Below, piece by piece: positions 1 to 64,000 of a DNA stretch of 64,000 nt. The notes under the pieces were generated by a model that saw only the letters and a list, made by a program, of their open reading frames with translations, made no database searches and had not been told where the DNA came from. The translations under genes and the position numbers were made by a program. This DNA is from Alphaproteobacteria bacterium (lineage in GTDB: Bacteria > Pseudomonadota > Alphaproteobacteria > Bin95). Within the stretch, counting starts at the first letter, position 1, and each line of letters begins with the position of its first letter. The stretch lies in assembly GCA_964291285.2 (NCBI GenBank), contig OZ219787.1, positions 544,001 to 608,000 of the forward strand, in the 5' to 3' direction.

Positions 1-1
1 G

Positions 2-124
2 ATCGATGCCGAGTTCGATACCGTCGATGTCTGCATCGTCGTCCGCCCTGACGGCGTGACCGACCGCTATCTCAGGCGCTACAGCCGCAACGGCGAAGTC
101 ACACGGGAGGCCCTGGCTTCGTGA
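2..124 (+). CDS. olsB: Ornithine-acyl-ACP N-acyltransferase OlsB (GNAT family), 3' fragment truncated by window start
   Basis: Frame 2 reads [27 protein letters not shown]..., resembling the OlsB C-terminus; TGA overlaps the GTG of the downstream acyltransferase (GTGA), as in olsB-olsA operons. Confidence 0.7.
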
Positions 125-915
125 TCCGGCACTCGCCGCTGCGCGCGCTCGGGCGCCTTCTGGCCTATGTCCTTTACACGCTGCCCCTGATGCCGGTGCA
201 GGCCTTCGCCGTGCTCTTCAAACGGCCCCTCGCCGTGCGCCTGCCGCTTGCCTACCACCGGCGCTGCGCCGCGATTCTGGGATTCGACCTCAGGATGCAC
301 GGAACGCTGAGCACCGCGCGGCCGACACTGTTCGTGTGCAACCACTCCACCTATCTCGATATCGTCACGCTGGGAGCGACGCTGCCCGCATCCTTCGTCG
401 CGAAGTCGGAGGTCGCCGGCTGGCCCTTCTTCGGGCTGCTCGCCAAGCTGCAAAGAAGCGTGTTCGTGGACCGGCGGCCGCGCTCAACCGCCGGTCAGCG
501 CGACGCCATGCAGATGCGGCTCGAAAGCGGCGACAACCTGATCCTCTTCCCGGAAGGCACGTCCAGCAACGGCAGCTGGGTGCTCCCTTTCAAGAGCGCC
601 CTGTTCAGCGTTGCCGAGCGCGAGGTCGGAGGCCAGCCGCTGGTGGTGCAGCCGGTGTCAGTCGCCTATTCCGCCATAGACGGCCTGCCGACCGGACGGG
701 CGCATATGCCGCGCATCGCCTGGTATGGCGACATGGGCATGGCGGGCCATATCTGGAACGTGCTGGGACTGGGGCGGATATCGGTGGACATCGTGTTGCA
801 CAGCCCCACCAGCTATGCCGAGTTCGCAAACAGGCGGGACATGGCGCGCGTCTGCCACGAAGCGGTGGCCGGCGGCGTGGAGCAGGCCCTTGCCGGCCGC
901 CTCGCAGGCGGTTGA
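121..915 (+). CDS. olsA: PlsC-family lysophospholipid acyltransferase, probably lyso-ornithine lipid acyltransferase
   Basis: NHSTYLD (NHx4D), FVAKSEV and FPEGTS acyltransferase motifs; follows the olsB-like fragment. Confidence 0.8.
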
Positions 916-939
916 CGCGCCCTCGCCGAATGCTAGCTT
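912..939 (+). promoter_or_regulatory. Putative sigma70 promoter for miaB
   Basis: TTGACG-N16-TAGCTT at the olsA/miaB junction. Confidence 0.4.
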
Positions 940-950
940 CACGCGCATCG

Positions 951-2306
951 ATGCTTGAGACACCGGCAAGGCAGGCAGTGCGAAAGAAGCTGTTTGTCAA
1001 AACATACGGTTGCCAGATGAACGTTTACGACTCCGAACGGATGTCGGAAATGCTGGCGGCCGTCGGCTACGAGGCAACCCCGACCGCCGACGACGCGGAC
1101 CTCGTGGTGCTCAACACCTGCCATATCCGCGAGAAGGCCGCCGAAAAGGTCTATTCCGAGGTCGGCCGGCTGCGCGCGCTCAAGGCCCGCCGCCCGGACA
1201 TGCTGATCGCCGTCGCCGGCTGCGTCGCCCAGGCGGAGGGCGGGGAAGTGGTCCGCCGCGCGCCTGCCGTCGACATTGTCGTCGGACCGCAAGCCTATCA
1301 TCGCCTGCCGGAAATACTGGCCCGGGCCGAGCGGATGCGGGGCGGCGGACTCATAGACGTGGACTTCCGGCCTGAAGCGAAATTCGACGAGCTTCCGGCG
1401 CCCGGGCGGCCTGCGGGGCCGAGCGCCTTCCTGACGATCCAGGAAGGCTGTGACAAATTCTGCACCTTCTGCGTCGTGCCCTATACGCGAGGGGCCGAGT
1501 ATTCCCGACCGGCAGCGGCGGTGGTCGCCGAGGCGAAGGAACTCGCCAGGCGCGGCGCGCGCGAAATCGTGCTGCTTGGCCAGAATGTGAATGCATGGCG
1601 CGGCGAGGGCCGTGGCGGCCGCGACTGGACCCTGGCGCGCCTCATCCGGGCGCTGGCTGAAATCGAGGGCGTCGAGCGGCTGCGTTACACGACCTCGCAT
1701 CCCCGCGACATGACCGACGACCTGATCGAGGCGCATGGTGCGGTGCCGGCGCTGATGCCTTTCCTGCATCTCCCTGTCCAGGCCGGCTCGGACCGGGTGC
1801 TGGAGCGGATGAACCGCAAACACCGCGCTTCGGACTACAGGCGTATCGTCGAGCGGCTCCGCGCCGCCCGGCCTGACATTGCGCTCGCCTCGGACTTCAT
1901 CGTCGGGTTCCCGGGAGAGAGCGAACGCGACTTCGAACAGACACTGGGACTCGTGCGCGATGTCGGCTACGCCCAGGCCTACTCGTTCAAATTCAGCGCC
2001 CGGCCCGGAACGCCTGCAGCCGCCGACCCCCTGCAGATTCCGGAAGCGGCCAAGGGCGAACGCCTGGCCCGTCTTCAGGAGTTGCTGAACGGCCAGCAGC
2101 AGGCATTCAACCGAAACTGCGTCGGGAAACGCCTTCCCGTCCTGTTCGAGCGGCCCGGCAAACGGGACGGCCAGCTCGTCGGGCGGTCTCCCTATATGCA
2201 GGCGGTCCATGCAGAGGCGGGCGCAGCCGGAATAGGCGACCTTGCCGAGGTCGAAATCCTGGCGGCCGGCCCGAACAGCCTCTCTGGCGGGAGCCTCGCA
2301 ATTTGA
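951..2306 (+). CDS. miaB: tRNA-2-methylthio-N6-dimethylallyladenosine synthase MiaB (alternative start GTG 978)
   Basis: [21 protein letters not shown], radical [12 protein letters not shown]-terminal TRAM domain. Confidence 0.97.
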
Positions 2307-3283
2307 GCGAAGCGCGTCTTCAGTTCGACGACAACAGCCTTCTGCCGGCCCTGTATGGCACGCACGACCGCAACCTGGCGCGCCTTGAGCAGAAATTCGG
2401 CGTGTCCATGCGCGCCCGCGGCAACGAACTGGCCATCGCCGGGCCGGAAAGCGCCGTGGCCGCGGCACGCTCTGCCATGGATCTGCTTTACGACCGCGCA
2501 AGGCGGGGGCTTGAGATCGATCCGGGCGAAGTGGACGGCGCGGCGCGGCTTGCCGAGGTCGCCGGCATTGCCAGATTGCCCGGCGCCAGCGGCGATCTGT
2601 TCGGCATCGACAGCGAAACCGTGGAGACCCGGCGGCGCCTGATCGCGCCCCGTTCCCCCAACCAGGCGCTGTATCTCAAGACGATCCGCGAGCGCGACGT
2701 GGTCTTCGGGGAAGGCCCGGCAGGTACCGGCAAGACTTATCTTGCCGTGGCAGCGGCAGTTTCCATGCAGACGGCGGCAGAGGTCGACCGCATCGTGCTG
2801 TCGCGCCCGGCGGTCGAGGCCGGCGAGCGTCTCGGCTTCCTGCCGGGCGATCTTCGCGAAAAGGTCGATCCCTATCTCCGGCCGCTCTACGATGCTCTGC
2901 ACGACATGGTCTCGGGCGACCGGGTGATGCGCCAGATCGGCAGTGGCGAGATCGAGATTGCGCCGCTCGCCTTCATGCGGGGACGCACTCTTGCCCGGTC
3001 TTTCGTCATCCTGGACGAGGCGCAGAACACGACCCCGACCCAGATGAAGATGTTCCTGACCCGTTTGGGCGAAGGCTCGCGGATGGTGGTGACGGGCGAC
3101 CTGTCCCAGGTCGATCTGCCGGGAGGGATGCGTTCGGGGCTGGCCGAGGCGCTCGATGTGCTGGAAGGGGTGGATGGTGTCGGCGTGGTGCGTTTCAACT
3201 CTCGCGATGTGGTCCGGCATCCGGTGGTAACGCGCATCGTCGATGCCTATGACACGGCTGCGAAGGCGCGCCGCGATGGATAG
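2303..3283 (+). CDS. phoH: PhoH-like ATPase
   Basis: GPAGTGKT Walker A, LGFLPGD, FMRGRT, DEAQN motifs. Confidence 0.95.
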
Positions 3284-3752
3284 GTGGACGGTCGAGGTTT
3301 CGCTTGGCGAGGGCGAATGGCCCGACGGCGAAGAGGCTGCTGACTGGTGTAGCCGCGCGGCATGCGCGGCGCTGGCCGGCGCCGGGCGAACGGAACCTGC
3401 GGAGCTTTCCGTTCTGCTTGGCAGCGATGCCGAGCTTCGCGCGCTGAACCGTCGCTACCGGGGCCGCGACAAACCGACAAATGTGCTCTCCTTCCCCTCC
3501 GGCACCGCGCCCTGGCCGGGCGGACCGCCGCTGCTCGGCGAGATTGCGCTGGCCGGCGAAACGGTCAGGCGCGAGGCTGTCGAGCAGCACAAGACGTTGC
3601 ACGATCATCTGTGCCATCTCGTCGTCCACGGGACATTGCATCTCCTCGGATTCGATCATGTGACGGAAGAGGCAGCCATCCGTATGGAGCGGCTGGAGGC
3701 GCGTTGCCTCGAAACCCTGTCGATAGCCGACCCCTACAGGGAACGGGGCTGA
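3276..3752 (+). CDS. ybeY: rRNA maturation endoribonuclease YbeY
   Basis: NRRYRGRDKPTNVLSF and HGTLHLLGFDH (H3xH5xH) motifs. Confidence 0.95.
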   Translation: MDRWTVEVSLGEGEWPDGEEAADWCSRAACAALAGAGRTEPAELSVLLGSDAELRALNRRYRGRDKPTNVLSFPSGTAPWPGGPPLLGEIALAGETVRREAVEQHKTLHDHLCHLVVHGTLHLLGFDHVTEEAAIRMERLEARCLETLSIADPYRERG

Positions 3753-3758
3753 CCGGCC

Positions 3759-4628
3759 GTGGACACGACGCACCATACGCCGAACGGCAATGGCAACCGC
3801 CTGAAGGGCATCTGGCGCCGCCTTTCCAGAAGGCGCAGCAATGAAGGCTCGATCAGCGAAACCCTGTCGGACCTTGCGGCTCAGCATACCGAGGACGCAA
3901 CGCCCATCGACCCGCTCGAACGGGCCCTGCTGGAGAATACGCTCAAACTTCGCCGCATGACGATCGAGGATGTAATGGTGCCGCGGGCGGACATCATCGC
4001 CCTTTCCGCCGGTGCGCCGCTGGAGGAAGTCGTCGCGGCGGTCGAGCAATCGCGCCATTCGCGCCTGCCGGTATTCGAGAAGGACCTCGACCAGATTGTG
4101 GGCATGATTCATGTGAAGGACGTGCTGGCTCATATCGGCAAGCCGGAAACGCCCTCGCTGAAGGACCTCGCGCGCGAAGTCCTGTTCGTTTCGCCGGCGA
4201 TGCTGGTTCTGGACCTGCTGCTCGAAATGCGGCTCAAGCGCACCCATATGGCCCTGGTCGTGGACGAGTTCGGCGGGATAGACGGCCTCGCCACCATCGA
4301 GGACCTTGTCGAGGAAATCGTCGGCGATATCGAGGACGAGCACGATATCGCAGAGCCGCCGCAATTGGAGACACGGCCCGACGGCACGCTGGTCGCCGAC
4401 GCCAGGGCGACGCTGGAGGACTTCGAGGCCGCGGTCGGCGAAGTCCTGACCGACGACGAGCGCGAGGACCTCGATACCCTGGGCGGGCTGGTCTTCAACC
4501 TGGTCGGGCGAGTCCCGAGCCGGGGAGAACTGGTGTCGCATCCGTCGGGCCTGGAATTCGAAGTGCTGGACGGCGACCCGCGCCGGTTGAAGCGGCTCAG
4601 GGTGCGTAATCTGCCGGCGGTCGAATGA
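3759..4628 (+). CDS. corC: CBS/CorC-HlyC domain Mg/Co efflux protein
   Basis: VMVPRADI, HSRLPV, VVDEFGG, IEDLVEEIVGDIEDEHD; ybeY-corC-lnt synteny. Confidence 0.9.
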   Translation: MDTTHHTPNGNGNRLKGIWRRLSRRRSNEGSISETLSDLAAQHTEDATPIDPLERALLENTLKLRRMTIEDVMVPRADIIALSAGAPLEEVVAAVEQSRHSRLPVFEKDLDQIVGMIHVKDVLAHIGKPETPSLKDLAREVLFVSPAMLVLDLLLEMRLKRTHMALVVDEFGGIDGLATIEDLVEEIVGDIEDEHDIAEPPQLETRPDGTLVADARATLEDFEAAVGEVLTDDEREDLDTLGGLVFNLVGRVPSRGELVSHPSGLEFEVLDGDPRRLKRLRVRNLPAVE

Positions 4629-6118
4629 GGACGCGGCTCGCCGGACTGGCGGGCCGGAAACGGCAACTGGCCGCAGCGGCCGCAGGCATTGGCGCCACAT
4701 TCGCCATGCCGCCTCTTGGCGCAACGCCGGCCCTGGCCGCAGGCCTTGTAGCGCTTGCATGGCTGCTTGACGGGACGGCACGGTTCAGGGATGCCTTCCT
4801 GACAGCCTTTGCCTTTGCCTTCGGATTCTTCGCTGCCGGCCTCTACTGGGTGGCCGGTTCCTTTTTCGTCGTCGGCGGCGCAACGGCGGTCGGCGGGCCG
4901 GCAGCCGTTCTGGGTCTGGCGGCGCTGCTTGCCTTCTTTCCGGCTCTCCCCGCTGCGCTGGCGCATCGCCTGACGCGGCCAGGCATCGGGCGGGCGCTGG
5001 CGCTGGCGGCCGCGCTCGGCCTCGGCGACTGGCTGCGCGGCCATTTGCTGACCGGCTTTCCCTGGAACCTGTTCGGATATTCCTGGCTGCATGTTCCGGC
5101 GGTCGAGCAGGCGGCCGCGGTCGTCGGCATCTACGGAGTCGGGCTGGCGACGCTCGCCATCTGCCTTCTTCTGTCCGTCCCCGACCGGCGGGCATGGACC
5201 GCGGCCGCGCTCGCGGTCGCAGCGATGTTCGCTTACGGAGAGCTTCGTCTCGGCCGCGCTCCTCCTGCCGAGGCTGCAAGCGGTCCGCTTCTGCGCCTCG
5301 TTCAACCCAATATCCCGCAGTCCGACAAATGGCGCCGCGAGGACGCCGCCGCCCACCTGCGGCGCCTGGTGCGCCTCGGATCGGCAGGCCCCGAGCCGGA
5401 CGCCGTGATCTGGCCCGAAACGGCGGTCGCCCGGCTGCTGCATTCCGAGTCGCCGCTTGTCGAGGCGCTGGGCAAGACCGTGGAAAGTCGCCGGGGATTG
5501 ATTTCCGGCGCGCCCTGGCGGGAGGACGGACGCTACTACAACAGCATCCTCGCAATAGACCGCGAGGGCCGTCTGCAAGGGCGCCACGACAAGGCGCATC
5601 TCGTGCCCTTCGGCGAATATGTGCCGCTGCGCAGCCTGCTCGGCGCGGCGAAGCTCACGTTCGGGCGCAAGGACTTCGCCGCGGGGCCAGGGCCGTCGAC
5701 GCTCGCCCTGCCCGGCATTCCGCCGTTCGGCGCGCTGATCTGCTTCGAGGCGATCTTTCCGGGCGAGGCGGTAGCAGCCGATGCGCGCCCGGAATGGCTG
5801 CTGAACCTGACCAACGATGCGTGGTTCGGCGAGACCGCGGGGCCGCACCAGCATTTCGAGATCGCGCGCATGCGCGCGATCGAGACCGGCCTGCCGGTCC
5901 TGCGAGTCGCCAATACGGGCATTACCGGCGCGGTGGACGGCTACGGCCGGCGGCTCGGCAGGCTCGAACTCGGCAGGACCGGCAGCCTCGACATCCCCCT
6001 GCCTCCCCCGCTTGCGGAAACGACCTACGGCCGCCTGGGCGACCTGCCGTTCTTCGCGGGCGTCCTGCTGCTTGCCGCCCTCGCCGCCTGGCGGGGCCGG
6101 GCCGGCGGCAGCCGATAG
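4625..6118 (+). CDS. lnt: Apolipoprotein N-acyltransferase
   Basis: TGFPWN, VQPNIPQ, WPETA, KAHLVPFGEY, ICFEAIF, TNDAWFG motifs. Confidence 0.96.
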   Translation: MRTRLAGLAGRKRQLAAAAAGIGATFAMPPLGATPALAAGLVALAWLLDGTARFRDAFLTAFAFAFGFFAAGLYWVAGSFFVVGGATAVGGPAAVLGLAALLAFFPALPAALAHRLTRPGIGRALALAAALGLGDWLRGHLLTGFPWNLFGYSWLHVPAVEQAAAVVGIYGVGLATLAICLLLSVPDRRAWTAAALAVAAMFAYGELRLGRAPPAEAASGPLLRLVQPNIPQSDKWRREDAAAHLRRLVRLGSAGPEPDAVIWPETAVARLLHSESPLVEALGKTVESRRGLISGAPWREDGRYYNSILAIDREGRLQGRHDKAHLVPFGEYVPLRSLLGAAKLTFGRKDFAAGPGPSTLALPGIPPFGALICFEAIFPGEAVAADARPEWLLNLTNDAWFGETAGPHQHFEIARMRAIETGLPVLRVANTGITGAVDGYGRRLGRLELGRTGSLDIPLPPPLAETTYGRLGDLPFFAGVLLLAALAAWRGRAGGSR

Positions 6119-6330
6119 GAGCCGCTGCGCGCCACTCTGCGCCCCCTGCGTCCCTCATCCTGAGTAGTGCCGGCCTTCGCCCTGCGAAGGTCGGCGCGTA
6201 TCGAAGGATGGCTGCCAACGGTTCGGGACGGTCCTTCGATACGCGCCCGCTAACGCGGTCGCTACTCAGGATGAGGGAATATCGTCGCCCCGGCTCGGGG
6301 GCCGGGCCGGCGGCAGCCGATAGGAGCCGC
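6093..6330 (+). repeat. 33-bp perfect direct repeat (6093-6125 and 6298-6330) duplicating the lnt 3' end
   Basis: GGGGCCGGGCCGGCGGCAGCCGATAGGAGCCGC occurs twice and includes the lnt TAG stop. Confidence 0.9.
6151..6278. repeat. Palindromic REP/MITE-like element with 17-bp terminal inverted repeats
   Basis: TCCCTCATCCTGAGTAG (6151-6167) and CTACTCAGGATGAGGGA (6262-6278); internal IR GCGTATCGAAGGA/TCCTTCGATACGC; resembles alphaproteobacterial CTCATCCTGAG...CTCAGGATGAG intergenic repeats. Confidence 0.8.
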
Positions 6331-6341
6331 CGGCGCGGGCG

Positions 6342-6779
6342 CTATCGCTCGGTCCATCGCCGCTTGCGGCGGCGGCGGGCGAGGCGGCGGTCGCGCTCCA
6401 GGCCGTGGCGCTTCAGGAAGCGATGCACCGTGGACGAGCCGAACGACAGGCCCTCGGCGGCGAGCGCGTCGCACAGCCCCCGGATGGTAAGCCCCGGCCG
6501 CGCCTTCAGGATGCGGAAAATCCGCTCGCGCTCCGGCTCGATCCGGGAGACGTCGCCCCCCATCGGGTCGCGCCGCACATGGCCGCGCTCGCGAAACCGC
6601 CGGACCCAGTTGCGGACGGCGCTTTCGCTAACCCCGAAGCGCCGGGCCGCGGCGGCGGCGGCGACACCCTCCTCCAGCACCGCCGCGACCGCCCGGCCCC
6701 GCAGGTCCTCGCTGACCGGGCGGCCGCGCCGCTGCTTTCCCGAAACGCCCGCCCGACCGCTCGCCGCTTCCATCGTCAT
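6342..6779 (-). CDS. Stand-alone double-HTH protein homologous to the IS630 transposase N-terminal (ORF A) region, copy 1
   Basis: RPVSEDLRGRAVAAV..AARRFGVSESAVRNWVRRFRERG..MGG..LTIRGLCDALAAEG..STVHRFL matches the IS630 ORF-A pattern; GAGGAG RBS before ATG 6779; no DDE domain follows. Confidence 0.75.
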   Translation of the reverse strand: MTMEAASGRAGVSGKQRRGRPVSEDLRGRAVAAVLEEGVAAAAAARRFGVSESAVRNWVRRFRERGHVRRDPMGGDVSRIEPERERIFRILKARPGLTIRGLCDALAAEGLSFGSSTVHRFLKRHGLERDRRLARRRRKRRWTER

Positions 6780-7042
6780 CGCTCCTCCTCGCTCCGTCGG
6801 CGTTGCAACCTCGACACGACCCGCCCGCACGGAACGCCCGGCTCCTTCCGCCCGCTCCCCTACCCGACGGTCCGCCAGGCTGGATGGAACAATCCACCGC
6901 CGGCGCGCGCCTGCCGGCTGGCGGCACCCGGCAACGGATGCGCCTTTCCAGCTCCGGGTCGAATGCGGAAGCAGGGCGCCCGGATGGCGCCTCCGCCGGA
7001 CGGTCAGGTCATGGCCTCGTTCGGTCCCTCAAGGATTTGTTA

Positions 7043-7076
7043 GCACATATATAGAACATTGCGGGATATAGTCAAG
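7043..7076 (-). promoter_or_regulatory. Sigma70 promoter overlapped by a LexA-like box, upstream of HTH copy 1
   Basis: Minus strand CTTGAC-N16-CTATAT; GTTC-TATATAT-GTGC (7057-7043) is one mismatch from the alphaproteobacterial GTTC-N7-GTTC SOS box. Confidence 0.65.
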
Positions 7077-7227
7077 GATAAAATAGCGATGAGTCGCCGG
7101 TTGCATCCGCCCCGCCGATGCGGCGTCAACACACTTGACCCTCCCGGCCCCGGCTTGCGACAAGGGGCCATCGACCCGCATCGTCCGGCGGGCCTGTGCG
7201 ATGACTTAGTCAGGGAGCGTCCGCCGC

Positions 7228-8412
7228 GTGCTCGAAGGCAATTATCACTTCACCAGCGAGTCGGTGTCCGAAGGCCATCCGGACAAGATTTGCGACCGGA
7301 TTTCGGACTCGATCGTGGACGCCTTCATGGCCGAGGGCCAACCGGAGCTCAATCGCTGCGGCGTCGAAACGATGGTGACGACCAACCTGATCGTAATCGG
7401 CGGCGAAGTCCGGGGTCCTGCCGCCATCACCCGCGAACGGATGAGCGAGCTCGCGCGCCAGGCCGTGCGCGAGATCGGCTACGAACAGTACACCTTCCAC
7501 TGGCGCGACAGCACCGTGCTCTGCGTGGTCCACAAGCAGTCCGAAGACATTGCAATGGGCGTTGACGGCGCCGGCAACAAGGACGAGGGCGCGGGCGACC
7601 AGGGGCTGATGTTCGGCTACGCCTGCCGCGAGACTCCGGAACTGATGCCGGCTGCAATCCAGTACAGCCACCAGATACTGCACCGGCTCGCCGAGGCCCG
7701 ACGCCGCGGCGACCTGGGCGACGATCTGGGGCCGGACAACAAGAGCCAGGTCACCCTGCTGTACGAGGACGGCCACCCGGTGCGGGCGACCTCGGTCGTG
7801 GTCTCCACACAGCACCACGAGCGGTTCGGCGAGGACCAGGAGGCGGTCAAGCGTATCGTTCGCCCCTTCGTCGAGGACGTGCTGCCGAATGGCTGGATGT
7901 GCCCCGAGGACCGGTTCTTCGTGAATCCGACCGGCAAGTTCATCACCGGCGGGCCCGACGGCGACGCCGGCCTCACCGGACGCAAGATCATCGTCGATAC
8001 CTATGGCGGCGCAGCGCCCCACGGCGGCGGCGCCTTCTCCGGCAAGGACCCGAGCAAGGTGGACCGCTCCGCGGCCTATGCGGCCCGCTATGTCGCCAAG
8101 AACGTCGTCGCGGCGGGTCTCGCGGACAAATGCATCGTGCAGGTGGCCTACGCCATCGGCGTGGCGGACCCCGTTTCCGTGCTGCTCAACACGCAGGGCA
8201 CGGGCCGGGTTCCGGACGAGAAGCTTGCAGACGCCGTGCGGGAAGCCGTCGATCTCAGCCCGCGCGGCATCCGCACGCGCCTGATGCTCAACCGCCCGAT
8301 CTACAAGCGGACCAGTTCCTACGGCCATTTCGGCCGCGAGCCGGACGCAGACGGCGGCTTCTCCTGGGAACGCACCGACCTGGCGAAGGACCTGCAGGCC
8401 GCGCTTACTTGA
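7228..8412 (+). CDS. metK: S-adenosylmethionine synthetase
   Basis: [31 protein letters not shown] motifs. Confidence 0.98.
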
Positions 8413-9110
8413 GCCAGCCGACCGACTACCGCTTCTACGGCCGGCGGCGCGGCCGGCCTCTCAATCCCGGGCGCAAGCGGGCGCTGGAAACGGTCCTGCC
8501 GGCCTTGCGCCTTCCCGACGGGCCGCTCGACCCGGCAACGCTGTTCGGCTTCGACATCGAGGACCTGTGGTTCGAAATCGGTTTCGGGGCCGGCGAGCAT
8601 CTGGCCTGGCAGGCCGCGCGCCGCCCGCGCATCGGCTTTATCGGCGCCGAACCCTATATCAACGGCGTGGCCAGCCTGGCGGCGCGCGCCGACGCGGAAG
8701 GCATCGCCAACCTCCGCATTCATTGCGACGACGCGACCCCGGTGCTGGACAGGCTGCCCGGCAATGCGCTGGGCAGGGTGTTCATCCTGTTTCCCGACCC
8801 CTGGCCGAAGGCGCGGCACCGCCATCGGCGCCTCGTCGCGCGCCCGATGCTGGACCGGCTCGCGCGGACCATGCGGGCGGGCGCGGAACTGCGCCTGGCG
8901 ACGGACCATGAGGACTATCTCGACTGGATGCTGGAACGGCTGACGGCGCACCCCGCATTCGCCTGGATGGCGGCATCCGCCGACGACTGGCGGCAACGCC
9001 CGGCCGACTGGCCGGAAACGCGCTACGAAGCCAAGGCCCGCATGGCGGGCGTCAAATCGACCTATCTGCGTTTCGTCCGCCGCCAAGCCGTTGCGATTCC
9101 GGTTGTCTGA
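8409..9110 (+). CDS. trmB: tRNA (guanine-N7)-methyltransferase TrmB
   Basis: [27 protein letters not shown] motifs; TTG start overlapping the metK stop. Confidence 0.95.
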
Positions 9111-9119
9111 GGCTATATT
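9091..9119 (+). promoter_or_regulatory. Sigma70 promoter of the rimP-nusA-infB operon
   Basis: TTGCGA-N17-TATATT at the end of trmB. Confidence 0.6.
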
Positions 9120-9258
9120 CCGCGCGCTTGCCTGCTTGTCGTGGATGCGGGCTGCTCATTCTTGACAGTGGGAAGCGGGTTGGGGGCTTCGGGCCGCCTT
9201 TTTCGTTGGGAGAAGACCGACGGCCGTAACGATTGCCGACAACGCCCCCGCGCAACGC

Positions 9259-9726
9259 GTGGCGGACCTCGTGGCGCCCGCCCTGGAGGGGCTGGGCTAC
9301 GACCTCGTGCGCGTCCGTTTCGTGGGCAGCACGCCGGTGCTGCAGGTCATGGTCGAGCGGCAGGACCGGGCGGGCATGACCGTGGACCACTGCGCCGAGG
9401 CGAGCCGGACGCTTTCGGCCCTGCTCGATATCGAGGACCCGATCCCGCAGGCCTATTCGCTGGAGGTGAGCTCCCCCGGTATCGACAGGCCGCTCACGCG
9501 GCCCGGCGACTTCGAGCGCTTCGCCGGTTTCGAGGCGCGAGTGGAGCTTGAGGACAGCGTTGCCGGCCAGCGCCGGTACCGCGGCCGGCTGGAAGGCCTG
9601 AACGGGGCAACGCTTCGGCTGCAAACCGACACGGGCGAGGCAGCGTTGCCGCTGGCCGCCGTCAAGTCGGCGAAACTGCTGATGACCGACGCGCTGCTTG
9701 CGGCTGCGGCCGAAGGCGCGATTTAG
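9259..9726 (+). CDS. rimP: Ribosome maturation factor RimP
   Basis: YSLEVSSPGIDRPL motif; precedes nusA; start uncertain. Confidence 0.93.
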   Translation: MADLVAPALEGLGYDLVRVRFVGSTPVLQVMVERQDRAGMTVDHCAEASRTLSALLDIEDPIPQAYSLEVSSPGIDRPLTRPGDFERFAGFEARVELEDSVAGQRRYRGRLEGLNGATLRLQTDTGEAALPLAAVKSAKLLMTDALLAAAAEGAI

Positions 9727-9747
9727 GAAAGCGAGGGCAACCCCGCC

Positions 9748-11361
9748 ATGGTGAACATTCTCGGCCCCGAACTGCTGCAGATCGCGGATAGCGCGGCGCG
9801 CGAAAAAGGCATCGACCGCGACGAGGTCATCGTTGCCGTGGAACAGGCGATCCAGCGGGCGGGCCGGTCCAAATACGGCCTGGAGCACGATATCCGCGCC
9901 TCCATCGACCGGCAGACCGGGGAAATCCGGCTGGCGCGCTACCGCGAGGTGGTCGAGGACGATGCTGAAATCGAGGACGAATTCGCGCAGATGCCCCTGA
10001 CCCACGCGCAGCGCTACAACGCTTCGGCCAAAGTAGGGGACATGCTGATCGACGACCTGCCGCCGATCGATTTCGGCCGCGTCGCCGCCCAGTCCGCCAA
10101 GCAGGTGATCGTCCAGAAGGTGCGCGAGGCCGAGCGCGCCCGGCAGTACCGGGAGTTCGTCGGGCGGGTCGGCGAGATCGTCAACGGCCTGGTCAAGCGC
10201 AACGAGTTCGGCCATGTGGTCGTCGATCTCGGCCAGGCCGAGGCGGTGCTCCGCAGGGACGAGATCATTCCGCGCGAGCATCCCCGCCGCAATGAGCGGG
10301 TCCGGGCCCTGATCCACGAGGTGCGCGAAGAGACGCGCGGCCCGCAGATCTTCCTGTCGCGCACGCGCAACGAGTTCCTGGTGCGGCTGTTCGCCCAGGA
10401 GGTGCCGGAAATCTACGACGGCATAATTGAAATCCGGGCCGTGGCCCGCGACCCCGGCAGCCGCGCCAAGATCGCGGTGATTTCCAACGACCCGGGCATC
10501 GACCCCGTGGGCGCCTGCGTCGGCATGCGCGGCAGCCGCGTCCAGGCGGTGGTGAGCGAGCTCCACGGCGAAAAGATCGACATCATTCCCTGGTCCGAGG
10601 ACCCGGCGACATTCATCGTCAATGCGCTTGCCCCGGCGGAGGTGGTGAAGGTCGTGCTCGACGAGGAGGACGGGCGCATCGAGGTCGTCGTGCCTGACGA
10701 CCAGTTGAGCCAGGCGATCGGCCGGCGCGGCCAGAATGTCCGCCTGGCAAGCCAGCTTACCGGCTGGTCCATAGACATTCTCACCGAGGCCGAGGAGTCG
10801 GAGCGCCGGCAGGAGGAAATGCGGCAGCGTTCGGCGCTGTTCATCGACGCGCTCGATGTCGATGAGGTCATCGCTCAGCTGCTGGTCAACGAGGGCTTCA
10901 CGACCCTTGAGGAAGTGGCCTATGTCGGCATCGAGGACCTGATGGAGATCGAGGGCTTCGAGGAGGACATCGCGGAGGAATTACAGCGCCGCGCGCAGGA
11001 CTTCCTCGAACAGCAGGCCGCGAGGCTCGATGCCGAGCGCATCGAACTCGGCGTCGCGGACGAACTCGCGGAGCTCGACGGGCTCAACGGCCATATCGTG
11101 GTGGCGCTCGGGCATGCCGGTGTGCTGACGCTGGACGATTTCGCCGACCTTTCGAGCGACGAGCTGCGATTTATCGCAAGCCCGCTGCACGAAGGCCGCG
11201 ACCTCGATGCCATCGCGGCGCTCGAAGAGGAGACGCTCGAAGCCGGTCTTTCGGCGAGCACCCTCGATGTCGAAACGGCGGACACCATGATCATGGCGGC
11301 GCGCGCCCATTGGTTTGACGACGATCCGGCCGGCGACGAGCCGGCCGAAGACCAGTCGTGA
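9748..11361 (+). CDS. nusA: Transcription termination/antitermination factor NusA
   Basis: [51 protein letters not shown] motifs. Confidence 0.98.
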
Positions 11362-11377
11362 GGAGGCAGGCGGGACC

Positions 11378-11986
11378 GTGGCCAGGGCGGCGACACAGGA
11401 CGACGGCGGCATGCGCCGATGCGTCGCGACACGGCAGAGCCGGCCGCGCCGGGAGCTGATCCGGTTCGTCATCGGGCCCGACGGCGGGCTTGCGCCCGAC
11501 CTCGAGGAGAAATTGCCGGGACGCGGCTATTGGGTCGGAGCCGATCCGGAGAGCCTTGAAGCGGCCCGGTGCGGGCGGGCATTCCAGCGCGCCGCAAGGC
11601 GGCCGCTTTCCGTGCCCGGCGATCTGGAGGCGCGCGTCGAGGCCGGCCTTGCGAAGCGTTGCTGCAGCCTTCTGGGGCTGGCGCGCCGTTCGGGTTTGCT
11701 TGCGGCCGGCTATGAGGGTGCATGCGACTGGCTTCGGGAGGGCCGCGGCGCGGTTCTGGTCGAGGCGCTGGACGGCGCGGAGAACGGGAGGCGGGCGCTG
11801 GCCGGCATGGCGCGGGGCCTGCCCGTCATGTCGGTTTTGACGGCCGCCGAGATGGGCGCGGCAATTGGGCGTGACTTTACGGTCCATGCGGTGCTAGGTC
11901 CGGGGCGGCTGGCGGAGCGGTTCATGCTCGAAGCCGGGCGGCTGGCCGGCTTCCGCAATGGAACGGCGGACGGGAGACAAGGATGA
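11378..11986 (+). CDS. YlxR/DUF448 - L7Ae-like RNA-binding fusion protein
   Basis: [21 protein letters not shown] and LLGLARRSG; located between nusA and infB; AGGAGG RBS. Confidence 0.85.
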
Positions 11987-14616
11987 CCGAAAGCGGCGAA
12001 CGCGACAGCGGCAAGCTCAGCCTTTCCCGCCCGGGTAAGCTGGAGTTGAAGAAAACGGTAGGGGCCGGAAAGGTTCGCCAGAGCTTTTCCCATGGCCGGT
12101 CAAAGCAGGTGACGGTGGAGGTCAAGCGCAAACGCACGATCATCACCGAAAAGCCGGGCAAGGAGGCCCAGCAGACGGCTGGCGGGCTCAGCACCGAAGA
12201 ACGGGCAGCGCGGGCAAGGGCGCTGCAATCCCGCCCGAAGGCGCCTTCCGCTCCTGCCCCGGCGGCCGAAGCGACGCCGGAGGCAGCTCCGCCTGCTCCT
12301 CCTCCAACGCCGCAGAGTCCGGAGGAAATCCAGGCCGAACAGCGGGCGCGTGAGCTGGCTGATCTCAAGGCCGCCAACGCGGAAGAACAGCGCAAGCAGG
12401 AAGAAATCGAAGCGCGGCGTCAGGAAGAGGAAGAAAAGAAGCGCGCTGCCGAGGAAGCCCGTCGCGATGCGGTGCGCCAGGCGGAGCCGGCGCGCGGCGA
12501 ACGGCATGGCGGCGCCTCCGCCCGCCGCCCTGCCGACGCAGGAGCCCGTCGGGCGCGTCCGGCAGGGCGCACGTCGGCCCGACCGCCCGAAGCCCCGGTT
12601 CCGCCCGTCGAGCTTCCGGGCGGGCGGCGCACCGCGGGACGGGACGAAGAAGACCGCGGCGGGCGGCGGCGCGGCGACAAAAGGCCGGCCGCGCAGCAGC
12701 GCCGGACGGAGCCTCGCCGGCGCGCCGGCAAGCTCACCATCGTCCAGGCGCTCGACGAGGAAGTCGAACAGGAGCGGCAGCGTTCGCTGGCGTCCGTGCG
12801 CCGGGCTCGTGAGCGTGAGCGCCAGCGCCAGGCGTCGGGTGAGGGGCAGCAGTTCATTCAGCGCGAAGTCATCGTGCCCGAATCCATCCTCATCAGCGAA
12901 CTGGCCAACCGGATGGCCACGCGCGCGGTCGACGTGATTCGCGTCCTGATGCAGAACGGCATCCGGGCAATGCCGTCGCAGACAATCGATGCCGATACGG
13001 CCGAACTCGTGGTGGAGGAGTTCGGGCACCGTGTCATTCGCGTCGCGGAAAGCGATGTCGAAGAGGGGCTTTCCGGTCTCCCGGATGACGAAGCCGATCT
13101 CAAGCCGCGTGCGCCGGTGGTGACCGTCATGGGCCATGTCGATCATGGCAAGACTTCGCTTCTCGACGCGCTGCGGCAGACGGATGTGGTCAGCGGCGAG
13201 GCGGGGGGCATCACCCAGCATATCGGCGCATACCGGATACGAACCCCGTCCGGCGCTGACATCACCTTCCTCGATACGCCGGGCCATGAGGCCTTCTCGG
13301 CGATGCGCGCGCGCGGTTCCCGCGCTACCGATATCGTGATCCTGGTGGTCGCTGCCGATGACAGCGTCCAGCCGCAAACAGTCGAGGCCATTGCGCACGC
13401 GAAGGCGGCGGAGGCCCCGATCATCGTCGCCATTAACAAGGTGGACCGGCCGGAAGCCGACGCGCAACGGGTCCGGAACGACCTTCTGCAGCACGAACTC
13501 GTTGCGGAGGAATTCGGCGGCGAGGTGCAAATGGTAGAGGTGTCAGCGACCCGGAAGACCGGTCTTGACGCTCTCGAAGAGGCCATTTTGCTTCAGGCTG
13601 ACGTCATGGAACTCAGGGCAAATCCGGACCGCCGGGCGAGCGGCATTGTCGTCGAGGCGCAGCTGGACCGGGGTCGCGGCGCGGTTGCGACTGTCCTGGT
13701 TCAGAACGGAACGCTCAAGGTAGGCGACATCGTTGTCGCCGGCGCGGAATGGGGCAAGGTCCGCGCCATGGTGGACGACCGGACCGGCCGGGTGAAATCG
13801 GCCGGTCCCTCGGTGCCGGTCGAAGTGCTGGGCCTGTCCGGTCCGCCCGTCGCCGGCGACGAGGTCGTCGTCGTGGACAGCGAGGGGCGCGCCCGCGAGG
13901 TCACCGAATATCGGGAGCGGCGCGACCGGGCAGCGCAGGCGGCCCCGGTCAAGCGCGGTTCGATAGACGATATTTTCAAGAGCCTCGCAGCCGGCAAGAC
14001 CGAGAAGGTGCCGCTCGTCGTGAAGGCGGATGTGCAGGGGTCGGTCGAGGCGATTGTCGGCGCGCTCGCGAAGCTCGGCAGCGACGAAGTGCAGGTCGAT
14101 GTGCTGCATAGCGGCGTGGGCGGAGTCTCGGAAAGCGATGTCACCCTCGCGCATGCGTCGGGCGGCTTCATCATCGGCTTCAATGTCCGCGCCGGGAGCC
14201 CGGCCCGCCTCGCCGCGCAGCAGAATGGCGTCGATATCCGCTACTACTCGATCATCTACGAGTTGATCGACGACATCCGGGAAGCGATGGTCGGCAAGCT
14301 GGCGCCCGAATTGCGTGAACGCCAGATCGGCCAGGCGGACATCCGGGAAGTCTTCAACATCACCCGCGTGGGCAAGGTGGCCGGTTGCCGGGTCATCGAG
14401 GGGGTGGTCCGGCGCGGCGCCGGCGTGCGGCTTCTGCGCGACAATATCGTCATCCACGAGGGCAGACTGGCGACCCTCAAGCGGTTCAAGGAAGAACAGC
14501 GGGAAGTCCGCGAAGGCTTCGAGTGCGGCATGTCGTTCGAGTCCTACCAGGACATTCAGGTCGGCGATGTCATCGAATGCTTCGAAACCGAGGAAGTGCA
14601 ACGCACGCTGCCATGA
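11983..14616 (+). CDS. infB: Translation initiation factor IF-2
   Basis: [22 protein letters not shown] GTPase motifs; N-terminal [10 protein letters not shown]. Confidence 0.98.
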
Positions 14617-14981
14617 AGCCGGACCGGAACGGGCCGCGGAGGCTTCGCATGGGCGAGACGGTCCGTCATGCGATGGCCGGCATCCTCGCCCGCGCCTCTT
14701 TTCGCGACCCGGACCTGCAGGCGCTGGACATGGTGACTGTGTCCGAGGTTGTCATGTCGCCCGACCTGAAGCAGGCGACGGCGTTCGTCTCCATGATGGG
14801 ACGCGACGATACCGACGATACGGTCGCGGCGCTCAACCGCGCCGCAGGCCGCATTCGGGGCGAACTGGGCCGCATGCTTGACGCCAAATTCACACCCCGG
14901 CTCCGGTTTCAGCGCGACCGCAGCTTTGAAGAGGCTGACCGGATTGAAGCGCTGATCCGGCGGAATCAGCATGGCTCGTAG
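14613..14981 (+). CDS. rbfA: Ribosome-binding factor A
   Basis: [15 protein letters not shown] and KFTPRLRF motifs; located between infB and truB. Confidence 0.93.
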
Positions 14982-15900
14982 GCGCCAGAAACGACCCGAC
15001 CTCAATGGCTGGATTGTCGTGGACAAGGCCGCCGGGATGACCTCCACCGCGGTCTGCAACCGGATCAAGCGATTGAGCGGAGGCGCCAAGATCGGGCATG
15101 GCGGGGCGTTGGACCCGCTTGCGACCGGGGTGTTGCCCATCGCTCTCGGCCAGGCGACCAAGACGGTCTCCTGGGTCATGGACGGCAGCAAGGTCTATCG
15201 TTTCACTCTGCGCTGGGGCGAGGCCCGCGATACCGACGATGCCGACGGCAGTGTGACGGAAACCAGTGCGGTTCGCCCCGACGACGATGCGATCCGCGGC
15301 GCGTTGCCGGCGTTCACCGGCCGGATCATGCAGGTGCCGCCACGATATTCCGCGGTCAAGATCGGAGGAAAGCGGGCCTACAACCTGGCCCGTGCCGACC
15401 AGGAGCCTGACCTGTCGGCGCGTCCCGCCGAAGTAATCGAACTGCGCCTCGAACGCCGGCTCGACGATGACCGGACGGAATTCACGGCGGAAACCGGCAA
15501 GGGCGTTTATGTCCGCGCCATTGCGCGCGATCTTGCCGCAGCGCTCGGCACGGTCGGACATGTCTCCGCCCTCCGGCGGTTGCGTGTCGGGCCGTTTCGC
15601 GTCGAGGACGCCATTACGCTGGAAGAATTGGAATCTCTGGCCCATATAGGCCCGGAAAGTGTATTCTTGCTGCCGACGGACAGGTCGCTGGCCGACATCC
15701 CGGCTCTGTCCGTCTCGGAGCAGGAGGCCGCTGCGCTCAGGAATGGACAGGCGCTGCGGCTGTTTGGTGCGGGCGATCTTTCGCGGATCGCCGGGTTCTG
15801 TGACGGCATGACGATCCGCGCCCGGATGGGCGAGGATCTGGTCGCTGTAGCCCGGTACGAGTCCGGAACGGTTCGGCCCGTGCGAGTCGTCAATCCGTAG
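14971..15900 (+). CDS. truB: tRNA pseudouridine(55) synthase TruB
   Basis: [36 protein letters not shown] motifs. Confidence 0.95.
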
Positions 15901-15922
15901 CTGCAAGGAACGAGAGCAACAG

Positions 15923-16192
15923 ATGTCGATTACCGCCGCAAGAAAGGCCGAACTCATCCATGAGTTCCGCACGAACAACGATGACACGGGATCGCCGGAG
16001 GTGCAGGTGGCGATCCTGACGGAACGCATCCGAAACCTGACAGAGCACCTCCAGACCCACAAGAAGGACCGCCATTCGCGCCGCGGCCTGCTGGTCATGG
16101 TCGGCCAACGCCGCGGCCTGCTGGACTATCTGCGCAGGAAGGACAACGGGCGCTATCGATCGCTGATCGAACGCCTCGGCCTGCGCCGCTGA
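15923..16192 (+). CDS. rpsO: 30S ribosomal protein S15
   Basis: [28 protein letters not shown]. Confidence 0.99.
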
Positions 16193-16198
16193 CGACGG

Positions 16199-16220
16199 GG
16201 ACGCCGGAAGGCCGGCGTCC
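16199..16220 (+). other. Intercistronic stem-loop between rpsO and pnp
   Basis: GGACGCCGG-AAGG-CCGGCGTCC perfect 9-bp stem; no U-tract, so a processing or stabilising role is more likely than termination. Confidence 0.55.
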
Positions 16221-16283
16221 GAAGGAAAACATGCAAAGGGCCGCACCATCCGGGTTGCGGCCGTGGAAAGGATTGCATCCGAT

Positions 16284-18398
16284 ATGTTCGATATCGTCCG
16301 CAAGGAAATCAACTGGGGCGGACGCCCGCTGGTCCTCGAGACCGGCCGCATCGCCCGCCAAGCCGACGCAGCCGTCATGGCAAGCCTCGGAGAAACGGCG
16401 GTGCTGTGCACTGTGGTCGCGGAGAAGAGCCCGAGAGTCGGGCTCGACTTCTTCCCGCTTACCGTCAACTATCAGGAAAAAACCTATGCTGCCGGCAAGA
16501 TTCCCGGCGGTTTCTTCAAGCGCGAGGCGCGGCCGAGCGAGAAGGAGACGCTGACATCCCGGCTAATCGACCGGCCGATCCGGCCGCTCTTCGCCAAGGG
16601 CTTTCGCAACGAAACCCAAATTGTCTGCACGGTGATGAGCCACGATCTAGAAAACGACCCTGATATCGTGGCGCTCGTCGGCACCTCTGCTGCGCTGACG
16701 CTTTCGGGTATCCCGTTTCTCGGCCCCATTGCCGGCGCCCGGGTCGGCGTCATCGACGGCGAGTTCGTCCTCAATCCCACAACGGAGCAAATGCAGTCTT
16801 CGACCCTGGACCTTGTGGTCGCGGGCACCTCTCAAGGCGTGCTCATGGTGGAGTCGGAAGCGCAGGAACTTCCCGAGCAGCAGATGCTGGATGCCGTGAT
16901 GTTCGGCCATCGGGGTTTTCTGCCGATCATCGACACCATCATCGACATGGCAGAGGAATGCGCCAAAGAGCCGTGGGATCTGCCCGATCCCGAAGCCGGG
17001 ACCGAGGAGGCGAAGGCCAAAGTCTATGAAATGGGTCGCGCGCGTCTGGCGGATGCATACGCCCTTCGCGAGAAGCAGGCCCGTCAGACGGCCATTTCGG
17101 CCGCCAAGACGGAGGCGCTCACCAAGCTGGAAGCAGCCGGCACGGACCCGGCGCTCGCCGCCCCGTTCTTCAAGGACCTTGAGCGCGACATCGTGCGCGG
17201 CGCCATTCTGGACACGAGCAAGCGGATCGACGATCGCGACCTGGAAACGGTGCGCCCCATCGACTGCCAGGTCGGCATCCTGCCTCGTCAGCACGGAAGC
17301 GCGCTGTTCACCCGTGGCGAGACGCAGGCGATCGTGGTCTCCACGCTCGGCACGTCACAGGATGAGCAGATTGTTGATGCGCTGGACGGCGAGTATCGCG
17401 AACACTTCATGCTCCATTACAACTTCCCGCCTTATTCCACCGGCGAGGCGCGGATGCTGCGCGCTCCGGGTCGGCGGGAAATCGGACACGGCAAGCTGGC
17501 CTGGCGTGCCGTCCGCCCTCTGCTGCCGAAGAAGGAGGACTTCCCCTACACCATTCGCGTCGTTTCCGAGATCACGGAATCGAACGGGTCGTCTTCAATG
17601 GCATCGGTCTGCGGCGCATCGCTGTCGCTGATGGATGCCGGTGTTCCGCTGAAGCGTCCGGTCGCCGGCATTGCGATGGGCCTCATCAAGGAAGGCGACC
17701 GGTTTGCGGTGCTCTCGGATATTCTGGGCGATGAGGACCATCTGGGCGACATGGACTTCAAGGTCGCTGGGACCGAGGCCGGCGTGACCTCGCTGCAGAT
17801 GGACATCAAGATCACCTCGATCACCGAGGACATCATGCGCACCGCGCTGGAGCAGGCGCAGCAGGGCCGGATGCATATCCTTGCGGAGATGGCCAGGGCG
17901 CTCGACACGGCCCGCGACGATGTGAGCGACTTCGCGCCGCGCATGACCACCATGTCCATCCCGCGCGACAAGATCCGCGAAGTGATCGGCTCGGGCGGCA
18001 AGGTCATCCGCGAGATCGTGGATACCACCGGCGCCAAGGTCGACATCGACGACGACGGCACGATCAAGGTTTCGTCGGTCGATCCCAGGGCTTCCGAGGC
18101 CGCAATCGAGTGGATCAAGGGCATCGTTGCCGAGCCGGAAGTCGGCGCTATCTATACCGGCAAGGTGGTCAAGATCGTCGATTTCGGAGCCTTCGTGAAC
18201 TTCCTGGGCAGCCGCGACGGGCTCGTCCATATCAGCGAGCTTGCGCCGCAGCGGGTCAAGACCGTCGGCGATGTCGTGGAACAGGGCGACGAGGTGAAGG
18301 TCAAGGTGTTGCGCGTGGACGACCGCGGCAAGGTGAGCCTCTCGATGAAGTCCGTCGACCAGGAGACCGGGGCGGACCTGACGGCAGCAGCGGACTGA
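16284..18398 (+). CDS. pnp: Polyribonucleotide nucleotidyltransferase (PNPase)
   Basis: [26 protein letters not shown] motifs; KH and S1 domains. Confidence 0.99.
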
Positions 18399-18403
18399 CG
18401 CCG

Positions 18404-19801
18404 ATGGCGGTCGTGCGCCCGGTCCTCTTCTCCGGCCGCGAGGTCTTTCCGCTCATCGAGGGCGGCAAGGGCATTGCGATCTCGAACGGGGAGAGTTCGG
18501 GCGCATGGGCCGCCTGCGGCGGCGTCGGGACATTCTCCGGCGTCAACGCCGACAGCTTCCGCGAAGACGGTTCCGCCATCGCCCAGAACTATTACGGCAA
18601 GACCCGGCGCGAGCGGCATGAGGAACTGCTCGCGCACGCCATCCGGGGCGCGATCCACCAGGCCCGCATCGCGTATGACAGCGCGGGCGGACAGGGCCGC
18701 ATACATATGAACGTGCTCTGGGAGATGGCGGGCGCAGAGCGCGTTCTGAATTCCGTCATGGAAGGCGCCAAGGGCCTGATCCACGGCATTACCTGCGGGG
18801 CCGGAATGCCGTACCGGCTGGCCGAACTCGCAGCGCGTTTCGGCGTCCACTACTACCCGATCATTTCCTCGGCCCGCGCCTTTCGCGCGCTCTGGAAGCG
18901 GGCTTACCGCAAGTTTCCGAACCTGCTTGGCGGCGTGGTCTATGAGGACCCGTGGCTGGCCGGCGGGCACAACGGCCTCTCCAACGTCGAAGACCCGAAC
19001 CGGCCGGAGGACCCCCGTCCGAGGGTCGTGCAGTTGCGCCGGCAGATGACGGAAGTCGGTCTTGCCCACGTTCCGATCATCATGGCCGGCGGCGTCTGGT
19101 GGCTGGATGAGTGGTCCCACTGGATCGAGGACCCGGACATCGCGCCGGTCGCCTTCCAGTTCGGCACCCGGCCTCTGCTGACCCAGGAAAGCCCGATCTC
19201 CGACGAGTGGAAGCACAAGCTGCTGACGCTCCGGGAAGGCGATGTTTTCCTCAACCGCTTCAGCCCGACCGGCTTCTATTCGTCGGCCGTGCGCAATGCC
19301 TTCCTGGACGAACTGCGCGAGCGCGCGGAACACCAGATCGCATTCTCGTCGGAGCCCGTCGGCGGCCACGATGTCGCATTCCCGGTCGGTCCGCGCGGGC
19401 GGGCTGTTTATGTCTCCGGCGACGACAAAGTGCGCGCCGAGGGCTGGATCGGCGCCGGCTTTTCCGAGGCCATGCGCACACCCGATTCGACCCTGGTGTT
19501 CGTGACGCCGGAGCGCCGGCGCCAGATCCTGACGGACCAGATCGAGTGCATGGGATGCCTGTCGGCCTGCCAGTTCAGCAATTGGTCGCAGAACGAGGCG
19601 GGCACGACGGGACGCAAGGCCGACCCCCGCTCCTTCTGCATCCAGAAGACGCTGCAGCAGATCAGCCACGGCGGGTCGGTCGAGGAACAGCTGATGTTCT
19701 CCGGCCACAACGCTTACCGCTTCCGGTCGGACCCCTTCTATGCGAACGGGTTCGTCCCAACCGTCAAGCAGCTGTTCGAACGAATCCTGACCGGCAGGTA
19801 G
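18404..19801 (+). CDS. Nitronate monooxygenase/FabK-FabX-like flavin oxidoreductase with C-terminal Cys cluster
   Basis: PLIEGGKGIAIS, GAGMP, AGGHNG, IMAGGV, FQFGTR and CMGCLSAC..CIQ motifs. Confidence 0.8.
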   Translation: MAVVRPVLFSGREVFPLIEGGKGIAISNGESSGAWAACGGVGTFSGVNADSFREDGSAIAQNYYGKTRRERHEELLAHAIRGAIHQARIAYDSAGGQGRIHMNVLWEMAGAERVLNSVMEGAKGLIHGITCGAGMPYRLAELAARFGVHYYPIISSARAFRALWKRAYRKFPNLLGGVVYEDPWLAGGHNGLSNVEDPNRPEDPRPRVVQLRRQMTEVGLAHVPIIMAGGVWWLDEWSHWIEDPDIAPVAFQFGTRPLLTQESPISDEWKHKLLTLREGDVFLNRFSPTGFYSSAVRNAFLDELRERAEHQIAFSSEPVGGHDVAFPVGPRGRAVYVSGDDKVRAEGWIGAGFSEAMRTPDSTLVFVTPERRRQILTDQIECMGCLSACQFSNWSQNEAGTTGRKADPRSFCIQKTLQQISHGGSVEEQLMFSGHNAYRFRSDPFYANGFVPTVKQLFERILTGR

Positions 19802-19812
19802 CTGCCGGGACG

Positions 19813-20595
19813 TCAGACGGCGGTCATGCCCCCGTCGATCACCAGTTCCGCACCGGTCATCCAGCCCGACTCGTCGCTCGCCAGGAACAGGCAGCCATTG
19901 GCGATGTCGCTCGGCTTGCCGAAGCGGCCCATCGGTGTCTCGTCCAGCCGGGGCCGGGCGAGGTCCGGATTGCTGTGGACGGCCTCGGTCATCGGCGTGT
20001 CGACATAGCCCGGATGGACAGAGTTCACCCGGATGCCGTCCTTCGCATATTGCGCGGCGGCGGATTTGGTGAACGTCCTGACAGCGCCCTTGGACGCATG
20101 ATAGGCGGCATTGTGGACCGAGCCGACGATGCCGTAGATCGACGAGATGTTGATGATCGAGCCGCCGCCGGCCGCCTGCATTGCCGCGATGGCATGCTTG
20201 GTGCCGAGAAAGACGCCGGTAGAGTTCACATCCATAATCCGGTTCCAGTTCGCCAGGTCCGCCGCGCCGATGCGCGGGGCCGCCGAACCGTCCGGCATCC
20301 GGCCCGAGACGCCGGCGGCATTGAGCATGATGTCGAGGCGCCCGAAACGTTCGACCACCTCCCGCACCGCTTCGCGCCACTGGTCTTCATCCGCGGTGTC
20401 GAGATGGACATAGCAGGCCGCAGCGCCCGCGGCCTCGACATCACGGACAACCAGCGGACCGAGATTGTCGTTGATATCCGCGACCGCCACGCTCGCACCA
20501 TGCTCGGCGAACAGGCGCGCGCTTGCCGCCCCGATGCCCGACGCACCGCCGGTAATCATCGCCACCTTGCCCTGAAGCCGTCTTGCCTCGGCCAT
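19813..20595 (-). CDS. Short-chain dehydrogenase/reductase
   Basis: TGGASGIG, NAAG, YHASK, RVNSVHPG motifs. Confidence 0.93.
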   Translation of the reverse strand: MAEARRLQGKVAMITGGASGIGAASARLFAEHGASVAVADINDNLGPLVVRDVEAAGAAACYVHLDTADEDQWREAVREVVERFGRLDIMLNAAGVSGRMPDGSAAPRIGAADLANWNRIMDVNSTGVFLGTKHAIAAMQAAGGGSIINISSIYGIVGSVHNAAYHASKGAVRTFTKSAAAQYAKDGIRVNSVHPGYVDTPMTEAVHSNPDLARPRLDETPMGRFGKPSDIANGCLFLASDESGWMTGAELVIDGGMTAV

Positions 20596-20633
20596 CGGCC
20601 GCCCTCCCCTGCCGGATTCGTTCTGCAACTACC

Positions 20634-21515
20634 TTATGCCTCGACGGCGTCCGCGAAAATACGAACGGACTCGCTGAGCGGCCTCGACCGGTCCCAGGTC
20701 TCTTTCGTCTCTTCGGCAAGCGGCGTCCGGGCCAGCAGCCGGAACAGGTCCTCCGCGCCCCGGTGGAACCCGGTCGTCATGCCGAGGCTCTCGAAGAACG
20801 CGGCTATCTCCACCATCTCCGGGTGGAAGCGGTGGGCGTCCGCAGGCAGCAGGCCGATGCGGTCCTCCATGCGCGACAGCACCTCCGGCTGGCTGAAGGC
20901 AAGTTCCGCGCGCAGTTCTTCGGAGAGGCCGGCGCGCTCCGCGGCTGTCAATACGGCCGCCTGGAGTGCCCAGTATCCCTTGTTGAGGGCGGAATAGAGC
21001 ATCTTCTGCGCCGAAGCTCTACCGACCTCGGGACCGAGCGGACGAACGATTATCCTTTCCGAAGTCAGTACTTCCATGACTGTCGCCGGCGCCCCGGAGA
21101 CATAGAACCGCGTCGGCTTTCCCCCCTTGGGAGACGGGCCGACAATGCCGCCGTCCACGAAGCGCTCAGCCGGAAACCCGGCCGCGATGCGCCGCACGGT
21201 TTCCGGCGCAACGGCATTCATGTCGGCGAAGACCGGCCCATCCGCGCCGATCCGCCCCGCCAGTTCCGCCGCAAAGCCCTCTGCGGCGGCCGGCGGCATG
21301 ATCGACAGCACAAGGTCCGATTCCGCCGCCACGGCATCGAGCGAACCCAAATCCTCGAAGCCGGCGGCTTCCGCGAGTGCGCGCGTCCTGTCGCTCCGCC
21401 CGGAAAGGTCCGTGACGACGCGGAGCCCGCTGCATTCCCGCAAGGCCCGCCCGACGCCATGCCCCATATCGCCGGGGCTGAGTATGCCGACTGTCTTCAA
21501 GGTCGCATGCTGCAT
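20634..21515 (-). CDS. NAD(P)-dependent oxidoreductase (3-hydroxyisobutyrate/6PGD-like, DUF1932-type)
   Basis: GILSPGDMG Rossmann motif, DMNAVAP, FVDGGIVG, KMLYSALNKG. Confidence 0.8.
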   Translation of the reverse strand: MQHATLKTVGILSPGDMGHGVGRALRECSGLRVVTDLSGRSDRTRALAEAAGFEDLGSLDAVAAESDLVLSIMPPAAAEGFAAELAGRIGADGPVFADMNAVAPETVRRIAAGFPAERFVDGGIVGPSPKGGKPTRFYVSGAPATVMEVLTSERIIVRPLGPEVGRASAQKMLYSALNKGYWALQAAVLTAAERAGLSEELRAELAFSQPEVLSRMEDRIGLLPADAHRFHPEMVEIAAFFESLGMTTGFHRGAEDLFRLLARTPLAEETKETWDRSRPLSESVRIFADAVEA

Positions 21516-21580
21516 CCGGCTCTTCCCTCCCGCTCCCCGCTCCGGCAAGTTTAGGGGGAAGCGAGAGGAGGGGCACCCCC

Positions 21581-23203
21581 ATGAAGGCCGTCGAAGCGAT
21601 TTCGGAAATCCTGAAGCGCGAAGGCATCGAAACCATCATCGGCTACCCAGTGAACCATGTGCTCGAATATGCCGCGCATCTTGATATCCGCCCGATTATC
21701 GTTCGTCAGGAACGGGTCGGCCTGCACATGGCGGACGCGATCTCGCGACTGACCTCCGGCGGCACGATCGGCGTCTTCGCCATGCAGCACGGTCCCGGTT
21801 CGGAGAACGCCTATGGCGGCATCGCCCAGGCCTACGGCGAGTCGGTCCCGCTGCTGGTGATGCCGATGGGCTATCCGCGCCGGATTGCGCATATCCATCC
21901 GAACTTCAACTCGACCCAGGCGATGAAGCCCATCGCCAAATCGACGGAGCCGATCACCTCGGTCGGCGAAATCGCCAATGTGATGCGCCGCGCCTTCACC
22001 CGCCTGCGCAATGGGCGCGGCGGTCCGGTGGTGGTGGAAGTGCCCGCCGACCTCATGAATGAGGAGCTGGAGGGCGACCTTTCCTATGAGCCCGTGCTCT
22101 CGACGCGCAGCGGGCCGGACCCCGATGCCGTGGCAAAAGCCGCAGAGATGCTCATGGCGGCGGAGAGGCCGGTCCTCTATGCCGGCCAGGGCGTGCATTA
22201 CGCCAGGGCATGGCCGCAGCTGAAGGCGCTGGCGGAGCATCTGGCGATTCCGGTCTGCACCAGCCTCGAAGGCAAGAGCGCCTTCCCGGAGGACCATCCG
22301 CTCAGCCTCGGCACCGGCGGCCTCGCCATGCCGCGCCCGGTGCGCAGCTTCCTGGACGGGGCAGACCTGATCTTCGGCATCGGGTGCAGCTTCACCGAGA
22401 CCAATTTCGGCGTCTCCATGCCGAAGGGAAAAACCGTCATCCACGCCACGCTCGATCCGATGGACCTGAACAAGGACGTGCCGGCCGCTCTCGGCCTTGT
22501 GGGCGATGCGGAACTCACTCTCAATGCGCTGCTGGCGGCGCTCGAGGGAGAGCCGATACGCGATTCCGGTCCCGTTGCAGCGGAGATCGCGGCCGGCATG
22601 GAAAGCTGGCTCGCCGAATGGGCGGCGAAGCGGGAGAGCGACGAGGCGCCGCTCAATCCCTATCGTGTGCTTGCCGAACTGGAACGCGCGGTGGACAAGA
22701 AAAACGTCGTCATCACCCACGATGCCGGCAGCCCGCGCGACCAGCTCTCACCGTTCTGGAAGGCAACCGAACCGCTGTCCTATATCGGTTGGGGCAAGAC
22801 GACGCAGCTCGGCTACGGGCTCGGCCTCGCCATGGGCGCCAAGCTCGCCTGCCCGGAAAAGCTCTGCATCAATGTGTGGGGCGATGCCGCCATCGGCTTC
22901 ACGGGCATGGACTTCGAGACGGCCGTGCGCGAGCGCATCCCGATCCTCTCCATACTGCTGAACAACTTCTCGATGGCGATCGAGCTCAAGGTCATGCCGG
23001 TCTCGACGGAGAAGTTCCGCTCGACGGACATTTCCGGCGACTACGCCGCCATGGCCCGGGCCTTCGGCGCCTATGGGGAGCGGGTCACCGATCCGGGCGA
23101 AATCCAGGCCGCCATCGCCCGGGGTATCGCGGCGACCGAGGCAGGCCAGCCGGCCCTGCTGGAGTTCATCACCTGCAAGGAGGTCGAGGTCTCCCGGCAG
23201 TAG
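21581..23203 (+). CDS. Thiamine pyrophosphate-requiring enzyme (acetolactate synthase superfamily)
   Basis: VRQERVGLHMADA, HGPG and GDAAIGF..LLNN TPP-binding motif. Confidence 0.88.
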   Translation: MKAVEAISEILKREGIETIIGYPVNHVLEYAAHLDIRPIIVRQERVGLHMADAISRLTSGGTIGVFAMQHGPGSENAYGGIAQAYGESVPLLVMPMGYPRRIAHIHPNFNSTQAMKPIAKSTEPITSVGEIANVMRRAFTRLRNGRGGPVVVEVPADLMNEELEGDLSYEPVLSTRSGPDPDAVAKAAEMLMAAERPVLYAGQGVHYARAWPQLKALAEHLAIPVCTSLEGKSAFPEDHPLSLGTGGLAMPRPVRSFLDGADLIFGIGCSFTETNFGVSMPKGKTVIHATLDPMDLNKDVPAALGLVGDAELTLNALLAALEGEPIRDSGPVAAEIAAGMESWLAEWAAKRESDEAPLNPYRVLAELERAVDKKNVVITHDAGSPRDQLSPFWKATEPLSYIGWGKTTQLGYGLGLAMGAKLACPEKLCINVWGDAAIGFTGMDFETAVRERIPILSILLNNFSMAIELKVMPVSTEKFRSTDISGDYAAMARAFGAYGERVTDPGEIQAAIARGIAATEAGQPALLEFITCKEVEVSRQ

Positions 23204-23224
23204 GCAGGCGGCGACCCGCGCCGG

Positions 23225-24565
23225 TCAGCGCATCGTCACGAATTCTTCGGCGGCGGTCGGGTGGATGCCGACCGTCGCGTCGAACTGGGCCTTGGTCGCG
23301 CCCATCTTGATGGCGATGCCGAGGCCCTGCGCGATCTCCGGCGCGTCCGCGCCCACCATATGCGCGCCGAGAACGCGCCCGCTTTCCGGCTGGACCACGA
23401 GCTTCATCAGGGAGAACTCGTCGCGGCCGGTCAACGTGTGTTTCAGCGGGCGGAAGCGGCTCTTGTAGATGTCCACCTCGCCGCATTGTGCGCGCGCCTC
23501 GGCCTCGGTGAGGCCGGCGGTGCCGATGGGCGGCTGGCTGAACACGGCGGTGGGCACATTGGCGTGATCGGCCTGCCAGGGCCTGTTGCCGAACACCGTA
23601 TCGGAGAACGCGTGTCCCTCGCGTATCGCGACGGGTGTGAGTGCAAGCCGGTCGGTTACATCGCCGATAGCGTAGATGTTTCCGACCGAGCTCCGGGACC
23701 CCGCATCGACAACAACGGCCCCCTTGCGGTCCATCTCGACGCCTGCGGCTTCGAGGCCCAGCCCTGCCGTGTTCGGATTGCGGCCGGTTGCGAACATGAC
23801 AAGATCGGCTTCGACGGTCCTGCCCGTATCGGTTGCGACGCGGTAACCCTCGTTCGTCTTCTCGATGGCGGTCGGATTGGTCCGGTTGACGATCTCGACG
23901 CCGTCCGCCCGCATCTGCTCGCCGAGCTCGATGCGGATGTCGTCGTCGAAGCCGTTCAACAGATGCTCGGCCCGGATCATCTCGACGGTTTCGACGCCGA
24001 GGCCGTGAAAAATCCCGGCGAACTCGACCGCGATATAGCCGCCGCCAACGATCAGAATCCGGTCGGGCCGACTCGTCAATTCCAGCGCTTCGTTGGATGA
24101 AATAGCGTGCTCGATTCCCGGAATGCCGGGCATCCAGGGCCAGCCTCCGACCGCAATCAATACCTTGTCGGCGGTAACCCTGCGCCCGCCCAGCCGGATC
24201 GTATGCGCGTCCTCCAGCACGCCGCGTTCCTCTACCAATTCGACGCCCGCGCCCGAAAGCAGGGAAAGGTAAACGCCGTTCAGGCGGTCGATCTCCCGGT
24301 TCTTGTTGTCGATCAGGCGGGACCAGTCGAATTCGTTCGCGGCCGGCCCCCAGCCATAGGCGCAGGCATCCTCGAAATCGCGGGCGAAATGCGAGGCGTA
24401 AACCAGCAGCTTTTTCGGGATGCAGCCCCGGATGACGCACGTGCCGCCGACACGGCTCTGCTCGCAAATGCCCACCCGCGCGCCGTGCCCGGCCGCAATG
24501 CGCGCCGCGCGCACGCCGCCCGAGCCGGCCCCAATGACAAACAGGTCATAGTCGTAACGCGCCAT
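23225..24565 (-). CDS. gor: Glutathione-disulfide reductase
   Basis: GAGSGG, GGTCVIRGCIPKK, IHPTAAEEFVTMR motifs. Confidence 0.96.
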   Translation of the reverse strand: MARYDYDLFVIGAGSGGVRAARIAAGHGARVGICEQSRVGGTCVIRGCIPKKLLVYASHFARDFEDACAYGWGPAANEFDWSRLIDNKNREIDRLNGVYLSLLSGAGVELVEERGVLEDAHTIRLGGRRVTADKVLIAVGGWPWMPGIPGIEHAISSNEALELTSRPDRILIVGGGYIAVEFAGIFHGLGVETVEMIRAEHLLNGFDDDIRIELGEQMRADGVEIVNRTNPTAIEKTNEGYRVATDTGRTVEADLVMFATGRNPNTAGLGLEAAGVEMDRKGAVVVDAGSRSSVGNIYAIGDVTDRLALTPVAIREGHAFSDTVFGNRPWQADHANVPTAVFSQPPIGTAGLTEAEARAQCGEVDIYKSRFRPLKHTLTGRDEFSLMKLVVQPESGRVLGAHMVGADAPEIAQGLGIAIKMGATKAQFDATVGIHPTAAEEFVTMR

Positions 24566-24576
24566 CCGGCCTGGCC

Positions 24577-25248
24577 TCACTCCATGAAACGGGCGGAATT
24601 GCCCCTGCCGACAATCACATCGTCGGCCATGTCGATGAATAGCCCGTGCTCCACGACACCGGGCATCGTGTCGAGCTGCGCCGCAAGCGCGGACGCATCG
24701 GCGATGGCTCCGAAACGGCAATCCAGGATGCTGTTGCCTTCATCGGTGACGAAAGGCCGCCCGACCCCGCCGCGCAGTTCCACGCAAGCGCCGAGTTCCA
24801 GCATCCGCCGCCGCACCTGCTCGCGGGCGAACGGCACCACTTCCACAGGCAGCGCGAAGGCGCCAAGCCGCGCTACCGTCTTCCCGGAATCAACGATAAT
24901 CACAAAGCGGTCAGCCGCGCTCGCGACGATCTTCTCTCGCAGCAGCGCGCCGCCGCCGCCCTTGATGCAACGCTTCTGCAGGTCCACTTCGTCCGCGCCG
25001 TCTACGGCCAGATGGACGCGCTCTACCTCGTTGAGACCGGCGAGCGGAATGCCTTCCGTCCGCGCGAGCGCCGCGCTGACTTCGGACGTCGGCACGCCGC
25101 GCACCGCCAGCCCTTCCCGGACCCGCCGGCCCAGCAGGCGGATTGCATGAGCGGCGGTGCTGCCGGTTCCGAGCCCGACCGTCATGCCGGCGTGCACCAG
25201 ATCGACGGCGCGGGCCGCTGCCAGCCGTTTCTCCTCTTCCGCACTCAA
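24577..25248 (-). CDS. rpiA: Ribose-5-phosphate isomerase A
   Basis: GLGTGST, DGADEVD, IKGGGGALLREK motifs. Confidence 0.97.
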   Translation of the reverse strand: MSAEEEKRLAAARAVDLVHAGMTVGLGTGSTAAHAIRLLGRRVREGLAVRGVPTSEVSAALARTEGIPLAGLNEVERVHLAVDGADEVDLQKRCIKGGGGALLREKIVASAADRFVIIVDSGKTVARLGAFALPVEVVPFAREQVRRRMLELGACVELRGGVGRPFVTDEGNSILDCRFGAIADASALAAQLDTMPGVVEHGLFIDMADDVIVGRGNSARFME

Positions 25249-25251
25249 GGC

Positions 25252-26703
25252 TCAGCCGACGGCCATGCACAGATATTTGACTTCCAGGTAGTCCTCGATG
25301 CCGTAATGCGAGCCCTCGCGCCCAATGCCCGATTCCTTGACGCCGCCGAAAGGCGCCTCGGCCGTCGAGATGATCCCGGTGTTGACGCCGACAATGCCGT
25401 ATTCCAGGCCCTCGGAAACACGCCATGCCGTGCCGAGGTCGCGGGTGTAGAAATAGGCCGCCAGGCCGAACTCGGTGTCGTTGGCCATGGCTATCGCCTC
25501 TTCCTCTTCCTCGAACCGGAAGAGCGGTGCCAGCGGCCCGAAAGTCTCCTCGCGCGCGACTTTCATGCCGGGCGTCACATCCGCCAGCACGGTCGGCTTG
25601 AAATAGGTGCCGCCGAGCTCGTGCCGGCCGCCACCGACCACGACCCGCGCACCCTTGGCGAGCGCGTCCTCGATATGCTCCTCGACCTTCTCGACCGCGC
25701 TCATGTCGATCAGCGGCCCCTGCACCACGCCCTCCTGCATCCCGTTGCCGACGGACATGCCGGAAACCGCCTGGCTCAGCCTCGCCGCGAAATCCTCATA
25801 GACGCCCGACTGGACGAGGAGCCGGTTCGCGCAAACGCAGGTCTGGCCCATATTGCGGTATTTGGAGGCGATGGCGCCTTCCACCGCCGCATCCAAGTCG
25901 GCGTCGTTGAAGACGATGAAGGGGGCGTTGCCGCCGAGTTCCAGCGAAATCTTCTTGATGGTGCTCGCGCATTGCGCCATCAGCACCTTGCCGATCTCGG
26001 TCGAGCCGGTGAAGGAAAGCTTGCGCACGATCGGGCTTGTCGTCATCTCGGCGCCAATGGCCCCCGATGCGCCGGTAACGACGCTGAAAACGCCCTTCGG
26101 AATACCGGCCCGTTCGCCGAGTTCGGCAAGCGCCAATGCCGAGAATGGCGTCGCCGAGGCCGGCTTCAACACCATCGGACAGCCGGCGGCAAGCGCAGGA
26201 CCGGCCTTGCGGGTAATCATCGCATTCGGGAAGTTCCACGGCGTGATTGCCGCACAGACGCCAACGGGCTGCTTGATCGCCAGAATGCGCTTGTCCGGCT
26301 GGTGCTGCGGGATGGTGTCGCCGTAAACGCGCCGGCCTTCCTCGGCAAACCAGTCGATAAAGGAGGCGCCGTAAACGATCTCGCCCCGCGACTCGGCGAG
26401 CGGCTTGCCCTGCTCGGCGGTCATGAGCACGGCCAGGTCTTCCTGGTTCTCCATCATCAGGTCGTGCCAGCGGCGCAGGATGGCGGTCCGCTCCTTCGCG
26501 GTCTTCGCCCGCCATGCTGGCCAGGCGCGCTCCGCAGCCTCGATGGCGCGCCGGGTCTCCACCGCGCCCATTTTCGGCACCCTGCCCAGCTCCTCGCCCG
26601 TGGCCGGGTTCGTGACCGGAACGGTGTCGCCGCTGTCGGCATCGCACCAAGCGCCGTCGATATAGCACTGCTGACGCAGCAGGGACGGGTCTTTGAGCTT
26701 CAT
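25252..26703 (-). CDS. gabD: NAD(P)-dependent succinate-semialdehyde dehydrogenase
   Basis: ITPWNFP, FTGST, LELGGNAP, GQTCVCANR, EETFGP motifs. Confidence 0.93.
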   Translation of the reverse strand: MKLKDPSLLRQQCYIDGAWCDADSGDTVPVTNPATGEELGRVPKMGAVETRRAIEAAERAWPAWRAKTAKERTAILRRWHDLMMENQEDLAVLMTAEQGKPLAESRGEIVYGASFIDWFAEEGRRVYGDTIPQHQPDKRILAIKQPVGVCAAITPWNFPNAMITRKAGPALAAGCPMVLKPASATPFSALALAELGERAGIPKGVFSVVTGASGAIGAEMTTSPIVRKLSFTGSTEIGKVLMAQCASTIKKISLELGGNAPFIVFNDADLDAAVEGAIASKYRNMGQTCVCANRLLVQSGVYEDFAARLSQAVSGMSVGNGMQEGVVQGPLIDMSAVEKVEEHIEDALAKGARVVVGGGRHELGGTYFKPTVLADVTPGMKVAREETFGPLAPLFRFEEEEEAIAMANDTEFGLAAYFYTRDLGTAWRVSEGLEYGIVGVNTGIISTAEAPFGGVKESGIGREGSHYGIEDYLEVKYLCMAVG

Positions 26704-26755
26704 GGCAAACCTTTCTGCCCCGGCGGATTGCCGGCGGCCGGGCGACAGGGTGCGG

Positions 26756-27478
26756 CTAGGGTTCGAGCGGCGCCCACTGGGCGTCCACCAGTTGCTCCAC
26801 TGCCGGGAAACGGTGCTTGTAGTCCATCGTGCCGCTGCCCGAAATCCAGTATCCTAGATAAACGACATCCAGCTCCATCGCCCGGGCAATGTCTATCAGG
26901 CGCAGGATCATATGGGTGCCGAGGCTGCGGCGCGCCTCGTCGGTATCGAAAAAGCTGTAAACCGCGGAAAGGCCGTCCTCCAGCCAGTCGGCCAGGCACG
27001 CGGCAAGCAAACGGCCGGCCTCGTCCCGGATTTCCAGAATGAAGCTGGAAACGGGCGTCTCCTCCACCATGCAGCGAAAATCGGCAAAGGTCATCGCCGC
27101 CATCTTGCTGGCCGCGTGCCGGTCCTCCTGGTAGCGGCGGAAGAGCGAGTACTGTTCGGCCGTGCCGATTGCGGGCTGCAGGCTGTCCCGGAGGTCGCGG
27201 TTCCGCCGGCGAACCCGGCGGAGCGAGCGCGTGTCCCGATAATCGGAAACGGCGATGCGAACCGGCACGCAAGCGGAGCAGCTCTTGCAGGCAGGGCGGT
27301 AGGCATAGCCGTAGCTTCGACGGAAACCGGCGCGCGAAAGATCGGTGTAAAGGGAACCGGCCTCGGGGTCCGCGAGCTCGATAACCAGCTTGCATTCGAG
27401 CTGTTCCGGCAAATAGGGACAGGCGCCCGGCGTGGTGGCGTGAAAGAGTTTCGGGCGTCTGGCCTTGCCGAGGTCCAT
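26756..27478 (-). CDS. bpt: Bacterial ATE-family aminoacyl-tRNA-protein transferase (Bpt-like)
   Basis: CPYLP, GFRRS..YRPACKSCSACVPVRI, GLSAVYSFFD, YLGYWI..MDYK motifs. Confidence 0.88.
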   Translation of the reverse strand: MDLGKARRPKLFHATTPGACPYLPEQLECKLVIELADPEAGSLYTDLSRAGFRRSYGYAYRPACKSCSACVPVRIAVSDYRDTRSLRRVRRRNRDLRDSLQPAIGTAEQYSLFRRYQEDRHAASKMAAMTFADFRCMVEETPVSSFILEIRDEAGRLLAACLADWLEDGLSAVYSFFDTDEARRSLGTHMILRLIDIARAMELDVVYLGYWISGSGTMDYKHRFPAVEQLVDAQWAPLEP

Positions 27479-27582
27479 GAGCGGTTCCGACGAACTGCGT
27501 TGGCTGAAATATAAACCGCTGCAGCGCCGGGACAACCGGTTATACTTGCAGAGTTGTCCCACCAGCGAGACAGGTTGCCGCG

Positions 27583-28239
27583 ATGTTTTTCAGCCTGATG
27601 AAGAAGGTCCAGGTGGTCACCCCGGACCGGGCGCTGCCGGATCGCGACCGTGTCATGCCGGTGCCCCCCCAGCATTTCGTCAATGGCGTCACCATGACGC
27701 CGCCCTTCCCGGAAGGCATGGAGCGGGCGCTTTTCGGGCTCGGCTGCTTCTGGGGCGCCGAGCGCAAGTTCTGGGAAACGCCCGGCGTGTGGACCACTGC
27801 CGTCGGCTATGCGGGCGGCTACACGGCCAATCCGACCTATGAGGATGTCTGCACCGGCCGCACCGGGCACAATGAAGTCGTCCTGGTCGTGTTCGACCCG
27901 GCGCGCGTTTCCTATGGTGTGCTGCTCAAGGTCTTCTGGGAGACGCACGACCCGACCCAGGGCATGCGCCAGGGCAACGATATCGGCACGCAATACCGCT
28001 CCGGCATCTATACCTACAGCGAGGCGCAGCGGCAGATGGCAGAAGCGTCCAAAGCCCGCTTCGCCGAGGCGCTGAGGCAGGCGGGCTACGGCGCCATCAC
28101 CACCGAAATCGTGGATGCGCCGCCCTTCTACTACGCCGAGGATATCCACCAGCAATATCTGGCCAAGGTGCCATACGGATATTGCGGGCTCGGAGGCACC
28201 GGCGTCTCTTGTCCGGTCGGCGTGGCGGCGGCGGAATAG
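27583..28239 (+). CDS. msrA: Peptide methionine sulfoxide reductase MsrA
   Basis: [37 protein letters not shown] motifs. Confidence 0.98.
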
Positions 28240-28251
28240 GCGCGCAGGTCG

Positions 28252-29121
28252 TCAGCCCATCGCCTTTCTGAAGCGCCGGAGCGCCTCCAGGTGCTCCGCG
28301 GGCGTATCCAGGCCGGAATACATCGTGCGCACGGTGACATGGCTGACGCCCAGCGTTTCCCAGCGCGAAAGCTCGCCTGCCGCGTCTTCCGGCGTCCGCT
28401 CGCCGATATGGATCGTCCCGTCGATGCCGAGCGCGGCAGGATCGCGCCCGGCTTTTTCGGCTGCGCCCCGCGCCAGCGCAATCTGGCGAGCCATCTCGTT
28501 GCCGGGCGGCACCCGCGGATTGGCGAACCAGCCGTCGCCGAGACGCCCGGCGCGTTCGATCGCCGGGTCCTGGAACGCCCCGATCCAGACCGGAATCGGG
28601 CGCTGAGTCGGCAGCGGATTGATGCCGGCGTCCCGGTGCTCGTGCCATTCGCCGGAGAAGCTGCCGGAGGGCTCGGTCCAGAGCTGGCGCAGGCACGCAA
28701 TCTGTTCCTCCATCCGCCGGGCGCGGTTGCGGAAGGACTGTCCCAGGACCTCGAATTCCATGGCGTTCCAGCCGATGCCGACGCCGAGGCGCAGACGGCC
28801 GCCGGACAGGAGGTCTATTTCCGCCGCCTGCTTGGCGACCAGGGCCGTTTGCCGCTGCGGGAGGATGAGAATCGCGGTTGCAAGCTCGAGCCGTTCGGTC
28901 GCGCAGGCCAAGAAACCGAACAGGGTCAAGGGCTCGTGGAACATGTTGTCGAGCGTGTAATAGGCCCGCCAGTCCTCCGCGCCGTTGGAGACCTCCTGCA
29001 TCACATGGTCGATGCAGGTGAGATGGTCGTAGCCGAGCGCCTCCACCTCCTGCGCGAACCCGCGGATAGCTCCCGGGTCCGTCCCGATTTCCGTCGTCGG
29101 AAATGCCACGCCGATCTTCAT
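28252..29121 (-). CDS. LLM-class (luciferase-like, probably F420-type) oxidoreductase
   Basis: DHV, ILILPQRQTALVAKQAAEIDLLSGGRLRLGVGIGWN..EF motif. Confidence 0.85.
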   Translation of the reverse strand: MKIGVAFPTTEIGTDPGAIRGFAQEVEALGYDHLTCIDHVMQEVSNGAEDWRAYYTLDNMFHEPLTLFGFLACATERLELATAILILPQRQTALVAKQAAEIDLLSGGRLRLGVGIGWNAMEFEVLGQSFRNRARRMEEQIACLRQLWTEPSGSFSGEWHEHRDAGINPLPTQRPIPVWIGAFQDPAIERAGRLGDGWFANPRVPPGNEMARQIALARGAAEKAGRDPAALGIDGTIHIGERTPEDAAGELSRWETLGVSHVTVRTMYSGLDTPAEHLEALRRFRKAMG

Positions 29122-29138
29122 GCCGTTTTCCCTCTCCC

Positions 29139-29603
29139 CTACCCAATCTGCCGTTCGGCGCGCGGCTCCGTCCCGTCGCCGTGGAGCTTGTGCGCCCGTG
29201 CCTCAAAGGCGAGCGCCATCCGCTTCGCAGCCTCGTGGAAGAAGCGGCTCGCCAAGCCCCGCAGCAGCGCCGAACGGAAGTCACAGTCGATGCTGAAATC
29301 TATCGTGGTCCCGCCCTCGGCGGGCATGAAGCGCCAATGCGTCGCCATGTGCGAAAGGGGCCCGTGCGCATAGGCGACGTCGATGCGTTCCGGCGGCGTC
29401 AGCGAGACGCGGGAGGTGAAGCTCTCGCGAAAGGGCCCGAAGCGCACCCGGAGGTCGGCGACGACAAGCGCGCCCTCCCGCCGGCGGATGCGCGCCCCGG
29501 CGCACCAGGGAATGAACTCGGGATAACGCCCGATATCCGCGACAAGGGCGAACATCTGATCCGGCGAATAGGGCACGAACCGCTGTTCGCGGTGGCTCGG
29601 CAT
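29139..29603 (-). CDS. RatA/COQ10 START-domain protein
   Basis: LVADIGRYPEFIPWC, FTSRV and AFEARA motifs; downstream of lipA. Confidence 0.9.
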   Translation of the reverse strand: MPSHREQRFVPYSPDQMFALVADIGRYPEFIPWCAGARIRRREGALVVADLRVRFGPFRESFTSRVSLTPPERIDVAYAHGPLSHMATHWRFMPAEGGTTIDFSIDCDFRSALLRGLASRFFHEAAKRMALAFEARAHKLHGDGTEPRAERQIG

Positions 29604-30574
29604 CAGCCGCGCGCGGCCTTCAGCTTCGCGAAATCGCTGTCGGCATGGTAGGAGGACCGCGTCAAAGGCGACGCCGAAACCAGCAGAAAGCCTTTCGCCT
29701 TCGCCATCGTCGTATAGGCCTCGAACTCCTCGGGCGTCACGAAGCGGTCCACCCGGTGGTGCTTCGGCGTCGGCTGGAGATACTGGCCGATGGTAAGGAA
29801 ATCGACATCGGCGCAGCGCAGGTCGTCCATCACCTGCGCAACCTGTTCGCGGGTTTCGCCGAGGCCGACCATCATTCCGGACTTTGTGAACAGGGTGGGG
29901 TCCAGCTCCTTGGCGCGCTCCAGCAGCCGGACGCTGTGATAGTAGCGCGCGCCCGGCCTGACGGCGCTGTAGAGGCCCGGCACAGTTTCGAGATTGTGGT
30001 TGAAGACATCCGGCTTCGCCGCGACCACGGTCTCCAGCGCGCCCGGCTTCCTGAGGAAATCGGGCGTGAGCAGCTCCACGGTCGTGCCGGACGCATAGGT
30101 GCGGATCCACCCGACCGTCTCGGCGAAATGAGCGGCGCCGCCATCATCAAGGTCGTCGCGGTCCACGGAGGTGATGACCACATGCGCGAGGCCGAGCTTC
30201 GCCACCGCCTTGCCCACATTCTCGGGCTCGCCTCGGTCGAGCGCGCCGGGCCTGCCGGTCGCGACATTGCAGAAGGCACAGGCGCGGGTGCAGATCTCGC
30301 CCATGATCATCATGGTCGCGTGGCGCTCGGCCCAGCACTCGCCGATATTCGGGCAGCCGGCTTCCTCGCAGACCGTCACGAGACCGTGTTCGCGCACGAT
30401 GCGGCGCGTTTCGGCAAAGGCCTTCGAGGTCGGCGCCCTGACGCGAATCCAGGGCGGCTTGCGCGGGCTCGGATTGTCCGGGCGCAGGCGCTTTTCCGGA
30501 TGCCGGAAGGGCCGCCCGGCGCCGCCGGTCCCCGAGCGGGCCTCCCGCCGGTCAGAAATGGATGGCGCGTCCAT
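29603..30574 (-). CDS. lipA: Lipoyl synthase
   Basis: [28 protein letters not shown] motifs. Confidence 0.98.
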
Positions 30575-31943
30575 AAGCGTCCAGCACCGATTCGTGCATC
30601 GCCTCGGAAAGGGTCGGATGGGGAAAGACGGTATGCATCAGTTCCGCTTCCGTCGCCTCCAGATTGCGGGCGATGGCATATCCCTGGATGAGTTCCGTCA
30701 CCTCGGCGCCGATCATATGCGCCCCCAGCAACTCGCCCGTCGCCGCGTCGAACACGGTCTTGATGAGGCCCTCGGGCTCACCGAGCGCAATCGCCTTGCC
30801 GTTGCCGACATAGGGGAACCGCCCGACGCGGACCTCGTAACCGGCTTCCTTCGCAGCCGGCTCAGTATAGCCGATGCTGGCAACCTGCGGGCGGCAATAG
30901 GTGCAGCCCGGAATCGCGCCCTTGTCGAGCGGATGTAGCCCCTCCAGCCCGGCGATCTTCTCGACGCAGAGCACGCCCTCATGGCTGGCCTTGTGGGCGA
31001 GCCAGGGCGGGCCCACAAGGTCGCCGATGGCATAGACGCCGGGCTCACCGGTCCGCAGCCATTCATCGACGACAACATGGCCGGCCTCCACCCGGACACC
31101 CGTGCCTTCCAGGCCGAGGTCCTCGACATTGCCCGTTATGCCTACCGCCAGAATCGTCCTCTCGGCGTTCACGGTCACGGTTTCGCCCTCGGCGGTCCGC
31201 ACCTGGGCCGTGCCGTCCGAGAGCTCCATCACCTGCGCGCCCGTCATCAGGGTCATCCCCTGCTTGTGGAACGCCTTCAGCGCGAACTCGGAAATCTCCG
31301 GGTCTTCCACCGGAAGGATGCGGTCCACCAGCTCCACGACCGTCACCGGCACGCCCAGATTGCGGTAGAAGCTCGCGAACTCGATACCGATGGCGCCCGA
31401 GCCGACCACCAGCAGGCTCTCCGGCACAGCGTCGGGCACCATCGCCTCCTTGTAGCTCCAGACCGTCCTGCCGTCCGGCTCCAGGTTCGGCAGGGACCGC
31501 GCGCGCGCGCCGGCCGCAAGGATGATGTGGGGTGCAGCAAGCGCATCGACCTCCTGCCCGTCCTTCCCGACGGCGACGCGCCCGCTGCCCGCCAGCCGGC
31601 CCGCGCCGTCGATGACGGTCACCTTGTTCTTCCTCAGCAGGTGGGCGACGCCGCGCGACAACTGCCCGGCGACCTTCCGGGAGCGCTTCACGATCCGGCC
31701 GAGGTCGAAGGAAACATCGTCCGCGCTGAAGCCGTAGTCGCCGAGATTGTGCAGCAGGTGGTTGATCTCGGAGCTGCGCAGGAGGGCCTTGGTCGGGATG
31801 CAACCCCAATTGAGGCAGATACCGCCCAGATGCTCGCGCTCGACCAGCGCCGCGTTCATGCCGAGCTGCGCGGCGCGAATCGCCGCGACATAGCCGCCCG
31901 GTCCGCCGCCGACGACGACGAGATCGAATTGTTTGTCGGCCAT
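30552..31943 (-). CDS. lpdA: Dihydrolipoyl dehydrogenase (E3)
   Basis: [25 protein letters not shown] motifs. Confidence 0.97.
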
Positions 31944-31961
31944 TGCCTTACTCCGGGCGGG

Positions 31962-33317
31962 CTACAGCAACATGGCGGCCGGACACTCGACCAGCGCCTT
32001 GAACACGCCGAGCAGCCGGGCGCCGAGCGCGCCGTCCACCGCGCGGTGGTCGCAGGAGAGCGTGCAGCTCATCACGGTGGCGACCGCGAGCGCGCCCTTC
32101 TTCACGACCGGGCGCTGTTCCCCCGCGCCGACCGCGAGGATTGTCCCTTGCGGCGGGTTGATGACGGCGTCGAATTGCCGGATGCCGAACATACCGAGAT
32201 TGGAGACGCTGGTGGTACCGCCCTGGTATTCCTCCGGCATCAGCTTGCCCTCGCGGGCGCGGGCGGCGAAGTCCGCCATCTCGGTGGAAATCTCGGCGAG
32301 CCCCTTCGCCTCCGCCCGGCGCACGACCGGCGTCACCAGCCCGTTGGGTATCGAGACGGCCACCGACACATCGACCTGCTGGAATTTCAACAAGCCATCT
32401 TCGGTCCAGGCGGCATTGGCGTCCGGCACGCGGCAAAGCGCCGTCGCCAGCGCCTTGATGACGAAATCGTTGACCGAGACCTTGACGCCTTCCGGCGCGC
32501 GCAGATTGATCTCCCGGCGCGCCTCCAGCAGCTCGTCGATCTCGCAATCGACCGTCAGGTAGAAATGCGGGACCGTCTGCTTGGACTCGGTCAGCCGGCG
32601 CGCGATGACCTTGCGCATGTTCGAATGCCTGATGCGCTCGAAGGGCGGCAGGCCCGGCAACCGATCCGGTTCCGCCGGAGCTGAAGGCGCCGCCATGTCC
32701 TGCCGGAGTTCGCGCTCGATGTCCCGCTTGACGATCCGGCCCTCGGGCCCGCTGCCGGCCACGCCTTCCAAGGGAAGCTCGGCCTCGCCCGCCATCCGCC
32801 GCGCCAGCGGGCTTGCAAAAATCCGCCCGCGGACCTCATCCGCCTCGGCCGGAGTTGCCCGCCCCGCGGCCCGGCGCACATCGTCGCGCGTGATCCGGCC
32901 GTGCGCGCCGCTGCCGGTGAGCGTCGAGAGCTCGATGCCGGCGAGAGCGGCCATTCGGCGGGCGAGCGGCGTGGCCTTCACTTCCCCGTCCGGCCGGACG
33001 GGTGCCGCTTCGGCTTCGGGCGACGGAACGGGGGGCGCGGACGGCGCCGCGGCCGTCTCTTCGCCCAGTTTCTCGCCTTCCTCCACCAGCAAGGCGATTA
33101 CGGCGTTGACGGCGACGCCTTCGCTGCCTTCCGGCACCACGATACGCCCGACAATGCCTTCATCGACCGCCTCGACTTCCATCGTCGCCTTGTCGGTCTC
33201 GATCTCGGCGATCACATCGCCCGGCTCCACCCTGTCGCCCTGGCCCACCAGCCACTTGACGAGATTGCCCTCCGTCATCGTCGGCGACAAAGCCGGCATC
33301 AGGATCTCGGTCGCCAT
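31962..33317 (-). CDS. pdhC: Pyruvate dehydrogenase E2 dihydrolipoamide acetyltransferase
   Basis: ETDKATME lipoyl domain, two E3-binding-like repeats, DHRAVDG catalytic motif. Confidence 0.95.
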   Translation of the reverse strand: MATEILMPALSPTMTEGNLVKWLVGQGDRVEPGDVIAEIETDKATMEVEAVDEGIVGRIVVPEGSEGVAVNAVIALLVEEGEKLGEETAAAPSAPPVPSPEAEAAPVRPDGEVKATPLARRMAALAGIELSTLTGSGAHGRITRDDVRRAAGRATPAEADEVRGRIFASPLARRMAGEAELPLEGVAGSGPEGRIVKRDIERELRQDMAAPSAPAEPDRLPGLPPFERIRHSNMRKVIARRLTESKQTVPHFYLTVDCEIDELLEARREINLRAPEGVKVSVNDFVIKALATALCRVPDANAAWTEDGLLKFQQVDVSVAVSIPNGLVTPVVRRAEAKGLAEISTEMADFAARAREGKLMPEEYQGGTTSVSNLGMFGIRQFDAVINPPQGTILAVGAGEQRPVVKKGALAVATVMSCTLSCDHRAVDGALGARLLGVFKALVECPAAMLL

Positions 33318-33331
33318 TCCAGGCCTTCCCT

Positions 33332-34687
33332 TCAGGCGTAGCAGACGGCCCGCGTCGCGGCGGCAATGCGCGCCGCGTCCGGCAGGGCCAGCGCTTCGAG
33401 ATTGGCGGCATAGGGCATCGGCACGTCTTCCCCGGTCACGCGCGCGACCGGGGCGTCCAGCCAGTCGAAGGCGTCCTCCATCGCAATCGCCGCAATCTCC
33501 GAGCCGATACCGGCCACGGGCCAGCCTTCCTCGACGGAGACGATGCGGTTCGTCTTGCGGATGGACGCCGCAACGGTCTCCCGGTCGAGCGGTCGCAGCG
33601 TGCGAAGATCGATGACTTCCGCACCGATGCCTTCCGAGGCCAGCATGTCGGCCGCCTCGAGCGCCGTGGCGCACATGCGCGAGAAGGCCACGATGGTTAC
33701 GTCCCGGCCGGGGCGCAACACTTTCGCGCGGCCGATGGGCACAGTGTAGGCGGGATCGGTGGGCACCTCCCCGCGCTGGCCGTAGAGAATCTCGTTTTCC
33801 AGGAAGATGACCGGGTTCGGGTTCCGGATCGCCGTCTTTAGCAGGCCCTTCGCATCCGCGGCCGAAAACGGCGAGACGACGATCATGCCCGGGACATGCG
33901 CATACCAGCTGGCATAGCATTGCGAATGCTGCGCGGCGACGCGCGAGGCCGCCCCGTTCGGGCCCCGGAAGACGATCGGGCAACCCATCTGGCCGCCGGA
34001 CATGTAGAGCGTCTTCGCGGCTGAATTGACGATCTGATCAATGGCCTGCATGGCGAAGTTGAAGGTCATGAACTCGACCACGGGGCGCAGCCCGCCGAAG
34101 GCCGCGCCGACGCCGAGCCCCGCAAACCCGTGCTCGGTAATCGGCGTGTCGCGGACCCGGCGGGGCCCGAACTCGGCGAGCAGGCCCTGCGTCACCTTGT
34201 AGGCGCCTTCATATTCCGCGACTTCCTCGCCCATCACGAAGACCGACTCGTCGCGGCGCATTTCCTCCGCCATGGCGTCCCGGAGCGCCTCGCGCACGGT
34301 CATCTCCACCGTCTCGCCCCGGTAATCGGCCTCGGGCACAGGCTCCGGTTTCGACGCCTCGCGCCTGGGTTGAGCCGGCGCCGGAAGCGGCGGGTCCGCA
34401 AGCGGGGGCGGCATTTCAGCGACCGGAACGGCGTCCGCGCTTTCGCCCTCGCCTCTCAGCCACAGGATCGTGGCGTTGACCTCGATGCCTTCGGCCCCTT
34501 CCGGAACGGCGAGGCTGGCGACAATGCCTTCGTCCACCGCTTCGACTTCCATCGTCGCCTTGTCGGTCTCGATTTCCGCCAGCACGTCGCCGGGGCTGAC
34601 GCGGTCGCCCTCTGCGACGAGCCATTTGGCAAGCGTTCCTTCCGTCATGGTCGGCGACAATGCCGGCATGGTCACGGCGACAGGCAT
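33332..34687 (-). CDS. pdhB: Pyruvate dehydrogenase E1 beta subunit with N-terminal lipoyl domain
   Basis: [30 protein letters not shown] motifs. Confidence 0.97.
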
Positions 34688-34691
34688 CGCG

Positions 34692-35723
34692 TCATGTCTC
34701 CAGAAGGACGTCGGTATGCAATTCGGAGGGTGCGGGCTCCGGGCTCGCCTCGGCGAACTGCGCGGCGTCAGCGACGACCTCCCTGATCTCGGTGTCGATC
34801 GCCTTCAGCGCGTCCCCGTCCGCATGGCCTTCGCTCTCCAGCACATGGCGCAGCCTCTCGATGGGGTCGCGGTCGCGGCGCATCCGGTTGACCTCTTCGC
34901 GTGTGCGGTATTTCGCGGGGTCCGACATCGAATGCCCGCGATAGCGGTAGGTCTCCATCTCCAGAATGACCGGCTTGCCGCTGCGCGCCTCGGCCACCGC
35001 TTCGCTCGCGGCCGCATGGACGGAGCGCACATCCATGCCGTCCACCAGCCTGCCCGGAATCCCGAAGCCGCCGCCCCGCGCGTGGAGGCCGGACCCGGCC
35101 GCCGCCCGCGAGACTGCCGTGCCCATGCCGTATTTGTTGTTCTCGATCACGAACAGCACCGGCAACTCCCAGAGCGCGGCGAGATTGAGCGACTCATAGA
35201 CCTGCCCCTGGTTGGCCGCCCCGTCGCCGAAATAGACGACCGACACGCCGTCCTCGCCCCTGTAGCAGTGCGAGAAGCCGAGGCCGACGCCGATGGGCAC
35301 CTGCGCGGCGACGATGCCATGCCCGCCGAAGAAGTTCTTCTCCCGCGAGAACATGTGCATGGAGCCGCCCTTGCCGCGCGAATAGCCCCCCTCGCGGCCC
35401 GTGAGCTCCGCCATGACGCCGCGCGCATCCATGCCCGCCGCCAGCATGTGTCCGTGGTCCCGATAGCCGGTGACGACGGAGTCCCGCTCGCCGAGGCAGG
35501 CCTGAATGCCGACGACCACCGCCTCCTGGCCGATATAGAGGTGGCAGAAGCCGCCGATCAGGCCCATGCCGTACATCTGCCCCGCCCGCTCCTCGAAGCG
35601 GCGGATCAGCAGCATGTCCCGATACCAGCGCAGCAGCTGGCCGGAATCCGGGGCCGCGCCGTTGGCGCGCCCGTTCCGCTTCGGCGCTGCGCCGCCCCGT
35701 TTCTTCGACGGCTGCCTGCTCAT
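34692..35723 (-). CDS. pdhA: Pyruvate dehydrogenase E1 alpha subunit
   Basis: [33 protein letters not shown] motifs. Confidence 0.97.
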
Positions 35724-35751
35724 GTCCGGCCTCCGCGTTCCAGGAACCCGT

Positions 35752-36075
35752 TCACCCCGTTTCCGCATCCAGCAGGATGACGATCTCGTCCGGCCGCCCG
35801 ACATGCAGCAGGGCGCGGACATATTCGTCGAGCAGGTCGGCATCGGCCGGGTCCTGCTTGAGCTGGGCGGCGCGCAACTCCAGGCGGTCGCGATGCTGCA
35901 CGAGCACATCGTGCCGGGCCTGGACCTCGGTAATCCTGCGCTCGATCTCCATCAGCGACAGCGCGCCATGCTCTCCCACCAGGGCGTGGTAACCGAAGTA
36001 AACGGCAATGCAGGCAGCCGCCACCGGACCGACCGCCAGCTTCAACAGACGCTGCGTTTCGCTGCGTGTCGACAT
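35752..36075 (-). CDS. ftsB: Septum formation initiator FtsB/DivIC family
   Basis: TM segment YFGYHALVGEHG, coiled coil, DLLDEYVR..PDEIVI; upstream of pdhA as in many Alphaproteobacteria. Confidence 0.8.
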   Translation of the reverse strand: MSTRSETQRLLKLAVGPVAAACIAVYFGYHALVGEHGALSLMEIERRITEVQARHDVLVQHRDRLELRAAQLKQDPADADLLDEYVRALLHVGRPDEIVILLDAETG

Positions 36076-36213
36076 GATGCGGCAAGGAAACACGATGCGC
36101 CCGCCGGGTCAATCCGGAGACGCGCGCGCCTGCGATTTTCTGGCCGGCCCGCGCGATTCATGCTTCCCTCCCCCGCACCTAATGCCCTGTAGCGGTTTTC
36201 GGGAAATGTCCGC

Positions 36214-37224
36214 ATGATCGAGCTCTCGATTTACAGTTCCATCGCCAATCCGCCCCGCGGCGACAACCTCGACCGCTGCATGGCGGAGGCCGTGCGGGAG
36301 GCGGAAGCGGCGGAGGCGGCCGGGTTTGCCGGCTTCTTCGTCGGAGAGCATCACCAGGACAAGGACGGCTTCCTGCCCTCGCCTTTCGTGGTGCTGGCGG
36401 CGGTTGCGGCGCGCACAAGCCGCATCCGCGTCGGGACCGCCGTGCTGCTGCTCCCGCTGCACCACCCGATCCGGGTCGCCGAGGACGCCGCGACGCTCGA
36501 TGTCATCTCCGGCGGGCGAACCGTGCTCGGCGTCGGCCTCGGCTACCAGGACGCGGATTTCCGCGCCGCCGGCGTCGAGAAGCGCGAGCGGGTGCCCCGC
36601 TTCGAGGAGGCCGTGGCGATCCTGCGCCAGGCCTGGACCGGCGAGCCGATCCGGCACCGGGGCCGGTCGTTCGAGATCGACGGCGTGCGCGTGACGCCGT
36701 CCCCATTGCAGAAGCCGGGCATACCGGTCTGGGTCGGGGGATGGGTGCCCGCGGCCGTGGAGCGCGCCGGGAGGCTGGGCGATGCGCTGGTGCTGGGCCC
36801 CTCCTTCACGCTGGAGGAGAACCGGGCGCTGGCGGACCGCTACCGCGCCGCCGCCGAGGCCGCCGGACGGGTGCCGCAACTCGTGCTCATGCGCGACGCC
36901 TGGGTCGCGGACAGCTTCGAGCAGGCAGCACGGATCTACGGCCCGGAAGTCTCCGACGCCTACGGCTATTACTGGCGCAACGGCGCCACCGCCTTCCGCG
37001 GCTTCGCGTCGGAGGCCGAGCTCCGGTTCGAGAATGTCTGGAAGGACCGGATCATCGCCGGCGCGCCGGAAACCTGCATTGCCGAATTCAGGCGCTGGTC
37101 GGAGGCCCTGGGCGTGAACAGCTTCATCCTCCGCCTCCGCCACGCCCATTCCGGCGGCCCGCCGCACCGCGAGATCGTAACGGCCATCGAGCGCTTCGGC
37201 CGCGACGTGATCCCCTATCTGTAG
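36214..37224 (+). CDS. LLM-class flavin-dependent oxidoreductase
   Basis: GEHH, RIRVGTAVLLLPLHHPIRVAEDAATLDVISGGR motif. Confidence 0.88.
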   Translation: MIELSIYSSIANPPRGDNLDRCMAEAVREAEAAEAAGFAGFFVGEHHQDKDGFLPSPFVVLAAVAARTSRIRVGTAVLLLPLHHPIRVAEDAATLDVISGGRTVLGVGLGYQDADFRAAGVEKRERVPRFEEAVAILRQAWTGEPIRHRGRSFEIDGVRVTPSPLQKPGIPVWVGGWVPAAVERAGRLGDALVLGPSFTLEENRALADRYRAAAEAAGRVPQLVLMRDAWVADSFEQAARIYGPEVSDAYGYYWRNGATAFRGFASEAELRFENVWKDRIIAGAPETCIAEFRRWSEALGVNSFILRLRHAHSGGPPHREIVTAIERFGRDVIPYL

Positions 37225-37310
37225 CCGCTCGGGAAAGGCCCGGCCGCCTTGCGCGGCACACGGTCCCCGCCGCATACTGGCGTCCCGGTCAGGGTAGCGA
37301 ATTCAGGGTC

Positions 37311-37838
37311 ATGCTCGACCTGCCGAACCTGCTCAGCCTGTCGAGAATAGCGGCTTTGCCGCCGCTTGCGCTGCTGCTTGCAACGGGCGAGAACTGGTGG
37401 GCGGCGGCGTTGTTCGTCGCCGCAGCCGCAACGGACTTCTTCGACGGCTACCTCGCCCGGCAGCAGGGAAAGGTGACCGCCTTCGGGACCATGATCGACC
37501 CGATCGCGGACAAGGTTCTGGTGAACGGGACGGCGCTGCTGCTGGCGGGCCTGGGCGGTCTCGGGGTCTGGGGCACACTGGCCGCCGCGCTCATTCTCGT
37601 GCGCGAATTCGTCGTGTCCGGCCTGCGCGAAGCGGCAGGCAGCGGCGCGCTGCCGGTCACCCGCATCGCGAAATACAAGTCGGCGGCGCAGATGGCGGCG
37701 CTGACCCTGCTGATCGCCAGCCCCGAACTGCCCCCGGCGACGCATGGGGCCGGCGTCGTGCTGCTTTGGGTCGCCGCCCTGCTCACGCTCTGGACGGGCG
37801 CCGGCTATGTCCGCAAGGCGCTGGGCGCATCCGGATGA
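37311..37838 (+). CDS. pgsA: CDP-diacylglycerol--glycerol-3-phosphate 3-phosphatidyltransferase
   Basis: LPNLLSLSR, TDFFDGYLAR..FGTMIDPIADK, REFVVSGLRE motifs. Confidence 0.9.
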   Translation: MLDLPNLLSLSRIAALPPLALLLATGENWWAAALFVAAAATDFFDGYLARQQGKVTAFGTMIDPIADKVLVNGTALLLAGLGGLGVWGTLAAALILVREFVVSGLREAAGSGALPVTRIAKYKSAAQMAALTLLIASPELPPATHGAGVVLLWVAALLTLWTGAGYVRKALGASG

Positions 37839-38347
37839 AGGCGCTCGGCATTGCAGGCTGGAGCGGCAGCGGCAAGACCACGCTCGTGCTCAGGCTCATC
37901 CCGGCGCTCAGGCAGCGCGGCGTTTCGGTCTCCACCGTCAAGCATGCACACCATAATTTCGACGTGGACAAGCCCGGCAAGGATTCCTGGGAACACCGGC
38001 AGGCGGGCGCCCGGGAAGTGCTGGTGGCGTCCGGCCGGCGCTGGGCGCTGATGCGGGAGTTGCGAGAGGAGGCCGAACCTCCCCTGGCCGAACTGCTCGC
38101 CCGGCTCTCGCCCGTGGACCTCGTGCTGGTCGAGGGCTACAAGCGCGAGCCGCATCCCAAGCTGGTGGTTCACCGAGCGACCGTCGAGGCCGGGGCTCTC
38201 TGGCCGGACGACCCCGATGTCCTTGCGGTCGCATGCGATGGGGAGACCGCGGAGCATGTGCGGGCGGACGGCCTCCCCGCCCTCGACCTTGACGATCCGG
38301 ACGCCATCGCCGATTTCATCGTCGAGCGGCTGGAGTTGCTGGTTTGA
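37835..38347 (+). CDS. mobB: Molybdopterin-guanine dinucleotide biosynthesis protein B
   Basis: GWSGSGKTT, KHAHHNFDVDKPGKDS, VEGYK motifs. Confidence 0.95.
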   Translation: MKALGIAGWSGSGKTTLVLRLIPALRQRGVSVSTVKHAHHNFDVDKPGKDSWEHRQAGAREVLVASGRRWALMRELREEAEPPLAELLARLSPVDLVLVEGYKREPHPKLVVHRATVEAGALWPDDPDVLAVACDGETAEHVRADGLPALDLDDPDAIADFIVERLELLV

Positions 38348-38595
38348 AGATCCTCTATTTCGCCTGGTTGCGCGACAAGGCCGGCATGTCGGAATGGCAG
38401 GTGTCGCCCCCGCCCGGCATCGCCACTGTCGGCGCGCTGATCGACTGGCTGGCGGCGCAGAACCCGAGCCAGGCAGAGGTCTTCGCCGACCGCTCGGTCG
38501 TCCGCGTCGCGGTCAACCAGGACTTCGCCGAAGCCGACACGCCCGTCGGCCCCGGCGACGAGGTGGCCTTCTTTCCCCCCGTTACCGGAGGTTGA
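38344..38595 (+). CDS. moaD: Molybdopterin synthase sulfur carrier subunit
   Basis: ILYFAWLR at the N-terminus, DEVAFFPPVTGG at the C-terminus. Confidence 0.96.
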   Translation: MKILYFAWLRDKAGMSEWQVSPPPGIATVGALIDWLAAQNPSQAEVFADRSVVRVAVNQDFAEADTPVGPGDEVAFFPPVTGG

Positions 38596-38600
38596 CACGG

Positions 38601-39047
38601 ATGATCCGGGTCCAGCGCGAGTCCTTCGATGTCGGGCGCGAGATCGCCGCGCTTACCGCCGGCAACACGCGCATCGGCGGCGTCGCCAGCTTCGTCGGGC
38701 TGGTGCGCGACCTGGGCGGGCTGCGCTCCATGACCCTGGAGCACTATCCCGGCATGACGGAGCGCCAGCTGGAGCTGATCGACGCCGAAGCGCACCGGCG
38801 CTGGCCGCTGGAGGCGTCCCTGATCGTCCACCGCTACGGGCGGCTGGAGCCGGGTGAGCCCATCGTGCTGACGATCACCGCCTCGGCCCACCGCCAGGCC
38901 GCCTTCGACAGCTGCAATTTCCTGATGGATTGGCTCAAGACCGAAGCGCCCTTCTGGAAGCGCGAGGAAGGCGAAGACGGCGAACGCTGGGTCACCGCTC
39001 GCGCCGACGACGATGCAGCGCGCGAGCGCTGGCAGGAGACAGGCTGA
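38601..39047 (+). CDS. moaE: Molybdopterin synthase catalytic subunit
   Basis: [30 protein letters not shown] motifs. Confidence 0.96.
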
Positions 39048-39055
39048 CCGTTTCC

Positions 39056-39117
39056 TTCCAATGGCATTTGTATATTGGAATTACTTATTGTATTGATAAT
39101 AATATTGCATTGGAATT
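39056..39117 (+). promoter_or_regulatory. AT-rich regulatory region upstream of catalase
   Basis: IR TTCCAAT-N11-ATTGGAA (39056-39080), DR ATTGGAATT (39074 and 39109), TTGATAATAATATTGCA; conspicuous in a GC-rich background. Confidence 0.6.
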
Positions 39118-39190
39118 GTCGTCGCGCCCCCGGAATCATGCTCGCAACGCTTCGGCGGAACGACATCGATACGAGGAGGCGCAACAGGAA

Positions 39191-40720
39191 ATGCGCGGTT
39201 CCAACGACCTCACCACCGAGTCCGGAGCCCCGGTGGCCGACAACCGGAACAGCCAGAGCGCGGGCCCCGGCGGCCCGCTCCTGCTTCAGGACCGGCATCT
39301 GATCGAGAAGCTCGCCCGCTTCAACCGCGAGCGCATACCGGAACGGGTGGTTCATGCGGTGGGTTCCGGCGCCTGCGGCGTCTTCGAAGTCACCAATCCG
39401 GACGCCGCCCGCTGGACCCGGATGCGCATGTTCGCCAGGGCCGGCAAGCGCACCGAGGTCTTCGTGCGGTTCTCCACATTCGCCGGCTCCAGGGGCGCGG
39501 CCGATACCGTTCGCGACCCGCGTGGTTTCGCCGTCAAGTTCTACACCGAGGACGGCAATTGGGACCTCGCCGGCAACAACACGCCGGTGTTCTTCATCCG
39601 GGACCCGCTGAAATTCCCGGACTTGATACACTCGCAAAAGACCGACCCGCACAGCAACCGGCAGGAAGCAGACAGCGCGTGGGATTTCTTCTCCCATTCG
39701 CCGGAAGCCACGCACCAGTTCACCTGGCTGTTCGGCGACCGGGGCCTGCCGCGCAGCTGGCGGCACATGAACGGCTACGGTTCCCACACCTTCCAGTGGG
39801 TCAACGCCGCCGGCGAGCGCGTCTGGGTGAAGTTCCACTTCAAGACCGACCAGGGCGTCGAGTGCCTCACGGCGGAGGAAGCGGCGCGGATTGCGGGCGA
39901 GGACCCCCGGCATCTGCAGCACGACCTCTACCGGGCCATCGAGCGGGGCAACTACCCGTCATGGACCCTCAAGGTGCAGGTCATGCCGGAGATCGACGCG
40001 GCCGACTACCGGATCGATCCCTTTGACCTCACCAAGGTCTGGCCCCGGAAGGACTATCCCCCGATGGAGGTCGGGCGGATGACGCTCAACCGGCTTCCCG
40101 ACAACTATTTCGCCGAGGTGGAACAGTCGGCCTTCGACCCCGGCCACATGGTGCCGGGCGTGGGGCCAAGCCCGGACAAGATGCTCCAGGCGCGCCTGTT
40201 CGCCTATGGCGATGCCCACCGCTACAGGCTTGGCGTCAACCACACCCGCCTGCCGGTGAACAGCCCGCGCGGCCGGCTCTTCGCCCAGGGAACGAATTAC
40301 GGGCGCGACGGGGCCATGCGCTTCGACGACAATGGCGGCCGGTCAGCGAACTACGAACCGAACAGCTTCGGCGGCCCGGTTGCGACGGGCGAGCCGCTTT
40401 ATGCCGGCATGGAGACCCGCGGCCTCTCCGGCAGCTACCAGCCGGAAATGCGCGGCGTGGACGACTTCATGCAGGCGGGCGACCTGTACCGGCTCATGTC
40501 GGAGGACGAAAAGGACCGTCTCATCGCCGCCATCGCCGAGTCATTGGCGCAGGTGCAGCGCACCGAAATCGGCGACGCCATCGTCTGCCGCTCCCTCGCC
40601 CATTTCCGCCGTGCGGACCGGGAATACGGGCGCCGGGTGGCGGTCGCGGTCAAGGCCAGGCGCGGCGGCGTGCGCACCGCCTGCTTCCGCGCCGGCGAAG
40701 CGGCGAAGGATCAGTCGTAG
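39191..40720 (+). CDS. katA: Monofunctional small-subunit heme catalase
   Basis: [37 protein letters not shown] motifs. Confidence 0.95.
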
Positions 40721-41586
40721 ACGGCGGTGGCGATGGTGCCGAGATTGCCTTCCGGCGTCACGGACCAGAGCGTCTGGCTGGCGCCGTCGCCGCCCGGCTT
40801 GCCGGCGACATGGAAGGGCGCGGTGTCGAACAGCGGCGCCCGGGCCTGGAAATCGTAGCGGGCCACGCGCCGTCCCGGCATCTCAGCCATGCCGAGCTCC
40901 AGCATGTGGGTCGTGGTCAGCGGCCCGTGGACGATCAGGCCCGGATAGCCCTCGACCTCGGTCACATATTTGCGGTCGTAGTGGATGCGGTGGCCGTTGA
41001 ACGTGATCGCCGAATAGCGGAACAGCATCACCGGGTCCGGCTCGATTTCCCGGATGAAGGCGTGGTCGGTCGGGGCATTGCCCGTCCTGCCGCTGTTGCC
41101 GCGGCTGTCGGCGGCTTCGGCCGGCGGGTTGTCGCGATAGACGATGTCGTGCTCTTCCTCGATGCAGAGGCCGCGCGGGCTCTCGATCCCGTAGGCAATG
41201 GTGACGATGACCAGCATGCCGGTGCGCCCGTCCTTGATCGCCACATCCTTGATGCGCGCCTTGCGGACGATCTCCTCGCCGATCAGCACGTCCTGCCGGT
41301 AGGTCGTGCGGCAGCCGCCGAACATGCGCCGGGGCAGCGGCGTCGGCGGCAGGAAGCCGCCGCGCTCGGGGTGGCCGTCCGCGCCGATGCCCGACGCCGG
41401 CACGCGCGGGTAGAAATAGCACCAGTGGCCCATCGGCCCGATGGGGTCGCCCATCTGCGGCACATCCGGCTTGTCGAGCAGCGCGGCGAGGCCGTGGATC
41501 TGCATCGGCGAGGCGAAATCGCGGCTTTCCTCGGTGTTGCCGATGGAATCGCGCAAATATTCCAGGTCCGCGGCAGTGTGGGTCAT
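40711..41586 (-). CDS. Double hot-dog (MaoC-like) acyl-CoA hydratase, itaconyl-/mesaconyl-CoA hydratase family
   Basis: [56 protein letters not shown] motifs. Confidence 0.85.
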
Positions 41587-42710
41587 GGCGAGAATTCCTC
41601 CCGGATCAGGGCGCCGTGTTCGTCCACCTCCGGGATCGGCCCGTATTCCCGAGGCTCTCCATCGAAATAGACCGCCGGCGCAACATGGCTGACAGGTCCG
41701 CCGGGCGTGCCGACTTCCGCGCGGCGGAGCGCCGGGTGCTCCGACAGGTCGGCCACCGTGTTCACGCTGCCGAACGCGACATCCGCCGCCGCCAGCCGGG
41801 CGCGCAGGGTCTCGCGGTCGAGCGCGCCCAGGATCCCTTCGAGCACCGCCTCGACCTCGTCGCGGTTCTCGACCCGGGCCACCTGGGTGGCGTATTTCGG
41901 CGCGGTCGCCAGGTCCGGTCGCTCCAGCACCGTCCCGGCGAAGCGCCGCCATTCGCGGTCGTTCTGGCAGGCGATCATCACCCGGTGGCCGTCGGAGGTC
42001 TCGAAGGCGCCGTAGGGCACCAGCGCCGGGTGGCGGAGCGCCATGCGCGGCCATGTCCGGCCGGCATATTCGTGCCACATCAGCGGCGCCGACATCCAGT
42101 CCGCCATCGAGGCGAACAGCGAGGCCTTGACCGCGGAGCCCCTGCCGTCGATGCCGCGCTTGATGAGCGCCTCCAGCACGGCGGCATGGCTGAACATGCC
42201 GGTCGCGATATCGCAGGCGGACACGCCGATCCGTCCGGGCTCCGCCTCCGATCCCGTCACCGACGCCACGCCGCTCTCGGCCTGCACCAGCATGTCGTAG
42301 GCCTTCATGCGGTCGTAGGGCGGCCCGGTCTCGCCATAGCCGGAAATATCGACCGTGATGAGGCGCGGATAGCGGGCGCGCAGCTCTGCGGAACCGAAAC
42401 CGGCGCGTTCGGTTGCGCCCGGCGCCAGGTTCTGTACCCAGACATCGGCGGATGCGAGGATGCGGTGGAGCAGCGCGCGGTCGTCCTCATCCTTGATGTC
42501 GATGACGAGCGACTGCTTGCCCCGGTTCAGATAGACGAAATAGGTGGAACTGCCGCGCACATAGTTGTCGTAGCCGCGCGCGAAATCGCCCTCCTTGCGT
42601 TCGAGCTTGATCACGCGCGCGCCGGCGTCCGCCAGCCGCGCCGTCAGGAAGGGCGCGGCGACGGCCTGCTCCAGGCTCACCACCAGCAACCCCTCAAGCG
42701 GTCGGTTCAT
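41583..42710 (-). CDS. Family III (CaiB/BaiF) CoA-transferase
   Basis: VSLEQAVAAP..LADAGARVIKLER..GDFARGYD, LNRGKQS, KAYDMLVQAESG motifs. Confidence 0.92.
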   Translation of the reverse strand: MNRPLEGLLVVSLEQAVAAPFLTARLADAGARVIKLERKEGDFARGYDNYVRGSSTYFVYLNRGKQSLVIDIKDEDDRALLHRILASADVWVQNLAPGATERAGFGSAELRARYPRLITVDISGYGETGPPYDRMKAYDMLVQAESGVASVTGSEAEPGRIGVSACDIATGMFSHAAVLEALIKRGIDGRGSAVKASLFASMADWMSAPLMWHEYAGRTWPRMALRHPALVPYGAFETSDGHRVMIACQNDREWRRFAGTVLERPDLATAPKYATQVARVENRDEVEAVLEGILGALDRETLRARLAAADVAFGSVNTVADLSEHPALRRAEVGTPGGPVSHVAPAVYFDGEPREYGPIPEVDEHGALIREEFSP

Positions 42711-42816
42711 GTCGGCCCCTCCCTACCGGCGCAAACGCAGGATAGGCAGTCCCGCCCCGCCTGCAAACCGGCGCGCAGGCCGCCGGTCCGGCTGCGCCGC
42801 GCCCTGCAACCGATTC

Positions 42817-42844
42817 GCCGCCCCGGACCGCAGTCCGGGGCGGC
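42817..42844. terminator. Perfect 12-bp stem-loop just downstream of HTH copy 2
   Basis: GCCGCCCCGGAC-CGCA-GTCCGGGGCGGC; no clear U-tract. Confidence 0.55.
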
Positions 42845-42866
42845 AAGGAGGTACGGAGCGGACCGG

Positions 42867-43310
42867 CTACCCGGAAGGAGGGAACACGGGGGCCTTCCAC
42901 CGCTTCCGCCTGCGGCGCACCGCGAGGCGGCGGCTGCGCTCCATGCGGTGGCGCCGGAGGAATCTGCACAAGGTCGGGCCGGAGAGCCGCACGCCCTCGG
43001 CGGCCAGCGCCTCGCTCAGCGCCCGGCTGGACAGTTCGGGCCGCGCCTCAAGGATACGGACGATCCGCTCGCGCTCCGCCTCCACCCGCGAGGGGCGCCC
43101 GCCGCGCGCGTCCTCCCGCACATGCCCGCGCTCGCGAAACCGTCTCACCCAGCGGCTGACGCTCGTGGCGGCCAGCCCGAACCGCGCCGCCGCCGCCTTG
43201 ACGCTCAGGCCCTCTTCCAGCACCGCCGCCACCGCCCGGCCCCGCAGTTGCGCGGCGACCGCCCGGCCCCGCCGGGACTCCGTCAGCGCACCTTCCGGTT
43301 CGTTCGCCAT
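42867..43310 (-). CDS. Stand-alone double-HTH protein homologous to the IS630 transposase N-terminal region, copy 2
   Basis: Aligns without gaps to the 6342-6779 protein (80/126 identical by hand count); purine-rich GAGGAG/GGAAGG RBS region; no DDE ORF. Confidence 0.75.
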   Translation of the reverse strand: MANEPEGALTESRRGRAVAAQLRGRAVAAVLEEGLSVKAAAARFGLAATSVSRWVRRFRERGHVREDARGGRPSRVEAERERIVRILEARPELSSRALSEALAAEGVRLSGPTLCRFLRRHRMERSRRLAVRRRRKRWKAPVFPPSG

Positions 43311-43525
43311 CCTTCCCGCTCCTCTCCGACTGCGCCCGCCATGGGCCAACTCCACCGACAGAACGGCGCCCCGCCGCCGTTTTTGCGCGCGCATCTCCCC
43401 CGTCTACCGCCCGGCCCCCGGCCGCCGGCAGTTTCTTTCCAAATTCGTGCCGGAAGGGACGCCGCCATGCGCCCGATCCGATAGCCCGTCAGGTCATCCC
43501 TCGCTCGACTTCCTGCTTTGCGATG

Positions 43526-43559
43526 GAACATATATAGAATATATGGGGATAAAGTCAAG
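43526..43559 (-). promoter_or_regulatory. Sigma70 promoter overlapped by a LexA-like box, upstream of HTH copy 2
   Basis: Minus strand CTTGAC-N16-CTATAT; plus strand GAAC-ATATATA-GAAT (43526-43540); same spacing as the 7043-7076 copy. Confidence 0.65.
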
Positions 43560-43573
43560 GCCGGAGACGCCGC

Positions 43574-43634
43574 CCCTTCGACAGGCTCAGGGCAGGCTCC
43601 TCCGCCATGCCCGGAACAAGGCCGGGCGTGGCGG
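43574..43634. repeat. REP-like palindromic repeat fragments
   Basis: CCCTTCGACAGGCTCAGGGC followed by hairpin CCGCCATGCCCGG-AACAAGG-CCGGGCGTGGCGG; both resemble widespread proteobacterial intergenic palindromic repeats. Confidence 0.55.
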
Positions 43635-43679
43635 GAAGAAGACAGGGGCCCGCATGGAGACCGCTGGCGCAAACACCCG

Positions 43680-44455
43680 CTACCCCTTGCGCCCCCGCAG
43701 GTCCGAAACGGCGACGGAACGCGCCCTCGCGCGGCATTCCCTGTATGCCGTCCTGCTTCCCTTACCGCCGCCAAAGCGCTCCCGGCAGTCCCTCTCCAGA
43801 CGCCTCTTTTCCATAATCAGCAGGTTGTTGTCTCCGAGCGAGCCGCAAACGCCGTCTCCGTTCCAGCCTTTGCCGCCCCCGGTTGCCGGATGCCCGATGC
43901 AACTCTCCTCAACCTGCTTGCCCGCTCGCCAGTTGCAGGTGACGCCCCTGCCGTTTTTCCACCCGTATGTGCCCCGGCCGTGGAAACGACTGTCCCTGAA
44001 CTGCCCGATATAGCGGGCGCCGTTCCCGCCGATATACACTCCACAACCCTGTATCCCGCGAGGACCGAAATCCCTGTCGCTGGCATAAATGTCGCCATTT
44101 GCCAGATACAGCCTTCCCTTTCCGCGAATTTCCCCATCGACGAACCAGCCTTCGTAGCGGTCGCCGGCAGCGGCCTTGCGCCGGGCTGCGCGCTGACCTT
44201 CGCCGGGTCGGACAGGACAGCGGCGAATGTCGAGGAGCCGCGCTCGTAGTCCCGCTGCCTCGTATCGAGATTGAGGGAACGCCTGCCGGTGACATCGTCC
44301 ACCTTCGTCAAGGCGCCGGCCGTCTCGTGAAGAAGCGTGTCGGTCGCCTTGGCGGCTTCCCCGACCGTCGAGGCAAATTCCCCAATGCCTTCGCAGGCGG
44401 AAAGCGCAAGAACGGCAAGCCCGGCAAGCATCGCCCGGGATATCCGGCAAACCAT
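43680..44455 (-). pseudogene. Frameshifted MORN-repeat lipoprotein
   Basis: Signal/lipobox LALSAC in the frame starting at ATG 44455; MORN repeats (GDRYEGWFVDG, GARYIGQFRDSRFHGRG) in a different frame ending at 43680; frame switch near 44160-44230. Confidence 0.65.
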
Positions 44456-44483
44456 GGAATCCCCCTCCAGAAAGCCCCTCGGC

Positions 44484-45980
44484 CTAGCGCCCCCACCTCT
44501 TGCGCTGCTTCACGTTCCTGTCCGTGAGGGTGCCGCAGACGCCTTCGCCCCGGTAGCGCGCGCCGATGCCCGTCACCCGGTGGGCCTTGCAGCTTTCCAC
44601 GACCCGCTGGCCGTCCCGCCAGTCGCAGGTGGCCGCCACGCCCTCGGCCCACTCATAGGTGCCCCGGCCATGGAAGCGGCCGTCGCGGAACTGCCCCAGA
44701 TAGCGGTCTCCGTTCGCGCGGACATAGAGGCCGCAGCCCTGGAAGCCCCGGCTGTCGAACTCGCCGTCGCCGCCATAGACGTCGCCATTGGCGAGATACA
44801 TCGTGCCGCGCCCGCGAATCCCGCCGTCGGCGAACTCGCCCACATAGCGGTCCCCGTTGGCGAAGGTGAGGACGCCCCGTCCGTGCGGCCTGCCATCCAT
44901 GTGCTGGCCTTCATATTTCGCCTCTTCGCGGTCCGCCCCCTCCGGAGCCGCCGCTGCTGCCTTCTGTCCTTCCCCGCGCCCCGCCGCGCCGGCCGGAACC
45001 GGCAGGGCGCCGCGCCAGGACGCCGTGCGGAAACAGACGGCCGCGGCCCGGCCGGGAAACGTTCCGTCCGCCGGATGCTCGACACAGCTTCCCTCGACCT
45101 CCGCATCGCCCCGCCATTCACAGGTCTTCATGAGCCCGTCCGGCCAGGCGTAGCTGCCGAGGCCGTGAAATCTGTCGCGCCGGAACTCTCCGGCGTAATA
45201 CTCCCCATTGGCCCAGATATAGGCTCCGCATCCGTGGAATTGGTCATCGCGGACGTCGCCGACATAGCGGTTTCCGTCCGCCATCGTCCAGTCGCCGAAT
45301 CCGTAAAATCTCCCGTCCCTGAAATCCCCCTCGTAACGTTCGCCCCCGGGGCTGTCGTAGATGCCTTTTCCGTGCATCTTCCCGTCGCGCACTTCCCCGA
45401 TATAGCGGTCCCCGTTCGCCATGGACGAGACGGCGTTGCCCTGGAATTTTCCATCCAGGAAATCGCCGTCATAACGCTCGCCGTCAGGCCAGAAATATAC
45501 GCCCCGTCCATGGAACTTCCCGTTCCGGAACGCGCCGACATAGCGGTGGCCGTCGGGCGAATGCCACTCGCCCTGTCCGTCGGCGACGCCTTTTCGCCTC
45601 TGGCCCCGGAATTCCGGCGCCGCTTCGCCTCCCCCCGCCGTTCGCGGCGCCGGACGCGGCAGCGGGACGCCCAGCGCCGTCCGCCGCGGCAGGTCGGGCT
45701 TCGCTTCCACGACCGGCTCGATCTTTTCGGGATCTACGGGAGCCGTGGTCAAAATCCGGGCCTGCCGGTCGCGCTCGACCTGTTTGGTCCTGTGATGGAC
45801 GGCGTGTTTCCGGGCGGCCTTTCCCGCCTTCGCCACCGGCGCCTTTTTCTCCTGGAACTGGGCGCGCAGACCAGACCCGAATTTGTCGAAATCAGACCCG
45901 ATTTTCCGGGCCGCCTCGCAGGAAGAAAGCACGAAAACCACGAGGCAAGCAGCGAGGACCCTGACTGCGAGGTTTTTCAT
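44484..45980 (-). CDS. MORN-repeat lipoprotein with two Cys-capped MORN arrays
   Basis: Lipobox VLSSC; many G-x-x-Y-x-G-x-F-x-x-G-x-F-x-G-x-G repeats. Confidence 0.85.
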   Translation of the reverse strand: MKNLAVRVLAACLVVFVLSSCEAARKIGSDFDKFGSGLRAQFQEKKAPVAKAGKAARKHAVHHRTKQVERDRQARILTTAPVDPEKIEPVVEAKPDLPRRTALGVPLPRPAPRTAGGGEAAPEFRGQRRKGVADGQGEWHSPDGHRYVGAFRNGKFHGRGVYFWPDGERYDGDFLDGKFQGNAVSSMANGDRYIGEVRDGKMHGKGIYDSPGGERYEGDFRDGRFYGFGDWTMADGNRYVGDVRDDQFHGCGAYIWANGEYYAGEFRRDRFHGLGSYAWPDGLMKTCEWRGDAEVEGSCVEHPADGTFPGRAAAVCFRTASWRGALPVPAGAAGRGEGQKAAAAAPEGADREEAKYEGQHMDGRPHGRGVLTFANGDRYVGEFADGGIRGRGTMYLANGDVYGGDGEFDSRGFQGCGLYVRANGDRYLGQFRDGRFHGRGTYEWAEGVAATCDWRDGQRVVESCKAHRVTGIGARYRGEGVCGTLTDRNVKQRKRWGR

Positions 45981-46060
45981 GGAACCGCGTTCGCTGCCTC
46001 CCGCAACATACCTCTAGCTGCGGCGTCCCGGCATCGTCAAGTCGGCCGGACGCCGGGCCG

Positions 46061-47002
46061 TCAGCCCGAAGCGGCGCGCAGGCGAACAAGAGCGTAGAGC
46101 GCGTCGATTACCGGGGTTTCGATGCCGGCCATGCGGCCGAGTTCTCGCACCGACCCCAGGGTCGGGTCGAGTTCCGGGGGCCGGCCGCGCTCGATGTCCT
46201 GGAGCAGGGACGGGCGGTGGGTATCGAAGCCTGCCGTCTTGTTTATGCGGTCCTCGGTCGAGATCGGGATTTCGACCCCGAAGGCGCGGGCGACGGCCTT
46301 GCATTCCTCCATCGCGCCGCGGACGACATGGCGCGCGCCCTCGTCCCGCGCCGTCTCGCCGACGGATGCGCTGGCGAGGGCGGCAACCGGAGCGATGGAG
46401 ACATTGGCGAGCAGCTTGAGCCAGATGTCGGTGCGGATGTCGGCGCTGACCGCAACCCCGATGCCGGCTCCGCGCAGGAGGTCCGCGAGCGCGGCAAGCC
46501 GGGGCGAATGGCTCCCGTCCGGCTCGCCCATCCGGTATTCCGCGCCGCCGGTGTGGTGGACGGTGCCGGGGGCGGAAACCTCGGCCGCGACGAAGGTGAT
46601 GCAGCCGATGGCGCGCCCGGGCGCGATTGCGGCCTGTATGCGCCCGCCCGGATCGACGCTCTCGATGCGCCGGCCGTCCAGCCCGTGGAAATACCAGTAG
46701 GGCAGCCCGTTCATGGCCGTCACGACGGCCGTCTCCGGTCCGAGCAGCGCCGAGACGCCCGTCAGGGCCCCGGGGAGCTGGTGGCTCTTCAGCGTGATGA
46801 AGACGGCGTCCTGCGGGCCGAGTTCGGCTGCATCGGCGCTCGCCGGCAGCCGGACCGTGCGCCCGCCCATGCTGAGGCCGCGCGCGCGTATGGCGTCGAG
46901 ATGCGCCCCGCGCGCCACGACCGAAACATCCGCGCCCGCGCCGGCCAGCGAAACCGCGAGGTGGCCGCCTATGGCGCCCGCGCCGTAAACCGCAATCCGC
47001 AT
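46061..47002 (-). CDS. Ketopantoate reductase family protein
   Basis: YGAGAIG, AMNGLPYW, IWLKLLAN, SLLQDIERGR motifs. Confidence 0.85.
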   Translation of the reverse strand: MRIAVYGAGAIGGHLAVSLAGAGADVSVVARGAHLDAIRARGLSMGGRTVRLPASADAAELGPQDAVFITLKSHQLPGALTGVSALLGPETAVVTAMNGLPYWYFHGLDGRRIESVDPGGRIQAAIAPGRAIGCITFVAAEVSAPGTVHHTGGAEYRMGEPDGSHSPRLAALADLLRGAGIGVAVSADIRTDIWLKLLANVSIAPVAALASASVGETARDEGARHVVRGAMEECKAVARAFGVEIPISTEDRINKTAGFDTHRPSLLQDIERGRPPELDPTLGSVRELGRMAGIETPVIDALYALVRLRAASG

Positions 47003-47052
47003 GAGGCCCCCTTCCCCTTGCAGACAGGTTTACGACCGGAGGGCGTCCGCCT

Positions 47053-48135
47053 TCAACCGGGGCGCGCGGGCGCGGCCGTGAAATGGGGCACGTAGTCCCG
47101 GTTGTGCCTGAGGAGCCGCTCGTCGGTGCCGAGCGCATAGTGCTTCGACATGTCAGGGCTGTAACGGCTGGCCGCGGGCATGCGCCCGATGGCCTCCGCC
47201 ATGGCGCGGATATGGTGCGGGCCGGTGCCGCAGCAGCAGCCGAAATAGCGCAGGCCCAGTTCGTGGCACTTGCTGGCGAAATCGCCCATCTCGTAGCGGG
47301 TGCACTGGAAGGGGTCGAGCCCGACCGGGAAGCTCAGGCCCCCCGGCAGCGCTTCGGGAAACGGCATGGCGTCGTCCACCAGCGCGCCGAAGGCCGGCTG
47401 CAGGGCGGTGGTCCGGTAGGCGACGGCCCAGGTGCAGAGCCGTGCCGGGTCCACCTCCCCGGCGACCTCGCGGAGGAGCGGATACATGGTCGCCGGACCC
47501 CGGTGGCAATTGAAGCCGACCAGATGCGCGCCCTCGTCCAGCGAAATGCGGCAGGCTTCGGCCAGCGAGCCGTCGAAATCCCGGAGCTTGCCCGAGCGGT
47601 GGATCGCAAAGCCGAGCACGAGCGGCAGGCCCGCCTGCCGGCAGACGTCTATGGCGATCTTCGCTTCGCCCAGATGCGACAGCGTCTCGCAGACGATGTA
47701 ATCGACGCCTTCTTCCGCCGCCCAGCCGATCTGTTCCTCAAACATCTCGCGCGCGGTTACGTACGTCGCCGGGTCGTCCGGGTCGTATCTGTTGGTGTTG
47801 CACGTGCCGCCGGCGAGGAGCGTGCCGGGATGGCGCAGGGCGACCTTGCGGGCAATGGCGATGGCGTCGCGGTTGAGCCGCTCCAGCAGGTGCTCCCTGC
47901 CGATCAGGCGGAGCCTCTCGCGGTGGCCGTAATAGGTGAAGGCGAGCACCACGTCGGAGCCGCAGCGCACGAATTCCTCGTGAAGCTGCTCGACGACTTC
48001 CGGATGGTCGATCACCACTTCGGGCACATAGGCCCCCGCCTGCAGGTAGCCGCGCCGCTCCATCTCGAACAGGTAGCCGCTGCCGTGGATGACCGCCTGT
48101 CCGGCGGCCAGGCGTTCCATCAGCGCTCCGGCCAT
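47053..48135 (-). CDS. Homocysteine S-methyltransferase family (betaine-homocysteine methyltransferase-like)
   Basis: GYLFEMERRGYLQAGAYVPEV, GFNCHRGP, GCCCGTGPHHIR Zn-ligand motifs. Confidence 0.88.
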   Translation of the reverse strand: MAGALMERLAAGQAVIHGSGYLFEMERRGYLQAGAYVPEVVIDHPEVVEQLHEEFVRCGSDVVLAFTYYGHRERLRLIGREHLLERLNRDAIAIARKVALRHPGTLLAGGTCNTNRYDPDDPATYVTAREMFEEQIGWAAEEGVDYIVCETLSHLGEAKIAIDVCRQAGLPLVLGFAIHRSGKLRDFDGSLAEACRISLDEGAHLVGFNCHRGPATMYPLLREVAGEVDPARLCTWAVAYRTTALQPAFGALVDDAMPFPEALPGGLSFPVGLDPFQCTRYEMGDFASKCHELGLRYFGCCCGTGPHHIRAMAEAIGRMPAASRYSPDMSKHYALGTDERLLRHNRDYVPHFTAAPARPG

Positions 48136-48301
48136 GACCGTCCTCCCCTGTCTGCTGCCGGTGGGAAAGCCTGACAGGGCCGGCACGCGCCATTGGCCCG
48201 ATTTCCGACGCGAATACGCCCGTTTGCGTCACCGGCAGTCGCGACGAAGCTGGTTGCGCCCGGCCCGTGGTCCCCCGAAATGTGAATTTATATTTTCTAT
48301 T

Positions 48302-48331
48302 TTGACATCATGAGGAATATTCATTTATCGT
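48302..48331 (+). promoter_or_regulatory. Putative sigma70 promoter in an AT-rich block upstream of the DUF1353-like gene
   Basis: TTGACA-N18-TATCGT preceded by an AT-rich UP-like tract; ATGA-N7-TCAT palindrome in the spacer. Confidence 0.5.
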
Positions 48332-48444
48332 TTACGCCTCTTCAGCCGCCGCTTCCGGGAGGATGCTATCGATGTCCGGCGCTTTCGGTCCCGTCCCCGC
48401 GGAAGGCCGCGCCCGTCTCAAGTCCTGATTTGCGGAGCGCCGGC

Positions 48445-48909
48445 ATGGCCCCCAGGCAACCCATCGTCGCACCGCATGCAGCGGAAAACACCTATGAGCT
48501 CAGGCGCGATTACCGACTGGAAATAGAGGGCGTCGCCGTCGTCGTTCCCAAATTCTTCACATTCGACGGCGCCAGCATGCCCGCCCCCGCCTGGATGTTC
48601 ACCTACACGCCCTTTCATCCGGACGTGATGCTGCCGTCCCTGATCCATGACTGGATGTACTACAATCACCAGGAGAACCGGGAAATTACCGACGACATAT
48701 TCTTTACCCTGCTGAAGAACAACGGAGTCAGCAATTTCATGGCGAATGCGATGTGGGGCGCCGTAAGGGCAGGGGGAGACTTCTTCTGGGACAATGATGA
48801 CGACGATCTCGAAATGCTGACTGCGCTGTGCAGAAAGGCGCGGCAACGGCCGAATTTCGACGGATACAAATTTCCGGAAGACGTGATCGCCCAAGCTTCC
48901 GGAAACTAG
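48445..48909 (+). CDS. DUF1353-like protein
   Basis: VVPKFFTFDGASMP..SLIHDWMY..REITDDIF..MWGAVRAGG pattern. Confidence 0.75.
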   Translation: MAPRQPIVAPHAAENTYELRRDYRLEIEGVAVVVPKFFTFDGASMPAPAWMFTYTPFHPDVMLPSLIHDWMYYNHQENREITDDIFFTLLKNNGVSNFMANAMWGAVRAGGDFFWDNDDDDLEMLTALCRKARQRPNFDGYKFPEDVIAQASGN

Positions 48910-49556
48910 CCGGCGCCGGCCGCCAGGTCGAGGCAGGCCCGCAGCGCCTCCACCGCCGCCTCGAAGGATGGCGCCGCCGGATAACCACCGGTTTCGATAG
49001 CAGCATATTCATCCGGCAGGCCCTTGCGGCCCAGCGCATGGCGAAGCGTGGCGCCGTGGATGCGCAGAATGTTCAGGAAGTCCGGCGTCCCGAACAACCG
49101 CGGCGCAGCGCGAGACACGACCGCGAAATCGTATATGTCGCGAGCAGCAAGTCCGGCCGCCCTGTGGTGAAATTTTCGCGCGATGATTTCCTCGTCCGGC
49201 ATCACCCGCACCACACCCGCCACACCGGGCACGGCCAGGCGTTCGTCCTCGACAGCATCCGGCAATACCTGCATGGACACGATGAAATCGACTTCGTGGG
49301 TTCCATATTCGAGGCGAACGACATTGGCTGTTTCCCGGTAGGGGACCTGCAAATCGTTCAGCCTGGGGCTGAGCAGGCCGAGAAACTGGATGTCTTCGAG
49401 GAAGATGTCGATGTCATGGCTGATGCGGTGTCCATGACGCAGGGCCAGAACGGTTCCGCCTCCCCAGCGCCAGTCATCGCGGGCGAGGCCGGCGCGGTCG
49501 AGAATCCCGACGGCGTCCGCCAGCCAGCCAGCCCAGGGCGCAGCGTTGTCAGACAC
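48906..49556 (-). CDS. AbiEii/DUF1814 nucleotidyltransferase toxin
   Basis: WGGGTVL..HRISHDIDIF, EIIARK..R..ARDIYD motifs; GTG start overlaps the upstream small ORF. Confidence 0.85.
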   Translation of the reverse strand: MSDNAAPWAGWLADAVGILDRAGLARDDWRWGGGTVLALRHGHRISHDIDIFLEDIQFLGLLSPRLNDLQVPYRETANVVRLEYGTHEVDFIVSMQVLPDAVEDERLAVPGVAGVVRVMPDEEIIARKFHHRAAGLAARDIYDFAVVSRAAPRLFGTPDFLNILRIHGATLRHALGRKGLPDEYAAIETGGYPAAPSFEAAVEALRACLDLAAGAG

Positions 49557-49824
49557 CTCGTTGCATCCGGTCGAGCGCGGCGATGTCGAGGCCGAAGAGT
49601 TCGACCAGCCGCCGTTCGACCGCCGCCGCGGTGAGGCCCACATCGGCCGCAAGCGGCGCGAGACCCGTTGCCGGCGTCTCCAGCAGGGCCTGCCTCACCC
49701 GCGCGACCTCCGGGCCCTCCGGCGCGGCGCCGCGCAGAATGGCCGCGAGGCGCTCCGGCGCCAGCCGGCCGTGACTGACCGAGCCGTGCCGGGCATAGCT
49801 GCGCAGGGCCGCTCCGCTGGACAT
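49549..49824 (-). CDS. Small putative antitoxin coupled to the nucleotidyltransferase
   Basis: 91-aa ORF overlapping the toxin start; TATAAT lies 7 nt upstream of ATG 49824 (leaderless pattern). Confidence 0.6.
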   Translation of the reverse strand: MSSGAALRSYARHGSVSHGRLAPERLAAILRGAAPEGPEVARVRQALLETPATGLAPLAADVGLTAAAVERRLVELFGLDIAALDRMQRGV

Positions 49825-49886
49825 GGGTTCCATTATAGGGCCTCCATGGGGGAAGTCCGCACCCAGGCAGGCAGCCGGAGGCCCCC

Positions 49887-50717
49887 ATGACATCGTTTCG
49901 CGAGATTTCGGAAACCGGGGCGGAGGGCGAAATCGCCGTCGTCTATGACGAAATCCGCGGAACCTGTGCCGTGCCCTATGTGTCGTCGCTGTTCCGGCAT
50001 CTGGCCGCCTATCCGGGCCTCCTGCCCTGGGCCTGGCGGGCGCTGCGGCCGGCGCTTCTTTCCGGGGCGGCGCAGCAGCTCGCCTGGCAGCGCGTCGATG
50101 TATCCGGCCTGCCGCCCTTGCCGCCCCTTTCCCGCGCGGCGCTTGCCGGCCTCGGGGTCGATGCGGGCGGCCTCGATGCGATCCGCACCGTCTGCCGCAG
50201 CTTCGCGCGCGTGAGCCCCGTCAACCTCGTCGCCGCCGCCTCGCTCGCCGGGCTGCTCGGCCAGCGCCCGTCCGGTGCGGAACCCGCGGTCCCGCTTGAG
50301 CCGGCCGAATTGCCGGCGCCCTTGCCTGCCATGCCCGGCATGGTTCCGGAAACCGCGATGACGCCCGCGACCCGAACCGCGCTCGCGGCGTTCGAGACGG
50401 ACCTTGCGGGCGAGGTCTTCGTGCCCGGGCTCTACCGCATCCTGGCGCACTGGCCGGGCTTCCTCGCCCATCTCGCCGCCTCGCTCGGGCCGCTGCTGCG
50501 CGACCCTGCCGTGCTCGACATCTGCGAAGGCATTGCCGGGCGGATAACCGCGCTTGCCCCCTCGGTGCTGGCGGCGCTCGAGCCGCCGGCGGAGCCCGCG
50601 CCGCTCACGCCCGGCGAGACCCGGTCCGTCCTCTCGGCGATCCGCGCCTATCGCGGCACGAGCCCGCAAATGGTCGGCTTCGGCACCCTCATCCTCCAGT
50701 CGCTGCCGGACGATTGA
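49887..50717 (+). CDS. DehI-like (halocarboxylic acid dehalogenase/AhpD-like) two-repeat protein
   Basis: YDEIR..VPYVSSLFRHLAAYPGLL..W and second repeat FVPGLYRILAHWPGFL. Confidence 0.55.
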   Translation: MTSFREISETGAEGEIAVVYDEIRGTCAVPYVSSLFRHLAAYPGLLPWAWRALRPALLSGAAQQLAWQRVDVSGLPPLPPLSRAALAGLGVDAGGLDAIRTVCRSFARVSPVNLVAAASLAGLLGQRPSGAEPAVPLEPAELPAPLPAMPGMVPETAMTPATRTALAAFETDLAGEVFVPGLYRILAHWPGFLAHLAASLGPLLRDPAVLDICEGIAGRITALAPSVLAALEPPAEPAPLTPGETRSVLSAIRAYRGTSPQMVGFGTLILQSLPDD

Positions 50718-50797
50718 GCGCGCAGGCGCCGGGTCGAGGCGCGGGCAAGGAGCCGCTATCCTGACGGCATGACATGCCATCGACAGGCCGCGCGCCG

Positions 50798-51715
50798 ATG
50801 ACGGCGCTTTCGGCGCGGGAGGTGCGCGAGGCGGCGGCGCTTGTGCGGGAACGGCGGGCGGCGACGGACCGTGCGCTCAAGCGGCGGGGGCTGACGGTGC
50901 TCGCGGTCGGGCTCTCCTTCGGGCTGGCGCTGCTGCTCGCCTGGGCCGGCGGCTGGCGAATGGAGGAGAGCCGCCTCCAGCTTCTCGTCGTGGTCGGCAC
51001 CGCCTCCTTCGCGGCGATGCTGGTCTGGGCGCTCGCGCCCTCCCGCCGTCAGCTTCTCAGCGAGAAGAGCGCGCTCGCGCCGCTGGTGCTGGAGACGCTG
51101 GGCGATTTCGACTATGCGCCCGGCGGGCGCATCGCAGAGGACATGCTCGCGCGCTCGCGCCTCTTCGGCCGCTGGTCGGACTACAGCGGCGGCGACCTTG
51201 TGCGCGGCGAGCATGAGGGCCTGCCCTTCGGCTATGCCAGGGCGGCGCTGACAAGGGGCGGTCCGGCGAAGCTCGAATCGCTGGTGACCAGCGGCAAGGT
51301 GAAGGAGGTGTTCCGGGGCGCGGTGCTCGCCGTGGAAGGCCTGCCGCCTGCCGCCGGCATGGCCTTCGCCGTCACCGACCGGGGCCGGGCGATGGACTGG
51401 CTGGCCGACCTCAGCGCCGAAATGCCGGAGCTGCGCCGGCGCGAATCGGGCGCGCTGGAGGTCTGGGCCGCAGCCCCGGAGGATGCCGGCCGGCTGGCCC
51501 GGCCCGAACTGGCGGAGGCGCTGGCGGCGCTCTGCCAAGCGGCGGACGCCGGGTCCGCCGAACTCAGCCTGCATGGCACCGCCGCGCTGGTGAAGCTCCA
51601 CACCCGCCGCCCGATCCTGCCCGGCATCGCCGAGGACCCCGTTGACGAGGCCCGCGACCTGCACCGGGAGATGGCGGCCGCCCTCACCCTTGTCGCCGCC
51701 CTGGTGCGTGCTTAG
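50798..51715 (+). CDS. Hypothetical membrane protein with two N-terminal TM helices (DUF3137-like); alternative start 50774
   Basis: Two hydrophobic segments, then SRLF..YSGGDLVRG..EVFRGAVL. Confidence 0.55.
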   Translation: MTALSAREVREAAALVRERRAATDRALKRRGLTVLAVGLSFGLALLLAWAGGWRMEESRLQLLVVVGTASFAAMLVWALAPSRRQLLSEKSALAPLVLETLGDFDYAPGGRIAEDMLARSRLFGRWSDYSGGDLVRGEHEGLPFGYARAALTRGGPAKLESLVTSGKVKEVFRGAVLAVEGLPPAAGMAFAVTDRGRAMDWLADLSAEMPELRRRESGALEVWAAAPEDAGRLARPELAEALAALCQAADAGSAELSLHGTAALVKLHTRRPILPGIAEDPVDEARDLHREMAAALTLVAALVRA

Positions 51716-51748
51716 GCTTCGGCGGCGGTGGCAGGAGGGGGAACGCCG

Positions 51749-52939
51749 ATGCAGTTCAGCCGGGCCGAGGAAGACTTCCGCGAGGAGGTGCGCGCCTTCA
51801 TTCGCGACGAGCTGCCGCCGGATGTGCGGCACAAGGTGGTCTCCGGCATGGAGATCGCCAAGGACGACTACATGCGCTGGCACCGCGCGCTCCACGAACG
51901 CGGCTGGGTCGCGCCGACCTGGCCGGAGGAGCACGGGGGCGCGGGCTGGACGCCGGTGCAGCGCTACATCTTCGACGAGGAGGCCGGGCTGGCGGGCGCG
52001 CCCAGGCTTTCCGGCTTCGGGCTCGGTATGGTGGGGCCGGTGCTGATGGCCTTCGGGTCCGAAGAGCAGAAGGCCGAGCACCTGCCGAAGATCCTCTCCG
52101 GCGAGCGCGTCTGGTGCCAGGGCTATTCCGAGCCGGGCTCCGGGTCGGACCTTGCCTCGCTCAGGACGCGCGCCGTGCGGGACGGCGACGATTATGTCAT
52201 CAACGGCCAGAAGATCTGGACCTCGCTCGCCCACCATGCCGACTGGATCTTCTGCCTGGTGCGCACGAGCGAGGAGCCGAAGAAGCAGGACGGCATCTCC
52301 TTCCTGATCTTCCCGATGACGGCGCCCGGCATCGAGGTCCGCCCGATCGTCACGATGAACGGCCTGCGCCATGTAAACGAGACCTTCTTCACCGATGTGC
52401 GCGTGCCGGCCTCGAGCCTGGTGGGCGAGGAGGGGCGGGGGTGGACGATCGCCAAATACCTGCTCCAGCACGAGCGCATGAGCGGCGGCGGCGTGGGCGA
52501 GCTCAAGACGGCGCTCAAGCGCGTCAGGGACATCGCCGCCGGGGAAGCGTCCGACGGCGGCCGGCTGATCGACAATGCGGACTTCAGGCGGCGCTGCGCC
52601 GACATCGAAATCCAGCTTCTCTCCGTCGAGCAGGTGATGCTGCGGGCGCTGGCCGCCTATTCTGCGGACCGGGAGCTCGGCGCGCTCACCTCGATGATAA
52701 AGATCAGGCGGAGCGAGGTGCAGCAGGCGATCTCGGAACTGGGCGTCGAGGCGGCGGGCTATTACGCGTTGCCGATGGACGTGAACGCGCTCCGCCACGG
52801 CTGGAACGAGGAGCCCGTCGGCGACGAGGCCTTCAACGGCCTGCTTCCGGGCTATCTCTTCCTGCGCGCCGCCTCGATCTATTCCGGCTCCAACGAGATC
52901 CAGCGCAATATCGTCGCCAAGCACCAATTGGGGCTCTAG
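51749..52939 (+). CDS. Acyl-CoA dehydrogenase (PimC-like)
   Basis: WCQGYSEPGSGSDLASL, NGQKIWTS, SIYSGSNEIQRNI motifs. Confidence 0.92.
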   Translation: MQFSRAEEDFREEVRAFIRDELPPDVRHKVVSGMEIAKDDYMRWHRALHERGWVAPTWPEEHGGAGWTPVQRYIFDEEAGLAGAPRLSGFGLGMVGPVLMAFGSEEQKAEHLPKILSGERVWCQGYSEPGSGSDLASLRTRAVRDGDDYVINGQKIWTSLAHHADWIFCLVRTSEEPKKQDGISFLIFPMTAPGIEVRPIVTMNGLRHVNETFFTDVRVPASSLVGEEGRGWTIAKYLLQHERMSGGGVGELKTALKRVRDIAAGEASDGGRLIDNADFRRRCADIEIQLLSVEQVMLRALAAYSADRELGALTSMIKIRRSEVQQAISELGVEAAGYYALPMDVNALRHGWNEEPVGDEAFNGLLPGYLFLRAASIYSGSNEIQRNIVAKHQLGL

Positions 52940-53398
52940 ATGGTCCAGAGGTCGTTTCCCGTCACCTGGGACGAGTTGCACCGCGATACGCGGGCGCTGG
53001 CCTGGCGGCTGAGCGAGGCCGGCCCGTTCCGGGGCGTAGTCGGCATCGCGCGGGGCGGGCTGGTGCCGGCGGCCATCGTGGCGCGCGAACTGGAGCTGCG
53101 TTTCGTCGAGACCGTCTGCATCTCTTCCTACGACGACCGCGACCAGCGCGACCCGGTTGTGCTGAAAGCGCTCGAAGGCGAGGACGGCGAGGGCCTGCTG
53201 ATCGTGGACGACCTCGTGGATACGGGCGTCACCGCCCGCATCGTGCGCGCCATGCTGCCCAAGGCGCATTTCGCGACCGTCTATGCCAAGCCGGCCGGGC
53301 GGCCGATGGTCGACACCACGATAACGCAGGTGAGCCAGGACACCTGGATCGTCTTCCCCTGGGACGACGACGTGCCGATCAGCGAGCAGACCGCGTAA
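52940..53398 (+). CDS. gpt: Xanthine-guanine phosphoribosyltransferase
   Basis: [25 protein letters not shown] motifs. Confidence 0.95.
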
Positions 53399-53414
53399 AG
53401 AAGCGCCCGGGGGA

Positions 53415-54269
53415 ATGGAAGAACTCGCAACCGGTTACGGCCTGATCGAAGGCCCCGTCTGGGACCCGGCCCGGCACTGCCTCTACTACTCCGACGTGCC
53501 GAACGGCGGCGTGTTCCGCCTGGACCGGGACGGCGGCGTCTCGGTGCAGTTCCCGCACCGCCGGGGCATCGGCGGCATGGCGCTGCACGAGGCCGGCGGA
53601 CTGGTGGTGGGCGGGCGGAACCTTGCCTTCAAGAGCTTCGCCGGCGGCCCGAGCCGGGTGCTGCTCGACAGTGACGTGACGGAGCACGCCATCGGCTTCA
53701 ACGATTTCACGACCGATCCGCAGGGCCGGCTGTGGGCGGGCTCGCTCGCCTTCCGGGTGTTCGGCGGGGAGGAGCCGCGGCCCGGCCACCTGCACCGGGT
53801 CGATCCCGACGGCAGCGCGCACACGCTCTCGGACGGGGTGATGCTGACCAACGGCATGGGCTTCTCGCCGGAGGGAACGCAGCTCTACCACGCGGACGCC
53901 CGCGCGGAGCTCATCCGCGTCTATGACGTGGACGAGGCGGGCGGCGTCTCTCCCTGGCGCGCGTTCGCGCGGATACCCGGCGACGTGCCGGACGGGCTTG
54001 CGGTGGCGGCCGACGGCACGGTCTGGGTGGCGCTCGCGCATGGCGGCCGGGTGGCGGTGTTCTCGCCGGAGGGCGAGGAAATCCGCTCGATCCCGGTGCC
54101 CCTGCCGATGGTCACCAGCGTCTGTTTCGGCGGCCCGGACCTCCGCGACCTCTACATCGTCACCGGCTCGCGCGGCGGCCCGCACGAGAATTGCGGCGCG
54201 GTGTTCCGCACCCGCGTCGAGGCGCCGGGCCTGCCGCTGGCCGACTGCCGGGTGCGCCTGCCGGAGTGA
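53415..54269 (+). CDS. SMP-30/gluconolactonase family protein
   Basis: EGPVWD, FNDFTTDPQGRLW, NGMGFSP, PDGLAV, TSVCFGG motifs. Confidence 0.9.
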   Translation: MEELATGYGLIEGPVWDPARHCLYYSDVPNGGVFRLDRDGGVSVQFPHRRGIGGMALHEAGGLVVGGRNLAFKSFAGGPSRVLLDSDVTEHAIGFNDFTTDPQGRLWAGSLAFRVFGGEEPRPGHLHRVDPDGSAHTLSDGVMLTNGMGFSPEGTQLYHADARAELIRVYDVDEAGGVSPWRAFARIPGDVPDGLAVAADGTVWVALAHGGRVAVFSPEGEEIRSIPVPLPMVTSVCFGGPDLRDLYIVTGSRGGPHENCGAVFRTRVEAPGLPLADCRVRLPE

Positions 54270-54303
54270 CCGGCGGGCGACGATACGAACGAAAGGACCT
54301 GCC

Positions 54304-54969
54304 GTGCGCACCACCGCTCCCAGCAACCGCTCCCGCCTGCGCCGCAAATATGAGCGCGGGCACTACGACAAGGAGAGCCTCTACGAGATCCTGGACGCCT
54401 GCCTGCTCGCGCATGTGGGCTATGTGCTGGACGGCGCCCCGGTGGTCACGCCGACGCTCTACTGGCGGGAAGGGGACCACATCTACTGGCACGGGTCCTC
54501 GGCGAGCCGGATGCTGCGCAAGTCCGCGGGTTACGAGGTCTGCCTGACGGTCTCGGAACTGGACGGCCTAGTGCTGGCGCGCTCGGGCATGCACCACTCG
54601 GTGAACTACCGCTCCGCGATGCTGTTCGGCACGGCGCGCAAGGTGACGCGCCGCGAGGACAAGATCGAGCGCATGCGCGTCTTCGTCGAACAGATGTTCC
54701 CGGGCCGCTGGGAGCAGTTGCGCGAGATCAACGAGCAGGAGGTCAAGGCGACCACCATCCTCGGCATGCCCATCGATGAGGCGGCCGCCAAGGTCCGCGC
54801 CGGCGGTCCCGTCGATGACGAGGAGGATTACGGCCACCCCGTCTGGGCCGGCGTCATCCCGTTTGCGCCCAAAACGCCCGGCGCGCCGATCCCCGACGAC
54901 CGCCAGGACCCGGACACGGCCGTGCCGGACCATGTGCGGCATTACCGGGTGGCGCGGACGGTTTCCTGA
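54304..54969 (+). CDS. Pyridoxamine 5'-phosphate oxidase-like flavin-binding protein (NimA/NimC family)
   Basis: RGHYD..ILD..HVG, YWHGSSASRM, DGLVLARSGMHHSVNYRS, WAGVIP motifs. Confidence 0.88.
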   Translation: MRTTAPSNRSRLRRKYERGHYDKESLYEILDACLLAHVGYVLDGAPVVTPTLYWREGDHIYWHGSSASRMLRKSAGYEVCLTVSELDGLVLARSGMHHSVNYRSAMLFGTARKVTRREDKIERMRVFVEQMFPGRWEQLREINEQEVKATTILGMPIDEAAAKVRAGGPVDDEEDYGHPVWAGVIPFAPKTPGAPIPDDRQDPDTAVPDHVRHYRVARTVS

Positions 54970-55084
54970 CCGCGCGGTCCCGCCCGGCCCACGCGCCTTG
55001 ACCCCGAAATGGCGGGGTGCCACCGTCCGGCGTCGATGCGGGAGCCAAACACACCGGCTCGCAAAACAGAGGGAGTACCCGAAC

Positions 55085-56233
55085 ATGAGAAGAACCGCGA
55101 CGTTTCTTGCCGCGCTTGCCGCCGCCGCAATGGCGGGCGGTTCCGCCGGCCATGCCGGAGAGGTCAAACTGCCGGACACGCTCGTGACCACGGCCTACAA
55201 CACGGGCACGACCGGCTACAGCCAGATGATCGCCGTCGGCGGCATGCTGAAGAAGCGCTACAACGTCAATCTCCGCGTGCTGCCCGGCAAGAACGACGTG
55301 GCGCGGCTCGCGCCCGTGAAAGCCGGCAAGGCCCAGTTCACCGCGACCGGCTCCGACAGCGTCTACGCGCAGGAGGCGGTCTTCGCGTTCGGCGGTGAAA
55401 AATGGGGGCCGTCGCCCGTCCGTCTTCTCATGCTCAACCGCGGCAAGGGCTGCACGACCTTCGCCGTCGCGAAAGACGTGGGCGTGAAGACCATGGCGGA
55501 CCTCAAGGGCAAGCGTATCGGCTGGGTGCGGGGCTCGCCTGCGCTGCAGAAGGCCGTCGAGGCGCTGCTCGGCTTCGCTGACCTGACCATGAACGACGTG
55601 CAGCTGGTCGAGGTCGGCGGCTGGGCGGCCTCGATCAACGGCATCATCGACGGCGACATCGACGCCTCGATCACCTCGTCGAGCTCGACCTTCATGAAGA
55701 AGATGGAAGCGAGCCCGCGCGGCGTCTACCACCCGCCGCTGCCGCACTCCGACAGCGAGGGCTGGGCGCGCGTGCAGAACGTCGTGCCCTGGTACGTGCA
55801 GGGCATCTGCACGCACGGCCCCGGCGTGCCGGGCGGAAGCCAGGAATCCATCGCCAGCATCTATCCCATCCTGATCGGCACCACGGCGGTCTCCGATGAG
55901 GTCGCCTACAGCCTGACCAAGGCGATGGTGACGCATTTCGACGACTACAAGGACGGCGCGCCGGCGGCGGACGGCTGGGCGCTGGACCGCCAGCTTTACA
56001 ACTTCTACCTGCCGATGCATCCGGGCTCCATCGCCTTCTACAAGGAGGCGGGCACCTGGACCGCCGAGGGCCAGGCGAACCAGGAGGACAAGCTGCGCCG
56101 CCAGGATGTCCTGAAGACGGCGTGGGACGCCCATGTGGCGAGCGGGCCCGCCGACTTCGTGAAGGAATGGCAGGCGTCCAGGGCGAAGGCGCTGAGCGAC
56201 GCCGGGTTCGAGCCGGTCTTCACCACCTGGTAA
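55085..56233 (+). CDS. TAXI-family TRAP transporter solute-binding protein
   Basis: Signal peptide, TAYNTGTTGY, DLKGKRI, PMHPGSIAFYKE; upstream of a fused TRAP permease. Confidence 0.88.
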   Translation: MRRTATFLAALAAAAMAGGSAGHAGEVKLPDTLVTTAYNTGTTGYSQMIAVGGMLKKRYNVNLRVLPGKNDVARLAPVKAGKAQFTATGSDSVYAQEAVFAFGGEKWGPSPVRLLMLNRGKGCTTFAVAKDVGVKTMADLKGKRIGWVRGSPALQKAVEALLGFADLTMNDVQLVEVGGWAASINGIIDGDIDASITSSSSTFMKKMEASPRGVYHPPLPHSDSEGWARVQNVVPWYVQGICTHGPGVPGGSQESIASIYPILIGTTAVSDEVAYSLTKAMVTHFDDYKDGAPAADGWALDRQLYNFYLPMHPGSIAFYKEAGTWTAEGQANQEDKLRRQDVLKTAWDAHVASGPADFVKEWQASRAKALSDAGFEPVFTTW

Positions 56234-56240
56234 TCCGGAC

Positions 56241-56273
56241 CCGGACGGGGCGGCCGCCGGCCGCTCCGTCCGG
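56241..56273 (+). other. Intercistronic stem-loop between binding protein and permease
   Basis: CCGGACGGGGCGGCC-GCC-GGCCGCTCCGTCCGG, 15-bp stem with one G-U pair. Confidence 0.6.
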
Positions 56274-56303
56274 CTTTCGACCTGAACGGGGGGCGCCGGA
56301 GCC

Positions 56304-58316
56304 ATGTCCGACAAACCGGCCGCGGAAACCGGCGGCGAGGTCCAGGACCTCGAACTGTCCCGCTATCGCAGCCCGGGGCGCTGGTGGGTCTCGGTCGCCT
56401 TCCTGCTGACCGCCATATCCGTCGCGCTGGCGGCCAACCAGATATTCCGCCTGAACTTCTTCAAGAACGTCACCGGCCACGTCCTCGTCGATCAGCAATA
56501 CATGTATCTGATCCTCGGCTCGATGCTGGCGATGCTGTTCATCTTCATGCCGGCCTACAAATCGGCGCCGCGCCGCAGGGTCCCGCTCTACGACGTCGCG
56601 GCCTTTGCGCTGACGCTCGTCATGACCGCCTATTTCACCTGGCACGGCGAGGCCATCAACGAGGAGATCTGGGCCGAGACCTTCCTGGCGCCCTGGCACG
56701 CGCCCTGGTTCGCCGTGGCGCTCTGGCTGCTGATCCTCGAGGGCGGGCGGCGCGCGGGCGGCTGGCCGGTGTTCGGCGTGTGCCTGATCGCCTCCTTCCT
56801 GCCGGTCTATCTGAACGTCATCGTGCCGGACGCCGCCGTCGAGCGCACGGTGATGGAGACGGCCTCCTACCACGTCTATTCGGAAGAGAGCGTGCTCGGC
56901 ATCCCGATGCGCGCCTTCACGACGCTGGTCTTCGGCTTCCTGCTGTTCGGCAACGCGCTGGTCTATACCGGCGGCGGCCAGTTCTTCATCAATCTCGCCT
57001 TCGCGCTTCTCGGCCATGTGCGCGGCGGCCCCGCCAAGGTCGCGATCTTCTCCTCCGGCCTGTTCGGATCCATGTCGGGGGGGCCGATCACCAACGTGCT
57101 GACCACCGGCGCGCTCACCATCCCCGCCATGAAGCGCATCGGCGTGCGTCCGAAGACCGCCGGCGCCATCGAGGCCTGCGCTTCGACCGGCGGCACGATG
57201 ATGCCGCCGATCATGGGCGCCACCGCCTTCGTCATGGCGGACTTCCTCGACGTGTCCTACCTGACGGTCGCCATCGCCGCGCTGGTGCCGTCGCTGCTCT
57301 ACTATCTGGGCCTGTTCATGCAGATCGACGGCTATGCCGCGCAGAACAGGCTGGTCGGCCTCGACCGCTCGGAACTGCCGACGCTCGGGGCCGTGTTCAG
57401 GGACGGCTGGTACTATGTGGCCGCCTTCGGCGTGCTGATCTACCTGCTCGTCTTCCTCTGGCGGGAGGCGCAGGCGCCGTTCTACGCCACCCTGCTGCTG
57501 CTGGCCGTCAACCAGTTCAACCGGAACCACCGGCTGAGCTGGGAGACCTTCAAGACCTACATCTACTCGACGGGCGGCCTGCTGGCGGAACTCGCCGGGC
57601 TGCTCGCCGCGGTCGGCCTCGTCGTTGGCGCGCTGCAGGCGACCGGCATGACGGGGTCGATCACCAACGACCTCGTCAACCTCGCCGGCGACACGCCCTT
57701 CGTCCTGCTCCTCATGGGAGCGGTAACGAGCTTCATCCTCGGCATGGGGATGACGGTGACGGCGGCCTACATCTTCCTCGCCATCATCCTGGCGCCGGCG
57801 CTCATCAAGATCGGCATGAACCCGATGGCGGTGCACATGTTCGTGCTCTACTGGGGCATGCTGTCCTTCATCACGCCGCCGGTGGCGCTGGCGGCGTTCG
57901 CGGCGGCGTCGGTCGCCAAATGCGAGCCGCTGGAGACCGGCTTCGAGGCGATGCGGATCGGCGCGGTGATCTACGTCATCCCGTTCTTCTTCGTCTTCAA
58001 CCCCGCCCTGCTGCTCCAGGGCGCGCCGGGAGAGACGGTCGTCGTCCTGATTACCGCCGTGTGCGGCATCCTGCTGGTCAGCGCGGGCCTCCAGGGTTAC
58101 CTGCTTGGCGTCGGCGATGTCGGCCGCGGGCCGCCTGGATGGATCGCGCGCCTGTCGCTGGCGCTCGGCGGGGCCACGCTCGCCGCGCCGGGCGGCGGCA
58201 TGATCGGCATCGGGCACACGGAACTCACGCTGATCGCCGTGGCCGTGGCGGCGCCCGGCGTCCTGATCGCCTTCGCCCGCGCCCGCGCCCGCTCCCGCCG
58301 CGCCGCCGTCCCGTGA
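56304..58316 (+). CDS. TRAP transporter 4TM/12TM fused permease
   Basis: RGGPAKVAI, EACASTGG..MPPIMGATAF, ITPPVALAAF motifs. Confidence 0.93.
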   Translation: MSDKPAAETGGEVQDLELSRYRSPGRWWVSVAFLLTAISVALAANQIFRLNFFKNVTGHVLVDQQYMYLILGSMLAMLFIFMPAYKSAPRRRVPLYDVAAFALTLVMTAYFTWHGEAINEEIWAETFLAPWHAPWFAVALWLLILEGGRRAGGWPVFGVCLIASFLPVYLNVIVPDAAVERTVMETASYHVYSEESVLGIPMRAFTTLVFGFLLFGNALVYTGGGQFFINLAFALLGHVRGGPAKVAIFSSGLFGSMSGGPITNVLTTGALTIPAMKRIGVRPKTAGAIEACASTGGTMMPPIMGATAFVMADFLDVSYLTVAIAALVPSLLYYLGLFMQIDGYAAQNRLVGLDRSELPTLGAVFRDGWYYVAAFGVLIYLLVFLWREAQAPFYATLLLLAVNQFNRNHRLSWETFKTYIYSTGGLLAELAGLLAAVGLVVGALQATGMTGSITNDLVNLAGDTPFVLLLMGAVTSFILGMGMTVTAAYIFLAIILAPALIKIGMNPMAVHMFVLYWGMLSFITPPVALAAFAAASVAKCEPLETGFEAMRIGAVIYVIPFFFVFNPALLLQGAPGETVVVLITAVCGILLVSAGLQGYLLGVGDVGRGPPGWIARLSLALGGATLAAPGGGMIGIGHTELTLIAVAVAAPGVLIAFARARARSRRAAVP

Positions 58317-58331
58317 TGCCGGCCGGGCGGG

Positions 58332-59522
58332 TCAGTCCCCGCCGCCGGCCACGAGCGCGGCGTAGCTCTCCGGGTCGGTCGCGGCTTCGGAGCCGACCAG
58401 CAGCACGCGGGACTCCCCGTCGAGGCCGAGCGCGGAGCGCAAGTCGTCGCTTCGGGCGGCGGCGATGAGGGCCGCGAGCCCGGCGACCGCGCTTTCGCCG
58501 GCCTCGATCTCCGGGTCGCCGCCGGCCGGGCGCGCGAGCAGGCGCATGGCGGGGCCGGTGAAGCTCTCCGGCACCGTCAGGAAGTCGCTTGCCTCCTCCG
58601 ACAGAATCTCCCAGGCCAGCGCCGAGGGCTCGCCGCAGGAGAGGCCGGCCATCAGCGTCTCCTCTTCGATGCGGATGTCCGTCCTGCCCCCGGCCCGCGC
58701 GCTCGCGAACAGGCAGGCGGCAAGCTCGGGCTCCACCACCACGATGCGCGGCGCCTCCCTGCCCCAGTGCTGGCGGAGGCCCGCGGCGACGGCGGCCGCC
58801 AGCCCGCCCACGCCCGCCTGCAGGAAAGCATGGGTCGGCGGCCGGTCCAGCGCATCGCGCACCTCTTTCACCATCACGCCGTAGCCCGCCATCACGTCGC
58901 GCGGCACCTCCGTGTAGCCCGGCCAGGAGGTGTCCGAGACCGCGAACCAGCCGTTCGCTTCCGCCTCCTCGCGGGAGAGCCTAACCGAGTCGTCGTAATT
59001 GCCGTCGATCCGCACCACTTCGGCGCCGAGCGCGCGCATGGCCTCCGCGCGGGCCTCGCTCACCCCGGCATGGATATGGATGCGGCAGGCGGCGCCGAAC
59101 CGCCGGCAGCCCCAGGCCAGCGCGCGGCCGTGATTGCCGTCCGTCGCCGCCACCAGAGTGACCCGGGACGCAAGCGCCGCATGCCTGCCCTCGCGGATAT
59201 CCGCCGCCGGAACGGGCCGCCCGAGCGCTGCCGAAACCTCCCGTTGCAGCACAAGCAGCGCCGCATAGGCCCCGCCCAGCGCCTTGAAGCTGCCGAGCCC
59301 GAAGCGCGGCCCCTCGTCCTTGTAGAGCACCCCGGCGATGCCCAGCGCCCCGGCGAGCGCGTCCAGCTCCAGCAGCGGCGTCGGCGCGTAGCCTTCCCAC
59401 GCGGCAATCTCGCCGACCGCCCCGGCAAAGTCCGCGGCCGAAATCACACGGCTTGCGGCGTCCCCGCTCCGGCAGAGCCCCGCGGCATGGCCCATCCGCG
59501 CGCCGTCGAACCCGTCCAGCAT
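58332..59522 (-). CDS. Diaminopropionate ammonia-lyase family PLP enzyme
   Basis: KDEGPRFGLGSFKALGG, ATDGNHG, SDTSWPGY, MAGLSCGEPS motifs. Confidence 0.9.
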   Translation of the reverse strand: MLDGFDGARMGHAAGLCRSGDAASRVISAADFAGAVGEIAAWEGYAPTPLLELDALAGALGIAGVLYKDEGPRFGLGSFKALGGAYAALLVLQREVSAALGRPVPAADIREGRHAALASRVTLVAATDGNHGRALAWGCRRFGAACRIHIHAGVSEARAEAMRALGAEVVRIDGNYDDSVRLSREEAEANGWFAVSDTSWPGYTEVPRDVMAGYGVMVKEVRDALDRPPTHAFLQAGVGGLAAAVAAGLRQHWGREAPRIVVVEPELAACLFASARAGGRTDIRIEEETLMAGLSCGEPSALAWEILSEEASDFLTVPESFTGPAMRLLARPAGGDPEIEAGESAVAGLAALIAAARSDDLRSALGLDGESRVLLVGSEAATDPESYAALVAGGGD

Positions 59523-59648
59523 CCGGCCCGTCCCCTAGCTTGCGAGGTCGCCGGCATGGCAGCAGCGGCCGCACTTGTCGAGGCCCCTTTGCCGCCGGCC
59601 CCGGACATGCTGCACTCCGCCGGCTCAACGAGACCCGGGAAGACGGCG

Positions 59649-60851
59649 ATGGAACAGCTCAGGACGATCCGCAACGGCGCGAAGGCCGTCCCCACATTCT
59701 CCGCCGCCGAGATGGAGCGCCGGCTGGCCGCGCTGCGCGCACATATGGCGGAGAAGCGGATCGACGCCTGCCTGTTCACCTCCTATCACAACATCGCCTA
59801 TTTCAGCGATTTCCTCTATTGCGCCTTCGGCCGCCCCTTCGGCCTCGTCGTCACCCATGACGGCCAGACGACGATCACGCCGAATGTGGACGGCGGCCAG
59901 CCGGCGCGCCGCAGCTTCGGCGACAATCTCGTCTATACCGACTGGCACCGGGACAATTATTTCGCCGCCGTGAAGACCCTGATCCCGGACGGCCGGCGGG
60001 TCGGCGTCGAGTTCGACCACCTGACCGTGGAGAACTTTCGCAAGCTGCAGGGCGCGCTGCCGGCCTCGGAACTGGTCGATGCCGGCAAACCCGCCATGGC
60101 CATGCGCATGGTGAAGTCCGCCGAGGAGATCGCCTGGATAAAGGAGGGCGCGCGCATCGCCGACATGGGCGGGGCGGCGGCCGTGGAGGCCATCGCCGTC
60201 GGCGTGCCGGAACATGAGGTGGCGCTTCATGCCACACAGGCCATGGTGCGCGGGATCGCCCGCAGCCAGCCGCATGTCGAACTCATGGACACATGGTCCT
60301 GGCTCCAGTCCGGCCCCAACAGCGACGGCGCCCACAACCCCGTCACCTCGCGCCGGATCGAGCGCGGCGACATCATGGTGCTGAACTGCTTCCCGATGAT
60401 GGCCGGCTATTACACGGCGCTCGAACGCACGCTGTTCGCGGAGGAGTGCTCCAACGCGCATCTGCGGCTCTGGCGGATCAATGTCGAGGTCCACGAGGCG
60501 GGCCTGGCGCTCATCCGCCCCGGCGCGCGCTGCCGCGACATCGCCGCCGAACTCAACGCCATCTACGAGGGCTACGGCCTTCTGGAGAACCGCAGCTTCG
60601 GCTACGGCCACAGCTTCGGCATCCTCTCCCACTATTACGGCCGCGAGGCCGGCCTGGAACTGCGCGAGGACGTGGACACCGTGCTTGAGCCCGGCATGGT
60701 GCTCTCGATGGAGCCGATGATGACCATCCCCGAAGACCGACCCGGCGCCGGCGGCTACCGCGAACACGACATCCTGGTGGTGACGGAGGACGGCGCGGAG
60801 AACATCACCGGGTTTCCCTACGGGCCGGAGCACAACATTGTGGGCGGTTAG
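59649..60851 (+). CDS. Creatinase (creatine amidinohydrolase)
   Basis: FTSYHNIAYFSDFLYC, QSGPNSDGAHNPVT, HYYGREAGLELRED, GAGGYREHDIL, FPYGPEHNI motifs. Confidence 0.93.
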   Translation: MEQLRTIRNGAKAVPTFSAAEMERRLAALRAHMAEKRIDACLFTSYHNIAYFSDFLYCAFGRPFGLVVTHDGQTTITPNVDGGQPARRSFGDNLVYTDWHRDNYFAAVKTLIPDGRRVGVEFDHLTVENFRKLQGALPASELVDAGKPAMAMRMVKSAEEIAWIKEGARIADMGGAAAVEAIAVGVPEHEVALHATQAMVRGIARSQPHVELMDTWSWLQSGPNSDGAHNPVTSRRIERGDIMVLNCFPMMAGYYTALERTLFAEECSNAHLRLWRINVEVHEAGLALIRPGARCRDIAAELNAIYEGYGLLENRSFGYGHSFGILSHYYGREAGLELREDVDTVLEPGMVLSMEPMMTIPEDRPGAGGYREHDILVVTEDGAENITGFPYGPEHNIVGG

Positions 60852-60920
60852 GGCGGCCCCGTCGCGGGCGGCGGACCCTATGGCCGCCATCCGGTGGCCA
60901 TAGCCGCTTTCCGGGACTGG

Positions 60921-60974
60921 ACGAAAGTCCGCTTCATCGACGAGGCGGGCGACCTCGGAACGCTGCCTTCCCCG
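60921..60974 (+). pseudogene. Tiny DUF3800-like gene remnant
   Basis: ACG AAA GTC CGC TTC ATC GAC GAG GCG GGC GAC CTC GGA reads (T)KVRFIDEAGDLG, like the DUF3800 N-terminal xIDE(S/A)G motif with a decayed ATG. Confidence 0.35.
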
Positions 60975-61031
60975 GTCTTCACCGAAACCTCTTCCATCCA
61001 CGCAGGTTGGGAGTCGCCATTTCGCCGCCAA

Positions 61032-61054
61032 AGATATACAATGTAGATATACAA
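61032..61054 (+). promoter_or_regulatory. mazEF operator/promoter
   Basis: Direct repeat AGATATACAA x2 around TACAATGTAGAT, similar to the E. coli mazEF operator; TACAAT -10; AAGGAGG RBS follows. Confidence 0.7.
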
Positions 61055-61066
61055 GGAGGCATTCCT

Positions 61067-61306
61067 ATGGGCACGAACCTGCAGGTCGGGAAGTGGGGAG
61101 GCAGTCTGGCCGTGCGTATCCCCAAGGCGGTTGCAGAGCAATGCGGGATATCGGAAGGGGCCGCGATGGAGATGGACGTGCAGTCCGGCCGGATCGTGAT
61201 GTGGAAACGGCGCTACGACCTCGAAGACATGGTGAACCGGATCACGCCCGAGAACCTGCATCCGGAAGAGGATACGGGACCCTCGCGAGGCAACGAGCGG
61301 TGGTAG
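61067..61306 (+). CDS. mazE: MazE/AbrB-family antitoxin
   Basis: KWGGSLAVRIPK and YDLEDMVNRITPENLHPE..G.ERW. Confidence 0.92.
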   Translation: MGTNLQVGKWGGSLAVRIPKAVAEQCGISEGAAMEMDVQSGRIVMWKRRYDLEDMVNRITPENLHPEEDTGPSRGNERW

Positions 61307-61935
61307 CCGGCGACTACATCCCGGACAGGGGGGACCTTGTGTGGCTGGAGTTCACGCCGCAGGCGGGCCGTGAGCAGGCCGGGCGCCGCCCCGCCCTGGT
61401 TCTGAGTCCGCGGAACTATAACGACAGAAGCAGTCTGGCGCTGCTCTGCCCGATCACTTCCAGGGTCCGGGGCTATCCCTTCGAGGTGCAGCTTCCACCA
61501 TCGGGCCCTGTCACCGGCGTCGTGCTTGCGGATCAGCTGAGAAGCCAGGACTGGCGGGCGAGGCACGCGAAATTCGCGGCGCGCGCTTCGCCGCAAACAC
61601 TATCCGAGACGCAGGAAAAAACCGGCGTTCTCATGTTCCCCAACCTTCCCGAATCAACTCAATCGATAAAGAGGGCGGAGCTTCTCAGGGCTGCGGATGC
61701 GTTTGCCGGCATGTTCGAACTGGTTTTCGACCATGACTGGCCGACTACCCGGGACAATCTGGCGAATCCCGCCCATCTCATCGATGAGCGAGGGACTTTC
61801 ATCCGACCTCTGATGGAGGACGAAAGCAACAATTGGGCCAATCGCGGCGCTTTGCTCGGCGCCTATCGCAAACTCCTGCGGTGCATGGAGGATTGCGGTA
61901 TCCAGCGGGAGGAGCTGTGGGAAACCCGCACATAG
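61300..61935 (+). CDS. mazF: MazF endoribonuclease toxin with ~100-aa C-terminal extension
   Basis: YIPDRGDLVWLEFTPQAGREQAGRRPALVLSP..CPITS..GYPFEV..LADQLRSQDW; the ORF continues about 100 aa past the normal MazF end. Confidence 0.85.
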   Translation: MVAGDYIPDRGDLVWLEFTPQAGREQAGRRPALVLSPRNYNDRSSLALLCPITSRVRGYPFEVQLPPSGPVTGVVLADQLRSQDWRARHAKFAARASPQTLSETQEKTGVLMFPNLPESTQSIKRAELLRAADAFAGMFELVFDHDWPTTRDNLANPAHLIDERGTFIRPLMEDESNNWANRGALLGAYRKLLRCMEDCGIQREELWETRT

Positions 61936-62045
61936 TGTCGAGGACCCGTTCCGCATGGCGCGGTCTTCCGAACCGGAATCGGAGTAGCGTCTCAATCCCG
62001 GACCCCGCCGGACGATTCGGCGCCTCGGCCATAAGGCGCACTCTT

Positions 62046-62234
62046 TCAGGGAATCAATTTCAGTGCCGCGACAGCCACGCTGACAACAGCGATCATTGCG
62101 CCGATCATCCGCCAGTCACGGTTGTTGATATCCCGCGTCAGTCGCGCCTCAAGCTGCCCCATCCTGTCGACCACCCGCGTCTCAAGGGACGCCAGGTCGG
62201 CTTTGGTCGCGAACTGTTCGGTTTCGGCGCTCAC
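62046..62234 (-). CDS. Small coiled-coil protein with C-terminal TM helix (DUF1640/CCDC90-like)
   Basis: FATKADLASLETR..LEARL..WRMIGAMIAVVSVAVAALKL; GGAGGGAG RBS before GTG 62234. Confidence 0.6.
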   Translation of the reverse strand: MSAETEQFATKADLASLETRVVDRMGQLEARLTRDINNRDWRMIGAMIAVVSVAVAALKLIP

Positions 62235-62383
62235 GCCGTCTCTCCCTCCAACGCCCACCCTCTACACCATATGGACGTACGGCCAAAGCCATCAAATGCC
62301 GTTTGCTTATCTACGCCATTCCGCCTGCGCATCCCTGATGCCGCAATCGCCGACGCCCTTCGCTCATGCCGGCCGGCGCAGGC

Positions 62384-62728
62384 TCACGATGCCGGAGAAC
62401 GCCCCGTCTGTCCTTCGACTCCATCTTCACCAAGCGCCCTGACCACGGCCTCCGGGTCCCGGTCGATGACGGTGAGCAATACCCGCGCCGCCCTGTCGGG
62501 AACGCGCCGGCCCTGTTCCCACTCCTGGAGAGCGCGCGCGTCGAGGCCGAAACGCTCGGCGAATTGCCGCCGGCTCAGCCGGAACCGCTTGCGCAGCGCC
62601 GCAATCCGGCCCGCGGCGGGGTCGTCCACAATCCGGCATGGCAGGGCCGTCTCGCCGCGGACATGGCCGAGAACCTCGCCCAGAGCCGTTTCGATCTCGA
62701 GCCCGAGCCCGGTGCGTTCCACCGTCAT
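62384..62728 (-). CDS. HigA-like XRE HTH antitoxin
   Basis: LSRRQFAERFGL..LQEWEQGRRVPDRAARVLL; start overlaps the toxin stop (ATGA). Confidence 0.88.
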   Translation of the reverse strand: MTVERTGLGLEIETALGEVLGHVRGETALPCRIVDDPAAGRIAALRKRFRLSRRQFAERFGLDARALQEWEQGRRVPDRAARVLLTVIDRDPEAVVRALGEDGVEGQTGRSPAS

Positions 62729-63057
62729 TGTCCCGTTGCCTCCTTCTTGATCGCGGCGACCAGGCGCGACAACGCTCTCGTGTCCGCCGGCGTGAGGTCT
62801 TCGCGATCCGCCTTCGCGTAGGCCGTCAGCAGGTAGATGGCGCCGGGGCTGGCATGGTAGAAATAGACGGTGCGGATGCCGCCCCGCTTTCCGCGTCCCG
62901 AGCCGGCCCATCGCAGCTTGCGGATACCGCCGGTGCCCCGAATGACGGGCGCCGCATCGGGGGCGGCGACGATACTCTCCTCCATCTCCTTGCGGGCCTC
63001 TTCCCCAAGCAGCTTGCGAATCGCCCGTTCGTAAGTGCGGGTGGAGAAGACCTGCAT
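62725..63057 (-). CDS. RelE/HigB-family toxin
   Basis: IRGTGGIRKLRW..GRGKRGGIRTVY..YLLTAYAK motif; toxin-first gene order. Confidence 0.9.
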   Translation of the reverse strand: MQVFSTRTYERAIRKLLGEEARKEMEESIVAAPDAAPVIRGTGGIRKLRWAGSGRGKRGGIRTVYFYHASPGAIYLLTAYAKADREDLTPADTRALSRLVAAIKKEATGQ

Positions 63058-63065
63058 CGTGCCTC

Positions 63066-63094
63066 AATATGCGGCAATGCCGCTGTCGAAGCAA
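63066..63094 (-). promoter_or_regulatory. higBA-type promoter with palindromic operator
   Basis: Minus strand TTGCTT-N17-CATATT; palindrome GCGGCA-A-TGCCGC (63071-63083) in the spacer; -10 lies 8 nt from ATG (near-leaderless). Confidence 0.6.
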
Positions 63095-63189
63095 GCGCTG
63101 CGGCTCGTCGCGCGATTTCGCTGCCTGCATTCCGCTGCCGGCGCCCGCCCGCTTGCGCGCCCTGCCCCGCGCCGCTCTAATGCGGGCCC

Positions 63190-63714
63190 ATGAAATACAT
63201 CCTTGAAGACCGGCGGGTGGAGGCGCATGAGAGCGCCTTTATCGCGCCGAACGCGGTGTGCATCGGCAGCGTGCGGGTGCTGCGGAACGCCTCGATCTGG
63301 TGGAACGCGGTGCTGCGCGGCGACTATGAGCCCATCGAGGTGGGCGAGGAGACCAACGTCCAGGACGGCTCCGTGCTGCACACCGACCCCGGCTCGCCGC
63401 TCGTGCTCGGCCGCAACGTCACCGTCGGCCACATGGCGATGCTGCACGGCTGCCTCGTCGGGGACGGCACCGTGATCGGCATCGGCGCGGTGGTGCTGAA
63501 CGGGGCGAAGATCGGCAGCAATTGCGTCATTGCCTCCAAGGCGCTGGTGCGCGAGAACGCCGAGATCCCCGACAATTCCATGGTGGTCGGCATTCCCGGC
63601 AGGGTCATCCGGCAGGTGACGCCGGAGATGTCCGCCTTCTTCGCCGAACAGAACCAGTGGTATGTGACCAACCGGGCCCGCTTCAAGGAAAGCCTCCGGC
63701 CCCAGGACGACTGA
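63190..63714 (+). CDS. Gamma carbonic anhydrase family protein
   Basis: VLRGD, TNVQDGSVLH, TVGHMAMLHGC hexapeptide-repeat motifs. Confidence 0.93.
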   Translation: MKYILEDRRVEAHESAFIAPNAVCIGSVRVLRNASIWWNAVLRGDYEPIEVGEETNVQDGSVLHTDPGSPLVLGRNVTVGHMAMLHGCLVGDGTVIGIGAVVLNGAKIGSNCVIASKALVRENAEIPDNSMVVGIPGRVIRQVTPEMSAFFAEQNQWYVTNRARFKESLRPQDD

Positions 63715-63738
63715 CCGACCGACCAGCGAGTGACCGAC

Positions 63739-64000
63739 ATGACCGACGACAGCAACCGCGCCCTGGCGGGCGTCCGCGTGCTCGACCTGACGCAATTCGA
63801 GGCGGGCCCCTCCTGCACCGAAGCGCTGGCATGGCTCGGCGCCGACGTGGTGAAGGTCGAGCGGCCGGGCTCCGGCGAGCAGGGCCGCTTCGCCTCCACC
63901 GACCGGCCGGGCGTGGACAGCTACTATTTCATGCTGCTGAACGCGAACAAGAAGAGCGTCACCGTCAACCTGAAGAGCCCGGAAGGGCTGGAGACGGTGA
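63739..64000 (+). CDS. Family III CoA-transferase (formyl-CoA transferase-like), 5' part truncated by window end
   Basis: [41 protein letters not shown]. Confidence 0.85.

Follow-up and report, generated by a model that had tools for sequence, protein, structure and literature searches.

A genus-restricted, multi-copy family of putative stand-alone paired-type DNA-binding proteins descended from IS630 ORF A

The window, i.e. the whole 64-kb stretch of DNA analysed here, contains two related open reading frames about 36 kb apart, both on the minus strand. As given in the preliminary description, each is preceded by a ribosome-binding site, which is of the GGAGG type; the likely starts are ATG 6779 (copy 1) and ATG 43310 (copy 2). 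The two coding sequences and the elements upstream of them are as follows:

6342–6779, minus strand: copy 1 coding sequence, 145 aa plus stop, with a paired-type double helix-turn-helix (HTH; PAI and RED subdomains) and a basic C-terminal helix ending in ERDRRLARRRRKRRWTER
6782–6790, minus strand: ribosome-binding site GAGGAGGAG of the copy 1 main ORF, read from the sequence
6901–6912, minus strand: leader motif AGGCGCGCGCCG of copy 1 (family motif AGGTGCGCGCGC), about 129 nt past the predicted transcription start
7004–7018, minus strand: GAGG ribosome-binding site (7018–7015) and mini-ORF ATG-ACC-TGA (7012–7004) of copy 1
7049–7076, minus strand: promoter-like box CTTGAC-N16-CTATAT of copy 1 (CTTGAC 7076–7071, 16 nt, CTATAT 7054–7049)
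7077–7098, minus strand: small hairpin followed by a T-run, terminator-like, immediately upstream of the −35 box of copy 1
42867–43310, minus strand: copy 2 coding sequence, 147 aa plus stop, with the same architecture as copy 1 and a tail ending in ERSRRLAVRRRRKRWKAPVFPPSG
43385–43396, minus strand: leader motif AGATGCGCGCGC of copy 2
43489–43497, minus strand: mini-ORF ATG-ACC-TGA of copy 2
43532–43559, minus strand: promoter-like box CTTGAC-N16-CTATAT of copy 2 (CTTGAC 43559–43554, CTATAT 43537–43532)

The two proteins are paralogues, with 68 of 112 residues identical in a gap-free BLASTP alignment (E 7e-36). The alignment ends at the residues RFL, and the Arg-rich tails were matched by eye from the translations; together these fit an earlier hand count of about 80 identities over 126 gap-free positions. 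The Pfam domains found in the two ORFs are HTH_23, HTH_28, HTH_32 and HTH_Tnp_1. The NCBIfam profile transpos_IS630 is matched at positions 4–120 of 299 only, with 57 bits against a cut-off of 100 (E 1.5e-15). The Pfam PAX profile (PF00292) scores 23.2 bits with copy 1, against a cut-off of 22, and does not match copy 2.

The locus had been described as a two-copy system. This underestimates its size, as a homology search of the genome returned 44 loci, 37 of them at 52–82% amino-acid identity and 7 more distant. The family is restricted to one genus and has about 40 copies in this genome. It is present in 14 of the 16 other genomes of the genus, with 2–41 matches each, and in 3 of 24 genomes outside the genus; a search of 1.84 billion representative sequences gave only 3 at E ≤ 1e-30. 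Close relatives of the locus also occur in runs labelled as sponge and coral metagenomes. Each gene forms a unit of about 0.7–0.9 kb. The core is a single open frame in 36 of the 37 copies; one copy is truncated, and one has neither promoter nor leader. In 68 sequences, little or no variation is seen in the basic tail and at the scaffold positions of the two HTH motifs. The proteins here end in ...FLKRHGLERxRRLAxRRRKRW, followed by the stop. The closest non-duplicated paralogues are at most about 88% identical, and the only near-identical pair stems from a segmental duplication of more than 3 kb. A rough, unannotated gene call revealed no pattern of recurrent neighbour genes or operon partners, the neighbours lying in all orientations. 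The PADLOC defence models gave only weak, HTH-level matches (Csa3 and mad1).

The family profile matches Prd (E 1.4e-5), Pax-8, Pax5, Pax6 and the PAI and RED subdomains of Sleeping Beauty. An AF2 model (pLDDT 72.9), compared with paired-like domains as had been proposed, is nearest to Pax5, Prd and Pax6 (probability 1.00), followed by SETMAR, Mos1 and Tc3; the TM scores against Pax5 are 0.50/0.57. The N-terminal RGRP motif of the family aligns with NGRPLP of the paired domain. The predicted fold resembles that of the Pax paired domain, of PAI/RED in Sleeping Beauty, Tc3 and Mos1, and of the domesticated SETMAR. In contrast to these, the family genes are bacterial, stand-alone and present at about 40 per genome, and the sequence relation to Pax is distant (21–25% identity). 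Judging from the model and the profiles, the matches reflect a fold common with the transposase superfamily and not membership of animal Pax.

Sequence comparisons trace the HTH family to ORF A of an IS630-type insertion sequence, the origin given in the preliminary description. The IS630 profile match is confined to the N-terminal part, and the relatives at 37–45% identity belong to ordinary IS630 elements of the two-ORF kind, which carry a DDE_3 ORF (E 1e-34). ORF A of such elements (loci L043, L046 and L047; Bradyrhizobium and uncultured Alphaproteobacteria) has the same bipartite HTH and a similar length, and the family proteins end at the position equivalent to its frameshift region. The classical ORF A closes with ...FKKK (...SFKKK or ...SYKKR) and overlaps the DDE_3 ORF, whereas the family has an Arg-rich end and a stop. 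Family members further differ from IS630 in that they have no DDE ORF, inverted ends or TA duplication, in that their copies are diverged and not near-identical, and in their long leader with a mini-ORF.

The absence of a DDE ORF, slippery site and inverted ends, noted earlier for the two copies, was confirmed when the units and junctions were searched. The genome contains 32 DDE_3 matches, none of them within a unit or immediately following one; an intact IS630 lies about 0.3 kb after one unit. Among longer homologous proteins there were 3 matches, none listed with a DDE domain, which argues weakly against a full-length, DDE-bearing homologue. The units contain no A-run slippery site, and the Arg-rich tails run into the stop. 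No inverted ends were found at the homology limits or at the occupied/empty junctions compared, and no TA or other target duplication at the copy 1 junction and five further junctions, several of the occupied/empty junctions being blurred by other small repeats. The ends of the resident IS630 gave one match at ≤4 mismatches across the 44 unit regions. The inverted ends of the classical IS630 relatives, sought for comparison with the 5' end of the unit, were not recovered at the settings used. The resident IS630 copies carry a TA duplication and are 98.8–99.9% mutually identical; active IS630 and other repeats abound in the genome. The 3' limit is common to all family copies, as would be expected if a single truncated founder had multiplied; many independent decays fit less well.

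Each ORF has one ATGACCTGAC upstream, and the window contains no others; the expected number is 0.04, and two occurrences were found in 0 of 100 shuffles. A T-run upstream of the −35 box is common across the family. The S. meliloti sigma-70 consensus, as given in PMC2873474, is CTTGAC-N17-CTATAT. A shared promoter had been claimed for the two copies. An identical CTTGAC-N16-CTATAT does precede both ORFs, but a sigma-70 scan called neither promoter because the second hexamer does not have the final T that the scan requires. The repeated cassette itself extends well beyond the window. The box is present in 28 of the 44 units of the genome, 26 of which also have the mini-ORF; in the relatives, box and mini-ORF occur together in 32 of 41 loci and the mini-ORF motif in 39 of 41. 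Variants of the mini-ORF, e.g. ATG-ACC-TGG-AGC-TGA, are still short ORFs. Box, mini-ORF and ribosome-binding sites are recognisable across genomes and even between copies that share 52–60% of residues. In orthologue comparisons, conservation of the promoter (86.0%) and of the leader (87.7%) does not exceed that of the flanks (91–93%).

A frameshift fusion of the mini-ORF with the main ORF was considered and rejected, since the frame offset is 0, 1 or 2 depending on the copy. The leader of copy 1 and those of 19 further loci have no meaningful Rfam match, RNAalifold returned 0 pairs and no conserved RNA structure on 25 leaders, and the 45 nt preceding the AGGTGCGCGCGC motif show no better folding than shuffled sequences (mean z −0.38, n = 43). 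One metatranscriptome run contains a small part of the stretch, and its single contig spans 7201–7370 (metK) only.

Comparison with related genomes places both copies on segments with empty counterparts elsewhere:

6104–7116, no strand: segment missing from the interval between lnt and the metK promoter in 4 of the 5 relatives compared
6153–6276, no strand: palindromic MITE-like repeat with the ends CCTCATCCTGAGTAG and CTACTCAGGATGAGG
42786–44482, no strand: 1.7-kb segment, absent at the syntenic site of genomes G012 and G008

The first segment consists of the copy 1 unit and the MITE-like repeat, and provides the last codons and the stop of lnt; the 1.7-kb segment holds copy 2 and a 212-aa ORF without a Pfam match. 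Five relatives' copies correspond to empty sites in this genome. Since some sites are empty in relatives, the units must have been inserted in the past, and their presence or absence between species suggests that they once spread like mobile DNA. Between the closest paralogues, homology starts and stops sharply at the unit limits. For 30 of the 37 copies, the nearest relative is found in another genome, and a copy here has a syntenic counterpart for 21 of 30 loci in genomes G002 and G006 and for 7 of 30 in genomes G011 and G012. Most units now appear to be inherited vertically as orthologues, probably under weak purifying selection. Two marks of a domesticated gene are present: the hallmarks of mobility are lost from the units, and orthologues occupy syntenic sites in several species.

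With about 40 copies and presence/absence between species, the family does not resemble a classical domesticated single-copy gene.

Constraint on the family proteins appears to be weak. The dN/dS of seven orthologue pairs, a measurement proposed at the outset, is 0.34–0.98, compared with 0.11–0.19 for the neighbours metK and lnt; one pair reaches 0.98. The paralogue median is 0.68. The pN/pS of the annotated frame is 0.74, the lowest of the six, the other five lying at 0.84–1.28. Indels are about 7-fold rarer in the coding sequence (35 events in 7,719 aligned nt) than in the leader (117 in 3,568 nt). In the coding alignments, 23 of the 35 events are not multiples of three; on re-examination of 5 of the 20 pairs, the non-triplet events proved to be tail events, the truncated copy already noted, and a +1/−1 pair separated by 7 nt. 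The original argument that the genes do not fit random decay is supported by the open core of 36 of the 37 copies, the pN/pS of the annotated frame, the rarity of coding indels and the syntenic orthologues.

We give roughly even chances to the reading that this is a genus-restricted family of about 40 stand-alone paired-type DNA-binding proteins, derived from IS630 ORF A, that probably act as repressors. A unit consists, in this order, of the T-run, the predicted promoter CTTGAC-N16-CTATAT, which is of the alphaproteobacterial housekeeping type, a leader, and the 145-aa ORF with its own ribosome-binding site and ATG and a basic helix at its end. The leader opens with a ribosome-binding site and the two-codon mini-ORF and also contains AGGTGCGCGCGC as a further conserved motif; the mini-ORF would adjust how the long leader is expressed. 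The units entered intergenic sites in the past. The proteins would recognise specific DNA in the way that the ancestral transposases recognised transposon ends, and would most likely repress their own promoter or leader, transposon-type repeats, or both. As targets, IS630 ends or the palindromic MITE-like repeat come into question, and the basic tail would contribute unspecific affinity for nucleic acid. Among insertion-sequence products, the short regulators IS1 InsA and IS3/IS911 OrfA are comparable; they bind the ends of their element and repress it. In these, as in the family, the DNA-binding part of a transposase is made without the catalytic part. However, InsA and OrfA are encoded within an intact element beside the catalytic frame, whereas the family genes have no surrounding element.

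Rather unlikely, in our estimate, is that the unit is selfish and non-autonomous but still mobile, moved by an enzyme encoded elsewhere (a resident transposase or host recombination), with the HTH protein aiding its own spread, e.g. by marking the unit ends. The empty sites of copy 1 in 4 of 5 relatives and of copy 2 in two, the five relatives' copies facing empty sites here, a copy number of 2–43 across the genus, the sharp homology limits between closest paralogues and a genome rich in active IS630 and other repeats are all compatible with such movement. It is disfavoured by the absence of inverted ends and target duplication at all junctions compared, by the single IS630-end match in 44 unit regions, by the lack of any near-identical pair other than the segmental duplication, and by the fact that most copies are old orthologues. 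Somewhat less probable still is that the genes are functionless relics of ancient IS630 insertions that lost ORF B, persisting only through the rarity of stops at 68% G+C. This DNA has long open frames in all six frames, and the one orthologue pair at 0.98, the paralogue median, the truncated copy, the copy without promoter and leader and the many non-triplet indels in the coding sequence all suit decay. Relics would not be expected, however, to retain recognisable box, mini-ORF and ribosome-binding sites at 52–60% shared residues and across genomes, the lowest pN/pS in the annotated frame, 7-fold fewer indels than the leader, or a near-invariant HTH scaffold and basic tail in 68 sequences; the common 3' limit also fits one multiplied truncated founder.

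Delivery of the proteins into a sponge host, where the basic tail would serve for nuclear localisation, is highly improbable. The tail is Arg/Lys-rich and conserved, and close relatives of the locus come from runs labelled as sponge and coral metagenomes, but no signal peptide or link to a secretion system was seen, and the rough gene call gave no recurrent partner, with neighbours in all orientations. Basic tails after the DNA-binding domain are moreover ordinary in the Tc1/mariner/IS630 transposase superfamily.

The MITE-like repeat adjoins 13 of the 44 units (30%), compared with 1.3% of random windows. At copy 1 it is flanked by a 33-bp direct repeat (6093–6125 and 6298–6330), and it is missing from the orthologue of copy 1 in G006. 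The direct repeat was rejected as a general feature of the MITE-like repeat, as it is present in 1 of 24 candidates. One may imagine that the DDE-less paired-domain genes and the palindromic repeat (ends CCTCATCCTGAGTAG) together make up a bipartite system that has radiated within this sponge-associated genus, in which the proteins would be cognate binders of the repeat ends and might silence or tether the repeats, or steer them to sites beside their own genes. Alternatively, the promoter-leader-gene unit might be a new kind of mobile cassette whose movement involves neither inverted ends nor a target duplication. We regard this pair of ideas as unlikely. RAYT/REPIN offers a parallel, as a domesticated transposase associated with palindromic repeats; both there and here, a transposase-derived gene is vertically inherited and physically associated with a family of such repeats. 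RAYTs, however, are catalytic HUH enzymes, usually one or few per genome, whereas the family protein is non-catalytic and multi-copy.

Eukaryotic hosts are well known to have captured the Tc1/mariner/IS630 DNA-binding domain, with Pax, CENP-B and SETMAR as examples. Literature searches, at the level of their listings, gave no bacterial capture of comparable scale. Public annotation names the family proteins "transposase" or "helix-turn-helix domain-containing protein", and this inflates mobile-element counts in these genomes. In the present case, some 40 diverged copies are maintained in stand-alone form by a bacterial genus, with a conserved box and mini-ORF leader, and many of them are orthologous between species. 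If functional, they would constitute a naturally occurring set of paired-domain proteins that differ in their recognition helices and a test case for the multiplication of a transposase fragment without its enzyme, and may provide a layer of control over the heavy insertion-sequence and MITE load of symbiont genomes.

The window contains two short reading frames for helix-turn-helix (HTH) proteins, copy 1 (CDS 6342-6779) and copy 2 (CDS 42867-43310).

6342-6830, minus strand: longest frame of copy 1; likely start ATG 6779, 145 aa
42867-43394, minus strand: longest frame of copy 2; likely start ATG 43310, 147 aa

The two proteins align without gaps (68 of 112 residues identical, E 7e-36, BLASTP), and their Arg-rich tails match by eye past the end of the BLASTP alignment. 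A GGAGG-type ribosome-binding site precedes both likely start codons. A CTTGAC-N16-CTATAT box lies upstream of each copy, followed ~45 nt further on by GAGG and the 10-mer ATGACCTGAC, which occurs exactly twice in the window, once at each copy (0.04 expected). The similar gap-free frames, good ribosome-binding sites and shared promoter of the preliminary description are thus all recovered, the promoter as a common box identified by sequence conservation. Its coordinates, from stop codon to -35 box, frame the unit well.

The proposed two-copy system does not hold. The genome of the window (G000; 6.13 Mb, 5 contigs, 68% G+C) carries 44 loci at E<=1e-5 (tblastn); a six-frame search gives 57 matches at E<=1e-3, the weakest being N-termini of genuine IS630 copies. 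The closer paralogues, group A, account for 37 of the 44 loci (52-82% identity), and the more distant group B, with the N-terminus MPKAFS..., for seven (39-45%). An uninterrupted reading frame spans the conserved core (RGR to FLKRHG) in all group-A copies but one, 36 of 37; the exception, at C4:61293, is truncated and has lost its last third. The search for further copies also finds matches at E<=1e-10 in 14 of 16 other genomes of the genus (2 to 41 each), while two complete genomes of the genus have none. Of 24 genomes from outside the genus, 3 contain 1-3 matches each. A collection of 5.8 billion proteins holds 359 relatives of similar length; among the 120 listed, lengths are 112-181 aa, and the few with names are a "helix-turn-helix domain-containing protein" or "transposase" of uncultured Alphaproteobacteria. 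Exhaustive HMMER comparison with 1.84 billion representatives yields 3 at E<=1e-30 and 199 at E<=1e-10.

Two units of G000, at C2:1421848 and C3:2197732, lie in a segmental duplication on different contigs, 99.9% identical over >3 kb. Two HTH copies 3 kb apart in a relative (L067 and L079, G011:C1:1312557-1316021) share 363 nt at 98% identity and differ in the remainder, which may reflect gene conversion or partial local duplication.

A family profile built from 68 members hits the Prd paired domain (E 1.4e-5), those of Pax-8, Pax5 and Pax6, and both Sleeping Beauty subdomains, PAI and RED. At the N-terminus, RGRP of the family lines up with NGRPLP of the paired domain. The AF2 model (mean pLDDT 72.9; residues 1-20 and 72-76 disordered) predicts two three-helix bundles and a C-terminal helix, 129-144, bearing the basic tail. 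Its nearest Foldseek matches are Pax5, Prd and Pax6 (probability 1.00, TM 0.39-0.57), followed by the DNA-binding domains of SETMAR, Mos1 and Tc3, in keeping with the IS630/Tc1 paired-like domains named in the preliminary description. Scaffold positions show little or no change across the family alignment; variation falls within the two recognition helices and immediately ahead of them.

The HTH genes resemble the DNA-binding half of an IS630/Tc1 transposase, and their origin from IS630 ORF A is borne out. Copies 1 and 2 contain the Pfam domains HTH_23, HTH_28, HTH_32 and HTH_Tnp_1, and the NCBIfam IS630 model matches at positions 4-120 of 299 only (57 bits; cut-off 100). The relatives in Bradyrhizobium and uncultured Alphaproteobacteria, 37-45% identical, belong to the classical two-ORF type of IS630 element: their ORF A terminates in ...SFKKK or ...SYKKR and shares an overlap with a DDE_3 ORF (E ~1e-34). 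An Acidocella relative at 43% identity has a candidate DDE-like frame. As first noted, the units have no DDE ORF: none of the 32 DDE_3 occurrences in G000 falls inside one, and the nearest belongs to a complete, separate IS630 ~0.3 kb past a unit. Among longer proteins searched there are three multi-HTH proteins and zero DDE fusions, which is weak evidence. Resident IS630 copies of G000 differ little among themselves (98.8-99.9% identity), and their ...CCAGCGG... ends are flanked by TA; the units show none of these traits.

G000 is very rich in insertion sequences. One IS630 type of 1,169 bp (e.g. C3:199529-200697) has about 15 copies and another of 1,243 bp (e.g. C4:419316-420558) about 8, each at 98-99.9% identity and both with ...CCAGCGG... 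ends and a TA duplication. A further ~0.8-kb repeat has >50 copies at 99.6-100% identity.

Between the closest paralogues, homology starts 10-50 nt ahead of the -35 box, most often at a T-run (in copy 1 a small hairpin and T-run immediately precede the box). It runs to the stop codon or ends a few codons short of it, so that the last residues of some copies are read from flanking DNA. A pattern search finds the promoter-like box at 28 of 44 loci, typically cTTGACa, 16-17 nt ending in TGTT, CTATAT and then a/t-GTTCC. An E. coli-style sigma-70 scan calls no promoter at either window copy because the second hexamer lacks the final T. The evidence for reading CTTGAC-N16-CTATAT as promoter-like is its conservation and a published rhizobial consensus, given for Sinorhizobium meliloti sigma-70 as CTTGAC-N17-CTATAT (PMC2873474).

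A ribosome-binding site and the mini-ORF ATG-ACC-TGA lie ~28 nt past the predicted start of transcription. Of the 28 copies with the box, 26 have the mini-ORF, and by eye it is found in five with a variant promoter too; the short ORF is retained in the variants ATG-ACC-TGG-AGC-TGA, ATG-ATC-TGG-ACC-TGA and ATG-ACC-TGG-TGA. Relative to the main ORF the mini-ORF is in frame 0, 1 or 2, depending on the copy, so a frameshift fusion was rejected. Of 28 leaders, 17 contain a second motif, AGGTGCGCGCGC or a near variant, at 113-150 nt from the predicted start, and the rest of the leader (129-362 nt in all) varies in sequence and length. In other genomes box and mini-ORF occur together at 32 of 41 loci, and the mini-ORF motif at 39. 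Five group-B copies inspected have the same promoter type and a leader of ~35 nt without the mini-ORF, which makes the long leader a later addition. The leaders match no Rfam family, and a search for a conserved RNA fold in them found no evidence. The copy 1 leader directly upstream of the main start varies between close relatives; in contigs of metagenome runs X4 and X7 with this locus, 106 nt (6791-6896) are swapped for 52 other letters.

In a tree of 104 sequences, taking in 13-17 loci per relative, the nearest relative of 30 of the 37 group-A copies of G000 lies in another genome. Synteny with a G000 copy is found for 21 of 30 loci from the relatives G002 and G006, and for 7 of 30 from G011 and G012. 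Tree neighbours and synteny together show that the family diversified before these species split and is mostly inherited vertically.

Selection on the genes is weak. Their dN/dS has a median of 0.68 among paralogues (0.37-1.52; Nei-Gojobori, 666 pairs) and is 0.34-0.98 in seven pairs of syntenic orthologues, compared with 0.11-0.18 for the neighbour metK and 0.13-0.19 for lnt in the same genomes. pN/pS is lowest in the annotated frame (0.74; 0.84-1.28 in the other five), where a GC3 of 0.92 compresses synonymous change. The CDS is 92.0% identical across 20 orthologue alignments, the leader 87.7%, the promoter block 86.0% and the flanks 91-93%. The CDS has 35 indel events in 7,719 aligned nt, 23 of them not multiples of three, and the leader has 117 in 3,568 nt. 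Re-examination of CDS indels in 5 of the 20 pairs found three without any, one with a +1/-1 pair 7 nt apart and tail events, and one that is the truncated copy. That the genes could be relics without function, as this weak constraint might suggest, is improbable given the open core and the low pN/pS of the annotated frame; the original argument against random decay stands to that extent, but not as strong constraint.

Comparison of occupied and empty sites points to insertion of units in the past. Flanks of the lnt-metK interval are <=10 nt apart in 4 of 5 relatives and ~1.0 kb apart in G000 (window 6104-7116). The last codons and stop of lnt (C-terminus at window 6083-6118) come from the inserted segment; in empty-site relatives lnt reads ...VRRQYT, with its stop inside a -35-like TTGACC of the metK upstream region. 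G002 has a full orthologue of copy 1, while that of G006 lacks the MITE-like repeat and, through deletion between short repeats, the first 9 codons, leader and promoter. Neither G012 nor G008 has a unit at the copy 2 site, where both lack a 1.7-kb segment. Conversely, five loci that carry a copy in relatives (L058, L069, L080, L082, L101) correspond to empty sites in G000. Several inserts hold further small repeats besides the unit. A palindromic repeat accompanies copy 1.

6153-6276: palindromic MITE-like repeat with ends CCTCATCCTGAGTAG and CTACTCAGGATGAGG
6093-6125 and 6298-6330: 33-bp direct repeat around the MITE-like repeat of copy 1

The repeat at copy 1 is recent; it is absent from G006 and has the 33-bp flanks, which are not general among MITE-like repeats. 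The end motif matches 63 times in G000; 25 of the matches are no more than 600 bp from a unit, at 20-419 nt past the stop or 75-368 nt ahead of the promoter. The repeat lies beside 13 of 44 units, compared with 1.3% of random windows, and many of the listed motif matches in G002 adjoin HTH genes by coordinate comparison. Motif and HTH counts correlate across 17 genus genomes (Spearman 0.79, the related genomes not being independent), and the three that lack the motif have 0, 0 and 2 HTH matches; both counts may simply follow repeat load. The empty sites would suit a non-autonomous element that is still mobile. We consider this unlikely, though less so than functionless relics: no junction compared has inverted ends or a duplication, in agreement with the absence of terminal repeats noted in the preliminary description. 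The units differ from insertion sequences in having no DDE, no inverted ends and no TA.

A 212-aa ORF without Pfam match (43817-44455, minus strand), part of the 1.7 kb that G012 and G008 lack, separates the copy 2 unit from a 498-aa MORN-repeat protein gene (44484-45980, minus strand, Pfam E 2e-45). At the place syntenic to a 97-aa RelE-family toxin ORF (62769-63060, minus strand, Pfam E 1e-8), G012 has an HTH unit in a 1.7-kb stretch, compared with ~370 bp in G000. In three relatives (L094, L089, L071) a unit lies beside a flank that has none in G000 (C3:1094532-1095761), and the second flank maps to a different G000 contig; units may sit at rearrangement breakpoints.

Close relatives of the locus are present in runs labelled as sponge and coral metagenomes; delivery of the proteins to a host, with the basic tail as a nuclear localisation signal, is very unlikely.

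The HTH genes encode stand-alone paired-type DNA-binding proteins of IS630 descent without the catalytic part, with conserved expression signals, retention across species and weak constraint. IS1 and IS3 make short regulatory products, which are similar, but the HTH genes stand outside any element. Eukaryotic domestications of the same domain exist, but the HTH genes come in ~40 copies. A limited literature search found no bacterial precedent for such a stand-alone family. By analogy, there is about an even chance that the proteins recognise specific DNA, much as the ancestral domain recognised the ends of transposons, and act as repressors. Candidate operators are the partly palindromic GGTGCGCGCGCC and GTTC-N7-GTTC around the -10 box, and the basic helix would add unspecific nucleic-acid binding. 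The likely targets would be their own promoter or leader, and/or transposon-type repeats.
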